64,000 nt of DNA, from positions 2,204-66,203 of the forward strand of contig JBAQEZ010000001.1 of assembly GCA_049287005.1 (NCBI GenBank), read 5' to 3'. Below the pieces are notes generated by a model. That model was not told where the DNA came from. It did no database searches and saw only the letters and a program-made list of their open reading frames with translations. Below, in pieces: positions 1 through 64,000 of the stretch. Origin of the DNA: Candidatus Moraniibacteriota bacterium (GTDB lineage: Bacteria; Patescibacteriota; Minisyncoccia; Moranbacterales; UBA1568). A program made the translations under genes and the position numbers. Within the stretch, counting starts at the first letter, position 1; every line of letters starts with the position of its first letter.

Positions 1-163
1 TTAAACAGAGCGGGACGAGGATAATCCGCAACGCGCAAGACAAAGAAACCAGCGGTATTTTCCAGCCCGTCGCTCGGAACCGGAAACCGATGGATAGTCT
101 TGAGAAAAGCAAAGAGGGAAGCGAGCTGTGTGCGGCCAGTCCTGCTGCCACCCGGCAACAGAC

Positions 164-1117
164 TCACTCTTCCAGGCGACGGAAAAGTCCGTCCAAATCT
201 TCTGGGGAATAATATTCGATAACGATTTTCCCACCTTTCCCGGAAGGAGCAATTTTTACTTTTGTGCCAAGCAGCTGCGTCAGATGCTCCATGCGCTGTA
301 CAATTTCCGGATGGAGTACCGCGGTACTGCGAATATGCGGATTCACGGAAATACTCCGCACCTTCATTTCTGTCTCGCGCACCGTTAGTTCTTCTTTGAT
401 AATCAAATCAAAGACCGCGCGCTGCTTTTCTGGATTTTCTATCGCCAAGAGCGCCTTGGCATGGCCTTCGCTGATCTTCCCCTCGGCCACCGCCCGCTGA
501 ATTTCAATGGGAAGATGGAGCAAGCGGAGCGTATTCGCGACAGTACTGCGGCTCTTGCCCATTTTGATCGCCACCGCTTCTTGCTGCATGCCGAATTCAT
601 CAAGTAACCGCAGAAAAGCTTTTGCTTCTTCGATGGGATTGAGATTGTGCCGCTGAATATTTTCGATAATCGCCAATTCCAGTTTTTGCTGTTCGGTAGC
701 GTCGCGCACAACGACAGGAACGGTTTGCAGCCCGATACGCTTGGCTGCCTGAAACCGACGCTCTCCGGCAATAATCTCATACTGGGCGCCTGCCTGTGTC
801 ACGACGAGCGGCTGCAGAATCCCATGTTCTTTAATCGATTGCGCCAACTCATCAAGTTTGGATTCATCGAAATTGAGGCGGGGCTGATGCGGGTTCGGTA
901 CGATTTTTTCAACGGAGATTTCCATCGCTCTCCCGTTGCCACCTTCTCCTGTCGTAGCCGAAAAAATAGATGCCGACGACGCAGATACGAGAGGCTGCGG
1001 AATCGACTGCGCTACCGCGGTCGCATGGAAAGGCGACGAAATTTCTCCATCTTCAGCTTTTTTTTTCGGCGGTATCAGCGAGGCCAATCCCCGTCCGAGA
1101 CCATATTGTTGCGCCAT
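164..1117 (-). CDS. parB: Chromosome partitioning protein ParB (Spo0J-like)
   Basis: 317-aa ORF with a ParB/Spo0J box (LAIIENIQRHNLNPIEEAKAF) and an HTH segment; sits directly downstream of parA. Confidence 0.85.
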   Translation of the reverse strand: MAQQYGLGRGLASLIPPKKKAEDGEISSPFHATAVAQSIPQPLVSASSASIFSATTGEGGNGRAMEISVEKIVPNPHQPRLNFDESKLDELAQSIKEHGILQPLVVTQAGAQYEIIAGERRFQAAKRIGLQTVPVVVRDATEQQKLELAIIENIQRHNLNPIEEAKAFLRLLDEFGMQQEAVAIKMGKSRSTVANTLRLLHLPIEIQRAVAEGKISEGHAKALLAIENPEKQRAVFDLIIKEELTVRETEMKVRSISVNPHIRSTAVLHPEIVQRMEHLTQLLGTKVKIAPSGKGGKIVIEYYSPEDLDGLFRRLEE

Positions 1118-1261
1118 AATAACAAAATCAAAGTTTAAAAATCAAAATGAAAAATGACAATTTAAAATGCAAAAAGATGAAATGTCAAAATTATTCCGAA
1201 TTTTAATAATTTTTTATTTTGCATTGTCATTTTGATTTTTGATATTTACATTTTACATTTA
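1118..1261. repeat. AT-rich parA-parB intergenic region carrying the 23-nt motif AAAAATCAAAATGAAAAATGACA (1137-1159) and an inverted partial copy (~1205-1240)
   Basis: Direct reading of the sequence. An exact second copy of the motif occurs at 6448-6470. An inverted AAAAATCAAAATGACAATGCAAAA copy is on the opposite strand. Confidence 0.7.
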
Positions 1262-2053
1262 CTAGAGTACTTTCAGCTTCTTCTTCTCCTCTTCTTCCCA
1301 TGCGAGTATTTCTCGTACCACTCCTTTGTACGCACGCGCACCCTTGGAAAAGGCATCGAAATCCAGAATAGATTTTCCGAAACTCGGAGCCTCGGCAAGA
1401 CGCACCGAACGCGGTATCACGCTTTCGAACACCGGCCCGGGAAAATGTGTCCGCACCTCGGATACGACTTGCCGCGCCAGACGATTGCGCCGATCATAGA
1501 GTGTCAGTAATGCTCCCATAATTTTCAGATGCGGTTGCAAATTTTCACGTACCAACTCGATCGTACCGAGCAGCTGGCTGAGCCCCTCCAGCGCATAATA
1601 CTCCGTCTGGACGGGGATGACTATCTCGTCAGAAGCGACCAAACCGTTGATCGTGAGCAATCCCAAAGAAGGAGGACTATCGATCAAAATATAATCGTAG
1701 TAGGATCGTATCTGACGCAAAACATTGTACAGACGGAACTCGCGATTCTCGATGTGTACCATCTCGATTTCCGCCCCTGCCAGATCCTGTGCCGACGGGA
1801 TGATGTGCAGGTTTTCCGCGTCTGTCCGCAGAATGATTTCTTGTGGTGGCAGACCGAGGATCATCGCGTGATAGAGATTCTTTTTCAAACTCCGGGCATC
1901 GATACCCAGTCCCGAAGAAGCGTTGCCTTGCGGGTCCAAATCCACCAAGAGCACCTTCTTGCCTGCTTCGGCAAGATAATGGGCAACATTAATCGTCGAA
2001 GTAGTCTTGCCTACCCCGCCCTTCTGATTGACGAATCCGATGATCTTTGCCAT
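1262..2053 (-). CDS. parA: ParA/Soj family partitioning ATPase
   Basis: N-terminal deviant Walker A (KIIGFVNQKGGVGKTTSTINVA); 263 aa. Confidence 0.9.
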   Translation of the reverse strand: MAKIIGFVNQKGGVGKTTSTINVAHYLAEAGKKVLLVDLDPQGNASSGLGIDARSLKKNLYHAMILGLPPQEIILRTDAENLHIIPSAQDLAGAEIEMVHIENREFRLYNVLRQIRSYYDYILIDSPPSLGLLTINGLVASDEIVIPVQTEYYALEGLSQLLGTIELVRENLQPHLKIMGALLTLYDRRNRLARQVVSEVRTHFPGPVFESVIPRSVRLAEAPSFGKSILDFDAFSKGARAYKGVVREILAWEEEEKKKLKVL

Positions 2054-2250
2054 AGATAGCTTGTAACCTGTAGCTTATGAGCCGGTAGACTTAAAGTGAA
2101 GCGCCGACAAGCATTCTTATACTTTCCCTCAGAAGCTAAAAAACTACCGCCTAAGAAGCTTTCGTTATTATAGTCCATTGACAAATGATTATCAATTTTC
2201 TATCCTGCTTCTATGTCTACGGACAGTCTGGGGCTCAACACAAAGGAAAT

Positions 2251-2336
2251 GCCGAGGTGGTGGAATGGTAGACACACGGGACTCAAAATCCCGCGATAGC
2301 AATATCATGAGGGTTCAAGTCCCTCCCTCGGCACCC
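2251..2336 (+). tRNA. tRNA-Leu (anticodon CAA), long variable arm
   Basis: GCCGAGGTGGTGGAATGGTAGACAC...CTCAAAATCCC...GGTTCAAGTCCCTCCCTCGGCACCA folds as a cloverleaf with a CAA anticodon loop and a long extra arm. Confidence 0.85.
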
Positions 2337-2340
2337 ATAA

Positions 2341-2380
2341 AAAACAGCTCACCATCCGGTCAGCTGTTTTTAATTTTTCT
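2341..2380. terminator. Bidirectional intrinsic terminator (AAAACAGCT/AGCTGTTTT stem plus T-tract) after tRNA-Leu; also ends folD
   Basis: Perfect 9-bp inverted repeat with a 12-nt loop followed by TTTTTAATTTTT. Confidence 0.7.
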
Positions 2381-3206
2381 TCAGAGCCGCATCGGTCACG
2401 CGAGCGAGGAGCGAGGCGACGGTCACAGGACCGACGCCGCCCGGCACCGGAGAAAGCCACTTCGCTTTGTTGACAACACTGGCGTGGTGTACGTCGCCGA
2501 CGACTTTTCCGTCGAGATGACTGATGCCGCCATCGATAACGATACTCTCTGGAGCAAGCATCTCTCCCGTAATCAGATTCGCGATACCGCACGCGGTCAC
2601 GACCACCCGTGCCGCTTGTGTTTTTTCTGCAATGATTTCCTTTTTTTCAGAACTCAGTATATACTCGCTTGCCAAGCCTTCGAGGGCGAGCGCTTGTGCC
2701 ATAATTTTTCCCAGGAGATCAGAATTGGCTATGACCAGTCCTTTCTCGCCGATATAATATCCTCTTCCCGTACGCAGTAACTCGAGCATAGCGCGTGGAA
2801 ATACCGGACACGCTTCGATATCCCCCGTAAAAAAACGCCGCAGAGTTTCCTCATGAAAACCGTCCGTGTCTTTGTTCGGATCGATACGCGCGATAATCTC
2901 ATCCGTATCCAAACCTTCCGGAAGCGGCAGCTGCACGATAATCCCATGGATGTCACCGCGCTGATTGAGCGTATCGATACGCCGCGTGACGTCATCCGTA
3001 GCTGTCGCCGCAGGAAACAAGAATTTTTCAAAATAAATGCCGACGGCTTGCGCCGCTTTTTCCTTGAGATTCACGTACAGATGAGATGAAGTATCATCCC
3101 CTACCAGAATCACGGCCAGCCCCGGAGCGATGCCGGCTGCCGCGATCCGCTCTTGCGTTTCCGAGAGAATCTTATCGGCTATCGGTTTTCCATACAAAAG
3201 CGCCAT
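2370..3206 (-). CDS. folD: Bifunctional methylenetetrahydrofolate dehydrogenase/cyclohydrolase FolD
   Basis: MALLYGKPIADKI start within the 341-aa ORF; FolD-like sequence with a GGVGPVT motif. The likely start is the Met at 3206. Confidence 0.85.
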   Translation of the reverse strand: MALLYGKPIADKILSETQERIAAAGIAPGLAVILVGDDTSSHLYVNLKEKAAQAVGIYFEKFLFPAATATDDVTRRIDTLNQRGDIHGIIVQLPLPEGLDTDEIIARIDPNKDTDGFHEETLRRFFTGDIEACPVFPRAMLELLRTGRGYYIGEKGLVIANSDLLGKIMAQALALEGLASEYILSSEKKEIIAEKTQAARVVVTACGIANLITGEMLAPESIVIDGGISHLDGKVVGDVHHASVVNKAKWLSPVPGGVGPVTVASLLARVTDAALKKN

Positions 3207-3246
3207 AGATACGAAAGTAAAAAATCGTGAGTGAAAAGCGCCAAAA

Positions 3247-3735
3247 TTACAGCGCGTCGAAATATTTCTGAGAAAATCGTTCCCATGCTTTTGGAAAAAT
3301 ATATTCGCAAACAACATACGTCGTGGCAGCCGCGATCGCCATGCTCCCGAAAATATCGGTAAAATGATGGATTCCCGCGAACACCCGCGAAGCACCCACC
3401 AGAAACGCTATGATGAACAGCGTGTTGCCGATCTTACGATTAAAAAGAAATATCACCGCCGCGACGGCACTCCCGAGGAGCGTATGATCCGAAGGGAAAC
3501 CGTTGTCCGCATCGTGCGGCAAAAGCGGAGCAAATTGTCCGACGACGAACGGCCGCGGATCGTAATACAGCTGGCTCAAAATTTTTGCCGCTATGTACGT
3601 AAGCGGTAACGCGATGGCAGCGCACAGAATAATTTTCCAGCGCTGCTCTCTCGGTTGACGCCAGATATATGCGAGCGCGACAAGAACAATAAGCAGATAG
3701 AGATATTGCGCTCCAAAAATAATAATGGTTTCCAT
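3247..3735 (-). CDS. PAP2-family phosphatase (undecaprenyl-diphosphatase-like) membrane protein
   Basis: PSDH and SRVFAGIHHFTDI motifs (PAP2 signature); multiple TM helices. Confidence 0.7.
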   Translation of the reverse strand: METIIIFGAQYLYLLIVLVALAYIWRQPREQRWKIILCAAIALPLTYIAAKILSQLYYDPRPFVVGQFAPLLPHDADNGFPSDHTLLGSAVAAVIFLFNRKIGNTLFIIAFLVGASRVFAGIHHFTDIFGSMAIAAATTYVVCEYIFPKAWERFSQKYFDAL

Positions 3736-3791
3736 AAAATTGAAATAGTATTTTCCTAAAATTCTTGGAAAAATAATGGTTCAAAATAGCC

Positions 3792-4463
3792 TCAAAACAG
3801 CGTTCCGAACGGCTTGATATCGGCCAGCGGCGCGTGCTCTGTTTTGGCTGATTCCAACAGTTTCTTGTTACCGTGTAACTCAGCCAAATACTCCCAATTG
3901 CGGAATTCCGGATATTTTTCCAATTGTTTTTCCAGAATTTCCACTGTGACGCGCACATCTCCCGCTCCCGTATGAGCATTCACATGCTCCTTCCCGCAGT
4001 AGAGTTTGTACGCGGCACCGAGATTACGCGGCGCGAACATATCACGCACTTCCATTTTGTGATAGAGAATTTTCGCATCCAGCACTCTCTTCGATGTAAA
4101 ATCGAAATTTTTCCCCACCGAGGAGAACTCGCCCTTGAGAAACGGCAGATCGAATCCCGTGATATTGAATCCACCGACATCCGCCCCCTCGAACATGCTC
4201 CACAGTTCATACGAGAGTTTGGCGAAACTCGGCGCGTCCGCCACGTCCTTATCATAGATGCCATTGATGCGGCTCGCTACTTCTGGAATCGGTTTCCCGG
4301 GGTTGATCCGCTGGCAATACGCCACGATTTCTCCGCTGGGCATGATTTTCTCGTACGCGATCTCAATGATCTTATCCTCCCCCGCAGCCAGCCCGGTCGT
4401 TTCCAAATCAAAAATAACTAGCGGACGATCAAGTGGTAAATATTGTGCTATAGTGGATCTCAT
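3792..4463 (-). CDS. DEDDh 3'-5' exonuclease (DnaQ / Pol III epsilon-like)
   Basis: VIFDLETTGL Exo I motif; HTGAGDVRVT Exo III-like motif. Confidence 0.75.
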   Translation of the reverse strand: MRSTIAQYLPLDRPLVIFDLETTGLAAGEDKIIEIAYEKIMPSGEIVAYCQRINPGKPIPEVASRINGIYDKDVADAPSFAKLSYELWSMFEGADVGGFNITGFDLPFLKGEFSSVGKNFDFTSKRVLDAKILYHKMEVRDMFAPRNLGAAYKLYCGKEHVNAHTGAGDVRVTVEILEKQLEKYPEFRNWEYLAELHGNKKLLESAKTEHAPLADIKPFGTLF

Positions 4464-4598
4464 ACTGTGGCAAAAGATAACAAAAAAAACAAAGAATGTG
4501 CTTAGTGTAGCACTCTTTCAGAACTCTGCCTAGGCTCGATGGTTTCGGGAAATCGCTCGGGAGGTTTCGTCTTTTACCCTTCTGATCTGGGTCATACT

Positions 4599-6428
4599 CT
4601 ATTCTACCGTCACGCTTTTTGCTAAGTTTCTCGGCTTATCGATGTCGTAGCCGCGTTCCACGGCGACGAAATACGCAAATAATTGCAATGGGATAACCGC
4701 TACAAGCGGCGTCAGCATCTCCAGCGTCTTGGGGACATAAATCACATCAGTCGCTTTCTTGGCGATGGCCGTATCCCCTGCCGTAGCGATGGCGAGGATT
4801 TTTCCACCTCGCGCGAGGATCTCTTCCATGCCGCTGATATTCTTTTCATAAACGCTGTCTTTGGGAATGATCATCAGAGATACCACCGATGCGTCGATGA
4901 GCGCGATCGGTCCGTGTTTCATTTCTCCCGTCGGATATCCCTGCGCTGGCACATAGGCGATCTCCTTGATCTTGAGCGCTCCCTCCAGCGCATTGGGGAA
5001 ATTATATTTCCGTCCCAGATACAGATAGTGGGGCTGCTGGGCATATTTTTTGGCCAATTTTTTGATCTCTTTCACTTGCTCGAGCACTTTTTCTATGTCT
5101 CTCGGAATATTTTCGAGCTCTTTGATGATACGTTTCCCCATCACCAGAGACAGGCCCCGCTGGCGCCCCAAATACAGCGTAAGCAGCGACAAAATCGCCA
5201 GCTGCGAAGTGAACGCCTTCGTGGAAGCAACGGAAATCTCCGGGCCGGCATGACAGTACACGCCCGCATCTGTTTCTCGGGCGATCGTCGAACCGACGAC
5301 ATTCACGATACCGATCGTCAAAGCGCCTTTTTCTTTGGCCTCTCGAATCGCGGCCAACGTATCGGCCGTCTCGCCTGATTGCGAAATAGCGACAATGAGC
5401 GTTTTTTTGTCCAAGAGTGGCTTACGATAACGAAATTCCGAGGCCATCTCCACTTCGGTTGGGATGCCGGCGTATTCTTCGAGCATGTATTCGCCTACCA
5501 GACCAGAATGATAGGAAGTCCCGCACGAAACAATGATGATCCGATTGATGGAACGCAAACGCTTCTCTACCGTCCGCAGCCCACCGAGCCGTGCCCTGCC
5601 GTCCTCCGGCATCAGGCGTCCGCGCAGCGCGTCCGTAAAGCTTTGTGGCTGATCGAAAATCTCTTTCAGCATGAAGTGCGGATATCCGTTATGTTCGGCC
5701 ACCGTTTTGTCCCACTCCAGTATCAATTCCTCTTTTTCTTTCTTCCGGCTCGAAAACGTTTTTACCGCATAGCCGTCCTTTCTGATCACGGCGATCTCGC
5801 CATCATCGAGGTACACGACGCGTTTCACGTCGCCCACCATCGCCGACACGTCGGACGCGATGAACATCTCCTCATGCCCGATACCGATGACGAGAGGGCT
5901 GCTCAGGCGGGCCACCAGCATCACTTCGGGATCTTTCGCCGAAATGGCGACGATGCCATAGGCTCCTTTCAGCTGCTTGAGCGTTTTCACGAAGGCTTCT
6001 TCGAAAGAAAGCGTTTTCATGTCCTCTTCCAAGAGATGAGCGATCACTTCCGTATCCGTCTCGGAGCGGAACTTGTGTCCTCTCTTTTCAAGGATATCTT
6101 TCAATTCTCGATAATTCTCGATGATGCCATTGTGCACCACGGCCACCGCTCCGGTGCAATCGACGTGCGGATGGGCATTCTTTTCCGACGGCTTGCCGTG
6201 GGTCGCCCAGCGCGTATGCGCGATACCGATACCGCCGGCGTACGTGCTGCCCTCCATTTTCGATTCCAGCATCGCCACCTTGCCGAGCGCTTTTATGGCC
6301 TTGATTTTTCCTTTTTCCAAAAATGCCACACCGGCCGAATCATAGCCGCGATATTCCAAACGCTTGAGCCCCTCGATGAGAAAATCCTTTGCTGGCCGCT
6401 TCCCGAAATAGCCTACGATGCCGCACAT
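4599..6428 (-). CDS. glmS: Glutamine--fructose-6-phosphate aminotransferase GlmS
   Basis: MCGIVGY N-terminal nucleophile; two SIS domains; 609 aa. Confidence 0.95.
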   Translation of the reverse strand: MCGIVGYFGKRPAKDFLIEGLKRLEYRGYDSAGVAFLEKGKIKAIKALGKVAMLESKMEGSTYAGGIGIAHTRWATHGKPSEKNAHPHVDCTGAVAVVHNGIIENYRELKDILEKRGHKFRSETDTEVIAHLLEEDMKTLSFEEAFVKTLKQLKGAYGIVAISAKDPEVMLVARLSSPLVIGIGHEEMFIASDVSAMVGDVKRVVYLDDGEIAVIRKDGYAVKTFSSRKKEKEELILEWDKTVAEHNGYPHFMLKEIFDQPQSFTDALRGRLMPEDGRARLGGLRTVEKRLRSINRIIIVSCGTSYHSGLVGEYMLEEYAGIPTEVEMASEFRYRKPLLDKKTLIVAISQSGETADTLAAIREAKEKGALTIGIVNVVGSTIARETDAGVYCHAGPEISVASTKAFTSQLAILSLLTLYLGRQRGLSLVMGKRIIKELENIPRDIEKVLEQVKEIKKLAKKYAQQPHYLYLGRKYNFPNALEGALKIKEIAYVPAQGYPTGEMKHGPIALIDASVVSLMIIPKDSVYEKNISGMEEILARGGKILAIATAGDTAIAKKATDVIYVPKTLEMLTPLVAVIPLQLFAYFVAVERGYDIDKPRNLAKSVTVE

Positions 6429-6447
6429 AGTATTAGAATTAAAATGT

Positions 6448-6470
6448 AAAAATCAAAATGAAAAATGACA
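6448..6470. repeat. Second exact copy of the 23-nt AT-rich motif, 20 nt upstream of the glmS start
   Basis: Identical 23-mer to 1137-1159, with the same 20-nt spacing to the downstream minus-strand start codon. Confidence 0.7.
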
Positions 6471-6479
6471 GATAAAAAT

Positions 6480-7118
6480 TCAAAGATTTTTCAAAATTCC
6501 CCATGCTTCCTTTAAGTCACTTGCGATATAATCACAAAATTCGTTCGGCCCTTCATGATAACGCCCTTCTTCGCGCTGTATACAAACCGTCCGTATTTTT
6601 GGGAAAACTCGCTTCACACTTTCAATAAAGTGTATTCTATCATCAAAAAACCAAGCGTTCTTCCCATCATCGTTGATCTCGCTTTGAAGAGCCTTCGCCT
6701 TGTCCTTATCTGTTATGATATTCCGCTCTATGAATTGTGAGATGCCGGTTCCTGAAATTTTAGTTGACTGGAAATCTGCGTCACCAAATGAAAGGATAAA
6801 TATTTTATAACCGCTTTTTTTCAGTGATGATAGGAAGCCCTTTACGTCAGAAAAGAGAAATTTTTCCGTATCAGCAACATATATTCCTAACTCCTTCCGC
6901 AAACCCTCCTCATCGAAAGACAATTGTTTTCGTAACCTTTCAATATGCATCTCGCAAGAATAACACCACCCACCCACAGGAAACTCAGCCCTTATCTCCT
7001 GATACGATGCCCGAAATAATTCTTTCGAAATTCCGAACTCTTCAAAGATATCTTGCAAACCGTCAGAAAACGCACGCGTATTAAAAAGTAAGTCATCAAA
7101 ATCCAAAAATATTTTCAT
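6480..7118 (-). CDS. HAD-superfamily hydrolase
   Basis: N-terminal KIFLDFDDLLF (HAD motif I DxD); 212 aa. Confidence 0.55.
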   Translation of the reverse strand: MKIFLDFDDLLFNTRAFSDGLQDIFEEFGISKELFRASYQEIRAEFPVGGWCYSCEMHIERLRKQLSFDEEGLRKELGIYVADTEKFLFSDVKGFLSSLKKSGYKIFILSFGDADFQSTKISGTGISQFIERNIITDKDKAKALQSEINDDGKNAWFFDDRIHFIESVKRVFPKIRTVCIQREEGRYHEGPNEFCDYIASDLKEAWGILKNL

Positions 7119-7795
7119 AGAAATGCCGCGATCTGTTGTTGCGCTTTCTGCAGCGCTTCCGGGCTGCCGATCGGAAACCAGGTTTTGGTCCGCTCGACGG
7201 CGATGTCGTATTTGTCACGCATCTGCACCAGCGTCTGCGGCAACCCGAATTCCCTCTGTGATATCGGCACCAGCGGGTACTCGAAAAAATGCCTGTTGAG
7301 CACATAGGCTCCGGTATTGACGAGCGTGTATTCGGCGGGATGCGGTTTTTCGATGATCCTCACGAGCTTGCCATGAGCATCAGTTTGGAGCACTCCGAAT
7401 TGGCTCGAATCCTCCATTTCGCAGGCGAGCACCGCGAGATCATGCCCGAGCATCCGCTCCAGATCTTCCCTGAGATACAGATCATCACCCATCAGGACCA
7501 GGAATTTTTCCCCGACGATATCTTTCATGAGATGGAGCGTCCCGCCCGTGCCATTCAATTCCCGCTGTTCCACATAACGGATGGGTTTCCCGCCGTAGGT
7601 CTCTCCGAAATACTCCCGGATCACCTCACCGCGATGGCCGATCACCAGAATGATCTCCGTGATAGCCTCCGGCAGCGTCTGCAAAGAATATTCCAATTTC
7701 GGCTTATTTTGAATCAAAAGCATCGGCTTGGGGATATTCTCCGTCAACTCCCCCATCCGCACTCCTCTCCCCGCCGCGAGAATAACGCACTGCAT
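7115..7795 (-). CDS. Sugar-phosphate nucleotidyltransferase (NTP-transferase domain, GlmU N-terminal domain-like)
   Basis: VILAAGRGVRMG...KPM glycine-rich loop; 4-nt overlap with the downstream HAD gene; same operon as glmS. Confidence 0.7.
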   Translation of the reverse strand: MQCVILAAGRGVRMGELTENIPKPMLLIQNKPKLEYSLQTLPEAITEIILVIGHRGEVIREYFGETYGGKPIRYVEQRELNGTGGTLHLMKDIVGEKFLVLMGDDLYLREDLERMLGHDLAVLACEMEDSSQFGVLQTDAHGKLVRIIEKPHPAEYTLVNTGAYVLNRHFFEYPLVPISQREFGLPQTLVQMRDKYDIAVERTKTWFPIGSPEALQKAQQQIAAFL

Positions 7796-7814
7796 ATCAT
7801 TAGAAAAACAGAAG

Positions 7815-10268
7815 TTAAATCACCAAACTCAGAATCTTGTCCTGGATATAGATCACTTTGCGAATTTTTTTACCAGCAATATATGTTGCCACTTTCGGAT
7901 CGGCCAAGGCCATGTTTTTCACTTCTTTCTCGGCGCTGCCCGTGGCCATCTGAAGAAGAGCACGCACCTTTCCGTTCACCTGTACCGCAATCGTTTGCAT
8001 TTCATCCACGATTTTCTTCGCATCATACTTCGGCCACTGCGTCAGAAAAATCGATTTCTTCTCCCCCATAGCATGCCACAATTCTTCCGCGATATGCGGC
8101 GTGAACGGACTCAAGAGCAGCAAAAGAAGCTTGTAGTTCGTCGTTTGCAGCTCTTCTTCTTTCTCAAACGCATTGACAAGAATCATGAGCGCGCTGATGG
8201 CCGTATTGAATTTGAGGTCTTCGATATCTTCCGTCACTTTCTTGATCGTCTTATGAAGTAAGCTCTCTACAGTCTTATTTGTTAACTGTTTTTTGTTGAC
8301 TGTTAACTGGCTCAATCGCCATGCCTTGTCCAAAAACCGCCGCAATCCGATCACGCTTCCCGTATTCCACGTTTTCATATCTTCGAGCGGACCCATGAAC
8401 ATCTCATAGAGACGGAGCGTATCCGCGCCGAGTTCCCCAACCACGATATCCGGATTCACCACGTTGCCGAGCGATTTGGACATCTTGCGCCCGTCTTCAG
8501 CGAGTACCATTCCCTGATGGCGCAGTTTCACGAACGGTTCATCGAATCGGAGGTAATCATATTTCGCCAAGGCCTTGGTGAAAAAACGCGCGTAAAGGAG
8601 ATGCAGTACCGTATGCTCTGCCCCGCCCATATAGAAGTCCACCGGCAGATACTGCGCGAGCTTCTTCGGATCGGCAAACTTCTTGGCATTGTGCGGATCA
8701 GCGAAACGGAGATAATACCAGCTCGAGCATACGAAAGTATCCATCGTATCTGCCTCGCGGCGCGCTTTCTTACCGCACCCTGGGCACTTCACCCTCTGAA
8801 AGCTCTTGGAGCGTGCCAGTGGCGATTCTCCCGTCGGACGGAAATCCACATCCGTCGGCAATTTCACCGGCAGATCTTTCTCCGGCACCGGCACCGCGCC
8901 GCAGTCTTCACAATAAATGATGGGGATCGGCGCGCCCCAATAGCGCTGCCGCGAAATGAGCCAGTCGTGCAAACGATAGTTGATTTTTTTCTTGCCTAAT
9001 TTTTCTTTTACGAGCCAGTTCGTCATCTGCTTACGCGCTGCCTCCGAAGTCAGTCCGGTAAATTCTCCGGAGGCAACCAAGAGACCGTCTTCCACAAAGC
9101 ATTCGCCTGCCTTCTTTTTATCGAGCGCAATGACAGATTGCTTGATTTCAAGCTGATACTTCTTCGCGAACTCGAAATCGCGCTCATCGTGCGCCGGGAC
9201 ACCCATCACCACGCCCGTACCATAACTTCCGAGGACATAATCGGCGACATACACCGGCACCTTCTCGCCCGTGAACGGATTCACCGCCGCGATGCCTTCG
9301 AGTTCTACGCCAGTCTTTTCCTTGTTGAGCTCCGTCCGCTCCAGATCCGTCTTCTTTGCTGTCTTCTCAAGATACTTCTTCACCTCCCTGGCATTTTTTA
9401 CTTTCAACTCTTCACTTTTACCTTGAAACAGTTCCTGAACTATTCTATGCTCAGGAGCTATAACCACGTACGTACAGCCGAAAATCGTATCTACTCGTGT
9501 GGTAAATACTTTTATGTCTTCCTCTGTATTCGCAATAGGAAACACCACCTCCGCACCTTCCGAGCGTCCAATCCAGTGTTTCTGTGCAGCCATAGTCGAT
9601 GACGGCCAATCGATTTTTGCCAAACCGGACAGTAATCCGGAAACTTTTTTCCCGCTCTTCGATCGGGAATCTTCAACGAAATCTGTAATTTTGAAAAACC
9701 ATTGCTCGAGTTCCTTCTGCACGACCTCCGTTCCACAACGATCACACTTACCGTCGATTACCTGTTCATTCGCAAGCACGGTCACATCCTTCGGACACCA
9801 ATTCACATGCGCTTTCTTTTTGTACGCGAGACCGTTTTCGTACAGGAAGAGGAACATCCACTGCGTCCACTTGTAATATTCAGGGCTGGAAGCATTGATT
9901 TCCCGCTCCCAGTCATAGGAAAGTCCGATGGATTTGATCTGACGTTTGAAATTCTTGATTGACTCGATGGTTTTCTTGCTCGGATGAATACCGGTCTTGA
10001 TAGCGAAGTTCTCGGCTGGTAGACCGAAGGCGTCCCAGCCCATCGGATGCAGCACACTGTACCCGTTCATCCGCTTGAATCGAGCATAAATATCCGTTGC
10101 CGTGAAATTTTCCACGTGTCCGACATGCAGACCATCGCCTGACGGATAGGGAAACATATCCAGGATATAGAATTTCCCTTTCCTGCCTTTCAACTGCGGA
10201 TGACCGCTTTTCGCCCAGGCTTTCTGCCATTTCGCCTCGATAACCTTTGGATTGTATGCTTTTTTCAT
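7815..10268 (-). CDS. leuS: Leucyl-tRNA synthetase
   Basis: PYPSGDGLHVGHVENF (HIGH motif), KMSKS present, ~817 aa. The start is taken at MKKAYNPK. Confidence 0.95.
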   Translation of the reverse strand: MKKAYNPKVIEAKWQKAWAKSGHPQLKGRKGKFYILDMFPYPSGDGLHVGHVENFTATDIYARFKRMNGYSVLHPMGWDAFGLPAENFAIKTGIHPSKKTIESIKNFKRQIKSIGLSYDWEREINASSPEYYKWTQWMFLFLYENGLAYKKKAHVNWCPKDVTVLANEQVIDGKCDRCGTEVVQKELEQWFFKITDFVEDSRSKSGKKVSGLLSGLAKIDWPSSTMAAQKHWIGRSEGAEVVFPIANTEEDIKVFTTRVDTIFGCTYVVIAPEHRIVQELFQGKSEELKVKNAREVKKYLEKTAKKTDLERTELNKEKTGVELEGIAAVNPFTGEKVPVYVADYVLGSYGTGVVMGVPAHDERDFEFAKKYQLEIKQSVIALDKKKAGECFVEDGLLVASGEFTGLTSEAARKQMTNWLVKEKLGKKKINYRLHDWLISRQRYWGAPIPIIYCEDCGAVPVPEKDLPVKLPTDVDFRPTGESPLARSKSFQRVKCPGCGKKARREADTMDTFVCSSWYYLRFADPHNAKKFADPKKLAQYLPVDFYMGGAEHTVLHLLYARFFTKALAKYDYLRFDEPFVKLRHQGMVLAEDGRKMSKSLGNVVNPDIVVGELGADTLRLYEMFMGPLEDMKTWNTGSVIGLRRFLDKAWRLSQLTVNKKQLTNKTVESLLHKTIKKVTEDIEDLKFNTAISALMILVNAFEKEEELQTTNYKLLLLLLSPFTPHIAEELWHAMGEKKSIFLTQWPKYDAKKIVDEMQTIAVQVNGKVRALLQMATGSAEKEVKNMALADPKVATYIAGKKIRKVIYIQDKILSLVI

Positions 10269-10374
10269 AAGACAGTCATCATATATCACTTTCTCACTCT
10301 ACCCGAAAAACGGCTTTTTTTCAAGCAAAAACAGGTTTTTGAGAAACCTGTCATCTGCCATGAAAATGCTTTTT

Positions 10375-10821
10375 TTACCGCTCCGCCAAAGCCTTCAGAG
10401 TAACGTCCACCACCTTCTGCGGATCAGTCAGTGATTTGACGAGGTAATACTGCGCGCCACCAAGCTCACTCACTTGCTGAAACATGTCTTCATTATCGAC
10501 ATTGCTCAGTATGACAACCGGGATTTTCGCAAGATCCCCGTCGCTTTTCAGTACTTTCAGGACACCCAACCCATCGAGGATCGGCATCTGGATGTCGAGC
10601 AGTATGACATCTGGCCGTTCTTTTCTAATCACGGCCAACGCTTCTTCTCCGTCCCCGGCCGTCACGACGGTAAATCCTTCACGCCGAAATTTGGTACCAT
10701 AAATGTCACGAATATCATCATTGTCATCCACGACACAGACTTTCTTTCCTTGTTTTCCCTGCTCTTGATGTTCTTCCATATTCGATGATATGCCTTTAAA
10801 GAAAAAATTACTTCGCCTCAT
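10375..10821 (-). CDS. Single-domain response regulator (CheY-like receiver)
   Basis: VCVVDDNDDIRD...ILLDIQMP...K receiver motifs; no output domain. No histidine kinase is seen in the window. Confidence 0.8.
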   Translation of the reverse strand: MRRSNFFFKGISSNMEEHQEQGKQGKKVCVVDDNDDIRDIYGTKFRREGFTVVTAGDGEEALAVIRKERPDVILLDIQMPILDGLGVLKVLKSDGDLAKIPVVILSNVDNEDMFQQVSELGGAQYYLVKSLTDPQKVVDVTLKALAER

Positions 10822-10854
10822 CTTACATTGTCTCGCAAGAACCGTTTCTTCACA

Positions 10855-12129
10855 TTATAGCTTACTCTCATAGTTGTTGGCCCAATATTGGACCCTCGCA
10901 GCATAATTTTTGCATGCCGCCACCCTGCCTGCATATGTTTCTTTCGGCTTGGATGTTCCACAATAATAAATCATCGACGCCGCCTTCTCCCCACCCTTAC
11001 TCGTCGCTCCTCCTGCGGCTAGCTTCAAAGCCATCCCCATGACTCCATCAGTAATGCTCCACGGATCAGCTGGGTTGTGCCCCGTTTTGGCCGCAATCGT
11101 AGCTTTCCAACCACTCCACGTGCTGGGAATAAATTGAGCTACCCCCATAGCCCCTCCATAACCCCCGCTTTTCGGAGCACAGGATACTTTTTTATCATTC
11201 AAACTATAGCCCAAGTCCTTCATGATCGTTTTGAATATAGGAATATCATAACTGTGCATCCGGGTATTCTTGTACGTGCAGCCGCCGGTAAAGCGCCCGA
11301 GGTTCGTTTCCACCACCAATTCTCCCAAAAGAAAATCCTTACGAACACCCGTAGCGTTCGCAGCGATTTTTGCGGCGTCCTGTATATCTTTGGCCGTGAT
11401 GCTTTCGCCCAAAAAAGATGACAAATCCTTCCGTAATTCCGCGAGCTTATCATTCAATTCCGCGATGGTCGCCTGCTGATTTTCGAGATCATCTTGCGTC
11501 TCTATTTTTTCCACCACTAGCACCTGCTTCTGCTTGTTCTTGATAGACAGCAATGCCGCATGATCCGCTTTGACATTCTCGAGAGAACGCTTCTCATCGG
11601 TGACTTTTCCCCGCATTTCACTGATATCGCGAATCACTTCCTGCATCTTTTCCTGCGTCGAAAACAATCCATCATTTTCCCGGAAAAAACCCATGAGATC
11701 ATTTCCGATCAAAATCACCTCAGGCAGCGGGACGTTACCATTGGCATACAGCTCTTGGATGAGCCCCGTCAATACATGCCGCTCCAGCACGAGTTGCTGC
11801 TCGAGGTTCGTAATCTCCTGCTCCTTCTGCCCTATGGTCTGTTCCGTTTGATTGAGTAGATTCTGCACCTTGAGGATCAGCTGCTGCGTGGACGTCAGTG
11901 AAGAATTGATCTGATTCAAATCTTGTTGCAAAGCATCCCCTTTCTTGATCGCGGACTTATATTTTTGCTCATATTTAGCTATTTCAGATTTTTGATCATC
12001 TATGCAGGCAGCGTCGCAATTATCCGACTGAGCCGAGACAAAGGCATGTTTTACCGGCACCACAAACAGAAGAGCCACAAAAACCCCTCCGAGGACAGCA
12101 ACAAATACTCTGCGTGTTATTTTTAACAT
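10855..12129 (-). CDS. Membrane-anchored coiled-coil protein with a C-terminal lytic murein transglycosylase (MltB-like) domain
   Basis: N-terminal TM helix, a long Q/L-rich coiled coil, and a GAMGVAQFIPSTW motif typical of lytic transglycosylases. Confidence 0.65.
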   Translation of the reverse strand: MLKITRRVFVAVLGGVFVALLFVVPVKHAFVSAQSDNCDAACIDDQKSEIAKYEQKYKSAIKKGDALQQDLNQINSSLTSTQQLILKVQNLLNQTEQTIGQKEQEITNLEQQLVLERHVLTGLIQELYANGNVPLPEVILIGNDLMGFFRENDGLFSTQEKMQEVIRDISEMRGKVTDEKRSLENVKADHAALLSIKNKQKQVLVVEKIETQDDLENQQATIAELNDKLAELRKDLSSFLGESITAKDIQDAAKIAANATGVRKDFLLGELVVETNLGRFTGGCTYKNTRMHSYDIPIFKTIMKDLGYSLNDKKVSCAPKSGGYGGAMGVAQFIPSTWSGWKATIAAKTGHNPADPWSITDGVMGMALKLAAGGATSKGGEKAASMIYYCGTSKPKETYAGRVAACKNYAARVQYWANNYESKL

Positions 12130-12200
12130 GTAGAAGCATTATACCATACGCCCTGCCGTCCTTTTTGATAAGCATATCGGATTCCCTCTAACGGGCAAAT

Positions 12201-12239
12201 CCGAAAAAACAAACGGCTCTCTCATCGGTGGAGGAGCCG
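12201..12239 (-). terminator. Intrinsic terminator downstream of recA
   Basis: CGGCTCT/GAGGAGCCG hairpin followed by a T-tract on the minus strand. Confidence 0.5.
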
Positions 12240-12287
12240 CCTTTTCTTTTCTCTCACGAAATATCTCGCGTCCGATATACGTCTTTT

Positions 12288-13328
12288 CTACTCATCAGGT
12301 TCGGCTTTCGCCTTCACGACACCATCTTTCACTTGTTTGTGGATCGCTTTTTCGATTTCCTTGCCGATCTTCGGATTCTCCTTGAGGAAGGCCTTGGCAG
12401 ACTCGCGTCCGGCACCGAGCTTCACTTCGCCGAAGATGAATGAATTGCCGGATTTCTTGACCGCGCCATACAATACGCCGGCATCGAGCAGATCGCCTGA
12501 AAAAGAAATGCCTTCGTTGTACATGATATCGAATTCCGCCGTCCGGAATGGAGCCGCCACCTTGTTCTTTACCACTTTGGCTTTGACGCGGTTACCAACG
12601 ACTTCCTCGCCGCGCTTGATCTGGGCGCTGCGTCGTACCTCGATACGCACCGAGGAATAGAATTTCAGAGCCTGTCCCCCTGTCGTCGTTTCCGGATTGC
12701 CAAACATCACACCGATCTTCATACGGATCTGGTTAATGAAAATAACCACCACGTTAGATCGAGCGATGATGGCCGTCAATTTGCGGAGCGCTTGCGACAT
12801 GAGGCGCGCTTGCCGTCCGACATGATGGTCTCCCATTTCACCCTCGATTTCGGCTTTCGGTACCAGGGCAGCCACGGAGTCAACCACGATCACATCCACC
12901 ATATTGGAGCGCACCAGGGTCTCCACGATATCCAGTGCCTGTTCACCATTATCCGGCTGGGAAATAAGCAGATCATTTATGTTCACGCCGATCCGCTTGG
13001 CATATTCCGGATCCAAAGCGTGCTCAGCATCCACGAAAGCAGCGATACCGCCCACCTTCTGAGCGTTGGCAATGATATGGAGCGACAAAGTCGTTTTTCC
13101 GGATGATTCCGGACCATAAATCTCTACGACACGCCCGCGCGGAACGCCTCCGATACCCAACGCGATGTCGAGTGATACGGAACCGGTCGGGATGACTTCG
13201 ACATCCACCTTGCGTACATCGCCGAGCTTCATCATCATTCCCTCACCAAATTTCTCCTGGATGGCGTCCAAAACCGTATTGATCTTGCTTTTTCCCTCGC
13301 CGGCTGCCGCCTGTTTGATCTTGGCCAT
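12288..13328 (-). CDS. recA: Recombinase RecA
   Basis: GPESSGKTT Walker A; full-length RecA similarity; 346 aa. Confidence 0.97.
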
Positions 13329-13509
13329 ATATTTTTTACTTTATAAACTTTTTAACTTTATTCATCCTGTAAAATAATCTGCTTGGGCAAATTCCTGCGA
13401 AGCAGGATTTCACAGGGTAAACTTTCCGGCTTGATAAACTTTATGAACTTTCTCACTTGCTTGTTTACTCTTCTTACATACTAACACACACAACATACCG
13501 CGTCTACTC

Positions 13510-14496
13510 CTACCTACCGGCTGAGGTAAATATGACGCCCGTTTTTGATATTTTTTCGCTTCCCAAAGGGATTTCCTCTGCCGCCCCATTGAAACGTACA
13601 AACGTCCTTGCGGCGTTTTCTGAAGTAATTTTTATCGTATTTTTCGCCTCTGCCGTTTGCAAATCACCAACCTTCAGAATACCATTGAACACGACGACAC
13701 CATCCGCTTCCACGGTAACCTGCGTCGGTGCATCGCGCATCGAAATATCCACCCGAAAGGTCTCTGCAATTTTCTTTTGAGTCAGATCCTCCATACTCCT
13801 CTCTGATGCCTGCGGTGTATAACTGGATTCGAGAGAAAGCGTTTCTGATTTTTCCTTATCAAAACGATTGACGGAGATGACAGTCACCGTATTGAGCCCC
13901 GCCTGCAGAATCAGCTTGTCAGAAAAGTCTCCATCGCTGCCGACAAACACTGTCTGATTATTGATAGAAACGCGCGCGCCCTTGTCTGTCTTACCTTGTA
14001 CGACGACTTCATTCGACGCTATTTTCGTACCGCTAACCGGGCTGAGAATAATCAAGCGCGGCTCTCCGGCGAATGTCTGAAATTCACGGAAGAGATACAG
14101 GAACGCTCCGCCTACCAGCAGAAAAATCATGGCGATCACGAGTGAGCGCGGCGTGATCACGAGAGAAGAAATATCCAAATGTTTTACATTGAAAGTCTTT
14201 TTCAGGGTCTCCTGACTAAGATTCGCCTGAATATGTCGTTCCCGCTCATAGAGTTTGATAAAGGCCTGCTCATCGATATTCAGATACCGTGCGTAACTCC
14301 TGAGGAATCCACGCACGTAGACATCCGCCGGCAGCTTGTGGTACTCACCATTCTCGAGATACTCCAAATATTTCACCTGAATTCTCGTCGCCTTGGAAAT
14401 TTCGGACAAGCTCATCCGGAGATCCCCCCGAAGCTTTTTCAATTTCTCACCGAGCGTCAGTGATTCGACTTTTTTCCGCGTAAAACCATCTTTCAT
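13510..14496 (-). CDS. RodZ-like cytoskeleton protein (XRE-type HTH, a single TM helix, and a C-terminal domain)
   Basis: LGEKLKKLRGDLRMSLSEISKATRIQVKYLEYLE HTH, followed by a TM helix (IAMIFLLVGGAFLYLF). Confidence 0.6.
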   Translation of the reverse strand: MKDGFTRKKVESLTLGEKLKKLRGDLRMSLSEISKATRIQVKYLEYLENGEYHKLPADVYVRGFLRSYARYLNIDEQAFIKLYERERHIQANLSQETLKKTFNVKHLDISSLVITPRSLVIAMIFLLVGGAFLYLFREFQTFAGEPRLIILSPVSGTKIASNEVVVQGKTDKGARVSINNQTVFVGSDGDFSDKLILQAGLNTVTVISVNRFDKEKSETLSLESSYTPQASERSMEDLTQKKIAETFRVDISMRDAPTQVTVEADGVVVFNGILKVGDLQTAEAKNTIKITSENAARTFVRFNGAAEEIPLGSEKISKTGVIFTSAGR

Positions 14497-14508
14497 ATAC
14501 TCGCTTTT

Positions 14509-14564
14509 TAGCTTCTTAGCTATTTAGCTTCTTAGCTATTTAGCTTCTTAGCTATTTAGCTTCT
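14509..14564. repeat. Tandem array, 3.5 copies of the 16-bp unit TAGCTTCTTAGCTATT (contains the near-palindrome AGCTAAATAGCT), immediately upstream of the rodZ-like start
   Basis: Direct reading; the units abut exactly. Confidence 0.9.
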
Positions 14565-14613
14565 GCCACCATTCTATCTCTCTACAAGCTACCAACTAAA
14601 AGCTATAAGCTGT

Positions 14614-17004
14614 TCAAAGTTGCCATTTGTCGCGGTCGCCCTGATCCGTCAGAGGATCATCGCCATACTGTTTCGCATCCTCATCTGCTGCCGGGAGAGT
14701 ATCCGCACTGCCGTCTCCTTTGCTCAAGAGCACCGTCTTCTTCCCGTTTACCATGCCTACCACGCCATTCTCTTCCAAAAGTCGCATGAGACGAGCCGCG
14801 CGCGGATACCCGACGCTGAAAGCGGTTTGGAACGACGTCGTCGAGGCACGTCCCGTTTGCACGGTGAGCTCTTTGGCCTGCTCATAGAGAGTGTCTTCTT
14901 TCGATCCGCCGTCCAGTTCATTCATCGCCTCAGTGATGTCCGCCGCCTTATCATCCCCATCAAGCTCTCCACCTATTTCATCTTCTCCAAGATTTTCTTT
15001 CTGATTACGCCAGAAAGTGGTGACACGTTTCACTTCATCATCCGACACGAATACGCCTTGAATACGTTTCAGTTCCGTCCCTTCAGAGGGAGAATACAAC
15101 ATATCCCCATTGCCCAAAAGCTTCTCCGCTCCTCCGGCCGCGAGGATAGTACGCGAATCAATCTGTGATTTCAATTGAAACGCGATGCGCGTCGGGATAT
15201 TGGATTTGATCAAGCCGGTAATGACCGTCACTTCCGGACGCTGTGTCGCCAGGAGCAAATGAATACCGATGGCCCGTGACTTGGCAGCCAAACGATTGAT
15301 CAGCGCCTCCACTTCCTTCCCATGCATCGACATCAGATCTGCCATTTCATCGATGACAATGACCAAATAGGGCAGGTTCAGGAACGGCTCTTTGGTCACT
15401 TTTCCTGTTTCCGCATCCACCACCGTCTTGTGTTCGCCTAAGAGAGCGCGCTCACGATACGCGACGATATCCCGCGCGTGCGCCTCTTCCAAAACTTTGT
15501 AGCGGTGTTCCATTTCGCCGACCGCCCAGCGCAGCGCGTTCACCACCTTCTTCATGTCTACGATCACGTCTGTCTGTAAATGAGGAATCCCTTTGTAGAT
15601 AGAGAGTTCCACGCGCTTCGGATCCACCAGAATCAGTCTAAGGTCTTCGGGAGAATTCTGATACAGGAGAGAAAGCAGGAAAGTATTGATACACACGCTC
15701 TTGCCTGATCCCGTCCGCCCCGCGATGAGCAGGTGCGGCATCTTACGGAGATCAGCCAACACATGCTTGCCGGCGACATCCTGCCCCATAACCAGCATCA
15801 GATCCGATTTCCGTTCGCGGAATTCCTTGCTCTCGATGATCGCCTTGAGACGGACAGTGGCGACGGTTTTATTGGGAACCTCGATGCCGATGAGCGCTTG
15901 ACCGGGGATCGGAGCTTCGATGCGGATGGACTTCGCGGAAAGAGCCAGCGCCAGATCGTCCGAAAGCGTCGTGATACGCGAAAGCTTTACGCCGAAAGCC
16001 GGACGAAACGTATATTGAGTCACGGTCGGACCGATGAGCGCTTCACCCGGTTCTACCTCTATACCGAAATACTTGAGCGTGCTTTGGACAATATGTTTGT
16101 TCCGTTCCGTATCGCCACCGGCGGCCTGTCCCATCGTCGATTCCATCAAATCCACTGATGGCAGTTCCCAGTGTATATGGCCGCGACGCCGCGTCTTCCT
16201 CGGACGGATGAATGCCGGCACCAAGACCGTCTCATCCGAGCTGTCTTCTCCTTCTGCTGCGCTCGCCGACAGGCTCTCGTCTTCCTGAAATTCCAAATGG
16301 CGGATGTTATTGGCTGCCAAATTCATATGCTCTTCCGCTGGGGCTCCTTCGCTGCCTGTCGCCGCCACAGGAGCGGGCTCAAGCTTTTCTTCCAGGGGTA
16401 CCGATCCGCTGACAGCCGTACCATCAGAAACGATGGTTTCTTTTTCTTTGGGACGCAATTTTTCCTGCAACCGTTCGAAGGAATGGATCAGCGACATATT
16501 GAACGACGCGATCATACCGATAATGAAGAGCGCGATCAGAATGATAGTGCCGGCTGCCTTGCCGGTGAAGTTCGCCAGCACGGAGGCAAAAGCGAAGCCG
16601 ATGTATCCCCCGCCCTGTCCCGCCCGGGCTATCTTGAGGAGTTCTTTCGTTCCCTCTCCGCTGTACAGGTGAAACAATCCCAGCACAGCGAAAAAACCGA
16701 GGATCAGCCCGATAAAGCGCACGGCATCCGCCAGAGTCGTTGTCCGTCGCTTGAGAAACATCAGCCCCGCACTCACCAAGAGGAGCGGGAGTAGCCACTT
16801 CCCCCATCCGAGGAGCATGCCGAGCCCCGTGTCGAGCCATCCTCCCAAGACGCCCGCCGTATCGAAATAGGCCAAGAGAAAAAGCAGGGAAAGGGCAAAC
16901 AAAAAAACCGCCGCGATGCTCCGTTTGGCATCGCTGTGGAGAATATCTTCGAATTTGAATCCATCATCTTCCGGCTCTACCGGGACCTTTTTTTTCCGCC
17001 CCAT
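14614..17004 (-). CDS. ftsK: DNA translocase FtsK/SpoIIIE
   Basis: N-terminal TM domain, GRTGSGKS Walker A, and a C-terminal gamma winged-helix domain; 796 aa. Confidence 0.92.
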   Translation of the reverse strand: MGRKKKVPVEPEDDGFKFEDILHSDAKRSIAAVFLFALSLLFLLAYFDTAGVLGGWLDTGLGMLLGWGKWLLPLLLVSAGLMFLKRRTTTLADAVRFIGLILGFFAVLGLFHLYSGEGTKELLKIARAGQGGGYIGFAFASVLANFTGKAAGTIILIALFIIGMIASFNMSLIHSFERLQEKLRPKEKETIVSDGTAVSGSVPLEEKLEPAPVAATGSEGAPAEEHMNLAANNIRHLEFQEDESLSASAAEGEDSSDETVLVPAFIRPRKTRRRGHIHWELPSVDLMESTMGQAAGGDTERNKHIVQSTLKYFGIEVEPGEALIGPTVTQYTFRPAFGVKLSRITTLSDDLALALSAKSIRIEAPIPGQALIGIEVPNKTVATVRLKAIIESKEFRERKSDLMLVMGQDVAGKHVLADLRKMPHLLIAGRTGSGKSVCINTFLLSLLYQNSPEDLRLILVDPKRVELSIYKGIPHLQTDVIVDMKKVVNALRWAVGEMEHRYKVLEEAHARDIVAYRERALLGEHKTVVDAETGKVTKEPFLNLPYLVIVIDEMADLMSMHGKEVEALINRLAAKSRAIGIHLLLATQRPEVTVITGLIKSNIPTRIAFQLKSQIDSRTILAAGGAEKLLGNGDMLYSPSEGTELKRIQGVFVSDDEVKRVTTFWRNQKENLGEDEIGGELDGDDKAADITEAMNELDGGSKEDTLYEQAKELTVQTGRASTTSFQTAFSVGYPRAARLMRLLEENGVVGMVNGKKTVLLSKGDGSADTLPAADEDAKQYGDDPLTDQGDRDKWQL

Positions 17005-17063
17005 AATTGGATATTCATTTTAGTAGTATATAAGGAAAGTATACCACGAACAATCCTCTCTTT

Positions 17064-17097
17064 TCAAAAAAACACCTTCCTTTGTATAAGGGGTGTT
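17064..17097 (-). terminator. Intrinsic terminator after the hypothetical membrane protein gene
   Basis: AACACC...GGTGTT hairpin followed by TTTTTTGAAAAG on the minus strand. Confidence 0.55.
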
Positions 17098-17126
17098 TTG
17101 GAGAAAAGACATACGCAACGATATCT

Positions 17127-17780
17127 TTACCGCTCTAATACCAGAAACTTGTAATCAGATTTCCAGTGTTCGTTTTTCCCGAACGTCAGATCCAGATAGA
17201 AGGTGATATAGTCGCCGCTTTTTGTCCACGTTCCGGTAGGCCATTTGCCCGTAGATTGTCCGCTCGTGACGCCTACCGTATCATACTTGGTACAAAATCT
17301 TTCTTCAATCTGATCCTTCACCGCATCGTGGCATTTGGTCAAATCAAACACCATCGTTTCGAGCTGTCCTCCTCGTTCATTATAGAAACGTTCCGAATTA
17401 TCCGCATCGGGCGCGCACTCGATCGGCTGATCAGCAAAGACATATTCTTTGATCGGATCATACGCCATGCGAGCCTCGAGAGGACACTCCGTAGCCGCTT
17501 CGACTTTGGTCAAGAAGATGGTTCCGAAACCATATGTATCATTCCTGTAGATGTTCGGATCAGTGACGCTTTCTGGCCGCGGTGCCGGACTGGCCACTCT
17601 CGAAGCGGGTGGTTCTATCCCTGATAATGGAACGCACGCCACTATCTCGATACTTTGCTTCCCGATCAGAAACAACAGTATGGCGATACCCACAAGAGCG
17701 ATAAAAATAATTCCGATTCTCCCAAAGCGAATGTTTGAATACATAATTTTTATTATCAAACGAGTGAGCGCACGTATCAA
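17127..17780 (-). CDS. Hypothetical membrane-anchored, Cys-containing secreted protein
   Basis: N-terminal TM/signal anchor (IGIIFIALVGIAILLFLIG); no recognisable domain. The start may be at MYSNIRF (17744). Confidence 0.5.
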   Translation of the reverse strand: MIRALTRLIIKIMYSNIRFGRIGIIFIALVGIAILLFLIGKQSIEIVACVPLSGIEPPASRVASPAPRPESVTDPNIYRNDTYGFGTIFLTKVEAATECPLEARMAYDPIKEYVFADQPIECAPDADNSERFYNERGGQLETMVFDLTKCHDAVKDQIEERFCTKYDTVGVTSGQSTGKWPTGTWTKSGDYITFYLDLTFGKNEHWKSDYKFLVLER

Positions 17781-17860
17781 ATAATGAACACCATTGGATA
17801 TTCAAAACTTTTGAGGAATGCTTCCCTCACTCAATATTTTTTATCAGTATACCATATCCT

Positions 17861-17905
17861 GTAAAAATATAAAGCAACCCTGCCTCTCGGAAGAGGCAGG
17901 GTTGC
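17861..17905 (-). terminator. Strong intrinsic terminator of the rpoBC operon
   Basis: Perfect 14-bp stem GCAACCCTGCCTCT/AGAGGCAGGGTTGC with a CGGA loop, followed by TTTATATTTTTAC. Confidence 0.8.
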
Positions 17906-17932
17906 AGTCAGGCACATGCAAAGGAGACTGAC

Positions 17933-20900
17933 TTAGGCTCGCGGTTGTCCTGGTTCGCGGTAACCGGTACCGGCTGGGATGAGGCGTCCGATAATGACGT
18001 TCTCTTTGAGACCGCGCAAGCGATCTTCTTTGCCGGCGACAGCCGCGTTGATGAGAACACGCGCCGTTTCCATGAATGACGCCGCAGAAAGGAATGATTC
18101 TGTGGAAAGCGCCACCTTGGTAATGCCCAAGACCATCGATTCGCCGATCGCCTCACGACCCTTGGCCGTCAGAGCGCCTTCATTGGCTTCGAGAAATTGG
18201 TCTTTCTCGACGATATCGCCCGGAAGGAGGAGAGTATCCCCCGGATCCATCACGCGGATACGCGACAGCATCTGACGGATAATCACTTCGATATGCTTGT
18301 CATTGATGCCCTCGCCTTGAGCGGCATAAATCTCTTCGATTTCACGGATGATATAGCGATGCACCGCCTCTTGTCCCATGACGGTGTAGAGCTTGCGCAA
18401 GTCGAGATGACCTTCAGAGAGTATCGCGCCGACACCGACGAGATCCCCTTCCTTGACGCGCAACGCCACATTGGCAGGCGCCTGATATTCATAGAGTTTC
18501 TTGTCTGTTCCTTCCACGGTGATCTTCACCACCTTAGCATTATCTTTGACGATCGTTTTCACCTGTCCGTCCGCTTCGCATAGGATAGCTTCCGTTTTCG
18601 GCACGCGCGCCTCGAAAATTTCTTCCACGCGCGGGAGGCCTTGAGTGATATCGGATCCGATAACGCCACCAACATGGAACGTACGCATCGTCAGCTGTGT
18701 CCCCGGTTCACCGATGGCTTGCGCGGCGACGACTCCGACTGAGGCGCCGAGTTCTACGAGCGCGCTCCGGCCGAGATCGATACCATAACACAAGCGACAG
18801 ACGCCGCGACGGGATTTGCACGTGACCAGAGAGCGGATTTTCACTTTGGGAATATTCTTGCTTTCGATTTCCTTGCCCTGCTCTCTCGAGATGATAGCGC
18901 CCTTCTTCACGATCACGGCTTTGGTGGCCGGATCCTTGAGAGCCTCGATGGCCGTGCGGCCTTCCACGCGAGCGGCATAGCTATGACCGATGGCATCGGA
19001 ATCTTCCCGATAGAGATACACGCCTTCCGTATCGGCACAGTCTTCTTCACGGACGATGATATCCTGTGCCACATCGACGAGACGCCGCGTCAGATATCCG
19101 GCAGTCGCCGTACGAAGAGCCGTATCAGCCATGCCTTTCCGCGCACCATGAGTGGAGATGAAATACTCGAGAACATTGAATCCTTCCTTGAAGGAGCTCT
19201 TGACTGGCAGCTCGATCGTTTCGCCGGTCGGTCCAGCCATCAGGCCTTTCATACCAGTCATCTGAACGACGACGGATTCGGATCCGCGCGCTTTGGAATA
19301 CACCATGGCATACACCGGGCCTTCTTTGTCGAGCGATGCGCGTACCGCATCGGTGATGCGATTCTTGGTTTCGTTCCAGATTTCAATCACCCGGTTACGG
19401 CGCTCTTCGTTGGTGAGGAGACCGACATTGTACTGATCTTTCACTTCTTTAACCCGGACTTCCGCATCGGTGATGAAAGCTGTTTTTTCCTTCGGCACGA
19501 TCAGATCATCCATGCCCCAACTGATACCGGAGCCGGACACCGCACGGAATGAGAGATCTTTCAAACGATCAGCGAACAAGGCGGCTTCGTCCTGTCCAAG
19601 CGTCTCCAAGATGCGGGACATGATAGCTTTCAGATCCTTCTTCACCATCTCTTCATTGAGGAAGCGGAGGCTTTCCGGAAGAATATCATTGAGGAGAATC
19701 CGTCCCACGGACGTCTCGATGAGCTTACCCTCCCACAAGAGCTTCACGGCCACATTGACGGCGACGATATTGTTCTGATAAGCGAGAATCGCTTCATCCA
19801 TCGATCCGAAGGCTTTCCCTTTGCCTTTGCCTTCCGCTTTGATATGGGTGAGGTAATACATGCCGAGCACCATATCCAAGGTCGCGGTCACGATCGGTTC
19901 ACCGGAGGCCGGTTTCAGGAGATTTTTGGAAGACAACATGATCGTCGCGCTTTCATGGCGGGCCTGATCGGTCAGCGGCACATGGACAGCCATCTGGTCG
20001 CCATCGAAGTCGGCGTTGAAGGCGGAACACACCATCGGGTGCAGGCGGATCGCCTTGCCTTCGATGAGCACCGGCTGGAAGGCCTGGATCGAGAGACGAT
20101 GGAGCGTCGGGGCGCGGTTCAGGAGGACGTAGTGATGTTCGATGATCTGGTCGAGAATTTCGTACGCCTCTTCTGTTTCCGCGTCCACCATGCGACCGGC
20201 TGTCCGGACGTTGTGGGCGAGCTCTTTCTCGATGAGTTTATTGATGATGAATGGTTTGAAGAGTTCGAGAGCCATTTTCTTTGGCAGACCGCACTGATGG
20301 AGCTTCAATTTCGGTCCAACCACGATGACCGAACGTCCGGAATAATCCACCCGCTTGCCGAGCAAGTTCTGACGGAAGCGTCCCTGCTTGCCTTTCAATG
20401 CATCTGCCAGGGAACGGAGGGCTCGTCTTTGTCCGGTCGAAGCGGCCGTCGAAGCCTGTCCGCGGCGAGCGCTGTTGTCGAAGAGGGCGTCTACCGCTTC
20501 CTGCAGCATTCTTTTCTCATTGCGGGTGATGACTTCCGGAGCGCCGATCGCCATCAGCTTCTTGAGACGGTTGTTACGGTTGATAATCCGACGATACAGA
20601 TCGTTGAGATCGGAAGTCGCGAAACGGCCGCCATCGAGGGCGACCATCGGACGCAGATCCGGAGGGATGACCGGGATCGCCGTCGGGAGCATCCATTCGA
20701 AACGCAGACTGGCTTTCTCGAATCCCTGATAAACCTTCAAACGCTGGAGTAATTTCTTCTGATCGATCGATTCATTTTCTGACAATTCTGCCTTCAAGAC
20801 TTTGAGCTGCTTCTTGATATCGATCTTCTCCAAAATCTTGCGGACGGCTTCCGCACCGATACCGGCAGTGAAAACTTGTCCGAAACGGCTCGACAGATTG

Positions 20901-21523
20901 AAATAATCCACTTCGGAGAGGATCTGATACGGACGCAGATTGCGCATCTCTTCTTTCGTCGTGCGATACTGTTCCTTCAATTCCTCAATGGACTCCTCGT
21001 AGACTTTCGTTTCTTTGCCGCTGCCTTTCAGTTCTTTCTGCTTGTTCTTGTATTCTTTCTCCAGCTGTTCGAGAGATTGGGTCTTCAAAGCCTCATTCAC
21101 TTCCATGATGATATAGGAAGAGAAATAAATCACCCGTTCGAGATCCTGCGGAGAGATACCCAAGACAAGACCGATCTTCGAAGGCACGCCCCGCAAAAAC
21201 CAGATATGCGACACCGGCGTCGCGAGCTTGATATGACCCATCCGTTCCCGCCGCACGATGGAGCGTGTCACTTCGACACCGCACTTATCGCAGACGATCC
21301 CGTTATAACGAATCCTTTTATACTTTCCACAATAACACTCCCAGTCTTTGGAAGGACCAAAAATCTTCTCACAAAACAACCCATCCGGTTCGTAGCGCTG
21401 TGTGCGATAATTGATCGTTTCCGGCTTGGTGATTTCACCGTGTGACCATTCGAGAATCTGGTCCGGGCTCGCGAGTGTCAGACGGACGCTGTCGAAATCA
21501 CTCACTTTCGTAATATTTTCCAT
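17933..21523 (-). CDS. rpoC: DNA-directed RNA polymerase subunit beta' RpoC
   Basis: Zn-finger CYCGKYKRIRYNGIVCDKCG and an NADFDGDQM catalytic motif. The start is taken at MENITK. Confidence 0.97.
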   Translation of the reverse strand: MENITKVSDFDSVRLTLASPDQILEWSHGEITKPETINYRTQRYEPDGLFCEKIFGPSKDWECYCGKYKRIRYNGIVCDKCGVEVTRSIVRRERMGHIKLATPVSHIWFLRGVPSKIGLVLGISPQDLERVIYFSSYIIMEVNEALKTQSLEQLEKEYKNKQKELKGSGKETKVYEESIEELKEQYRTTKEEMRNLRPYQILSEVDYFNLSSRFGQVFTAGIGAEAVRKILEKIDIKKQLKVLKAELSENESIDQKKLLQRLKVYQGFEKASLRFEWMLPTAIPVIPPDLRPMVALDGGRFATSDLNDLYRRIINRNNRLKKLMAIGAPEVITRNEKRMLQEAVDALFDNSARRGQASTAASTGQRRALRSLADALKGKQGRFRQNLLGKRVDYSGRSVIVVGPKLKLHQCGLPKKMALELFKPFIINKLIEKELAHNVRTAGRMVDAETEEAYEILDQIIEHHYVLLNRAPTLHRLSIQAFQPVLIEGKAIRLHPMVCSAFNADFDGDQMAVHVPLTDQARHESATIMLSSKNLLKPASGEPIVTATLDMVLGMYYLTHIKAEGKGKGKAFGSMDEAILAYQNNIVAVNVAVKLLWEGKLIETSVGRILLNDILPESLRFLNEEMVKKDLKAIMSRILETLGQDEAALFADRLKDLSFRAVSGSGISWGMDDLIVPKEKTAFITDAEVRVKEVKDQYNVGLLTNEERRNRVIEIWNETKNRITDAVRASLDKEGPVYAMVYSKARGSESVVVQMTGMKGLMAGPTGETIELPVKSSFKEGFNVLEYFISTHGARKGMADTALRTATAGYLTRRLVDVAQDIIVREEDCADTEGVYLYREDSDAIGHSYAARVEGRTAIEALKDPATKAVIVKKGAIISREQGKEIESKNIPKVKIRSLVTCKSRRGVCRLCYGIDLGRSALVELGASVGVVAAQAIGEPGTQLTMRTFHVGGVIGSDITQGLPRVEEIFEARVPKTEAILCEADGQVKTIVKDNAKVVKITVEGTDKKLYEYQAPANVALRVKEGDLVGVGAILSEGHLDLRKLYTVMGQEAVHRYIIREIEEIYAAQGEGINDKHIEVIIRQMLSRIRVMDPGDTLLLPGDIVEKDQFLEANEGALTAKGREAIGESMVLGITKVALSTESFLSAASFMETARVLINAAVAGKEDRLRGLKENVIIGRLIPAGTGYREPGQPRA

Positions 21524-21572
21524 AGTTTTGAATATTGACTTGGATAGAAATAAAAAGTAAGAAAGTTGGGGG

Positions 21573-24500
21573 TTAGACGGTATCGATAACGGCTGCGGGA
21601 GCAGCGTCATCCGATTCCGTTTTCACTCCCTTGAGTTCGACATTGAGACAGAGACCCTTCAGTTCATTGATGAGAACATGGAAAGAAGCGGGAAGGTTCG
21701 GACTCTTGATCGGCTCGCCTTTGATGATCGACTCGTAAGCCTTGGAGCGGCCCAACACATCATCGGATTTGATAGTCAGCATTTCTTGGAGGGTATAGGC
21801 GGCACCGTAGCCTTCGAGTGCCCACACTTCCATTTCGCCGAAGCGCTGTCCACCGAACTGCGCCTTGCCGCCGAGCGGCTGCTGGGTGATGAGAGAATAG
21901 GGCCCGATGCTTCGCATATGCAGCTTGTCTTCGATCAAATGGTTCAGTTTCATGATATACATCACGCCCACGGTCGATTCGTTATCGAAGGGTTGGCCGG
22001 TTTTGCCGTCAGTCAATCTGATCTTGCCGTTTTCCGGAAGACCAGCTGCCTTCAGTTCTTTCTTGATATCTCCTTCTGATACTCCATCCAGAGCCAAGCT
22101 CGCCACTTTGTATCCCAGTGTTTTGGCGGCCCATCCCAAGTGTGTCTCGAGAATCTGACCGATGTTCATACGCGAAGCCACACCAAGCGAGTTCAGCACA
22201 ACGTCCACTGGAGTTCCGTCAGGCAGGTATGGCATATCTTCAGCTGCAGCAATATAGGAAATGACGCCTTTGTTACCGTGTCGTCCAGCCAGCTTGTCAC
22301 CGACGGAAATCTTGCGCATCTGCGCGACCGATACTTGAATCTGCTGAAAGACACCCATCGGGAGTTTGTCACCGCGTTCACGAGAGAAAATTTTCACATC
22401 CACTACCTTGCCGTGTTCACCATGCGGCAGATACATCGAAGAATCTTTCACGTCACGGGACTTTTCACCGAAAATAACGCGGAGCAGTCTTTCTTCTGCC
22501 GTCAGATCACCCTCGCCTTTCGGGGTGATTTTCCCCACCAAGATATCGCCGGAAGAAATTTCCGCACCGATCCGGATGATGCCGTTCTCGTCGAGGTTTT
22601 TCAAGCGATCCTCACCGATATTGGGAATATCCCGCGTCACGACTTCAGGCCCAAGCTTGGTATCGCGCACGTCGATCGAGAAATCCTCGATATGGATCGA
22701 ACTCCAGCGATCACCCTGCACCACTTTTTCAGAAACGATGATGGCATCTTCGTAGTTGTATCCGTTCCACGGTACGAAGGCCACGACCATGTTCTGACCC
22801 AAGGCGAGTTCGCCGTGATCCGTCGAGGCACCGTCCGCGAGCATCTCGCCTTTCTCAACCACCTGACCCTTCGCGACGCGTGGCACCTGGTTCATACTGG
22901 TGAAGGCGTTGGACTTTTCGAAGCTCTGCAGGAGATATTCCGTATCAATATGATCTTTCTTGGCACCAGCCGGAGCCTTGGAGCGGACGATGATGTGGTT
23001 GGCATCGACGGTGATCACTTCACCAGCCATCATGGCCAACACCACTTGTCCCGAATCACGCGCCGCCTTGTCTTCGATACCGGTACCGACAATCGGCGCT
23101 TCCGGTACGACACAGGATACCGCTTGGCGCTGCATGTTCGATCCCATAAGGGCACGGTTGGCATCATCATGCTCGACGAAAGGAATCAACGCTGTGGCGA
23201 TAGAAATACACTGCTTCACGGAAACATCCATATAATCCACCACTTCCGCTTCGATGGTTTCCGGATGACCTTTCACGCGAGCCTCTACCATAGACTGCAC
23301 GATAGTGCGATGCTCGTCGATTTCCACGCCGGCGTGAGCGACGATCTTCCTGTCTTCCACGATGGCATTCAAATATTCGATATCGAGAGTCACGAATGGT
23401 TTCACTTTGACCGTCTCGCCTTTCTTTTTATCAGCCACTTTCTTGGCCGTTTCCTCTGACAACAGTTCGCCGATTTTCGCCACACCGGCTACGTCTTCAG
23501 CCAGGATGCGGTTCACCAGCTCTTCTTTGGTGGCAAGCACTTCTTTTTTCACGATCAGATACGGGGTCTCCAGAAAACCGTACTCGTTCACGCGAGCATA
23601 ACTGGCTAAGTGGCCTACTAGTCCGATATTCGGTCCTTCCGGCGTTTCAATCGGGCAAATACGACCATAGTGTGAATGATGGACGTCGCGCACTTCGAAA
23701 CCGGCGCGTTCACGTGTCAGACCACCAGGACCCATAGCCGACAAGCGTCGCTTGTGCTCGAGCTCAGCCAGCGGGTTCACCTGATCCATAAACTGTGACA
23801 GCTGGGAACTGGAAAAAAATTCTTTCACGGCGGCTGCCACCGGACGAGGATTAATCAGTTGTCCCGGCACTACCGTTTCCGGATCGCAGGTGCTCATTCT
23901 ATCCTTGATATTGCGCACCATGCGGTACATGCCGACACGCAGTTTGTTCTGAATCAATTCGCCCACGGCGCGCACACGGCGGTTACCGAGATGATCGATA
24001 TCGTCCGGCCGCCCTTCCGGATCGTTATTGAGACGCATGACTTCCTTGATGATCAACACCAGGTCATCGGTATTCAAAATGCGGTTCTCTTCCGTGTCGG
24101 CGCGCTCAATAGAGAGGCGCTGATTGAGACGGTAGCGACCGACGGCACCAAAATCATAACGCTCGAAATTGAAAAACATCGCGTTGATCATTTGCCGGGC
24201 GTTCTCCTCGGTGGCGAGATCGCCTGGACGGAGACGCTTGTACACTTCTCGATAAGCTTCGCCCTGATTCTTGGCTGGATCCTTGAGGATAGTCGCTTCG
24301 ATATATTTGCTTTCTTCCGGTTCAGAAAATTCCGCATGGATACGCTTCTCATCGAAACCGAATGCCTTGAAAAGCCCCGTGATCGGGAGCTTGCGCTTGC
24401 GGTCTATCTTGACGGAAATCACGCCGTCCATGTCCGTTTCGATTTCCAGCCAGGCTCCGCGATTCGGAATGATCTTGGCTCCGAACAACTTCTTCCCCTT

Positions 24501-24980
24501 CTGATAGTCCATGGTGAAAAACACGCCCGGGGAGCGGATCAACTGAGACACCACGACGCGCTCAACGCCGTTGATGATGAACGTGCCGCGTTCGGTCATG
24601 ATAGGAAAATCTCCCAGATAAATTTCTTGTTCCTTGACTTCGCCGGTCTGTTTCATGAGCAGCGTCGCCTTGGCACGGAGCGGTGCCTCGTAGGAAATAT
24701 TCTTGTTTTTGGCCACCAAAGCGCTATATTTCGGCTCATCCAGGTAGTAGTCCTGTATCGTCAGCTCCAAGTCCTTGCTGGTGAAGTCCGTAATAGGGTT
24801 GATTTCCGAAAACAGCTCCTTCAGTCCCTTGTCCCAGAACCACTGATAGGAGTCTGTCTGAACTTCGATCAGGTCCGGCAGAGAGACTGTAATCCGATTA
24901 TTGAAAAATCGCCGTTTGGAGAGAGAAGATTCTTTACCAAAAGAATCCTTCACCCGCAATGCTTTCTCTTTGCTGGACAT
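21573..24980 (-). CDS. rpoB: DNA-directed RNA polymerase subunit beta RpoB
   Basis: Full-length RpoB similarity, 1135 aa. Confidence 0.97.
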   Translation of the reverse strand: MSSKEKALRVKDSFGKESSLSKRRFFNNRITVSLPDLIEVQTDSYQWFWDKGLKELFSEINPITDFTSKDLELTIQDYYLDEPKYSALVAKNKNISYEAPLRAKATLLMKQTGEVKEQEIYLGDFPIMTERGTFIINGVERVVVSQLIRSPGVFFTMDYQKGKKLFGAKIIPNRGAWLEIETDMDGVISVKIDRKRKLPITGLFKAFGFDEKRIHAEFSEPEESKYIEATILKDPAKNQGEAYREVYKRLRPGDLATEENARQMINAMFFNFERYDFGAVGRYRLNQRLSIERADTEENRILNTDDLVLIIKEVMRLNNDPEGRPDDIDHLGNRRVRAVGELIQNKLRVGMYRMVRNIKDRMSTCDPETVVPGQLINPRPVAAAVKEFFSSSQLSQFMDQVNPLAELEHKRRLSAMGPGGLTRERAGFEVRDVHHSHYGRICPIETPEGPNIGLVGHLASYARVNEYGFLETPYLIVKKEVLATKEELVNRILAEDVAGVAKIGELLSEETAKKVADKKKGETVKVKPFVTLDIEYLNAIVEDRKIVAHAGVEIDEHRTIVQSMVEARVKGHPETIEAEVVDYMDVSVKQCISIATALIPFVEHDDANRALMGSNMQRQAVSCVVPEAPIVGTGIEDKAARDSGQVVLAMMAGEVITVDANHIIVRSKAPAGAKKDHIDTEYLLQSFEKSNAFTSMNQVPRVAKGQVVEKGEMLADGASTDHGELALGQNMVVAFVPWNGYNYEDAIIVSEKVVQGDRWSSIHIEDFSIDVRDTKLGPEVVTRDIPNIGEDRLKNLDENGIIRIGAEISSGDILVGKITPKGEGDLTAEERLLRVIFGEKSRDVKDSSMYLPHGEHGKVVDVKIFSRERGDKLPMGVFQQIQVSVAQMRKISVGDKLAGRHGNKGVISYIAAAEDMPYLPDGTPVDVVLNSLGVASRMNIGQILETHLGWAAKTLGYKVASLALDGVSEGDIKKELKAAGLPENGKIRLTDGKTGQPFDNESTVGVMYIMKLNHLIEDKLHMRSIGPYSLITQQPLGGKAQFGGQRFGEMEVWALEGYGAAYTLQEMLTIKSDDVLGRSKAYESIIKGEPIKSPNLPASFHVLINELKGLCLNVELKGVKTESDDAAPAAVIDTV

Positions 24981-25411
24981 AAAAAGACACTCATTGTGGA
25001 ACTCCTTGCTTCAAAACTGAAACAAGTAGGACAAATGAGATTATCGGATAAAACTATTTGATTGTGGATTGGGCACCTGTCCTCTCCATTGTGTTGGAAA
25101 ATGTTAGCTTCTTTCGATTAAGCAACCATCCCAACTCGGTCTCGCCATCCAGACCTTTCACCCACAGGCGATACGAGACAGAAAAGTTCTAGAGTCTGTT
25201 GAAAAAATCCTTACCCTCACGGAAGAGACCCTCTCAACAGACCCTACTTCTACAAAATGAATACAACTGATTGTAACAAGCTTCTTTTTCATTGTCAAAT
25301 GAAAACCAAAAAATGGCTCCAGAAGGCCTTTGTACTACAAAATATATCCGTTGTTTTTTGGATGCATCAAAATCTTTTTCCCGCCTGGCTGAAAATTTCA
25401 GTGCCGGCTGG

Positions 25412-25684
25412 TTACTTTTGATTCACTCCAAAAGTATATACCCTTTTGACCGTTTCCGCAATCCGCATCGAAGTATAGTTTTCCGGAACCTCCGAATCGA
25501 TCACGAAATCACTCACCTGCTCGGGTTGCAGATTGCTTTCTGCGAGCAAACCGGCTATCCCCTCAAACAATCTCCGCCCCATATCCCGCCCTTCCTGCCA
25601 CTCTTTCGCAGACACAACTTCATTTCCCTTCATCAAAGAGAGCTCGCTTTTTTCTTTTTCAATTTTCAGATGAAATGTATACAT
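25412..25684 (-). CDS. Small protein resembling the N-terminal region of TsaB/YeaZ (Kae1-associated); truncated
   Basis: EWQEGRDMGRRL...LLAESNLQPEQVSDFVID...SMRIAET resembles the TsaB N-terminal domain. The ORF is only 90 aa. Confidence 0.35.
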   Translation of the reverse strand: MYTFHLKIEKEKSELSLMKGNEVVSAKEWQEGRDMGRRLFEGIAGLLAESNLQPEQVSDFVIDSEVPENYTSMRIAETVKRVYTFGVNQK

Positions 25685-25728
25685 ATATTACTTCAACTTC
25701 TTCCAAAAGAGAGGGTTTTACTTTTTTC

Positions 25729-26931
25729 TTAATTCATTTTTTGTGATTCTCTATAGATCTCTACCTGCCGCTGATACTTCTCATAAGCAGCCTTCACCTT
25801 CTCCTGTCCCGTAGCAGAACTGACAAGCTCTTTCGAAAGTTTATTCAACTCTTCAACTGGGAGACCCGATCCATTAGGCGACCATTGCGCTATCTTATCT
25901 CTTACTTCAGGGGTGAATATCTCATCAAAAGCATCACTCAGCTCGCTTTCATCAAGATCCACGCCTAACATATATCCTTGCTTGATCGAGTCCCAAACAA
26001 CATCTCTAGGAACGTCCAAGCTTGCTGACAGCGTCTCTATCATAATATCAACCATAGCTCGCTCACCAATATACCCTTCGCCGTACTGCGTTCCAGCATG
26101 ATCCAAGAAAAACTTCTTCTCCCCCGTCCTTTTCAGATACTCGTCATATACTTCTTCACCGATTTTATCCGTAACGGCCTCATTAAAAGGCAGATGCCTG
26201 ACGTTAAATCCTCCTTTTTCAATTCCTTCCATTTGATATCCGGAAGAATTATCAACCTTTTGTCTTCCGAAAAAGAAAGATTTCATCTGTTTTTTCAGGC
26301 GCTCGATTTTTCCTTCCTCTCTCCTGATATTTTTACTGATAGCATGGGTTTGCTCATGCATGAAAGTGCTCAGGATATCCGCTCGCAATCTTCCGCGAGT
26401 GAATTGTTTCTCGCTTCTCCATTCGCGCGAGTGAAACTGACGAGAGCGTATGGCCCAAGGAGAGAAGTCCGCACCGATGGTTATTCTCTTTTCAACCGAG
26501 TTAGATTCCCCGCCAGAATAACCGACGACTTCGATATTCTCAAGAGGAATAAGCTTGGGCTCCGACTGCAAACCTGACTTACGATACATCTCAGAAAAAA
26601 TATCCTGCATTACTGAGAAATCTACCTTTTCCAAGACTTTCTTCGCTTCAACAAGACGCTCTCCTGGATCCAAATCAACCTTATCATTCTCTTCCGTCGA
26701 TTTTTCTGGCAACTGTCTGATCCTTTCCAAAACCACGACAACCTCTCTTTCTGCCTCTTCCTGCGCCTGCACAGATTCCTCTATCGTGTCTTCCTCTTCT
26801 TCTGGAATATTTTCAGGAGGACGAACACCACTACTCTCCAGTACATGACGAGTTTTTTCATTTTCTATCGAAGTCATCTGCTCAAGGTGTGGCATAGCTT
26901 TTATTTTAATTTCTTCCAATCGAAATTCCAA
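25729..26931 (-). CDS. Hypothetical acidic protein with an HExxH motif (MHEQTHAISK); putative Zn-dependent hydrolase
   Basis: The only recognisable feature is HEQTH; E/K-rich; no TM. The start may be at 26895 (MPHLEQM). Confidence 0.45.
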   Translation of the reverse strand: MEFRLEEIKIKAMPHLEQMTSIENEKTRHVLESSGVRPPENIPEEEEDTIEESVQAQEEAEREVVVVLERIRQLPEKSTEENDKVDLDPGERLVEAKKVLEKVDFSVMQDIFSEMYRKSGLQSEPKLIPLENIEVVGYSGGESNSVEKRITIGADFSPWAIRSRQFHSREWRSEKQFTRGRLRADILSTFMHEQTHAISKNIRREEGKIERLKKQMKSFFFGRQKVDNSSGYQMEGIEKGGFNVRHLPFNEAVTDKIGEEVYDEYLKRTGEKKFFLDHAGTQYGEGYIGERAMVDIMIETLSASLDVPRDVVWDSIKQGYMLGVDLDESELSDAFDEIFTPEVRDKIAQWSPNGSGLPVEELNKLSKELVSSATGQEKVKAAYEKYQRQVEIYRESQKMN

Positions 26932-27644
26932 GGATCCGTCTTGCGGTCGGGGGCGATATCACTGTGACCGACGACAGATTTGATAGGATACTGCTGCTTG
27001 AGTGACGCTATCAGATCATTGACCGCACTATACTGTGCGTTCGTGAACTGTCCCGTTTGCGTATTGATCATTTCGATGCCGAGAGAAAAATCATTCACAT
27101 TTGTTCGGTTGTCCGGCATTTTGCTCACACCGGCATGATAGGCGATGTTTTTGTCTGCCACCAGGCGATAGATCGTCCCCTTGCGGTCTATCAGATAATG
27201 CGCACTCACTCCATAATCTGCGTATTCTTTGATGACGCCGCTCACCAAATACGGATCGACGCCATTCAGATCATATGAGGAATGGAGCACGAGAGTATCG
27301 ATGGTACGCGCCTTTTGCGGCACGGAAAAACCGGATTTCATCAAACGATCAACGATAGAGAAAGGTTCATCGGCTGCCTCGGTCTCACTGGCTTTGTCGG
27401 TTTGAGAATCCGCGACCGCTGATACACCCGCAGACGGCATCGTTTCGCCTGCCGCCTGTTCTACCAAGTTTTTCACATCACGCGCGACACCGAGAGCAGC
27501 CTGAGCCTGAGTGACCTCTTGGACAATGGGTGCTTTGAGACTTTCATTGCGCACCGTTATCGGCGCGCCCGGAGTACTCAAAAAGAAATACCCCGCCCCG
27601 AGTATCATCAGTAACACCGTAATAAACAGTCCGATCAGTCCCAT
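26901..27644 (-). CDS. N-acetylmuramoyl-L-alanine amidase (Amidase_2 / AmpD-PGRP fold) with an N-terminal TM anchor
   Basis: VLHSS...AHYLIDRKGTIYRLV...AYHAG...FSLGIEMIN...GHSDIAPDRKTDP motifs; N-terminal helix MGLIGLFITVLLMILG. Confidence 0.8.
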   Translation of the reverse strand: MGLIGLFITVLLMILGAGYFFLSTPGAPITVRNESLKAPIVQEVTQAQAALGVARDVKNLVEQAAGETMPSAGVSAVADSQTDKASETEAADEPFSIVDRLMKSGFSVPQKARTIDTLVLHSSYDLNGVDPYLVSGVIKEYADYGVSAHYLIDRKGTIYRLVADKNIAYHAGVSKMPDNRTNVNDFSLGIEMINTQTGQFTNAQYSAVNDLIASLKQQYPIKSVVGHSDIAPDRKTDPWNFDWKKLK

Positions 27645-27726
27645 GGCATTATTCTTCGTCTCTCTATTATAGTACACAAAAGAAAAACCCGCCTCACGGA
27701 CGGGTTGATACAGATTGCAACTCTCT

Positions 27727-27990
27727 CTACTTCTTCTTGCTCTTTTTCCCACCACTCATAAGCAGGGCAATCGCCGCGCCCAGTGCGGCACCGATACCGG
27801 CAACCACTGCGGCAGCCTTCTCCGGATTCTTCTTGGCATAACTCTCGACGGTCGCATAGGTACTCTCCAGATGCTTCTTTACTTTCGCGAGTTCCTTCTC
27901 AGCCACAGACCGGCTCTCATCCACCTGCGCCATGACCTTCTTCTGCAATGCCTTTACTATAGCCTCTCCCTCTGCTTGTTTCTTTTCCAT
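27727..27990 (-). CDS. ElaB/YqjD-like (DUF883) tail-anchored membrane protein
   Basis: ~88 aa, a coiled-coil N-terminus and a C-terminal TM helix (AAVVAGIGAALGAAIALLM) followed by KKSKKK. Confidence 0.5.
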   Translation of the reverse strand: MEKKQAEGEAIVKALQKKVMAQVDESRSVAEKELAKVKKHLESTYATVESYAKKNPEKAAAVVAGIGAALGAAIALLMSGGKKSKKK

Positions 27991-28016
27991 ATGTCTTTTT
28001 ATGAAATGAATTAGGC

Positions 28017-28418
28017 CTAATGATCCTGGCGGTCGAACACATATACTACGAGACACAACAACAGAATGAATGCCCCCATGATCACTTCCCCTGAACCAGG
28101 GAACTGATACGCCGCGCTCATGAGCTGCGAAAGTCCCACTAAGAGGAATATCACCCCCAAAAAAGCGAAGGAAAAAAGAAATAGCCGGCGTGTCACCTTT
28201 CTGGTGAATACATGCACCGCTTGATGCGCCCGTTCAACCGCTCCGTCGAATGAAGACTGGATACCCTTGACCACGCTCTCCAAAAGGAGTCCCGTCCAAC
28301 CAGTACCCACATTTTCTTTTTTCGTCCGGGTTGTTTTTTTTGTTTCCATATCTTTCTTATTTATATTTATAATTATAGCACGAAAAAAGCAACTTGTAAA
28401 AAATTGCCACGCGTGCAT
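28017..28418 (-). CDS. Phage-holin-family (YqjE/DUF1469-like) membrane protein
   Basis: ~110-130 aa, two TM helices; sits in a pair with the ElaB-like gene as in yqjD-yqjE arrangements. Confidence 0.4.
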   Translation of the reverse strand: MHAWQFFTSCFFRAIIININKKDMETKKTTRTKKENVGTGWTGLLLESVVKGIQSSFDGAVERAHQAVHVFTRKVTRRLFLFSFAFLGVIFLLVGLSQLMSAAYQFPGSGEVIMGAFILLLCLVVYVFDRQDH

Positions 28419-28450
28419 TTTTGTGGTATGAAAAAAATAATATTCAAATT

Positions 28451-30295
28451 ATGAAAACTGAAATATTTCTTATTGGTCTCGCCGTTTTTTTCTTTCCGTT
28501 TTTTCGTACTGCTACTGCTTCCGCGGAAACCAAAAAAATTATTCTCGGTGAAATTCAGATAAGCGGGATCACGGCGAACGACGAATTCGTCCGTTTCAAA
28601 AACGAAACCGATGCCGCTATCGACTTGGCCGGTTTCAAGCTGACAAAAAAATCTGTTTCCAGCGGCAGCTGCAAAGAAAGCTCGCTCGTCAGTACGATCC
28701 ATTTCGCAGGTATTCTCGCTCCGCAAGACACCTTCACCATCGCTCATCCATCATACAAAGAAGCTCTCCGTGCCGACCTCGAATACTCGAGTGCTTCCTA
28801 TTATCTTTCAGACAACACGGCCATTCTCCTCTATGATACGACCGGGACGCTCCTCGACCGAAAAGCCGTCGGGAATGCCTGCGATATTCCTGTTGTACCT
28901 GCCAATCCGCCGATAACGCCACCGGTGCCGGATCCTCCAGCTCCAATCGCATACGATACCGCTCTCCGTCTCAACGAATTCCTTCCCGATCCTTCCGGTG
29001 ATGAAGGGACGAACGAATTCATCGAACTTTACAATGCTTCCGATGAAACTGCCGACCTTGCTTCATGGGCGCTCAAAGACGCGAGCGCATCAGGAAAATA
29101 TATTTTCCCTGACGGTACGAAACTCAAGCCGAAAGATTTTCTTGCTGTTTATCGGAACGTATTCACATTCGCTTTGAATAATTCCAATGAGACGCTTTCT
29201 CTGCTTGATCCAAACGGTACAAAAAAAGATACTGTGGCCTATACAACATCCAAAGAAGATATTTCCTGGAATTACACTTCTTCCGGCTGGCGCGGCGGCG
29301 CGCCCACTCCCGGTGCTGCAAATCAGCTGAACAATCTCCCGGAAACCAAAGAAAAGGTTCCGAAAAAAGGTTACCGCGGAGTAGCGATTGATTTCGATGC
29401 GCAGGGCAACGATGATGACCGCGATACTCTCAAATACGCCTGGGATTTCGGCGACGGCCACAAAAGTTACAAAGAACAAACATCGCACACCTTCGAAGAA
29501 AACGGCACCTATACTGTCACTCTGAAAACCAGCGACAATAAAGAAGACGTTAGAGAGACGTTCACACTCGAAATAGAGTCTTTGCCTCATCCGGAAGTCC
29601 GTATCACTTCTCTCCTGCCCAACCCGAATGGAAGCGATACGGACCATGAGTGGCTCATGATAGAGAACAGGGAAAAGAAGACCATCAACCTGAAAGATTA
29701 CAGCATCGCTACCGGATGGAAGACGCTTTCGAATCATCCGATCCGCGAAGACTTCCCGATCAAACCGAAATCCGAAGCAAAACTGACTCGGGCGGTCTCC
29801 CTCTTCACCCTTCCCAACCAAAAAGGGAAGATTGAGCTCCGAGCTCCCGATGGAAAGACGCTCCAGAAAATACAATACAAGTCCGACAAATCCATTCCAG
29901 AAAATACCCTCTACCGCAAAGAAAAAGGAAGTACCTGGAAATGGGCAGCACTCGCACAACAAATACCAACAACTTCTGAAAAGGAAGCTGCCCCTATATC
30001 ATCACCGCCACTGGAAGGAAAACCGGAAGAGGCTCTCTCGCCGAGAGAAGAAGACGCTCCAAGCGACACGATAAAAAGAAACCAACTTTCTCTCGATCCT
30101 GACCGCCCTATACCCCAAGACATCTTGGCCTATGGCACGCATACGGAAATACCCGACACTATCATTCTGAAACCTTTCCCTGCCAAAGAAGCGCTGCCTC
30201 TGTCCGCAACGCGTCATTACGCTGTTGCCTTCGTAGGAACCGCGTTCTCAGATATCAACGCATCATTGAATGATCTCTTGGCGAGAGCACGGTAG
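28451..30295 (+). CDS. Secreted lamin-tail-domain (LTD) repeat protein with a PKD domain
   Basis: Signal peptide; three LTD motifs (LNEFLPDPSGDEG..EFIELYN; ITSLLPNPNGSD..EWLMIEN; ILGEIQISG..EFVRFKN); PKD-like YAWDFGDGHKS...GTYTVTLK. Confidence 0.75.
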   Translation: MKTEIFLIGLAVFFFPFFRTATASAETKKIILGEIQISGITANDEFVRFKNETDAAIDLAGFKLTKKSVSSGSCKESSLVSTIHFAGILAPQDTFTIAHPSYKEALRADLEYSSASYYLSDNTAILLYDTTGTLLDRKAVGNACDIPVVPANPPITPPVPDPPAPIAYDTALRLNEFLPDPSGDEGTNEFIELYNASDETADLASWALKDASASGKYIFPDGTKLKPKDFLAVYRNVFTFALNNSNETLSLLDPNGTKKDTVAYTTSKEDISWNYTSSGWRGGAPTPGAANQLNNLPETKEKVPKKGYRGVAIDFDAQGNDDDRDTLKYAWDFGDGHKSYKEQTSHTFEENGTYTVTLKTSDNKEDVRETFTLEIESLPHPEVRITSLLPNPNGSDTDHEWLMIENREKKTINLKDYSIATGWKTLSNHPIREDFPIKPKSEAKLTRAVSLFTLPNQKGKIELRAPDGKTLQKIQYKSDKSIPENTLYRKEKGSTWKWAALAQQIPTTSEKEAAPISSPPLEGKPEEALSPREEDAPSDTIKRNQLSLDPDRPIPQDILAYGTHTEIPDTIILKPFPAKEALPLSATRHYAVAFVGTAFSDINASLNDLLARAR

Positions 30296-30900
30296 ACATA
30301 CACGTACGCTATAATGCTCACCGGAATGGTAACGAGCAATCCGAGAACAAGCGCCAGCGCCCCCAAAATATTCAAGCCACAGAGCACAAGAGCGAATCCC
30401 AGCAATTTCCATTTGACCCCTTCGGTCATCGTGGCGCTTTTTTTCAGAGCATCCAGCACGCCGAGGTTCTTATCCACGATCAGGTAAGAAAAAAACTGAT
30501 ATTTCAAGGCCCAATAAATACCCGGGATGATAAGCAGTGCCAGACCGAGCGCCACCATCAGGCCATACAGGAGCGCCGCTCCGAGATAGCGCCAAATCAA
30601 ACGATGTTGAGAAAAAAGCACCGCGAGCTTGTCTTCGGTACCCTCCGCGAGATCGAGATACATCCGGATCAGCCCCAGCTGGACGATAAAGCCTAAAACG
30701 ATAGCGACCAGACCGATCAGTGTGCCGAGAGAAGTTTCCTTTCCCGCACCTTTCTGGAGCAGGCTGAACACAAGAGAAATCCCCCAAACAGACCCGAATA
30801 TCATCCACAAAAAAAGGAAATGCGTCTTGAAGGTTTCCCATCCGAACCGCACTGCCTCCCCTACGCGAAAAGTGTCCATAACCGGAAACGAGTGAATCAT
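30217..30900 (-). CDS. Hypothetical polytopic membrane protein
   Basis: 5-6 predicted TM helices; the 3' end overlaps the LTD gene convergently by 79 nt. Confidence 0.5.
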   Translation of the reverse strand: MIHSFPVMDTFRVGEAVRFGWETFKTHFLFLWMIFGSVWGISLVFSLLQKGAGKETSLGTLIGLVAIVLGFIVQLGLIRMYLDLAEGTEDKLAVLFSQHRLIWRYLGAALLYGLMVALGLALLIIPGIYWALKYQFFSYLIVDKNLGVLDALKKSATMTEGVKWKLLGFALVLCGLNILGALALVLGLLVTIPVSIIAYVYVYRALAKRSFNDALISENAVPTKATA

Positions 30901-30933
30901 TACTTTCTTCTATTATATCATATCAGGAGTATC

Positions 30934-31170
30934 GTGGCTGGTATTTCTCAAAAACGTCGAAAAGATCTATACTGCACGTATGTAATCACACCACCTATGA
31001 CCGAAGAAGAAATCAAGAAACACGTGGCAGAAATCGATGAGATCTATAAATCATATCTCGGAAAACTCTTCGACCTGAAAAAAGAGCAGGACGCGATACT
31101 GGCGGATTTAGAAAAAGTACTCACCAGCGACAGAATGCAAGAAATCAAGAACTCTCTCGGCATCATATGA
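30934..31170 (+). CDS. Small hypothetical protein
   Basis: AGGAG SD 5 nt upstream of GTG 30934; alternative ATG at 30997; overlaps the next ORF by ATGA. Confidence 0.35.
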   Translation: MAGISQKRRKDLYCTYVITPPMTEEEIKKHVAEIDEIYKSYLGKLFDLKKEQDAILADLEKVLTSDRMQEIKNSLGII

Positions 31171-31496
31171 GCATAGAAATGAAAAAAATCGGCGACGAGC
31201 ATATTGAAAACGTACCATATACTCCGGAAAAGCCTGTAAGAATCATCAACAAAGAAGGTCTCGTAGAATATGGCATAGACATCCAGAACTGTGTCGCGGA
31301 GCAGGCCGGCAGGGTGCAGAGGGATGCCCGTGCGGCGCTAGGACACATCATTGGGAAATCTCCCGAAAATATCGCACTCATGACGCGATTGGGGGTGGAT
31401 AAAAAACTGGAAAAAACCGACCAACGGATAGATCAATTGGTGATAACGACTCAAGATGACATAGCGACTATCGCAGAAGGCAGGGTCGATATATAG
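31167..31496 (+). CDS. Small hypothetical protein
   Basis: 109-aa ORF translationally coupled to the preceding small ORF. Confidence 0.4.
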   Translation: MSIEMKKIGDEHIENVPYTPEKPVRIINKEGLVEYGIDIQNCVAEQAGRVQRDARAALGHIIGKSPENIALMTRLGVDKKLEKTDQRIDQLVITTQDDIATIAEGRVDI

Positions 31497-31632
31497 CCAC
31501 CGAGGCCGGTGAAGCAGCAGATGAGAGCGCAAGGAGAATCCTTTTTGCCCCAACGAAAAGCCTGGACGCCGCGCACAGTCCCGCCGCGACGGAGCTCCTC
31601 CTGTCCTTCTCCTCTCTTGCTCGGAAAAACGC

Positions 31633-31659
31633 AAAGGCCTGGAAAGAATCCAGGCCTTT
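31633..31659. terminator. Intrinsic terminator downstream of tRNA-Gly
   Basis: Perfect AAAGGCCTGG/CCAGGCCTTT hairpin; on the minus strand it is followed by GCGTTTTTCC. Confidence 0.7.
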
Positions 31660-31670
31660 GCATGCTTTAG

Positions 31671-31741
31671 AGCGGGTAAGGAGAATCGAACTCCTCGCTT
31701 AACCTTGGGAAGGTCACGTATTACCACTATACTATACCCGC
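31671..31741 (-). tRNA. tRNA-Gly (anticodon CCC)
   Basis: Minus-strand GCGGGTATAGTATAGTGGTAATACGTGACCTTCCCAAGGTTAAGCGAGGAGTTCGATTCTCCTTACCCGCT; cloverleaf with a TTCCCAA anticodon loop; no encoded CCA. Confidence 0.8.
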
Positions 31742-31858
31742 TACCGTACCAGCCTCGCAGCTCTTTACTTGCGCTATTGTAACGCACAATTCACATCTTT
31801 TCAAACCGCTCTACTCCTGATACACTGAGGAAGTATTTAATTTTCTATTTTCCCACTC

Positions 31859-33268
31859 ATGCATCCTTTTTTCACGCGGAAGCGCACAATCGCTATTGCC
31901 CTCTCTATTGTTGTTGTTTTGGGAGGCGTATCCTTATTTTTTTATGCCAAAACGCATAAGGTGCAATTTGCCGCGAACTCCCTCAATCTTTTTCAGAAAG
32001 TCTCCCGGCTGCTGCCTTTGGCTCCGGACACCAAGAAAGAAATCGAGGTCATCAACGCGCTGGTCGCAGCGGTTACTCAGAAAGATGATCAGATCCATAC
32101 GTTCCTCATTCTTCTCCAGAATAGCGACGAACTGCGTCCGGGCGGCGGATTTTTGGGTCAATACGCCGTCGTCAAGACGAAGAATGGTGAGGTAGTCTCA
32201 ACCTTCGTCGAAGATGCCAACCTTCTGGATCAGCGTATCTCAGCCGACGTACCAACGCCCTACCCTTTTGAACGTAAAATGCAGCTGAGAAAATGGAAAT
32301 TCCGTGATTCTAATTTCTCGCCCAACTTCCCGACCAACGCGGAAAAGGCGCAGTATTTCTATCGCCTGGCCGGCGGCTATGAGAAATTCGATGGTGTCAT
32401 CGCGGTGAATTCCCTCACCTTCAACAACATCCTCGCACTGACCGGACCGATTCAGATTCCCGGAGATTCCAACGTCTACACCAGCACTGACGGCGCGTAC
32501 AAGCTGGAAGATCGCGTCGAGCGAGCCTATCTCGGAGAAGATGTCCCAGCTGAATTGAAACAGGCTCGCAAACTGATCATGAAGAAAATCGCCGCCGAGA
32601 TCATGAAACGCGCGGTCACGGTCTCCAATATTCCGAAACTCGCCGAGTTCGCAGGCACAGAACTCCGCAACAAAGATGTCATGTTCTTTTTCAAAGATCC
32701 AGCGCTCCAAGCTTTGGTGGAAAGCGTCCATTGGGACGGGAGCGTCGTCAAAGACTGGAACAATGACTATCTGATGCTCGTCGATGCCAACATGGGCGCC
32801 CTCAAGACGGATTTCTATATCAAACGCTCCTTGGACTACACCGTTGATTTCACGGGCGACAAACCGACGGGCACGATCATCTATACCTACAAAAACACAG
32901 CCACGTACGGAGATTGGCGTACCAGCGACTATCACACCTACCTGCGCGCCTACGTACCGAAAGGCTCGAAATTCCTCGAGCGCAAGATGATCAACGTCGT
33001 CACGACCAAGGAAGACTTCAACAAAACCTATTTCGATGGCTTCGTGGATGTAGAAATCGGGCAGAGCGATGTCAACACCACGCTTAGATATGAGCTCCCG
33101 GACACCATCACTCCCGAAAATTATCATCTCTTGATCCAGAAGCAATCCGGTGTCGGCACCCTTCCGGTCACCATCCACCTGAAAACCAAGGACAAAGAGT
33201 ACACACAAAGCGCCGACCTTTTGAAAGACCTCAACTTTTCTATCCAGACAACGGAAGAGAAGAAATAA
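31859..33268 (+). CDS. DUF4012-like N-terminally anchored extracytoplasmic protein
   Basis: N-terminal TM helix and an LLQNSDELRPGGGFLGQYAVV motif, which I recognise as the DUF4012 signature. Confidence 0.5.
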   Translation: MHPFFTRKRTIAIALSIVVVLGGVSLFFYAKTHKVQFAANSLNLFQKVSRLLPLAPDTKKEIEVINALVAAVTQKDDQIHTFLILLQNSDELRPGGGFLGQYAVVKTKNGEVVSTFVEDANLLDQRISADVPTPYPFERKMQLRKWKFRDSNFSPNFPTNAEKAQYFYRLAGGYEKFDGVIAVNSLTFNNILALTGPIQIPGDSNVYTSTDGAYKLEDRVERAYLGEDVPAELKQARKLIMKKIAAEIMKRAVTVSNIPKLAEFAGTELRNKDVMFFFKDPALQALVESVHWDGSVVKDWNNDYLMLVDANMGALKTDFYIKRSLDYTVDFTGDKPTGTIIYTYKNTATYGDWRTSDYHTYLRAYVPKGSKFLERKMINVVTTKEDFNKTYFDGFVDVEIGQSDVNTTLRYELPDTITPENYHLLIQKQSGVGTLPVTIHLKTKDKEYTQSADLLKDLNFSIQTTEEKK

Positions 33269-33311
33269 CCCTGATTCTGACTCTGACTTTGCATTGTGAC
33301 GAAAAACCGCT

Positions 33312-35069
33312 ATGCTAAGAGGTATGGAAGAAACACTCTACAACATTCGTCACTCTTTGGCTCACTTGCTCGCCATCGCGGCTCTCGAGCATGATTCCAA
33401 GGCCAAACTCTCCGTCGGTCCCGTCACGGAGAACGGCTTCTATTATGATATCGATTTCAGTGAAGGCAAAGCGCCCACGCCAGAAGATCTGAAAGCCTTC
33501 GAAAAGACGATGCGCAAAATGATCAACAAGAAGCTACTCTTCGCGCGCCAGGAAGTCTCCCCTGAAGAAGCCCGTCAACATTTCGCGGGCAACCCCTACA
33601 AGATGGCTATCATCGATGATATCGAGCAAGCGGGGACTCCCGTCAGCCTCTACGCCACCGGGGATTTTATTGATTTGTGCGAAGGACGCCATGTAGACAA
33701 CACGAGCGAGATTGACGCCAAATGTTTCACGCTCACTCACCTGGCTGGCGCTTACTGGCGCGGCGATGAAAAAAACCCGATGCTCACCCGCGTATACGGT
33801 CTGGCTTTTGCGACCGCAGAGGAACTCAAAGCCTATCTTACCCAGCAAGAAGAAGCCAAAAAACGCGATCATCGGAGGATCGCCAAAGAACAAGACCTGC
33901 TCGTCTTTTCTGATCTCGTGGGTTCGGGTATGCCCATGTTCACTCCCAAGGGGAATATCATCCGCAATGCAATCATCGGTTTTTCACGCGAACTTAATAA
34001 TACCCTCGGCTTCGAGGAGGTGCACACGCCGAATATCAACAAAGCGGAACTTTTCAGGATATCCGGTCATTACGACAAATATAAGGAGGATATGCTCGTT
34101 GTACGATCACAGTATAGTGAGGAAGATTTTTTTCTGAAACCGATGAATTGCCCACAACATACGCAGATATATGCAGCACGTCCAAGAAGCTACCGTGATT
34201 TGCCTATTCGCTATTCTGATTTTGCCAACCTCTACCGTGATGAACGCCCCGGTGAACTCTCCGGACTTACTCGGCTGCGTTCGTTTGCTCAAGACGACGG
34301 GCACGTTTTCTGCATGGAAAGTCAGATAGAAGGAGAGATGACAAGCATACTCACCGCTATTGAAACGGCTCTTACGACATACAAGATTGACTATTGGATG
34401 CGCCTATCGCTCCGCGACCCAGAAAAGAAGGAAAAATATCTCGGCGATGACGATGTCTGGGAACGCTCACAGGCAATCATGCGTAAACTTCTGCAAGAAA
34501 AAAATATTACACACAAAGAGGCGGAAGGTGAAGCTGCCTTTTATGGTCCGAAAATCGATATTATGGCTGTTGACGCGCTCGGTAGAGAATGGCAGATTTC
34601 TACCGTGCAACTCGATTTCAATCAACCAAAACGGTTTGGACTGGTGTATACTGATAGTGATGGTACAGAAAAAACACCCGTGATGATTCATCGTGCGCTG
34701 ATCGGCTCACCGGATAGATTCATGGGAATCCTTATCGAACACTATGCTGGCGCTTTTCCGGTATGGCTGGCGCCGATCCAAGCGGTCGTCTTGCCCATCG
34801 GAGAGAACCATCAGGCCTTTGCAAAGGAAATAACGGACGCGCTCAAAGAAAAAAATATTCGTGTCGAACTCGATCTGGATAACGAGTCACTCGGCAAACG
34901 CGTCCGGAACGCCAAAATACAGAAAATCCCCTACCTTCTCATTATCGGAGACAAAGAAGTCGCGGCAAAAAATATCACTCTCGAACACCGGAGTGCGGGT
35001 TCGCTCGGTACCCAGACTCTGGCGGAGTGTATCGATATCTTCGCGCAAGCCATCACCTCCAAAAGCTAA
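33312..35069 (+). CDS. thrS: Threonyl-tRNA synthetase, lacking the N-terminal TGS domain
   Basis: Begins at the editing-domain HSLAH motif; class II catalytic core and a C-terminal anticodon-binding domain; ~581 aa. Confidence 0.92.
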   Translation: MLRGMEETLYNIRHSLAHLLAIAALEHDSKAKLSVGPVTENGFYYDIDFSEGKAPTPEDLKAFEKTMRKMINKKLLFARQEVSPEEARQHFAGNPYKMAIIDDIEQAGTPVSLYATGDFIDLCEGRHVDNTSEIDAKCFTLTHLAGAYWRGDEKNPMLTRVYGLAFATAEELKAYLTQQEEAKKRDHRRIAKEQDLLVFSDLVGSGMPMFTPKGNIIRNAIIGFSRELNNTLGFEEVHTPNINKAELFRISGHYDKYKEDMLVVRSQYSEEDFFLKPMNCPQHTQIYAARPRSYRDLPIRYSDFANLYRDERPGELSGLTRLRSFAQDDGHVFCMESQIEGEMTSILTAIETALTTYKIDYWMRLSLRDPEKKEKYLGDDDVWERSQAIMRKLLQEKNITHKEAEGEAAFYGPKIDIMAVDALGREWQISTVQLDFNQPKRFGLVYTDSDGTEKTPVMIHRALIGSPDRFMGILIEHYAGAFPVWLAPIQAVVLPIGENHQAFAKEITDALKEKNIRVELDLDNESLGKRVRNAKIQKIPYLLIIGDKEVAAKNITLEHRSAGSLGTQTLAECIDIFAQAITSKS

Positions 35070-35112
35070 CTTTACAACCGCAATCCTCTGTGGTATAAAA
35101 ACGGTAACAGTA

Positions 35113-35131
35113 AACGGTTCGCCGTTTTTTG
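35113..35131 (+). terminator. Intrinsic terminator after thrS
   Basis: AACGG-TTCG-CCGTT hairpin followed by TTTTTT. Confidence 0.65.
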
Positions 35132-35190
35132 TTAGGGGGGATTCGGGAACGTCCGGGTCCACAATAAAAAGTCTTGCAGGAGGTTTAACA

Positions 35191-35607
35191 ATGAATATGG
35201 CTTGCAGCTTCACACGTCACGGCCACCAAAACCCTATCATTCAGCCGACACACTACGCTCAGTCAGCGGAGGAACAGCTGATTCAATCAGAGGAACAGTC
35301 AACCGATGACCGTTACCCCAGTCCACAGGAGTTTGAGAGACTGTTGCAGGAGCACCTCAACGGCAAGCTCCGCAAGAACCGGGCTAACAAGGCCAAAAAG
35401 GCCGCTGGCGTACGTCGAGCCAAAATATTGGCTCAGATAGAGGGTCTGAAGCGTTCCGTGCGACACCGTCCGGACCAATGCGAATGCGTCCACACGCGCT
35501 CCGCGAGCTGCCAGTTCAACACACACGCCAACAAAGGACGGCTGAACCGGCGGGTGCTGATCACTCGTCCTTCCGGACAAGCAGCCCTCTGCTCTGGCTG
35601 CTGCTGA
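35191..35607 (+). CDS. Small basic Cys-rich hypothetical protein (C-terminus ...ALCSGCC) in a GC-rich islet
   Basis: Strong AGGAGG SD 7 nt upstream of the ATG; 139 aa; followed by its own terminator. Local GC content is noticeably higher than the flanks. Confidence 0.45.
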   Translation: MNMACSFTRHGHQNPIIQPTHYAQSAEEQLIQSEEQSTDDRYPSPQEFERLLQEHLNGKLRKNRANKAKKAAGVRRAKILAQIEGLKRSVRHRPDQCECVHTRSASCQFNTHANKGRLNRRVLITRPSGQAALCSGCC

Positions 35608-35639
35608 TACTCCGGGCGGCAACGCCACCCATCAAGAAT

Positions 35640-35677
35640 GCCCGAGCTCCTCTGGAGTCTCGGGCGCTTATTTTTTA
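35640..35677 (+). terminator. Intrinsic terminator after the Cys-rich small ORF
   Basis: GCCCGAG...CTCGGGC 7-bp stem followed by GCTTATTTTTTA. Confidence 0.65.
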
Positions 35678-35729
35678 TCACAAACAGCTCGCTGCCATCC
35701 CCAGCCGCATCATGCCACGATCCGCATAT

Positions 35730-38297
35730 TCATTCCAACACTCGCGCTGGCGCATTGAAACGGACCGATTGCCTCGCGTCACCTTCGTGGAAATGCTGGA
35801 AATAAAAGTGCTTCACTGCTTCGGTCATCAGGAAGTACCCACCCGCGAGAAGCAGGATGGTCCAGAACATGTGCGGCGTCGGATGAATGAACAAGAAAAT
35901 ATTTTCCCCCGCCGAGAAAAGCGGGAGCAGGAAAGCGAACAGAATGACCGAAAAAGAAAGCGCGACCAGAAGCACCGGCGGCACCTTCGATCGAAAAAAT
36001 GGCCGGCGTGTCCGCAAAGAAAATATAAGGACTATTTCCGTCACGATATTGAAAAGAAACCAAGAGGTCTGGAGCGTCGCCGGAGAGACATTGTAAAATT
36101 TTCCGAAAAGGATGAAATCGAAGCTCGAATTGACGACTCCCAGAATCATCGTCATCAGCACGATCGAGTGCACCTGATAATTTCTCGGTTTTTGCAGCTC
36201 TTCCGTATCCACCGTGTCCGTCGCGATGGCAATCATGGGAAAGTCTGCCAAGAGATCCAAAAGAAGTATCTGCACCGGCAGCAAGGGTACGAACGGCAGA
36301 AACAGCGATGCCAAGGCGACTGAATAGAAATTCCCGAAATTGGCTGTCAACGTGATCCTCAGGTACTTCAGGATGTTGGCGAAAATAACCCGCCCCTCTT
36401 TGATGCCATCAATCACGGTATCAAGGCTCCGCTGCAGCAGAACGACATCGGCAGCTCCTCTGGCGACATCCGAAGCCCCCTGCACCACCAACCCGACGTT
36501 CGCCAATCGAAGGGCGGGCGCGTCATTGATCCCTTCGCCCAGAAATCCCACCTCGTGTTTTTCCTGGAGGATTTTGATGATCTCGTACTTCTCTCTCGGG
36601 GAAATTCTGGCAAAGACAGTATGAGAAAAAATGACTCGTTTTTTGTCCCCGTACGGCATCTCGGCGAGATCTTTCCCGGTGATCACATCCTCTGGTCGCT
36701 TGAGCAATCCGACCGCATAGCCCACGGCGCCGGCTACTTCCGGACTATCTCCCGTCAAAATCTTCACCTGTACCTGGAGCGCCCTTGCTTTCTCGAGAGT
36801 TTCTTTGGCCGTATTCTTCAATGGATCCGCGAAGGCAATCAACCCGACAAACTCCAGCTGTTGCTCTTCATAGAGAGTGTATTTTTGTTTCGCCGTAAAC
36901 GATCTGCGCGCAACGGCGAGCACGCGGTCCCCCTCCGTCCCTTTTCCTTTCATCCACTCAAGTAGCTTTTGCACCGTGAAAGAATCCACATTCTTCGAAA
37001 GCCGCAAGACTTCTTCCGGTGCGCCGCGTACGATGATCTCCCTTTTCCCAGTCGCCATCTCTATGAGTACGCTGTTGCGCCTCCGCTCCGGATCAAAAGG
37101 GATGTTATCAATACGCCGCATGTTTCGCACGGCACCGTGTCCTGCGGAGGAAAGTTTCTGCCACAAGGCCAGATCGAAAGCGTCATGCAATTTCCCTCGG
37201 CGGGTAGGGTCTGCCAGAGAGGCTGCCGCAGCCAATTCGAGGCAGAGGTCCGTGTCTCCTGCCTTGATAGCGCTCACGGATAACATATTTTCTGTCAGCG
37301 TCCCCGTTTTGTCAGTACAGAGAATTTCGATGCTCCCCAGATCCTCGATAGCCGAAAGGCGTTTCATGATCACTTTTTTCTGAGCCAGACGCAGCGCTCC
37401 GCGTGAGAGCGCAACCGTCACGATGACCGGCAGCGCCTCCGGGATAACCGATACGGCTAATACCAAGGAAAAAATCAGCAGCTCTGTCACGTCAACGCTA
37501 TCACCCTTGATGAATATATTGGCCACAAAAATGAGCGTCAGGGTCAAAAGCACAAATTTCAGAATAAACCGGCTGAATTGGGCGATGTTTCTTTCGAATC
37601 CCGTCTCATGCTTGCTTTCCGTCGTCAGCGTTGCGATATCGCTGAGTGCCGTGTCTTTACCGGTAGCGAAGACGACTCCTTCTCCGCGGCCAGCCGTCAC
37701 GATGGTCCCGGCAAAACCGATGTTCTCCGCTTCAAACATTTCCGTCGGCGGCCTAAGCGCCGTGGCTGCTTTCTTGGACACGGCCACTGACTCGCCTGTC
37801 ATGACACTTTCATCCAGCTGCAGTCCGAAAGAGGCGATGAAACGCATATCAGCCGACAAGCGATCGCCTGCCTCCACCAGGACAACCTCCCCCGGGACGA
37901 TGACCTCGCTTTCGATGAGCATTTCGCTGCCGCCACGACGTACGCGGGTATGCGTGACGAGATATCGCTTGAGCGATTGTGCCGCTTTTTCTCCATGATA
38001 TTCCTGATATATTTCCAAACCGACATTGATGGCGATAAAAAGAAGGATCAGCCCCCCTCCCAAATGATCGCCGAGGCCATACGAAAGAGCGGAAGCACCC
38101 AAAAGAAGATACAAAAAAGAAGAGCGTGTCCGCCGCTTCAGCATCTCCATGAGAGAAAAAGTCTCCTCCGCCAGTTTATTTCCTCCCAAGCGGCGGAGCC
38201 GCTCTTCTGCTATTTCCAAAGCAAGGCCTTTCTCCGAACTTTGAAGCTCCGCAAAGACTTGCGCCACGTCTTCTGAAGATATTTTTTTCCACTCCAT
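35730..38297 (-). CDS. P-type cation-transporting ATPase (type II, Ca2+/Mg2+-like)
   Basis: CTDKTGTLTEN phosphorylation motif, TGDSPEVA and GEGINDAPAL motifs, 10 TM segments; 855 aa. Confidence 0.9.
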   Translation of the reverse strand: MEWKKISSEDVAQVFAELQSSEKGLALEIAEERLRRLGGNKLAEETFSLMEMLKRRTRSSFLYLLLGASALSYGLGDHLGGGLILLFIAINVGLEIYQEYHGEKAAQSLKRYLVTHTRVRRGGSEMLIESEVIVPGEVVLVEAGDRLSADMRFIASFGLQLDESVMTGESVAVSKKAATALRPPTEMFEAENIGFAGTIVTAGRGEGVVFATGKDTALSDIATLTTESKHETGFERNIAQFSRFILKFVLLTLTLIFVANIFIKGDSVDVTELLIFSLVLAVSVIPEALPVIVTVALSRGALRLAQKKVIMKRLSAIEDLGSIEILCTDKTGTLTENMLSVSAIKAGDTDLCLELAAAASLADPTRRGKLHDAFDLALWQKLSSAGHGAVRNMRRIDNIPFDPERRRNSVLIEMATGKREIIVRGAPEEVLRLSKNVDSFTVQKLLEWMKGKGTEGDRVLAVARRSFTAKQKYTLYEEQQLEFVGLIAFADPLKNTAKETLEKARALQVQVKILTGDSPEVAGAVGYAVGLLKRPEDVITGKDLAEMPYGDKKRVIFSHTVFARISPREKYEIIKILQEKHEVGFLGEGINDAPALRLANVGLVVQGASDVARGAADVVLLQRSLDTVIDGIKEGRVIFANILKYLRITLTANFGNFYSVALASLFLPFVPLLPVQILLLDLLADFPMIAIATDTVDTEELQKPRNYQVHSIVLMTMILGVVNSSFDFILFGKFYNVSPATLQTSWFLFNIVTEIVLIFSLRTRRPFFRSKVPPVLLVALSFSVILFAFLLPLFSAGENIFLFIHPTPHMFWTILLLAGGYFLMTEAVKHFYFQHFHEGDARQSVRFNAPARVLE

Positions 38298-38311
38298 TTT
38301 ATTTTTCTTAT

Positions 38312-38647
38312 CTACTCTGCGTTTGCCAAACGACGAGACAGCGCCAGCATCGCTTCAAAGTCGTCTTCTGCCGCTCCCTTGTTCTTCTTTTCGTGCCCAC
38401 ATTTTTGACAGCAATGCGTCAGAACATATCCCGTTCCTTCCTGTCTGAGAGCTATCGGTTCCATCAAACCTCCACAATCCGCCAAACGATCTCCCGGAGC
38501 GATGTCCACGTGCTTGCTCCACAGGCACTGCGCGCAATGATTCGTATAGCCATTCCCTACCATCGTTGCTCCGCAATGTTCACACAAAAAATCCTCCTCC
38601 CGTCGCTGAAACTTTTTCTCTGGTTTTTTTTCTTGCGATTGGGACAT
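38312..38647 (-). CDS. RNHCP-domain zinc-ribbon protein
   Basis: FLCEHCG...TNHCAQCLWSKHVD...CQKCGH: the Cys/His pattern matches the RNHCP family as I recall it. Confidence 0.5.
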   Translation of the reverse strand: MSQSQEKKPEKKFQRREEDFLCEHCGATMVGNGYTNHCAQCLWSKHVDIAPGDRLADCGGLMEPIALRQEGTGYVLTHCCQKCGHEKKNKGAAEDDFEAMLALSRRLANAE

Positions 38648-38799
38648 GCCGAAAAGAATAGGAGATATTTGATGCCTGCATTATATCAAAAATTCTCTCT
38701 CTAAGCGAAAAGTAACCCTCAAAAAAATACTTGCACTTCTCATTCTTAGCCCCCGGTTGGGAGGCCTGGCAGTAGAACGAAAGGAATTCCTCTCTTGTA

Positions 38800-40140
38800 T
38801 CACTTCTTTCCGGAAAGAATCGAGTTGATAACATCCTCATCCTGGCACGAATACTTCCTGCTCGCGGAATAAAAACGTTTTTTTGGTCCCTGACAGCCTC
38901 CGTTGTCCTTGTAGAGCGTTGCCAAGAGAGGCATCATGAAGCCTGTCCCTCGAGCCGTGAACGACGCATAGAGGTTACGGAGTATCGTTGCACGCTGCGG
39001 TTTGTCCATCCGCGTGAAAACACTCATGTCATCGCCCAGCTTACCGCTCCAATCGAGGTGCACGAAAACGTTGTTGGCCCGACTGGAAAAATCAGGATGC
39101 CACAAAAGCGCCCAACACCAGTCCCCTGGTTTCTGCCACCAGCGCGAAAAACACGGCCCGTTCTCGATACCGCCATCCTCCCCAATGCCCACTCCGCCTT
39201 CGATATAATCAAAGAGACGCAAATATCGCTCATCGATAATATCGTTGGTCTGCGCGCCGATGACAATTTTCATGCCGCGAAAATCAGCATACTCGCGCAT
39301 ATCCTGGATAACTTGCGGCATCATGCTCTCTGTCAGGTCGCCCGCATCCTGATAGAATACTTCTCCGAAAAGAAAACTCTGTACGCCGATATCCATGGCT
39401 TGTTCCGCAATGTACTGTACGTATCTACGGTATTCCTCCTTGCCGAGCGATGGCTTGCAGGTATGCTCTCCCCAGTAATTTTTGCTCCCGCTGCGGCACA
39501 TATCGCTGAAATTGAAATCGCGCTGCTCAGCCGGATACGCATACCGCGCCCGCGTATCGATCGCTTCCGCTATGAACATGCCGTACACCGTGTTGGGCTT
39601 GGTCACTTGCTTCTCTATTTTTCTAGCCAAGGCGAAATCCGGCGGACGAAGCCATGTTTCCAAAGCGCGATGCAGGTAATAACACTGTGAACGGTTGACC
39701 AAAGCTATAGAACTATTCACATCTCCGCCGTATCCTGAGAGAAAGCCGTCCGCCACGCAGCCCTGTTTTTTCATCCGCTCCATGGACGGTGGCGGAGGAG
39801 GAGGGAGGGTGGAGAGTTCTGGCTCTCCCTCTTTTTGCGGGATATTCGACTCATCAAGCGTCGGCTTCTCATCTACCCAATCGGAGAGCGGCGGCATAGG
39901 GATGGCCTCTGGCGGCGCCAGAGCGATTTCGTTGTTTGTATGAGAAAAAGGCGATAAGAAATAGAAGCCGCTTATGACAACCAGCGTCAGCGGAGCTGAG
40001 AAGAAAAGATGTTTTTCCCGGAACTTCTTTTTGCGTTCCAGCGGATAGAGTGGAAGCATAATGGTTTTTAAAGGGTACTCAGTAGTATACACCTCCGCGT
40101 CCAAAGAGAAAACCCTCACTTTACGGAATAAATTCAACAA
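38800..40140 (-). CDS. Hypothetical N-terminally anchored extracytoplasmic protein with a proline-rich linker
   Basis: TM helix (LTLVVISGFYFL) and a PPPPPP linker; no recognisable catalytic motif. Confidence 0.45.
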   Translation of the reverse strand: MLNLFRKVRVFSLDAEVYTTEYPLKTIMLPLYPLERKKKFREKHLFFSAPLTLVVISGFYFLSPFSHTNNEIALAPPEAIPMPPLSDWVDEKPTLDESNIPQKEGEPELSTLPPPPPPSMERMKKQGCVADGFLSGYGGDVNSSIALVNRSQCYYLHRALETWLRPPDFALARKIEKQVTKPNTVYGMFIAEAIDTRARYAYPAEQRDFNFSDMCRSGSKNYWGEHTCKPSLGKEEYRRYVQYIAEQAMDIGVQSFLFGEVFYQDAGDLTESMMPQVIQDMREYADFRGMKIVIGAQTNDIIDERYLRLFDYIEGGVGIGEDGGIENGPCFSRWWQKPGDWCWALLWHPDFSSRANNVFVHLDWSGKLGDDMSVFTRMDKPQRATILRNLYASFTARGTGFMMPLLATLYKDNGGCQGPKKRFYSASRKYSCQDEDVINSILSGKK

Positions 40141-40245
40141 ATAACCCCCCCCCTCTCCGTACTACCAAAAACCTTTTCTCACAAGCAACCTCCACGGAGG
40201 TCATTCGTTCGTGAAGCGATCGAACTTCTTTTATGAAATTTTTTT

Positions 40246-40273
40246 GGTCCGTCCCGCCGTGACGGGACGGCAC
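40246..40273. repeat. REP-like palindromic element GGTGCCGTCCCG-N4-GCGGGACGGA, copy 1 (minus-strand orientation)
   Basis: Near-identical ~27-nt sequence to the copy at 59634-59661 in opposite orientation. Confidence 0.7.
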
Positions 40274-40337
40274 CGTGCTCAAAAAAACTTCGACTCCTCC
40301 GGGAAAATTCTTGCGAAAAAAGCTACGTCAAGCAAAA

Positions 40338-40376
40338 TACTAAAAAGATCCCAAAACTTTTGGAATCTTTTTAGTA
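40338..40376 (-). terminator. Terminator of the atp operon (AT-rich long hairpin)
   Basis: TACTAAAAAGAT...ATCTTTTTAGTA 12-bp perfect outer stem plus an inner CCAAAA/TTTTGG stem, then TATTTTG on the minus strand. Confidence 0.6.
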
Positions 40377-40393
40377 TTGATTTCGAAACAGCA

Positions 40394-40840
40394 TTACAAG
40401 GCGCCATTTTCCAGAGAGATCCCTCTCCGGCTATGATGCTTGCGGGCGACTCTGACACGCGCCAACTCCTTCTCGAGGAGCGCCGCCGTGCGGGCGTATT
40501 CTTCTTCGCCCATATGCGCCTGCTCTTTCTTGAGATCCTCGGCTCGCTTGCGGGCTTCTTCCGCGCGCGCCAGATCGATTTCTTCTGCCCGTTCAGCCGT
40601 ATCAGCGAGAATCATCATGGTATTATCATGAAATTCGATGAAGCCGCCTGAGGTGGCGAGACTGATTTCCTCACCACCGGATGTCTTCCGTAAAACGATC
40701 TCTCCCGCTTGGATAGCGCCGATGTACGGCACATGCTCCGGAAGAATAGTCACCTCACCGCCCTCGACGGGCAGCGTCGCTTGATAGATTTCTTCTTCCA
40801 CCACGGTGCGCTCCGGAGTGACAATTTTAAATTTGATCAT
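40394..40840 (-). CDS. atpC: ATP synthase F1 epsilon subunit
   Basis: MIKFKIVTPERTVVEE... typical epsilon N-terminus; last gene of the operon. Confidence 0.9.
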   Translation of the reverse strand: MIKFKIVTPERTVVEEEIYQATLPVEGGEVTILPEHVPYIGAIQAGEIVLRKTSGGEEISLATSGGFIEFHDNTMMILADTAERAEEIDLARAEEARKRAEDLKKEQAHMGEEEYARTAALLEKELARVRVARKHHSRRGISLENGAL

Positions 40841-40933
40841 AGGTATAAAGATAAAGGATAAATGATGAGTGATGAGTGATCAAAAAAATATTCTGATCGT
40901 TCCTATCGCTTATCCAGCATCATGCATCTTGCA

Positions 40934-42331
<1,398 letters not shown>

Positions 42332-42362
42332 TCATTAAAAGGAATATTGATTATCTAAAAAA

Positions 42363-43262
42363 CTACTTCTGCACCGCCGCCATCCCAGCCGAGAGCTCCG
42401 CGATTTCCTGCGTGATCTTCCCCTGACGGATCTGGTTGTAGGCGAGCGTCAGATCAGACACCATGTCTTTGGCGGCATCGGTGGCATTGCGCATCGCCAG
42501 CATGCGAGACGATTCCTGTGAAGCGTTGGACTCGAGCACCGCGTGATAGAGCTCCATCTCGATCAGACGCGGGATCATCCGCCACAACACCTTTTTCGGC
42601 GATGGCTCTATGGCATACTCAGCCTGTGCCGTTCCTTTTTCTGACGCATCTGCTCCATTCATTTCATGAAAAGCTTTCTTGGTATCCTTGATCGCTACCG
42701 GAAGCAAGCCGCGCACCTTGACCTGCTGTACCATGACCGAAACGTAGTCGGTATACACCATCACCACGCGATCGACGCGCTTTGATTCGAACTCCTCGAT
42801 GATAATTTTGGCGATCGCCCGCATCCCTTCAACGGTCGGCGCCCCGATCACATCCGGAAAAGAAGCGATGATGTCCTTGCCGAACCGTCGCACGGACGAC
42901 TCACCTTTCTTGCCGATGGTGATGAAGACTTGCTCGCGAGCCGTATCTTCTTTGAGAATCTGGCGCAGATGTTTCACTACCTGAGCATTGAACGCGCCAC
43001 ACAATCCACGGTTGCTCGTGATCACCACGTACAGTTCTTTCTTCACTGCGCGGATAGCCAAGAGAGGATGGCTGTCCTCTTTGGTCGCCACACTCAACTG
43101 GCTCAGCAGTTCGATAGCGCTCTTGGCATAGGGACGGATAGCCAGTACCGACTGCACCGCTTTGCGCATTTTGACAGCCGAAATCATCTCCATGGCCCGG
43201 GTGATCTTTCCCGTGCTTTTCACTCCTTTGATACGTCTGCGAATGTCGCGTGCTGAAGCCAT
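42363..43262 (-). CDS. atpG: ATP synthase F1 gamma subunit
   Basis: MASARDIRRRIKGVKSTGKITRAMEMISAVKMRKA typical gamma N-terminus. Confidence 0.93.
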   Translation of the reverse strand: MASARDIRRRIKGVKSTGKITRAMEMISAVKMRKAVQSVLAIRPYAKSAIELLSQLSVATKEDSHPLLAIRAVKKELYVVITSNRGLCGAFNAQVVKHLRQILKEDTAREQVFITIGKKGESSVRRFGKDIIASFPDVIGAPTVEGMRAIAKIIIEEFESKRVDRVVMVYTDYVSVMVQQVKVRGLLPVAIKDTKKAFHEMNGADASEKGTAQAEYAIEPSPKKVLWRMIPRLIEMELYHAVLESNASQESSRMLAMRNATDAAKDMVSDLTLAYNQIRQGKITQEIAELSAGMAAVQK

Positions 43263-43272
43263 ACTTGCTTTA

Positions 43273-43436
43273 CAATTACCAATCACCAAATTCCAATCAC
43301 CAAGGAAAAACCGATTATCACTATTCAATCACCAAAATAAAACTCTTTCTTGATTATTTGGTTATTGATTATTGAAATTTATTTGTATCTTGCCTGCCTG
43401 CAGGCAGGCAGGGATTTTGGTTATTGGTTATTTAAA
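43273..43436. repeat. atpA-atpG intergenic repeat structure: 3-4 forward CAAT(C/T)ACCAA repeats, a 20-nt perfect GC palindrome TGCCTGCCTGCAGGCAGGCA (43391-43410), and inverted TTGGTTATTG repeats
   Basis: Direct reading; the palindrome is exact and the flanking 10-mers are reverse complements of each other. Confidence 0.85.
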
Positions 43437-44931
43437 GTGAAAAATTCTTTTTGAACGCAGCAATGTGTTTTTTCAACAGTTCTTCCACTTCCGGAGTCAG
43501 CGCCTTCTCTTTCAAAATAGCCGCCAACGCTTCTTTCCCTTCATTCCCTAGATGAGCCACTAATTCGCGCTCGAAACGGCTGATATCTTCCATAGCGATA
43601 TCATCCACGTATCCGCGGGTCAGCGCATACAAGACAGTGACTTCTTTCTCGACTGAGAGCGGCGCGTACTGCGGTTGTTTGAGTATCTCCGTCGCCCGTC
43701 GCCCACGCTCGATGAGCGCGCGGGTCTTTTCGTCGAGATCGGAACCGAACTGGGCGAAAGCCTCCAATTCACGGAATTGCGCCAGGTCGAGACGGAGCGT
43801 TCCAGCTACCTGCTTCATCGCTTTGATCTGTGCGGCTGAACCGACGCGAGAGACCGAGAGACCGACGTTGAGCGCTGGACGGATACCCTTGTAAAACAGA
43901 TCTGTTTCCAGATAGATCTGCCCATCGGTGATGGAGATCACATTGGTCGGGATATATGCCGACACGTCACCAGCCTGGGTTTCGATAATCGGCAGCGCCG
44001 TCAGCGATCCTCCGCCGTTTTCTTTGTTGAGTTTCGCACTGCGCTCGAGCAGGCGTGAGTGGACATAAAAAACATCTCCAGGATAAGCTTCGCGACCTGG
44101 TGGACGGCGCAAGATGAGAGAAATCTGCCGGTACGCGACGGCGTGTTTGGAAAGATCATCATAAATCACGAGGACGTCTTTGCCCTGATCCATGAAGTAT
44201 TCTCCGAGCGCACACCCGGCATACGGAGCGATAAAAGAAAGTGCTGCCGGATCAGATGCTCCGGCCACTACCACGGTCGTATATTCCATCGCGCCGCCTT
44301 TTTCCAGCTCAGCGACGATACGGGCCACTTTGGACTCCTTCTGGCCGATGGCGACATAGATACAGATGATATCCTGCCCCTTCTGATTGATAATCGTATC
44401 GATCGCGATCGCCGTCTTGCCCGTCTGGCGATCACCGATGATCAGCTCGCGTTGTCCGCGTCCGATCGGAATAAGTGCATCAATGGCCTTGATACCCGTC
44501 TGCACCGGCTGATGTACTGACTGACGGGTGATGACGCCGGGAGCGATTTTCTCTACCGGATAGAAGGCGTCCGCCTTGATATCCCCTTTGCCATCGATAG
44601 GCGACCCGAGCGGCGAGAGCACTCGTCCGATAATGCCGTTACCAACGGGCACGGAAAGGATTTTCCCCGTGCTTTTCACGATCATGCCCTCGCGCAAATC
44701 TTCCATTTCTCCCAACAGCATGATGCCAGCCTCTCCCTCCTCGAGATTGAGAGCGACCCCGATTACGCCGTTTTCGAACTCCACCATTTCAGATGCCATA
44801 ACCTCGGAAAGGCCAGCCACGCGAGCCACGCCGTCACCGACTTCCAACACCGTGCCGATCGCTTCCGCTTTCGGTTCATGATGAAAATCGGCAATGCTTC
44901 TTTTTAATTCTTGAATGAGAGGATTGGACAT
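43432..44931 (-). CDS. atpA: ATP synthase F1 alpha subunit
   Basis: GDRQTGKTA Walker A; 499 aa. Confidence 0.97.
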
Positions 44932-44975
44932 ATGAATAGCGATTAGGTATTAAAATGGAGAAAGTAAAAACGAGA

Positions 44976-45377
44976 TTATTGAACGAGAGATTTTTTCAAA
45001 CTATTGAGTTCAGCCGCGAGAGTCGCGTCATAGAGCACTTCGTCCGTGCGAAAAACCGCTCCACCGATTACCCCTGGATCCATCACGTACTGAATCTCGA
45101 CTTTTTTATGAGGGAAAAGTTTGCTGGCTTGCGAAGAAAGCCGTGCCTTGGTATCTGCGTCCGCAACATGCGCCAACACGACAGTGACCGCTACGCGTCC
45201 ATCTTGCACAGCATCCATCTTCTCCAACTGTTTCAAAATAGCATTCATCTTTTTCTCTTCGCCACGACGTTTCAAAAAACCAAAAAAATTCCTCGCAATA
45301 ATCGACGCTGCCGCTGGCGTGGTCTCAGAAGACAACTCTGTCAAACTTCTCGCATATTGTGAAACGGTAGGACGCAT
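44976..45377 (-). CDS. atpH: ATP synthase F1 delta subunit (OSCP), short
   Basis: Operon position between atpF and atpA; weak OSCP-like N-terminus; only 133 aa. Confidence 0.7.
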   Translation of the reverse strand: MRPTVSQYARSLTELSSETTPAAASIIARNFFGFLKRRGEEKKMNAILKQLEKMDAVQDGRVAVTVVLAHVADADTKARLSSQASKLFPHKKVEIQYVMDPGVIGGAVFRTDEVLYDATLAAELNSLKKSLVQ

Positions 45378-45397
45378 GGCAAAAATTGAAAATCTTA

Positions 45398-45925
45398 TTA
45401 AACCATCTTCTCAATCAACTCCTTGTCTTTCGCCGTAGTTACTTTTTCTTTCAATACTTTTTCGACGGTCAGAACAACCATCTCAGCCACTTCCTGCTTG
45501 GCTTCGGCGAGTATCTTGTGTTTCTCTTCTTCTATCTTCACGCGAGCATCCTCGAGAAAACGCCTGGTTTTCTCTTCTGTTTCCAGCAGCCGTTCCGCAT
45601 CGCGCCTCTTCGCATTCGCCTCAGCCGCTTCGACAATCGCGCGAGCCTCGTTCCGAGCCTGCCCCAAAACCTGCTTTTCCTTTTCTTCCATCTCGGACAG
45701 TTTCATCTGGGCGGCCTCAGCATCCCGCAGGCCTTTGTCAATACGGGCGCTCCGGCTTTCCAGAAATGCCAACATCGGCCGGTAAGCGAAATGACGCAGC
45801 ACCAAAAAAAGGATGCCGAAATTGAGCGCTTGCGCGATGAGAAGCTTCCAATCAACACCCAATTTTGCGAAAATTTCCATAGCCGACGAAGAATCAGGAA
45901 TTAAGCCATCTGCATCCATGCCCAA
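45398..45925 (-). CDS. atpF: ATP synthase Fo b subunit
   Basis: Single N-terminal TM helix followed by a long charged helix. Confidence 0.85.
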   Translation of the reverse strand: MGMDADGLIPDSSSAMEIFAKLGVDWKLLIAQALNFGILFLVLRHFAYRPMLAFLESRSARIDKGLRDAEAAQMKLSEMEEKEKQVLGQARNEARAIVEAAEANAKRRDAERLLETEEKTRRFLEDARVKIEEEKHKILAEAKQEVAEMVVLTVEKVLKEKVTTAKDKELIEKMV

Positions 45926-45931
45926 AACGCG

Positions 45932-46204
<273 letters not shown>

Positions 46205-46265
46205 CTACAGCCTTTTCCCATATCTGTCCAACCGGACTGAAGGCGTTGCCCGCACTCTTCTAAAA

Positions 46266-47018
46266 TCAGTGCGCGGCCTCGATAGTAGCCATTTTCAGAA
46301 ACACGAGCGTCAGCATGGCAAACACGATCGCCTGGATAAATCCCACGAATATTTCGAGGAACATGAACGGAAGCGGAAGGAAATAGGGAACGAGATGAAG
46401 CATGACGGTCAGCAGCACTTCTCCGGCAAAAACATTCCCAAACAGACGGAAGGTGAAGGAGATCATTTTTCCGATCTCGCTGACCAATTCCAGAATACCG
46501 ACAGCCGTACCGATGCCATATGGCTTGTGCAAAGGACTGACAAAAAATTTCTTGCCATACTTGACGATGCCCAAAGCCGCGATCCCGGTAAACTGCACCG
46601 TCACCACGGTGATCAGCGAAAGCGCCAAGGTAAAGTTGAGATCCGCCGAAGTGCTGCGGAGGAAAGGCACGATGGTCGCGTGCGCCCCTTCGCCGTGGAG
46701 TGCTCCGACCGTTCCCAATCCCGGCAGCAGCCCCACCCAGTTGGCGATGAGCACGAACAAAAAAATTGTCGCGATGAGCGGAAAAAATTGTCGCGCTTGT
46801 TTCTTGTCTTGCGTCACGCTTTCTATCAGATCAAGCAACGCCTCAAAAATAAGCTCCAGCACATTTTGGACGCCGCGCGGCACAAGAGTCATCCGTTTGA
46901 GCACAATCTGCGTCACAAGAACCAAAAAAATGCTCACCGCAAAACCGACGAGCAACGCATTGGTCACCGGGAAGCTCCCGATACTGAAAAGTTTTTCCGC
47001 GGCAATGGATATTTCCAT
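46266..47018 (-). CDS. atpB: ATP synthase Fo a subunit
   Basis: Polytopic protein; conserved R in the penultimate helix (FTFRLFGN); first gene of the operon. Confidence 0.9.
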   Translation of the reverse strand: MEISIAAEKLFSIGSFPVTNALLVGFAVSIFLVLVTQIVLKRMTLVPRGVQNVLELIFEALLDLIESVTQDKKQARQFFPLIATIFLFVLIANWVGLLPGLGTVGALHGEGAHATIVPFLRSTSADLNFTLALSLITVVTVQFTGIAALGIVKYGKKFFVSPLHKPYGIGTAVGILELVSEIGKMISFTFRLFGNVFAGEVLLTVMLHLVPYFLPLPFMFLEIFVGFIQAIVFAMLTLVFLKMATIEAAH

Positions 47019-47022
47019 AAAA

Positions 47023-47052
47023 AAAGCGCTTTGATAAACACAAAAGCGCTTC
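47023..47052 (-). terminator. Palindrome pair AAGCGCTTT...AAAGCGCTT hairpin plus U-tract ending 5 nt before the atpB ATG
   Basis: 9-bp stem, 10-nt loop, TTTTT, then ATG; likely terminates upstream transcripts. Confidence 0.45.
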
Positions 47053-47053
47053 T

Positions 47054-47082
47054 ATTGTATCAGCGAAAGTGATATCCGTCAA
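47054..47082 (-). promoter_or_regulatory. Putative sigma70 promoter of the atp operon (TTGACG-17-TACAAT)
   Basis: Minus strand: -35 at 47082-47077, -10 at 47059-47054, 17-nt spacer; would give a ~30-nt leader. Confidence 0.45.
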
Positions 47083-47186
47083 TCTGACTTATTTCGTAGG
47101 AAAGAGCGTTTCCCGAAGCTTCTCGGCCGCACGAGCTTTGTCTGCCTCATCGGTTGCCTGCAGAGACAGCGTCTCCTCCGTTGTCC

Positions 47187-47465
47187 CTATGACACCCCCA
47201 TGAACAAGCGGCTTGCTCTCAGTCGTTTCCCCACGCAGGAGTCTTCCGTTGTCGACACTCGCCCTGTTGGAAGTTTCTGATGAAACAATGGACGCGTATC
47301 CCCCGTTGGCAACGGAGCGGACACCTCCGCCGAAATCCGCGGGCGTGCGGGATCTGTCTTTTTTTCCGGAGCTTCAGCAGCTCCCTGTTTAACAGGCTCC
47401 TCTGGTTTCTTTTTTCTTCTCCATATTTCAAACATACCCTTGCCTTTAATACGCCTCGTATACAA
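47187..47465 (-). CDS. Questionable small basic/Pro-rich ORF
   Basis: 92-aa low-complexity ORF; no SD, no domain. It may be non-coding leader sequence between tatD and atpB. Confidence 0.15.
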   Translation of the reverse strand: MYTRRIKGKGMFEIWRRKKKPEEPVKQGAAEAPEKKTDPARPRISAEVSAPLPTGDTRPLFHQKLPTGRVSTTEDSCVGKRLRASRLFMGVS

Positions 47466-47471
47466 AATTTC

Positions 47472-48347
47472 TTATATATTGAAAACCTGTCTCCCGTTCA
47501 TCTCGGTGGATCGTTCGATAGCCTCGGGCGTAAGGCCTCTCAGAAGAGCGATTTCCTCCGCCACCGCCACGACGAATGCCGGCTCGTTGCGCTCTCCCCG
47601 CTTGCCCTGCGGTGCCAGGAAAGGACAGTCCGTCTCAACAAACAATCTCTCGATTGGCACCAGCTTCACCGTTTCGGTCAGATCATCCTTGGTTCCGACA
47701 AGCGTTTTCTTGACAGGATACGTGATATTGCCAGCGAAAGAAAAATACACATGGGACAGCGCCAGAAACTTTCGGGTCGTTTCCGTGTCACCCATGTAGC
47801 AGTGCAAAATAGCTTTTATCCGCCAGCTGGCGGATTCGTTAGCTTTTAAAATCTCCAAAAGGTCTTCATAAGCATCCATGCTGCCCGCAGATGGGCGAGT
47901 ATGAATGATAAGCGGCAGAGAGAGTTCCTTCGCCAGGGCAATCTGCGCCATAAAGCCTGCTTTCTGCGCCACCTTCTGTTCGTCAGTCATCACTTTTGCT
48001 GGGTCATGGGAAAAATAATCCAACCCGCACTCCCCGATCGCTATCACCTTCTCGTGTTGAGCAAGCTTCTTCAATGCTTCGATAAGCTTTCGAATTTCTT
48101 CACCGAACAACTGGAGCTTGTTTGAAAATTGTTTTTCAATGAGCTCATTGAAAAAGTGCGGATGTATTCCCACGGCAGCAAAAACCCCCTCATATTTTTC
48201 AGCCACGGCGAGAGCGAGAAGATCATCCTCCGGCTCGGTTCCGACGCAAACCATTCGCGTAACGCCTGCTTCCCGCGCGCGCGACACCACTTCGTCTCGG
48301 TCAGCGTCATAACTTGTCCAAAAGAGATGCGTGTGAATGTCAATCAT
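47472..48347 (-). CDS. tatD: TatD-family metal-dependent hydrolase/DNase
   Basis: MIDIHTHLF N-terminus with an HxH motif; sits downstream of metG as in many bacteria. Confidence 0.88.
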   Translation of the reverse strand: MIDIHTHLFWTSYDADRDEVVSRAREAGVTRMVCVGTEPEDDLLALAVAEKYEGVFAAVGIHPHFFNELIEKQFSNKLQLFGEEIRKLIEALKKLAQHEKVIAIGECGLDYFSHDPAKVMTDEQKVAQKAGFMAQIALAKELSLPLIIHTRPSAGSMDAYEDLLEILKANESASWRIKAILHCYMGDTETTRKFLALSHVYFSFAGNITYPVKKTLVGTKDDLTETVKLVPIERLFVETDCPFLAPQGKRGERNEPAFVVAVAEEIALLRGLTPEAIERSTEMNGRQVFNI

Positions 48348-48390
48348 AAAAAGTTCATGGTACGGAAAAAATTTCAAATCTTTTTTGCTC

Positions 48391-49830
48391 TTATTTCAAT
48401 CTTACAAAAAGAGGTTCGGTTTTCCCATCTGCCAGAGCCTGAGAAATCTTGCCTGCGGTCTCTGGAAGGAAAGGGCTCAGAACGAGTCCGATGTAACCCA
48501 CCAATCCGAAAAGGCTCCGCATGATCTCATCAAACTTCCCCGGATTCGTTTTCGCCATTTCCCAAGGCTTGTTTTCATCAATAACCTTGTTGGCTTCTCG
48601 TACTTTCACCCAAATCAATTCCAAGCTATCGGAAAATCTGTACTCATTCAAAGGAGCGAGTTCTTTGGTTTTTAAATGAAGACTCTCATCTTTCGTACTG
48701 ATACCGATGGGTTCCCGAAGCTGCTCTGACAATTTCACAACGCGCGAAACGAGATTCCCAAGGCCATTAGCCAGATCAGCATTATATTTCTCCATGAGAC
48801 GCTCCAGGGTAATATCCGGGTCGTTCTCGAGGTTGCCCGATGAAAGAAGGAGGTACCTCGTGCCATCCTTCCCGAAACGTTCGATCAGCTCATCTGGCGA
48901 AATCCCGTTACCCAGCGACTTCGACATTTTCTGTCCGGCTACGAGGATATGTCCGTGAATAAGAATCTGTTTGGATGGCTCGAGGCCGGCCGAAAAAAGC
49001 ATCGCCTGCCACATGGCCGACTGCTGACGGAGATTGTCCTTGCCGGCGATCTGCAGTCCCGGCCAGAACTTCTTGAAATTCGCTTCATCTTCAGGCCAAT
49101 GCAAAGTAGAAATATAATTCACCAGCGCATCAAACCACACGTACATCACGTGAGTATTATCCCCCGGCACCGGAATTCCCCACGGCATCTTGGCCGCGAG
49201 CCGTGAGATGCTGAAATCCTGCAGTCCGCCTGCGACGAAATTTTTTATCTCCACAAGCCGGTTCGCTGGCACCACAAAATCAGGCCGATCGGCAAAGAGC
49301 CGAAGCAGCGTATCTTGATGCTTCGAAAAGCGGAAAAAATAATTTTCCTCCTCGACAATCTGGATTTCCATGTTCGGATGATCCGGGCACTTGCCGTGGT
49401 CAAGGTCGGAATCTGTTTTTTCCAACTCACAGCCGACACAATATTTCGTCTGATACTCCTTCTTATAAATATCGCCAGCTGCCTCGCAGCGTCGCCAGAA
49501 TTCCTGGGCTGTCTTTTTGTGGTGCTCGTCCGTCGTCCGGACAAAATGCGTATAGCTGATATCCAGCGTCTCTTTGACGGCTCGAAAGTATTCGGACATC
49601 CGGTCGCAGTATTCCTGTGGGGTGACGCCTTCTTCGGCAGCCTTCTGCAGAATCTTCTGCCCGTGCTCATCAGTGCCGGTGTTGAAAATAACCTCATCGC
49701 CCCGGAGACGGGCCATCCGCGCCAGAACATCCGCCTGGACAAACTCCAAAACATGCCCCAGATGCGGCCGGCCGTTGACATACGGCAGGGTGGTAGTGAT
49801 ATAAAATGGCTTGTTTTCAGTACTTTTCAT
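48391..49830 (-). CDS. metG: Methionyl-tRNA synthetase (short form without a C-terminal dimerisation domain)
   Basis: PYVNGRPHLGHVLEF HIGH motif, KMSKS, a CxxC...CxxC knuckle; 479 aa. Confidence 0.95.
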   Translation of the reverse strand: MKSTENKPFYITTTLPYVNGRPHLGHVLEFVQADVLARMARLRGDEVIFNTGTDEHGQKILQKAAEEGVTPQEYCDRMSEYFRAVKETLDISYTHFVRTTDEHHKKTAQEFWRRCEAAGDIYKKEYQTKYCVGCELEKTDSDLDHGKCPDHPNMEIQIVEEENYFFRFSKHQDTLLRLFADRPDFVVPANRLVEIKNFVAGGLQDFSISRLAAKMPWGIPVPGDNTHVMYVWFDALVNYISTLHWPEDEANFKKFWPGLQIAGKDNLRQQSAMWQAMLFSAGLEPSKQILIHGHILVAGQKMSKSLGNGISPDELIERFGKDGTRYLLLSSGNLENDPDITLERLMEKYNADLANGLGNLVSRVVKLSEQLREPIGISTKDESLHLKTKELAPLNEYRFSDSLELIWVKVREANKVIDENKPWEMAKTNPGKFDEIMRSLFGLVGYIGLVLSPFLPETAGKISQALADGKTEPLFVRLK

Positions 49831-49839
49831 AGAATAATA

Positions 49840-49868
49840 TTGACAACATCGAATTTACAGTGTATAAT
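49840..49868 (+). promoter_or_regulatory. Perfect-consensus sigma70 promoter TTGACA-17-TATAAT
   Basis: TTGACA at 49840-49845, a 17-nt spacer, TATAAT at 49863-49868; followed by the hairpin CTGGTTGG...CCAACCAG (49871-49897). Confidence 0.7.
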
Positions 49869-49922
49869 GGCTGGTTGGAAAGTTCGTTACCAACCAGCAA
49901 CCACCAGCGAGGAGATTATAGC

Positions 49923-50126
49923 ATGCAGACACAAACCCTGGAACGGCACGCGCTTGTAGCCTTCGTTTTTCTGGTCGCAATGATTTACACCATTGCCTCG
50001 GCAATCAGTGCCACCGGTGGCGGCGATACCTTCGCCAGCGGTCATTGGGCCAACTGGCTTTTCACGAAGGTTCTCGCGGCACACGATTTTTTTTGGTGCT
50101 GCGTAGCCCCAGGGCTGCCTGGCTAG
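49923..50126 (+). CDS. Small hydrophobic peptide ORF (67 aa), first ORF of the mini-operon
   Basis: AGGAG SD 8 nt upstream of the ATG; predicted TM segment ALVAFVFLVAMIYTIASAI; ends in FFWCCVAPGLPG. Confidence 0.4.
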   Translation: MQTQTLERHALVAFVFLVAMIYTIASAISATGGGDTFASGHWANWLFTKVLAAHDFFWCCVAPGLPG

Positions 50127-50149
50127 ATTCCGCCACAAGGGAGAAAATA

Positions 50150-50305
50150 ATGGGGGAAAATGATCCGTCGGGAGCCGACCCCCGAAAGAAGGCTCGGCAC
50201 AACCAGATCCAGGAAAGCCCGAGGGTCACCATGCATCTCCTCTGGGGGTTTCTTATAGGGTCTGCAGTGGCGGCCGCATTCATAGAATGGGTCACTGCCC
50301 TATAG
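50150..50305 (+). CDS. Small peptide ORF (51 aa) with a C-terminal TM segment, second ORF of the mini-operon
   Basis: AAGGGAG SD 7 nt upstream of the ATG; LLWGFLIGSAVAAAFIEWV TM segment. Confidence 0.35.
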   Translation: MGENDPSGADPRKKARHNQIQESPRVTMHLLWGFLIGSAVAAAFIEWVTAL

Positions 50306-50327
50306 AGTCTCACTATCAACCGATCAA

Positions 50328-50357
50328 CCTGACTTCGCACCACGCGGTCAGGTTTTT
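50328..50357 (+). terminator. Intrinsic terminator closing the small '+'-strand unit
   Basis: CCTGAC...GTCAGG hairpin followed by TTTTTCATTTT. Confidence 0.7.
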
Positions 50358-50373
50358 CATTTTCCTCGATTCA

Positions 50374-50772
50374 TTACACCTCATCTTCATAACGGGCGAT
50401 CTCTTCAGAGAGAGACGGTATGGATGGCAAGGCGGAAAATTCACTCGGGTCAATCCATCGATACTCTGAGTGCTCATGAGAAATGTGCACTTCACCACTC
50501 ACATACTCACACAGAAAAGTAATACCTACCTTGAATTCCCCATTATCTTTTCGGAAGGTGAAGACATGAAACGGTTTTCCGACCGTGACAATCAATCCCG
50601 TTTCTTCCAAGATCTCCCGCTTGAGCGCTTCTTGTGGGTTCTCTTCCTGATCGACACCACCACCTGGCGTTTCCCACACTCCCGGCTTGTGATCATCATG
50701 GTCGCTCCGCTTGAGAACGAGTATTCTTCCGTCCTTGTGAATGATCCCCTTCGCTGCCAAATGAAACTGCAT
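50374..50772 (-). CDS. NUDIX hydrolase
   Basis: Nudix box GGGVDQEENPQEALKREILEETGL. Confidence 0.9.
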   Translation of the reverse strand: MQFHLAAKGIIHKDGRILVLKRSDHDDHKPGVWETPGGGVDQEENPQEALKREILEETGLIVTVGKPFHVFTFRKDNGEFKVGITFLCEYVSGEVHISHEHSEYRWIDPSEFSALPSIPSLSEEIARYEDEV

Positions 50773-50779
50773 ATATTTT

Positions 50780-51454
50780 TTAATACGTAATGATCACGAA
50801 CTCCCCTTTTATCTTTTCCGAGTGGTCGGTGAAATATCGCAATGCTTCACTGACGGTGCCGCGAATCACTTCTTCGAATATTTTTGTCAGTTCCCGCCCG
50901 ATGACGACTTTCGTTTCCGGAGCCAGTTCCGACAGAAGCGTCAGATTCTTTATCACACGATGCGGGGATTCGTAATACACGTTCGGCAGATCGCTGGCCG
51001 CAACAGACTTGAAAAAGGTTTCTCTGCCTTTCTTGTGCGGAGGAAATCCTCGGAAAACGAATTCCCGCATATCGATACCGGCGACCGAAACAATCGCCCC
51101 CAACGCTGAAGCTCCAGGAATAGGTATGACCGATACTCCCGCCAGAACGGCAAAGGCTACCAGGCGATTCCCTGGATCGGAGAGTCCCGGTGTTCCGGCA
51201 TCGGAGACGAAGGCAAAACTCTCCCCTTGTCGCAGTCGCTCCACGATCTGCGCAAGTTTCTTCTCATCCGTATGCTCGTGGCAAGAAATCGTCGGCTTCT
51301 TTATTTCATACCGTTTCAAGAGATTTCCCGTCACGCGCGTATCCTCGCACAACACGGCATCCGCCGATCTCAGCGTTTCGAGCGCGCGCAACGTGATATC
51401 AGAAAGGTTTCCGATCGGCGTCGCAACGATAGAGAGGGTTCCTGAATTTTTCAT
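50780..51454 (-). CDS. rsmI: 16S rRNA (cytidine1402-2'-O)-methyltransferase RsmI
   Basis: Tetrapyrrole-methylase fold; LSIVATPIGNLSDIT...LCEDTR N-terminus typical of RsmI. Confidence 0.85.
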   Translation of the reverse strand: MKNSGTLSIVATPIGNLSDITLRALETLRSADAVLCEDTRVTGNLLKRYEIKKPTISCHEHTDEKKLAQIVERLRQGESFAFVSDAGTPGLSDPGNRLVAFAVLAGVSVIPIPGASALGAIVSVAGIDMREFVFRGFPPHKKGRETFFKSVAASDLPNVYYESPHRVIKNLTLLSELAPETKVVIGRELTKIFEEVIRGTVSEALRYFTDHSEKIKGEFVIITY

Positions 51455-51461
51455 AAGTTCT

Positions 51462-52484
51462 TTATCCTTGTCTTTTCACCAAAATATCATCCACGAATAC
51501 GGAGAGCATCATCGTGATCGGTACCGAGAGAACAATGCCGAGCGGACCAGCCAGCTCCGCTCCGATCAGGACGGCCACGATCAGGGCAACAGGATTGAGC
51601 CCCGCCGAATGTTTCATCACTTGCGGAGCGATGATATGTGCTTCTGCCTGATGAGCGATGACGTAAAAAATGAGGGCGGACACGCCCAGAACCGGAGAGA
51701 CGAGCAGTCCGACCAAGATGGCCGGAATGGCCGCAATAACCGGCCCGATATACGGCAGAATTTCCATGATTCCGCCGAAACAAGCGATAGCGAGAGCGTA
51801 GGGCACGCCCAATATCTGCAGTCCGATATAGTATGTGGCGAAGGCGATGAGCATGAGGAGCGCTTGACCCATGAGCCACTGACTCACCTTGCCCTGCATG
51901 CGAGAAACAACGGAAAGCGCTTGCTGGTGATATTCTTTCGGCGTCACGAGCAGAAAAAATTTCTCGATTCCTTTTTCTTCCAAAGACAAATACACCGCCA
52001 AGAAAAAGAAGCCGATAAAATGGATGAAGCTCTGAAACACGCTCACCGTCGTGGAGAGGATATGGGAAAGCCACCCGGCGATATTGGCAGCGATGTTTTG
52101 AGAAAACTGTTCCTTCTGAAAATCAATGCCGAGCGTGCTCAGGTACGTTTGGATACTCGACATCAAGACATCCAGACGTGCCGCATACTCCGGCCAGCTC
52201 CGCAGGAATTCTTTCACTTCCGAGAAAAAAAGCGGGAGGAGTATCGAGAGCAAGGCTATCCCGCCCAGGAACAAGACAGCGTACACGATGATGACGGCGG
52301 CCGTCCGAGACAGCTTCCATTTTTGCAGTCTCACGATGGCCGGAGAAAGAGCGGCGGATGTCAGCACCGCAAAAAGCACCAGGAGCACGACGCTTCGGAT
52401 CAGATACAAAAAATATATTCCCGCGATAACGTAAGCTAAGCGGAATGCGATTTTTGTGCCTATAGCGACACGTTCGTCTGACAT
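51462..52484 (-). CDS. AI-2E family (UPF0118/PerM) transporter
   Basis: 8 TM helices; topology and size typical of AI-2E/YdiK-like permeases. Confidence 0.7.
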   Translation of the reverse strand: MSDERVAIGTKIAFRLAYVIAGIYFLYLIRSVVLLVLFAVLTSAALSPAIVRLQKWKLSRTAAVIIVYAVLFLGGIALLSILLPLFFSEVKEFLRSWPEYAARLDVLMSSIQTYLSTLGIDFQKEQFSQNIAANIAGWLSHILSTTVSVFQSFIHFIGFFFLAVYLSLEEKGIEKFFLLVTPKEYHQQALSVVSRMQGKVSQWLMGQALLMLIAFATYYIGLQILGVPYALAIACFGGIMEILPYIGPVIAAIPAILVGLLVSPVLGVSALIFYVIAHQAEAHIIAPQVMKHSAGLNPVALIVAVLIGAELAGPLGIVLSVPITMMLSVFVDDILVKRQG

Positions 52485-52498
52485 ATGAGTCCTCCGCT

Positions 52499-53767
52499 TT
52501 ACAAATTGACGATCTTCAAAAGCTCTGACTGATGAACATGCGGACCGATAACCGCCAAATTCAATTTCTTATTCTGAAAAATATCCCGAGCGACACGGAT
52601 GACATCCGCGGCCGTCACGCGATCGACGCGCTTCCTTTTTTCCTCGAGGGTCGTGATTTCTCCGTAGAGCGTTTCTTGGGTCACTACATATTCGACGACA
52701 TCATCCGATCCTTCGAAGCCCATCGCCAGTTTCCCTTTGATATATTCCTTGGCTTTGGAAAGTTCGTCGGGAGCGACTTTTTCCGTCGCGATGCGCTTGT
52801 ATTCATCGAGGATGACCGTGATAGTTTTTTCCAAGTTCTCGTGCTCCACGCCGCACTGTGTGGCGAGATAGCCGGCGTCATGATAATTCTCGCCGGAAGT
52901 ATGGACACTGTAGGCCAGGCCACGCCGCTCTCTCACTGCTATAAACAGTCGGCTCGACATCCCGCCGCCCAAAAGCGTCGCGATGACCGAGAGCACGTAG
53001 CGATCCTTGTGCCGCATATCATACGTCCGTACACCGAGCAGCATATGCGTCTGATCGGTTTTCTTGTGCTGGAGGAACACCCCTGGGCTCTTCTGTTTTT
53101 CCACGATTTTCTTGAAAACTGGCTTCTTGCCTGTCCGAATATGCTTGAAACGCTTCAGGATCTCTTTTTTCATCTTTGCTGCATCCATCTTGCCCGCCAC
53201 GCCGATCACGACATTGCCCGCCACATATCCACGAGACAGATACTTGATGAAGTCGCTTCGCTGGAACCCCTTGATATTATCCTTGGTGCCGATGATTTCC
53301 CAGCCGAGCGGATGATCGCCGTAGAGGTGCATCTCCCACAGGTCGCCGAGATGGCGCATGGGAGCGTCCTCGAACATATTGAGTTCTTGGAGAATCGGCC
53401 CGCGCTCGCGGTCAATCTCTTCTTGCTCGATTTTCGCATGCAGGAAAATATCGGAAACCACATCCAAAGCCGTCTCCCAGTGATGCGCTTCTACTTTCGC
53501 ATAATACGCCGTGCGGTCTTTGCCGGTATAGGCATTGTATTCCGCTCCGATGGCATCCAGCTCCTTGGAAATATCCATCGCCGTCGGGCGTTTCTCGGTT
53601 CCCTTGAAAAACATATGCTCAAGAAAATGCGCCAGCCCATTCTCCTTGCGTGTCTCATAGCGCGATCCGACACCGGTCATCACCATCACGGTTACCGTTT
53701 CCGTTTCGTGCATCGGTGCCAGCACGATTCTCAGTCCATTCTTCAAAGTGTGTTTCTTGAATTTCAT
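52499..53767 (-). CDS. M16-family zinc peptidase (pitrilysin-like)
   Basis: Inverted zincin motif HFLEHMFFKGT near the N-terminus; ~420 aa. Confidence 0.85.
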   Translation of the reverse strand: MKFKKHTLKNGLRIVLAPMHETETVTVMVMTGVGSRYETRKENGLAHFLEHMFFKGTEKRPTAMDISKELDAIGAEYNAYTGKDRTAYYAKVEAHHWETALDVVSDIFLHAKIEQEEIDRERGPILQELNMFEDAPMRHLGDLWEMHLYGDHPLGWEIIGTKDNIKGFQRSDFIKYLSRGYVAGNVVIGVAGKMDAAKMKKEILKRFKHIRTGKKPVFKKIVEKQKSPGVFLQHKKTDQTHMLLGVRTYDMRHKDRYVLSVIATLLGGGMSSRLFIAVRERRGLAYSVHTSGENYHDAGYLATQCGVEHENLEKTITVILDEYKRIATEKVAPDELSKAKEYIKGKLAMGFEGSDDVVEYVVTQETLYGEITTLEEKRKRVDRVTAADVIRVARDIFQNKKLNLAVIGPHVHQSELLKIVNL

Positions 53768-53768
53768 A

Positions 53769-55160
53769 TTATATGAGTTTTTCTTGAAAATAATGCTTGA
53801 GCTCCTCAATCTTCACCCGCACCTGCTCCATGGTATCGCGGTCGCGAACCGTGACGGCACTGTCCTCGAGAGAATCGAAGTCGACGGTGACACAATACGG
53901 CGTTCCGATTTCATCCTGGCGACGATAGCGCTTACCGACATTCCCATTGTCATCGAACTCAACACGAAAATTTTTCTTCAATTCCATAAATATGCCGCGC
54001 GCTTTCTCCACCAGCTCAGGCTTGTTTTTCATGAGTGGGAACACCGCTATCTGTACCGGTGCCAGTCTCTTCGGGAATTTAAGCACGATACGCAGGTCAT
54101 TTTCCCCGACTGTTTCTTCGGTATAGGCATCCGTCATGACCGCAAGGAAAGTGCGCTCCACACCGACGGATGCTTCCACGATCCACGGAGTGTATTTTTC
54201 TCCCGTCTGCGGATCACGGTAGGAGAGATCCACGCCCGAAAACTTGGTATGCTGCGTCAAATCATAGTCGCTGCGATTGTGTACGCCTTCCAGTTCCTTG
54301 AATCCGAATGGGAAACGGTACTCGATATCCCAAGCCGCCTTCGCGTAAAAAACCAAATTTTCGTGTTGATGCCACCGTAAGTTTTCTTTTTTGATGCCGA
54401 GGTCGACATAATATTGGAAACGCTTCTGCCGCCATTCTTCATAGGCTGCCGCTGCCTCTGTTGGATGCACGAAATACTGCATCTCCATCTGTTCGAATTC
54501 ACGCTTGCGGAAAATGAACTGCCGAGCCGTAATCTCATTGCGGAAAGCCTTGCCAATCTGAGCGATACCGAAGGGTACCTTCACGCGACTCGAGTCCAAC
54601 ACATTTTTGAAGTTGACATAGATCCCCTGGCACGTCTCGCCACGCAAATACGTCGGATTCTCGTTCCAGTCACCCGCGAAATTGCCGAGATTCGACTGTA
54701 CCAAGAGATTGAAATTCTTGGCCTCGGTAAAATCCTTCTTACCGCACTTGGGACAGATAACTTTTTCCCTGTTCTCTGCAAAAAGTGTATTGATTTCTGT
54801 TTCCGTCATTTTTTCGTCGGCAAACACCCCTCTCTCTTCGAGCAAATGATCGACGCGTACTCTCGTGTGGCACTGGCGGCACTCTGCCAGAGGATCAGAA
54901 AACCCTCCCACATGACCCGAGGCTTCCCATACTTTCGGATGCATGAAAATGGCGCTATCGAGGCCGACGATATTGTCGTGATCCCGCACCATAGCCGTCC
55001 ACCACGCCTCACGGATGTTTTTGGCCAGCTCTACCCCATACGGTCCGAAGTCATAGACCGCCGCAAAGCCGCCGTAAATTTCTGACGAAGGGAACACGAA
55101 CCCGCGTCGTTTGCAGAGCGACACTATTTTTTCCATAAGATCATTTTTTTCTTCGGACAT
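53769..55160 (-). CDS. glyQS: Glycyl-tRNA synthetase, alpha2 dimeric type
   Basis: Class II motifs and eukaryote/archaeal-type GlyRS architecture; 463 aa. Confidence 0.93.
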   Translation of the reverse strand: MSEEKNDLMEKIVSLCKRRGFVFPSSEIYGGFAAVYDFGPYGVELAKNIREAWWTAMVRDHDNIVGLDSAIFMHPKVWEASGHVGGFSDPLAECRQCHTRVRVDHLLEERGVFADEKMTETEINTLFAENREKVICPKCGKKDFTEAKNFNLLVQSNLGNFAGDWNENPTYLRGETCQGIYVNFKNVLDSSRVKVPFGIAQIGKAFRNEITARQFIFRKREFEQMEMQYFVHPTEAAAAYEEWRQKRFQYYVDLGIKKENLRWHQHENLVFYAKAAWDIEYRFPFGFKELEGVHNRSDYDLTQHTKFSGVDLSYRDPQTGEKYTPWIVEASVGVERTFLAVMTDAYTEETVGENDLRIVLKFPKRLAPVQIAVFPLMKNKPELVEKARGIFMELKKNFRVEFDDNGNVGKRYRRQDEIGTPYCVTVDFDSLEDSAVTVRDRDTMEQVRVKIEELKHYFQEKLI

Positions 55161-55195
55161 ATGAGAAGGTAAGGAAATTACATTTTTTTGCTTTA

Positions 55196-55224
55196 TTGAC
55201 AGCGCTTGGTACCCGTAGTATAAC
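55196..55224 (+). promoter_or_regulatory. Near-consensus sigma70 promoter TTGACA-17-TATAAC
   Basis: TTGACA at 55196-55201, a 17-nt spacer, TATAAC at 55219-55224; divergent from glyQS. Confidence 0.6.
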
Positions 55225-55318
55225 TCGAAACAGTACCTTCAACAATCGGAGCGATGAGGGATTATAGCCCCTTTCCGGTTTTTCTTCAACCCGCCGCCTT
55301 ATTGGAGACAAGCATATC

Positions 55319-55462
55319 ATGGAAAGGATCCTCGCATTCGTCGTTGAAAACATCTTCATCGTTGTCATCCCGGCGGCGTTCATCAGCGCCGCTATCGCCC
55401 ACCATTGGCCAGTCATGGGCCACCATCGCCAGCCTTCTCACCGCGATGAGGAAGCCTGCTGA
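55319..55462 (+). CDS. 47-aa hydrophobic peptide ORF (MERILAFVVENIFIVVIPAAFISAAIAHHWPVMGHHRQPSHRDEEAC)
   Basis: Lies between the promoter and the terminator; GGAGA 10 nt upstream; one TM helix plus a His-rich tail. It is below the 60-aa cutoff of the ORF track. Confidence 0.35.
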   Translation: MERILAFVVENIFIVVIPAAFISAAIAHHWPVMGHHRQPSHRDEEAC

Positions 55463-55494
55463 GTCCCTGAAACAGGGAGAAGCTCCCAACCTCC

Positions 55495-55528
55495 GACGCT
55501 GTCACGCCCGACAGCGTCGTCTTTTTTT
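55495..55528 (+). terminator. Intrinsic terminator closing the second small '+'-strand unit
   Basis: GACGCTGTC-ACGCCC-GACAGCGTC perfect 9-bp stem followed by GTCTTTTTTT. Confidence 0.75.
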
Positions 55529-55546
55529 GTCCGTGATAACATGCGG

Positions 55547-56695
55547 TTATGCACGCAAACGCTCCATAAGACGCATATAGAAACGCAGGTTATGCAGCGA
55601 AGCGAGGCGCAGAGCCAACGGATCCCCCACTTTGAAGAGATGCTTCAGATACGCCCGCGTATGATTCCGACACAACTCACAATCACACGTCGGATCCACG
55701 GGCGCAAAATCTTCCTTGAACTGCTCGTTATTGATATTGATAGTTTTATAGAAAGAATCGAATTGTGAATTTTGAATTTTGATTGAATTTTGAGGTTCTA
55801 ATTGAGATTGTTCGTTCCAAATGAACAAACGGCCGTGCCGTCCCTCGCGCGTCGGTATTACGCAGTCGAACATATCCCACCCGACCCGATGACACCGGAC
55901 GATGTCGTCCGGCGTCCCGATGCCGAGAGCGAATCGCGCGCTCTCCTCCGGAAGAAGCGAGGCGGTGTAACGGACAATATCCTCCAAAAAATTTCCCTCA
56001 TCGTCGATGTGCCGGCCACCGAAGCCATAGCCGTCGAAACCGATTGCCACCAATCCTTCCGCGCAGTGTCTGCGTTGCTCCCGGAACATCCCGCCCTGCA
56101 CCACGCCGAAAAGCAGCGGACGCATCGCTTCTCTCAACCCGCGGGACGCGACCTGTTGTTCATATTCTCTTCGCGAACGTTCTGCCCAACGCAAAGTCCG
56201 TTCCACCGCTTCGGCGACTTCCGTTTCCGGAGCGCTATTGGGCCGCGGGTCATCCAGAACGACCATCATGTCCACACCGAGATCGAACTGGATCTGTATG
56301 GCGCGCTCCGGCGTCAACAGATGTTTCGACCCATCGAGTACCGAACGGAATTCCGCGCCCTCCTCCGTAATCCGCCCCAATTCCGGATTCCTATGAATGA
56401 GCGAGTACACCTGATAGCCGCCCGAATCGGAAAGGATCGGCTTATCCCAATGCATGAACGCATGGACGCCGCCGGCCCGTTTCACGAGATTTTCTCCCGG
56501 CTGCAAAAGAAGATGATAGGTATTGACGACTAATGCACCAATGCCAGCTTTTCCCAAATCCCCGCTCGATACTCCTCGTACCGCCGCGCGGGTGGCATCC
56601 GGCATGAAAAAGGGAGTGCACATACTCCCTGATTTCGTGGCCAGCACGCCCGTACGCCGCCCGCCGATATTTTGTTGTTGTTTCCACGCGGACAT
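55547..56695 (-). CDS. tgt: Queuine tRNA-ribosyltransferase
   Basis: Catalytic region LSDSGGYQV and a C-terminal Zn site CDCELCRNH...H. Confidence 0.93.
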   Translation of the reverse strand: MSAWKQQQNIGGRRTGVLATKSGSMCTPFFMPDATRAAVRGVSSGDLGKAGIGALVVNTYHLLLQPGENLVKRAGGVHAFMHWDKPILSDSGGYQVYSLIHRNPELGRITEEGAEFRSVLDGSKHLLTPERAIQIQFDLGVDMMVVLDDPRPNSAPETEVAEAVERTLRWAERSRREYEQQVASRGLREAMRPLLFGVVQGGMFREQRRHCAEGLVAIGFDGYGFGGRHIDDEGNFLEDIVRYTASLLPEESARFALGIGTPDDIVRCHRVGWDMFDCVIPTREGRHGRLFIWNEQSQLEPQNSIKIQNSQFDSFYKTININNEQFKEDFAPVDPTCDCELCRNHTRAYLKHLFKVGDPLALRLASLHNLRFYMRLMERLRA

Positions 56696-56723
56696 ACTTC
56701 AGTGCTTTCTAGCTCTGCCTGCT

Positions 56724-58721
56724 CTATTCTGCTGCCTGCACCATACTCGCTCCCTCACTGGCGCCATACACAGCGTCATTTTTGAGAATATTCTCTTGTT
56801 TCTCCCCTTCGGTACGGACATCCTGATTGGTAAATGCGTCTTTGGCAATAAAAACGATGTTCTTGATCAGTGTCAGAGTTTTGTTCACTTGATCTGGGCT
56901 CGGGATAACGGACACCTGAAACACCAATTCACGCGCCTTCCCCTCTGTTGCGGCAAACGTTCCCAATTCCCAGACGAGTTCGTTGCTCCGCTCATTGAAC
57001 GTCAGTGTTTCTCCGCCCGGAGCATGCTTGCCACTGTAATGGACGCCCGTTGGCAGGATGACTGAAATGCGCGCATCTTTGAGATCATTCAAAGAATTGG
57101 TGACGTTCAAATGTACCGTATAACTGGTTGTTTGTCCAACCTTGGGCGGTATGGGTCCGCTATTCGGGAAAATGGCATCCGTATATAGCGCTGCCGTGCC
57201 GATACCCACAGCGGACTTCAATTTTACCGAGAGCGTGTTACTGGCGATAATTTTATTGGCACCGCTTGGCGTCTGTATATCGAGACTATCGATTTTGGCA
57301 ACGGTGCTGATGGAAAGATTTTTCCCGCTGCCGGCAGCGATCTTTTCCATTACAGGCACAGAAAAAGTGACCTCACCTTCTGCCCCCGGTTCCAATTTCC
57401 CAAGTCCTGGGATGTCTGATGCCTTCCAAACGATCACTTTGCGCGCTACGTCATAAGCGCCCTTTTGCAACACGAAGCGGCTCACATCCAGAAACGTCGG
57501 ATCGATCTCGACTGTGATGATGGCATCGCGCAAACCGATATTCCCGTCATTCTTATAATGGATAACGTATTGCAGCATATCGCCAGGACTGACAGCGATG
57601 TCAGTCAAACTATTGACGGTTTGAGAAATAGAAAGCGGTGAAGCGACGATACGAGTCTGCCGCTCATTGTCCGCATACGCGACAAATTTTCCGTCACCCT
57701 GAAAAAAACCGATCATTCCGCCGACTCGCTTATACTCATCCCGCGTACCGGTCAGTATGCCCTGAATCGTGATCTTCCCCCTAGCGTTGATATCGAGGTT
57801 GCCTACATACCACACGGTCTCTCCTTCGGACGGTTTTGGGTCAGCGCTCACGAAACGGAATCCCTCAGGATAGACGGCTTTGACGCGCACATTGGAAAAC
57901 GCCATATCGCTCTTGTTGCTATAATCGATGACATACACGGCGGATTGACCGGTCGCCAGTTCCAAAGGCGCCGTCATTTCCAGGAAAAGCGGCGAAGAGG
58001 CAACTGTCACGGCGAAGGGCGTCGTTTTTTCCAGCACGGTCGAAACTTTGCTCGGCGAATACCGGAGCGTCGCTTGCAGTGTCAAATGATCCCCCCTGGA
58101 GCCATAAAACTTTCCTTTCACGGATACTTTTCCTTGGGCATGAGCCGCTATCGTTCCCAGAGAAATTTCTGCCAACGATCCGCTCACGCGCATCGTATTT
58201 TCGGCTTCCAGATGGAATGCCGCCGGATAAGTCAAAATCAATGAGGCGTCATCAAGCCCAGCCAAATTGTCGTTAGTATACGTGACAACGAAAGTGGTCT
58301 CTTCGACACTGGCGACATCTTTGGGCCCTGAGATGGACACCGAAACACGATCTTCAGCAAAAAGCATCCCGCGTATTTTCATAACCGCTCCTCCCAAGAG
58401 AACGATAAGAGCCAATCCTCCCAGAAAAAGAGCGATTCTTTTCCTCCGTTTCAGCGTGGTGAGATCTGCAAACCGAATTCCTGGTTCAGCAGCTGGAGGC
58501 TGTTTGGCAACCGGCGCCTGCCATGTTTCTTGTTTTTGAAACTGCGCTGTGACGCTCGGATCAGCGATACCCTGTTTCGGATCAAAGGCATTCTGCTTCT
58601 CCGCGCGACCGAGATGGATATCGCGGCCGTACAATTTTTCATTCAGATCTTCAAGCGCCATAGGAGTATTCCGTATTGATTTTTGTACACGTATTTTACC
58701 AAATGCAAGCCTTTTCCACAA
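56724..58721 (-). CDS. Membrane-anchored protein with repeated Ig-like (DUF11/CARDB-like) domains
   Basis: One TM helix near the N-terminus (IALFLGGLALIVLLGGAV), followed by ~550 aa of beta-rich repeat domains. Confidence 0.55.
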   Translation of the reverse strand: MWKRLAFGKIRVQKSIRNTPMALEDLNEKLYGRDIHLGRAEKQNAFDPKQGIADPSVTAQFQKQETWQAPVAKQPPAAEPGIRFADLTTLKRRKRIALFLGGLALIVLLGGAVMKIRGMLFAEDRVSVSISGPKDVASVEETTFVVTYTNDNLAGLDDASLILTYPAAFHLEAENTMRVSGSLAEISLGTIAAHAQGKVSVKGKFYGSRGDHLTLQATLRYSPSKVSTVLEKTTPFAVTVASSPLFLEMTAPLELATGQSAVYVIDYSNKSDMAFSNVRVKAVYPEGFRFVSADPKPSEGETVWYVGNLDINARGKITIQGILTGTRDEYKRVGGMIGFFQGDGKFVAYADNERQTRIVASPLSISQTVNSLTDIAVSPGDMLQYVIHYKNDGNIGLRDAIITVEIDPTFLDVSRFVLQKGAYDVARKVIVWKASDIPGLGKLEPGAEGEVTFSVPVMEKIAAGSGKNLSISTVAKIDSLDIQTPSGANKIIASNTLSVKLKSAVGIGTAALYTDAIFPNSGPIPPKVGQTTSYTVHLNVTNSLNDLKDARISVILPTGVHYSGKHAPGGETLTFNERSNELVWELGTFAATEGKARELVFQVSVIPSPDQVNKTLTLIKNIVFIAKDAFTNQDVRTEGEKQENILKNDAVYGASEGASMVQAAE

Positions 58722-58751
58722 ACGAAAGCACGGGCGTATCGCATGTGACAG

Positions 58752-59495
58752 CTAGTGCATAATCCACTGAAAAAACCGAGTGACCACCAAATGTACTTCG
58801 CGCAGCGCCGCCGGTTCCACTTTGACGCGTGACAACGTTTCCAAGCGATTACCCAAAAAAAGGCGGATGAGCTTGATCGTGTTCTCACTGACCGGGAAAA
58901 CATGCTCGGCACCATGAGTACGTTGTCCGGCCAGCATCCCACCGGCACTTGGACTGAAAAAATGTTGTTCGCCTGATTGCAGTTTTTTTCCTGATACGGC
59001 GCACCGGTCGGTTTCGATCGCATAGCCCAGATGGGCGAATAGCTGGATCAGAAAGCCTTCTGTCAATAAGAATATTTTCTCTTTTTTCCGTTCGCGCGCC
59101 AAATCATCGGCCAATGACAGATATGTTCCAAGCAACTGAAACAATTCACGATCCGGCTCATCCCACTCGATCAGGCGCTCGAAAATACTCACTGTTTCCA
59201 GTATGCGTTTCAGGATATCCAAATCGGTGCGCAGATGGAGAAAGTTTTTTTCCGCTACGGCTCCGGCGATTCTCCCCGTTCCGCGCCCTTTCACCACGAT
59301 CACCAATCCCTGCATGAGCGTCTCGAGCTGACCGGCCAGTTTCGCCTCGGACTTCCGCACGCCCTTGGCCACCAGCTGCACCTTGCCCTGCTCCGCCGTA
59401 TACAGCGTATACAGGCGGTCGGTTTCCCCTACCTCTTTTTTCCTGATCACGATGGCGTTATAGCGAAGTTCCACAGAAAAATTTCTAATTTCCAA
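58752..59495 (-). CDS. recO: DNA repair protein RecO (non-ATG, TTG start)
   Basis: N-terminal OB-fold-like sequence (NAIVIRKKEVGETDRLYTLYT), ~247 aa. The first codon is TTG. Confidence 0.65.
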   Translation of the reverse strand: MEIRNFSVELRYNAIVIRKKEVGETDRLYTLYTAEQGKVQLVAKGVRKSEAKLAGQLETLMQGLVIVVKGRGTGRIAGAVAEKNFLHLRTDLDILKRILETVSIFERLIEWDEPDRELFQLLGTYLSLADDLARERKKEKIFLLTEGFLIQLFAHLGYAIETDRCAVSGKKLQSGEQHFFSPSAGGMLAGQRTHGAEHVFPVSENTIKLIRLFLGNRLETLSRVKVEPAALREVHLVVTRFFQWIMH

Positions 59496-59623
59496 TTTCT
59501 AATTTCCAATCAATTTTCAATGACTGAATTTCAAAATCTTCAAAATTATTGATCACAATTTAACTCAAATGAGAATTTTCTCAAAATATCTGCGGTAAGA
59601 ATTTTTCAGAGAGGCTTGAAAGT

Positions 59624-59668
59624 TTTGCGAGCATGGTGCCGTCCCGCTCAGGCGGGACGGATCGCAAA
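59624..59668. repeat. REP-like palindromic element GGTGCCGTCCCG-N4-GCGGGACGGA, copy 2, with an outer TTTGCGA/TCGCAAA stem; probable ileS terminator
   Basis: 9-bp perfect inner stem (59639-59660) within a longer hairpin. Its core matches copy 1 at 40246-40273 with only the 4-nt loop (TCAC vs CTCA) differing. Confidence 0.7.
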
Positions 59669-59745
59669 AGTTTCAGGAGTGAGGCCGTCGCTGGACGGAC
59701 GAGTGTCTCTATGAAAGATTGCTTACCGTCGGATATTTTTCAACA

Positions 59746-62697
59746 CTATGCTCTCTTCAATGAAAAATGGAGTGACCCGCCTTCGATTTCAACGGTCTCG
59801 CTGAATTCGGCATCGGCAAGCTCGCCTGGCTGTACGGTGGTGGCCAGCACCTCTTTGGCGATTTCCTTTTCAAATTTCTCAAAGACTTTTTCCTTGCCTT
59901 GGTAACCGAGCAGGATGCGATCCTCGACATTGAAAGCGGCCTTCTTGCGCCCTTCCTGGATAGCCCGAATGATTTCCCGCGCCTCCCCCTCGAGCTTCAG
60001 TTCAGGAGTGATTTCTGTATTGAGAGTAATATTTCCTATTGTCGCTACAGACGATACATCACCTATAACGAACGTGCCTCCCGCTTGTCCAAGAACAACC
60101 TTTTCTGCTGAAGAACTTGAATCTATATTTTTTACATTCAACTCTTCCTTGAGAATCTCATGCATTTCCTCGCTCAACTCTTGATTCTTGATGCTTACTC
60201 CTGAGAGCGGTTGTCTTACTTTTATTTTTGCATCAGCACGCAATTTAAGTCCTTCCGTCACCAGATCACGAAGCGACCGCATTTGCTCATTCAATTTCTC
60301 ATCAATCAACGATTCATCCGCAACAGGAAAATCTGCTAAATGCACCGATTCTTCTCCGGTCAGATTCTTATAGATCTCTTCCGAAAGAAACGGCGTGAAC
60401 GGTGCCATCACTTTCGAAAGCGTCACCAAGACAGCATAGAGTGTCTGATAAGCCTGCTCCTTGTCGCTGTCATCCTCCGATTTCCAGAAACGCTTGCGGC
60501 TGCGCCGGATGTACCAGTTGGAGAGGTTATCGATGAACGGCATGAGGAGCCGCGTCGCTTTCGAAAGCTCATAATGCTCCATGGCACTTTCTACTTCTTG
60601 AATCAGCAGCTGCAATTCCGAGAGCATCCATTTATCCAGAATATTTTCTGGGACTGGCGCATCTTTTTTGGGCACCCACTTATCAATCGTCGTGTAGGTG
60701 GTGAAGAACGAATACGAATTCCACAGCATGCGAAACACGTTGCGGCTGACGTCGTTCAGATCACGCTCGGAAAAATTGAGGTTTTCCGCTGATACCACCG
60801 GCGAAGAGAGCAAGTAATACCGGAGGACATCGGCGCCATATTTATTGAGAACCTCCATCGGGTCAGGATAGTTCTTGAGCTTCTTGGACATCTTCTTGCC
60901 GTCTTCGGCCAGCACGATACCGTTGACGATGACGTTTTGGAACGCGTTGCTATCCTGGATGCTCACCGCGATGACATGCAGATAATAAAACCAGGCGCGC
61001 GTCTGATCGATGCCCTCGGCGATGAACTGCGCCGGAAAACTCGCCTCGAATTTTTCCTTGTCCGCGAACGGATAGTGCGCCTGCGCGTACGGCATCGAGC
61101 CGGAATCAAACCAGGTATCCAGAACATCAGGAATCCGTTTCATTGTGCCTCCGCATTTCTCGCAGGGCACAGTTATTTCATCGACGATGTGCTTGTGAAG
61201 ATCAGCAACTTTTTCCCCACTGGCTTCTTCTAATTCTTTTGCCGAGCCGAACACCCTCATCTCGCCGCAAGCGCATTTCCACAGCGGCATCACAGAGGCC
61301 CAATAGCGCTGCCGCGAAATAGACCAGTCTCGCGCTCCCTCGAGCCACTTGCCGAAACGCCCCTCTTTGATGTGCTCCGGCGACCAATGGATGCCTTCCG
61401 CCAACTGCAAAAGACGTTCCTTCACTTTGGTGACGCTGACGAACCAGGAAGATGTCGCGTAATTGAGGAGCGGCGTGTCGCAGCGCCAGCAATGCGGATA
61501 GCTGTGTTCGTATTTTTCCTTGCTGAAAAGCAACCTTTGCTTGGCAAGATACTTGATGATTTCGACATCCATGGCCTGGGGATCTTCTTTGGGCTTGACC
61601 GGCATCCCCGCGAACGCTGTCACTTCGGCTTTCATGATTCCATCCATATGCACATGCTGCACGAAAGGCAGATGCTCTCGCTTTCCCAATTCCATATCCT
61701 CCTCGCCGAAGGCCGGTGCCTCGTGGGCGATCCCCGTTCCCATCTCCGTCGTCACGAAATCGGCATGATAGATTTTCCAGCCGTTCTCGCGATTTTCCAA
61801 TGCTTCATCCTGGGCGTAATAATCAAACAGCGGTTTGTAGGATTTTCCCACCAAATCTTTTCCCATTATTTTTCCAATCACTTCGTATTCTTTATCCTTG
61901 AGGACACTCACTGCTGTCTCTTCAGCCAAAATATACTTCCCTTCTTCTCCCTTGATACTGACTACTTGATACTTGATACCTTCGCCCACAGCCAGTGCCA
62001 CATTGCCTGGCAACGTCCACGGCGTCGTCGTCCATGCCAGCATGAACGTACCTGGCTCATCAAGCAGTTCAAACTTGGCCGTGACGGCCAAATCCTTCAC
62101 CAGCTGATAGCCTTCCGCCACTTCGGACTGCGAGAGTGTCGTCTCACAGCGCGGACAGATGTGCATCGTCCGATAGCTTTCATAGACCAGTCCTTTGTCC
62201 CAGAGCGCCTTGAACACCCACCAGACGGATTCCATATAGTCGAGATCCATCGTCTTGTAGGCATTTTCCATATCTGCCCAGCGGCCGAAACGCCGGATGA
62301 CTTTTTTCCACTCCGCCACATATGCCAGCACCTTGGAACGGCAGATCTCGTTGAATTTTGCGACGCCCAGCTCCTCGATCTCTTTCTTATGCGTGATACC
62401 GAGCTCCTTCTCTGCGATGTTTTCGATCGGCAAGCCATGACAATCCCACCCCCACTTCCGTTCGACGCGATACCCTTTCATCGTCCAGTAGCGCGGTACG
62501 GTATCTTTGATGGCGCTGGCGACAATATGGCCGTAGTGCGGCGTCCCTGTCGCGAACGGAGGCCCATCATAAAAACTGTAGAGCTTGTCCGCGGGACGCT
62601 GCTCCACCGACTTCTCGAAAATCTTGTGCTCGTCCCAATATCGGAGCACCTCTTCTTCCAGTTTCGGAAAGCTGACTTGTGATTCGACTTTTTTCAT
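59746..62697 (-). CDS. ileS: Isoleucyl-tRNA synthetase
   Basis: PPFATGTPHYGHIVA HIGH motif, KMSKK, CP1 editing domain; ~983 aa from MKKVESQ. Confidence 0.95.
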   Translation of the reverse strand: MKKVESQVSFPKLEEEVLRYWDEHKIFEKSVEQRPADKLYSFYDGPPFATGTPHYGHIVASAIKDTVPRYWTMKGYRVERKWGWDCHGLPIENIAEKELGITHKKEIEELGVAKFNEICRSKVLAYVAEWKKVIRRFGRWADMENAYKTMDLDYMESVWWVFKALWDKGLVYESYRTMHICPRCETTLSQSEVAEGYQLVKDLAVTAKFELLDEPGTFMLAWTTTPWTLPGNVALAVGEGIKYQVVSIKGEEGKYILAEETAVSVLKDKEYEVIGKIMGKDLVGKSYKPLFDYYAQDEALENRENGWKIYHADFVTTEMGTGIAHEAPAFGEEDMELGKREHLPFVQHVHMDGIMKAEVTAFAGMPVKPKEDPQAMDVEIIKYLAKQRLLFSKEKYEHSYPHCWRCDTPLLNYATSSWFVSVTKVKERLLQLAEGIHWSPEHIKEGRFGKWLEGARDWSISRQRYWASVMPLWKCACGEMRVFGSAKELEEASGEKVADLHKHIVDEITVPCEKCGGTMKRIPDVLDTWFDSGSMPYAQAHYPFADKEKFEASFPAQFIAEGIDQTRAWFYYLHVIAVSIQDSNAFQNVIVNGIVLAEDGKKMSKKLKNYPDPMEVLNKYGADVLRYYLLSSPVVSAENLNFSERDLNDVSRNVFRMLWNSYSFFTTYTTIDKWVPKKDAPVPENILDKWMLSELQLLIQEVESAMEHYELSKATRLLMPFIDNLSNWYIRRSRKRFWKSEDDSDKEQAYQTLYAVLVTLSKVMAPFTPFLSEEIYKNLTGEESVHLADFPVADESLIDEKLNEQMRSLRDLVTEGLKLRADAKIKVRQPLSGVSIKNQELSEEMHEILKEELNVKNIDSSSSAEKVVLGQAGGTFVIGDVSSVATIGNITLNTEITPELKLEGEAREIIRAIQEGRKKAAFNVEDRILLGYQGKEKVFEKFEKEIAKEVLATTVQPGELADAEFSETVEIEGGSLHFSLKRA

Positions 62698-62828
62698 ACT
62701 TTTGTAGAGAAATTTTATGTTTGAGTACAGTTCGAGGCGCAAGCGAGGAGTGGAGTAAGCGGTATTCCACAATACCGCGTCGAACACCGGAACTTGCAAC
62801 AAAGAAATGTGCCAAACACAAAATTTCT

Positions 62829-63110
62829 AAAATAAAAAATCCCTAACACAAAACCGTGCTAAGGACGTTCGAAGACGTGGTACCACCTCAGTTTAGTATC
62901 ATGTATTTTGTATCAAGTATCATGTATCAAAAAATACAGTCTACAGAATACGCCATACAAAATACCCTCTTTATAGCTATTACGGGCTCACCCGGTAGAT
63001 TCTACATCTCAATATGAGATTTCTTTCTACAGCTTGGCCCGAGATTCACAAAAGTGGATTTTTCGGGTCGATGGAGTGATTGCCTACCCGCCTTGGGAGG
63101 GGCTCCTTCA
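62829..63110 (-). ncRNA. T-box riboswitch leader of ileS (Ile specifier)
   Basis: Minus strand: conserved T-box sequence AGGUGGUACCACG (62888-62876). Antiterminator: A1 CUGAGG / 7-nt bulge UGGUACC / A2 ACGU-CUUCGA-ACGU / CCUUAG. Competing terminator: CCUUAGCAC...GUGUUAGGG plus U-tract (62864-62829). Candidate specifier GCAAUCACU (AUC plus purine) at ~63080. Confidence 0.75.
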
Positions 63111-63158
63111 TAGCTTTTTCTCTTTGTAAAAGCAATATACCATCAATTGCTACAGGAA

Positions 63159-63725
63159 TCAACTGCCCTCTCGCCATATTACCTCCGTATAGGAACCCTT
63201 GTCCGGATACCACCCGGTAGCGGATTGGCCCGGAGCCTCATTGGTGAGGATACCGTGCAATTGTTCCAGCGGATCGCCATGCGACACGATGATCACTTTC
63301 TTGCCACTATACTTTTCTTGCACATCATCCAGAAAACTCTTCAGGCGTCCACGCATATCGATAAAACTCTCGACACCGTCGATTCCATCAGGACTGATGC
63401 GTGTCGCCGCAGTAGGATATTTTTTCAAGAGCTCTTGTTGCATCTTTCCGTTAAAAACACCCATCCCAGCTTCACACAGCCGCTCATCAAATTCGACGCT
63501 CAATCCGGTGACTCGGGCAATGATCTCGGCTGTTTCTTTGGCTCGAAGAATAGGCGAACTGAACATCGCATCCGCGCCCACGGTAACGAGAAACTGCGCC
63601 GTCTCGACAACCTGCTCCTTCCCCCGCTCTGTCAGAGAATACGTTTTGTTTTCAGGAAGGGAATTCAGAATGAAGCGGACGTTATTTTCCGCTTCTCCGT
63701 GCCGGACGAGATAGAAAGTAATCAT
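63159..63725 (-). CDS. Histidine phosphatase family protein (phosphoglycerate-mutase-like)
   Basis: LVRHGE N-terminal catalytic motif, a second His in the VSHG motif. Confidence 0.8.
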   Translation of the reverse strand: MITFYLVRHGEAENNVRFILNSLPENKTYSLTERGKEQVVETAQFLVTVGADAMFSSPILRAKETAEIIARVTGLSVEFDERLCEAGMGVFNGKMQQELLKKYPTAATRISPDGIDGVESFIDMRGRLKSFLDDVQEKYSGKKVIIVSHGDPLEQLHGILTNEAPGQSATGWYPDKGSYTEVIWREGS

Positions 63726-63790
63726 AACAAGGGAAATCGGTTCTCTGCGCGACTCACAACAACCCGTTATAGCCTACGTATCACCGTTTC

Positions 63791-63943
63791 TTAATGGAAA
63801 AAATGGTAGGCATCCATGCCGATGGCAACGACAAAAAAGAGGGCTGCCGAACCGACAGCTTTCATGACAAAACGCATAACTTCTTCATCCCGACTGAGCT
63901 TCCTACTGGGCTCTTTTTTCGGTGCGTGTTTTTTTCGCAACAT
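63791..63943 (-). CDS. Possible small tail-anchored membrane protein (~50 aa)
   Basis: Basic N-terminus plus a C-terminal TM segment (AVGSAALFFVVAIGM). It is below the ORF-track cutoff, and its identity (SecE-like?) is not supported by motifs. Confidence 0.2.
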   Translation of the reverse strand: MLRKKHAPKKEPSRKLSRDEEVMRFVMKAVGSAALFFVVAIGMDAYHFFH

Positions 63944-64000
63944 CTTCTCAATTTCTTAACAATAAACATGAAACGATGTTCCTTGACACATCACATTTTT

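Follow-up and report, generated by a model that had tools for sequence, protein, structure and literature searches.

A candidate orphan membrane-peptide gene in a variable slot beside glyS of a Moranbacterium

Introduction

What is a near-consensus promoter, followed by a short reading frame and a terminator, doing next to the start codon of a glycyl-tRNA synthetase gene? An earlier note, made from the letters of the sequence, had described this arrangement and a second one next to metG. Since both stand divergently beside an aminoacyl-tRNA synthetase (aaRS) gene, it had suggested a family of small regulatory or toxic peptides or of sRNAs. The DNA belongs to a MAG of Candidatus Moraniibacteriota (CPR/Patescibacteria), whose GenBank proteins are matched exactly by GlyRS, Tgt, MetRS and both small ORFs of this stretch. 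CPR bacteria have many unexplained small proteins, and the unit could be a regulatory RNA, a toxin gene, a remnant or one more of these proteins. Below, the window is the whole 64-kb stretch of DNA that was analysed, and positions without a locus handle are positions in it.

The unit and its neighbours

The unit sits in a gap of 386 nt between glyS (53769..55160) and tgt, for tRNA-guanine transglycosylase (55547..56695). Both genes are on the - strand, glyS divergent from the unit and tgt convergent with it. The synthetase gene had been called glyQS; the divergent aaRS is there, and the two-subunit name does not fit its product, a single-chain class II glycine--tRNA ligase of 463 aa.

The promoter of the unit is of the sigma-70 type, with TTGACA (55196-55201), 17 nt and TATAAC (55219-55224), so that the element spans 55196..55224 of the + strand and matches the consensus at 11 of 12 positions, as the earlier reading had it. 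From a consensus scan, using the usual distance of 7 nt from the -10 box (as for glyS below), transcription is predicted to start at ~55232. Scanning both strands of the window with the pattern TTGACA-N16-18-TATAAT turned up five sites with a match of 11/12 or better, where first-order Markov simulations led us to expect 0.61 +/- 0.75, an enrichment of ~8-fold. Therefore, the promoter is unlikely to have arisen by chance. The best two + strand matches in the window are those of this unit and of the unit beside metG.

At its other end, the unit is closed by an intrinsic terminator on the + strand (55494..55528), whose sequence is CGACGCTGTC-ACGCCC-GACAGCGTCG then TCTTTTTTT. The terminator had been recognised before, with a stem of 9 bp; we count a perfect stem of 10 bp, 7 of them GC, which encloses a loop of 6 nt and is followed by a T7 run. 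The terminator is predicted to function for the + strand only, there being no U-run after the hairpin on the - strand.

No intrinsic terminator belonging to tgt lies between it and glyS; read on the - strand (55470-55546), the 10-bp hairpin lacks a U-run. Given this lack of a terminator, tgt transcripts probably read antisense through the small ORF toward glyS.

The leader and the facing promoters

The predicted 5′ leader is ~87 nt long (55232..55318, + strand) and carries the Shine-Dalgarno (SD) sequence GGAG at 55304-55307; its distance of 11 nt to the ATG is on the long side and suboptimal. A weak hairpin plus U-run, AGGG...CCCT TTCCGGTTTTT, had been reported as an element of this leader. 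The hairpin is present (55256-55283), with 5 pairs and an 8-nt loop. This stretch is, in fact, the reverse complement of the glyS-strand promoter 55289..55261, and it is better explained by that promoter on the other strand than as part of the leader. The predicted glyS promoter, on the - strand at 55261..55289, consists of TTGAAG (55289-55284), 17 nt and TATAAT (55266-55261), a 10/12 match, and TTGAAA/G-17-TAnnnT is found at the equivalent place of the glyS strand in four related loci, L001, L084, L085 and L086.

Is there any other sign that the leader works as an RNA element? The fold of the unit's leader is not significant (z = -0.26), and among the six orthologous leaders no fold is shared or significant (z from -2.67 to +1.21). 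In the minimum free energy (MFE) fold, likewise non-significant, both the SD and the AUG region are paired. A search of the whole window against Rfam at the gathering score returned two tRNAs only, and the region 55100-55600, searched on either strand with E up to 10, gave chance-level matches only. The absence of an Rfam match and of a conserved leader fold argues against a structured RNA. Accordingly, a T-box or known sRNA identity was rejected, as no Rfam match was found beyond the tRNAs and the chance matches, and so was a structured leader or attenuator, given that the six orthologous leader folds are neither significant nor alike. As for control by a leader peptide or attenuator, there is no regulated gene downstream on the same strand; after the terminator comes the 3′ end of the convergent tgt.

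The two promoters in the gap have a peculiar geometry. The start site of glyS is predicted at ~55254, and the predicted 5′ UTR of glyS, from 55254 to 55161, crosses the promoter of the unit. Thus, the genes are divergent yet their promoters are predicted to stand face-to-face, each within the other's 5′ UTR, with start sites at ~55232 and ~55254 and 5′ ends that overlap by ~22 nt. In this geometry, the strong promoter of the unit would be expected, when it fires, to interfere with initiation at glyS. Facing pairs are predicted in L001, L084, L085 and L086 as well, and the overlaps, the window included, are of 9-23 nt. Face-to-face promoters as a universal design were rejected: the promoters are back-to-back in L089, as are those at metG in L090 and L091.

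Facing promoters of divergent genes, with transcriptional interference, are described for the Ecl18kI restriction-modification system (PMC2760811) and for scbA/scbR (PMC3134472), the latter with an overlap of 53 bp. In these systems, as predicted for the unit and glyS, the genes diverge, the promoters face each other, the transcripts overlap at their 5′ ends and either promoter is situated within the region transcribed from the other. The overlap of scbA/scbR is longer than the ~22 nt found here, where the start sites are predictions. Also, unlike in the two known systems, there is no known regulator or operator at the unit and glyS, and the arrangement varies among relatives.

The 47-residue peptide

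The ORF of the unit, on the + strand at 55319-55462, encodes 47 aa (MERILAFVVENIFIVVIPAAFISAAIAHHWPVMGHHRQPSHRDEEAC). It had been presumed to lie below annotation cutoffs; it was, however, called by PGAP, and it is in GenBank as the hypothetical protein WAV46_00270 (MFZ2187057.1). The description of the product as one transmembrane (TM) helix plus a His-rich tail is borne out: the Kyte-Doolittle (KD) mean is 2.54 over 19 residues from residue 4, which fits one TM helix, and this N-terminal helix (~residues 3-27) is followed by the tail HHWPVMGHHRQPSHRDEEAC, which is rich in His and ends in the single Cys of the peptide.

We searched widely for relatives. A word-indexed search of 5.8 billion proteins found the peptide itself only, while phmmer, run exhaustively on 1.84 billion representatives, gave the peptide and one hydrophobic low-complexity match in a protein of 4685 aa; among ~15 billion proteins there is no detectable homolog. 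Searches with tblastn gave nothing in 80 glyS loci and no paralog in the 64-kb window. Pfam, NCBIfam and PADLOC, at E up to 1, gave no match, nor did the PDB sequences. By these searches, the peptide is a lineage-specific orphan and a singleton, and since there is no homolog, purifying selection on it cannot be shown.

Codon usage, scored as a log-likelihood trained on 36 genes of the window, discriminates weakly. The ORF scores 0.125 per codon, which places it within the range of real genes, at the 15th percentile among 47-codon windows of these, and also within the top 4% of spurious ORFs; an antisense ORF of 67 aa scores similarly (0.104).

The glyS slot in related Moranbacteria

Search of the lineage for the peptide had been proposed as a check, and it returned no homolog; what is kept among relatives is the slot, its promoter and its terminator. 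The related loci were obtained from a genome-collection scan with GlyRS and from exact-sequence contig look-ups, with GlyRS homologs 83-88% identical. About 10-11 of them are informative, and the region upstream of glyS was read on the strand equivalent to the + strand of the window. TTGACA-17-TATAnT stands at the place equivalent to the unit promoter in nine loci (L001, L081, L083, L084, L085, L086, L089, L091 and L092), ~5-30 nt from the glyS start codon, except in L089, where the distance is ~100 nt. L088 and L090 carry a TTGACA box too, but the scan scored no promoter in L090 and, in L088, only an alternative with a 9/12 match. GlyRS is 84-88% identical across these loci. The cassette loci have a promoter region, a leader, an SD, at least one ORF and a GC-rich terminator, and are always divergent from glyS; a comparable GC-rich terminator closes the cassette in each related locus read. 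To the left of the slot, most loci have tgt; L001 and L084 have a cation ATPase there.

The cargo differs from locus to locus. L001 and L084 have TM peptides of 26 aa (MTIILACFLGLCCFYRWRVLKDRQKS and MLYILTGFIGICFLYRRRVLKDRRKS), and L081, L083 and L091 a 64-aa protein with a TM helix and CPCG...HCPCG. L086 has a protein of 69 aa that combines a TM helix with a zinc ribbon, L085 and L092 have two tandem TM plus zinc-ribbon proteins of 68-95 aa, and L088 has a zinc-ribbon protein together with a 99-aa TM protein. L089 has one soluble protein of ~125 aa, and L090 five genes of 114-154 aa, with a homolog of the L089 protein encoded by at least one of them. In L087 there is no cassette, and tgt and glyS are 81 nt apart. 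Since L087 does without a cassette, glyS does not need the unit, and any effect of the unit on glyS would be dispensable.

Between promoter and terminator, the sequences of the relatives cannot be aligned; an SD and an ORF are what they have in common. On the sequences compared, it is the slot with its promoter and terminator that is conserved, and not the peptide or an RNA. The earlier note had named the lack of conservation of either peptide or RNA structure in related genomes as an outcome that would count against its proposal. Neither was found to be conserved, and the unit therefore falls short on both counts; position, promoter and terminator are kept.

Several features of single loci are recorded here. 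The five consecutive genes of L090 (114-154 aa) occupy the tgt-glyS slot at L090:7846-9978, - strand, and have no Pfam match; the 133-aa protein among them aligns by eye with the ~125-aa slot protein of L089 (L089:9400-9800, - strand). This L089 protein was missed by the gene caller, which called an antisense ORF of 127 aa instead. In L088 (L088:2400-2470, - strand), a GC-rich palindrome, GAGCGCGGATTTACTTTGCGCTC, separates the TTGACA box from a TATATT box; it could be a small insertion that breaks the slot promoter or changes its spacing. In two more distant loci, with GlyRS 75-76% identical, the region upstream of glyS (L002:3700-3850 and L003:3420-3500, - strand) contains a common motif, ...CAGGACGAG...CCCGCGGTTCCACCTG, with a T-run after it. 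Motif and T-run resemble the 3′ part of an sRNA gene; at the gathering score, Rfam gave no match here, and at E up to 1 only a chance-level match to the L002 region.

The slot proteins

Seven slot proteins align as a family with a TM helix, invariant Cys positions and the consensus PCPxC...YxCxxCG. A profile search with this family retrieved seven proteins only, and the sole named one is a Moranbacteria hypothetical protein. Does the peptide of the window belong with them? It shares with the family the locus, the orientation, the promoter and the terminator. The two Cys knuckles after the TM helix (PCPxC ... YxCxxCG) are absent from it, and it scores 1.7 bits against the family HMM, a score equalled or bettered by 245 of 1000 block shuffles. 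By eye, the tail, W-PVMGHH-RQPS-HRDEEA-C-stop, is like the W/basic/(Q)P linker found ahead of the relatives' first Cys knuckle, which suggests a truncated version, and W-x-RQP[ST]-x-C is common to the peptide and L081. Homology to the zinc-ribbon family is unsupported, the HMM score being no better than those of block shuffles.

Compared with the TM plus zinc-ribbon proteins of the slot (such as GW815_02635 and P0126-P0132), then, the peptide occupies the same slot, divergent from glyS and framed by the same kind of promoter and terminator, and has a single N-terminal TM helix and a W/basic linker as they do. Without PCPxC...YxCxxCG and with a single Cys, it is a positional analogue and not a demonstrable homologue. 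The FeoB-associated Cys-rich membrane protein (PF12669) is also short and, like the peptide, has its TM helix at the N-terminus and a tail that may bind metal. To PF12669 the L081 relative has a sub-threshold match, 13.8 bits against a cut-off of 27, and the 47-aa peptide none; there is no feoB nearby. Because many positional counterparts carry Cys4 zinc-ribbon tails, it is mildly plausible that the His-rich tail binds metal.

L001 and L084 allow a closer look at how the cargo changes. These loci are 95.8% identical over 2.16 kb. Within the 26-aa ORF, 16 of 39 nt differ in codons 2-14, the TM part (binomial P ~1e-13), that is, a divergence of 41% in the TM-coding segment vs 3.6% around it. The frame and the hydrophobicity are kept (TIILACFLGLCCF in L001 vs LYILTGFIGICFL in L084), and there is hardly any difference in the leader or in the C-terminal codons. 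Since the change in the TM codons keeps frame and hydrophobicity, we infer that the slot ORFs of the relatives are translated. The hypervariable stretch lies at L001:574-612 (- strand) and at the equivalent stretch of L084, and its localised variability would come from diversifying selection or recombination.

The unit beside metG

The promoter of the second unit, TTGACA-17-TATAAT at 49840-49868 on the + strand, is a 12/12 match and stands 9 nt from the metG start. It is followed on the same strand by a TM ORF of 67 aa (49923-50126, WAV46_00240) and by a second ORF, of 51 aa (50150-50305), with a charged N-terminus, a C-terminal TM helix and the SD GGGAG 7 nt upstream. The 51-aa ORF is absent from a collection of 15 billion proteins and is therefore probably unannotated. 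With its two ORFs, the unit looks bicistronic. It has a hairpin too, and a terminator at ~50327-50362 (+ strand), and spans 49840..50362 as a whole.

The likeness of architecture noted before holds: in both units, a near-consensus promoter a few nt from an aaRS start codon is followed by a leader of ~50-90 nt, then by at least one small TM ORF and finally by a strong terminator. Are the two units related beyond this? The alignment of the units that had been suggested as a check showed promoter hexamers that are alike, and peptides and remaining DNA that are not related. With BLASTP, the 47-aa and 67-aa peptides gave E = 0.53 in a single comparison and E = 3.1; neither peptide of the window matches the other's relatives, and the units have no DNA similarity beyond the promoter hexamers. 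Homology of the glyS-side and metG-side peptides was rejected on these non-significant BLASTP results. With no Rfam match either, the proposed family of peptides or sRNAs beside aaRS genes is not upheld.

The glyS and metG slots are both kept in related Moranbacteria. The promoter of the metG unit is kept in L089, L090 and L091 (11-12/12). The small TM proteins on the metG side match each other between L089 and L090 (E = 5e-6), and their match to the 67-aa protein of the window is marginal (E = 0.017 in a seven-sequence database). The window holds at least three confirmed aaRS genes (metG, thrS and glyS), and the adjacency of the units to aaRS genes is, as far as these loci indicate, a reflection of conserved lineage synteny.

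On the metG strand, an extended -10 element, TGCTATAAT (49913-49923, - strand), overlaps the start codon of the 67-aa ORF. The metG start site is predicted at ~49908, with an overlap of ~33 nt with the 5′ end of the unit, which makes a second predicted face-to-face pair. This pair is not kept in L090 and L091.

A third promoter-ORF-terminator unit lies directly after thrS and is co-directional with it (35071-35676, + strand). It has TTTACA-17-TATAAA, the SD AGGAGG, an ORF for a soluble protein of ~145 aa with a Cys-rich C-terminus (...LCSGCC) and a strong terminator, and is unrelated to the two mini-units.

Interpretation

We propose, with moderate confidence, that the unit is a monocistronic accessory gene, probably strongly transcribed, for a fast-evolving single-pass membrane peptide, and that interference with glyS is a possible side effect. 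In this model, the sigma-70-type promoter beside the glyS start codon would drive an mRNA of ~300 nt, which would encode the 47-aa single-pass membrane peptide and end at the strong terminator before the convergent tgt. The gene would fill a lineage-specific variable slot that reaches, in Moranbacteria, from tgt (or another left neighbour) to glyS. The slot would keep its promoter and terminator while its cargo turns over quickly, and the 47-aa peptide would be this genome's own orphan version. When the strong promoter of the unit fires, it would interfere with initiation at glyS, and the two 5′ ends would be complementary. We have found no evidence of a new regulatory principle at the unit. 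The kind of gene, that of a small orphan membrane protein, is already known, and the gene itself is annotated as hypothetical.

Could the ORF be a decaying or neutral remnant, truncated or arisen de novo, with a role through transcription only? Such a role might be interference with glyS initiation, collision with tgt read-through or 5′-5′ antisense pairing with the glyS mRNA. The orphan status of the peptide, its lack of a match to the slot family, the ambiguous codon score and the poor SD spacing would all fit, and the conserved parts are precisely the promoter and the terminator. In addition, tgt lacks a terminator and the - strand is probably read antisense through the unit. The tail, like the linker before the first CxxC of the relatives, stops at the first Cys, which suggests the loss of a zinc ribbon; this resemblance, however, is statistically unsupported. 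Against a remnant, each other slot cassette bears a plausible SD-preceded ORF, and the 26-aa ORFs of L001 and L084 are TM-only versions kept in frame under rapid change. L087, which has no cassette, also speaks against it. We consider a remnant unlikely.

It is tempting to go further than the accessory gene that we prefer. The cassettes on the promoter side of glyS and metG could be sites of very strong transcription for tiny membrane peptides that diversify far faster than their surroundings. Such peptides could have toxin-like, surface or host-interaction roles and be under diversifying selection, and the facing promoters might couple their expression inversely to transcription of the aaRS genes. 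This is a speculation to which we give rather little credence.

Another proposal would be a type I toxin-like membrane peptide, held in check at the RNA level by the 5′ end of the glyS mRNA or by antisense read-through from tgt. Type I toxins (Hok, Ldr, TisB, Ibs, ShoB, Fst, TxpA) are hydrophobic single-TM peptides of <60 aa with a polar or charged tail, and they have a long 5′ UTR, a narrow distribution and rapid evolution. At 47 aa and with a KD of 2.54, the peptide falls within the size and hydrophobicity of such toxins (under ~60 aa, hydrophobic), and it resembles them in its single TM helix, charged tail, long 5′ UTR and narrow distribution. The very fast turnover of the slot peptides, the MFE fold that would sequester SD and AUG, and the predicted overlap of ~22 nt between the 5′ ends of the unit and glyS mRNAs would also suit a toxin. 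The comparison breaks down elsewhere. There is no match to a toxin family in Pfam, NCBIfam or PADLOC, and no antitoxin sRNA gene: the gap contains no dedicated antisense gene with its own promoter or terminator, its sole promoter-like site on the - strand being that of glyS, and no terminator on that strand. Toxin genes do not usually have a constitutive promoter so close to consensus, the 64-kb window has no other copy, and the leader fold is neither significant nor conserved. Moreover, many occupants of the slot are larger zinc-ribbon or soluble proteins. A toxin is, for these reasons, a distinctly improbable reading.

Finally, it is very unlikely that the unit encodes a non-coding sRNA, whether one that acts in trans or a structured RNA of the housekeeping kind, and that the ORF is incidental. 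A strong promoter and a strong terminator do bracket ~300 nt, and the whole transcript folds with z = -3.6. Much of that stability, however, comes from the 10-bp stem of the terminator and from base pairs inside the ORF, and the leader by itself has z = -0.26; Rfam has no match even at E up to 10, and the relatives, not alignable between promoter and terminator, share an SD and an ORF and not a sequence or structure.

Significance

What looked like a regulatory promoter-peptide-terminator unit is thus most simply read as an orphan small membrane-protein gene in a variable slot, and what looked like an attenuator in its leader, as the promoter of the neighbouring gene read on the wrong strand. 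Two leads could, if confirmed, offer a handle on small-protein evolution or on the control of aaRS expression in unculturable organisms: slot peptides that diverge so strongly, and so locally, when the genomes around them are nearly identical, and the predicted face-to-face pairing of the strongest promoters of the window with aaRS promoters.
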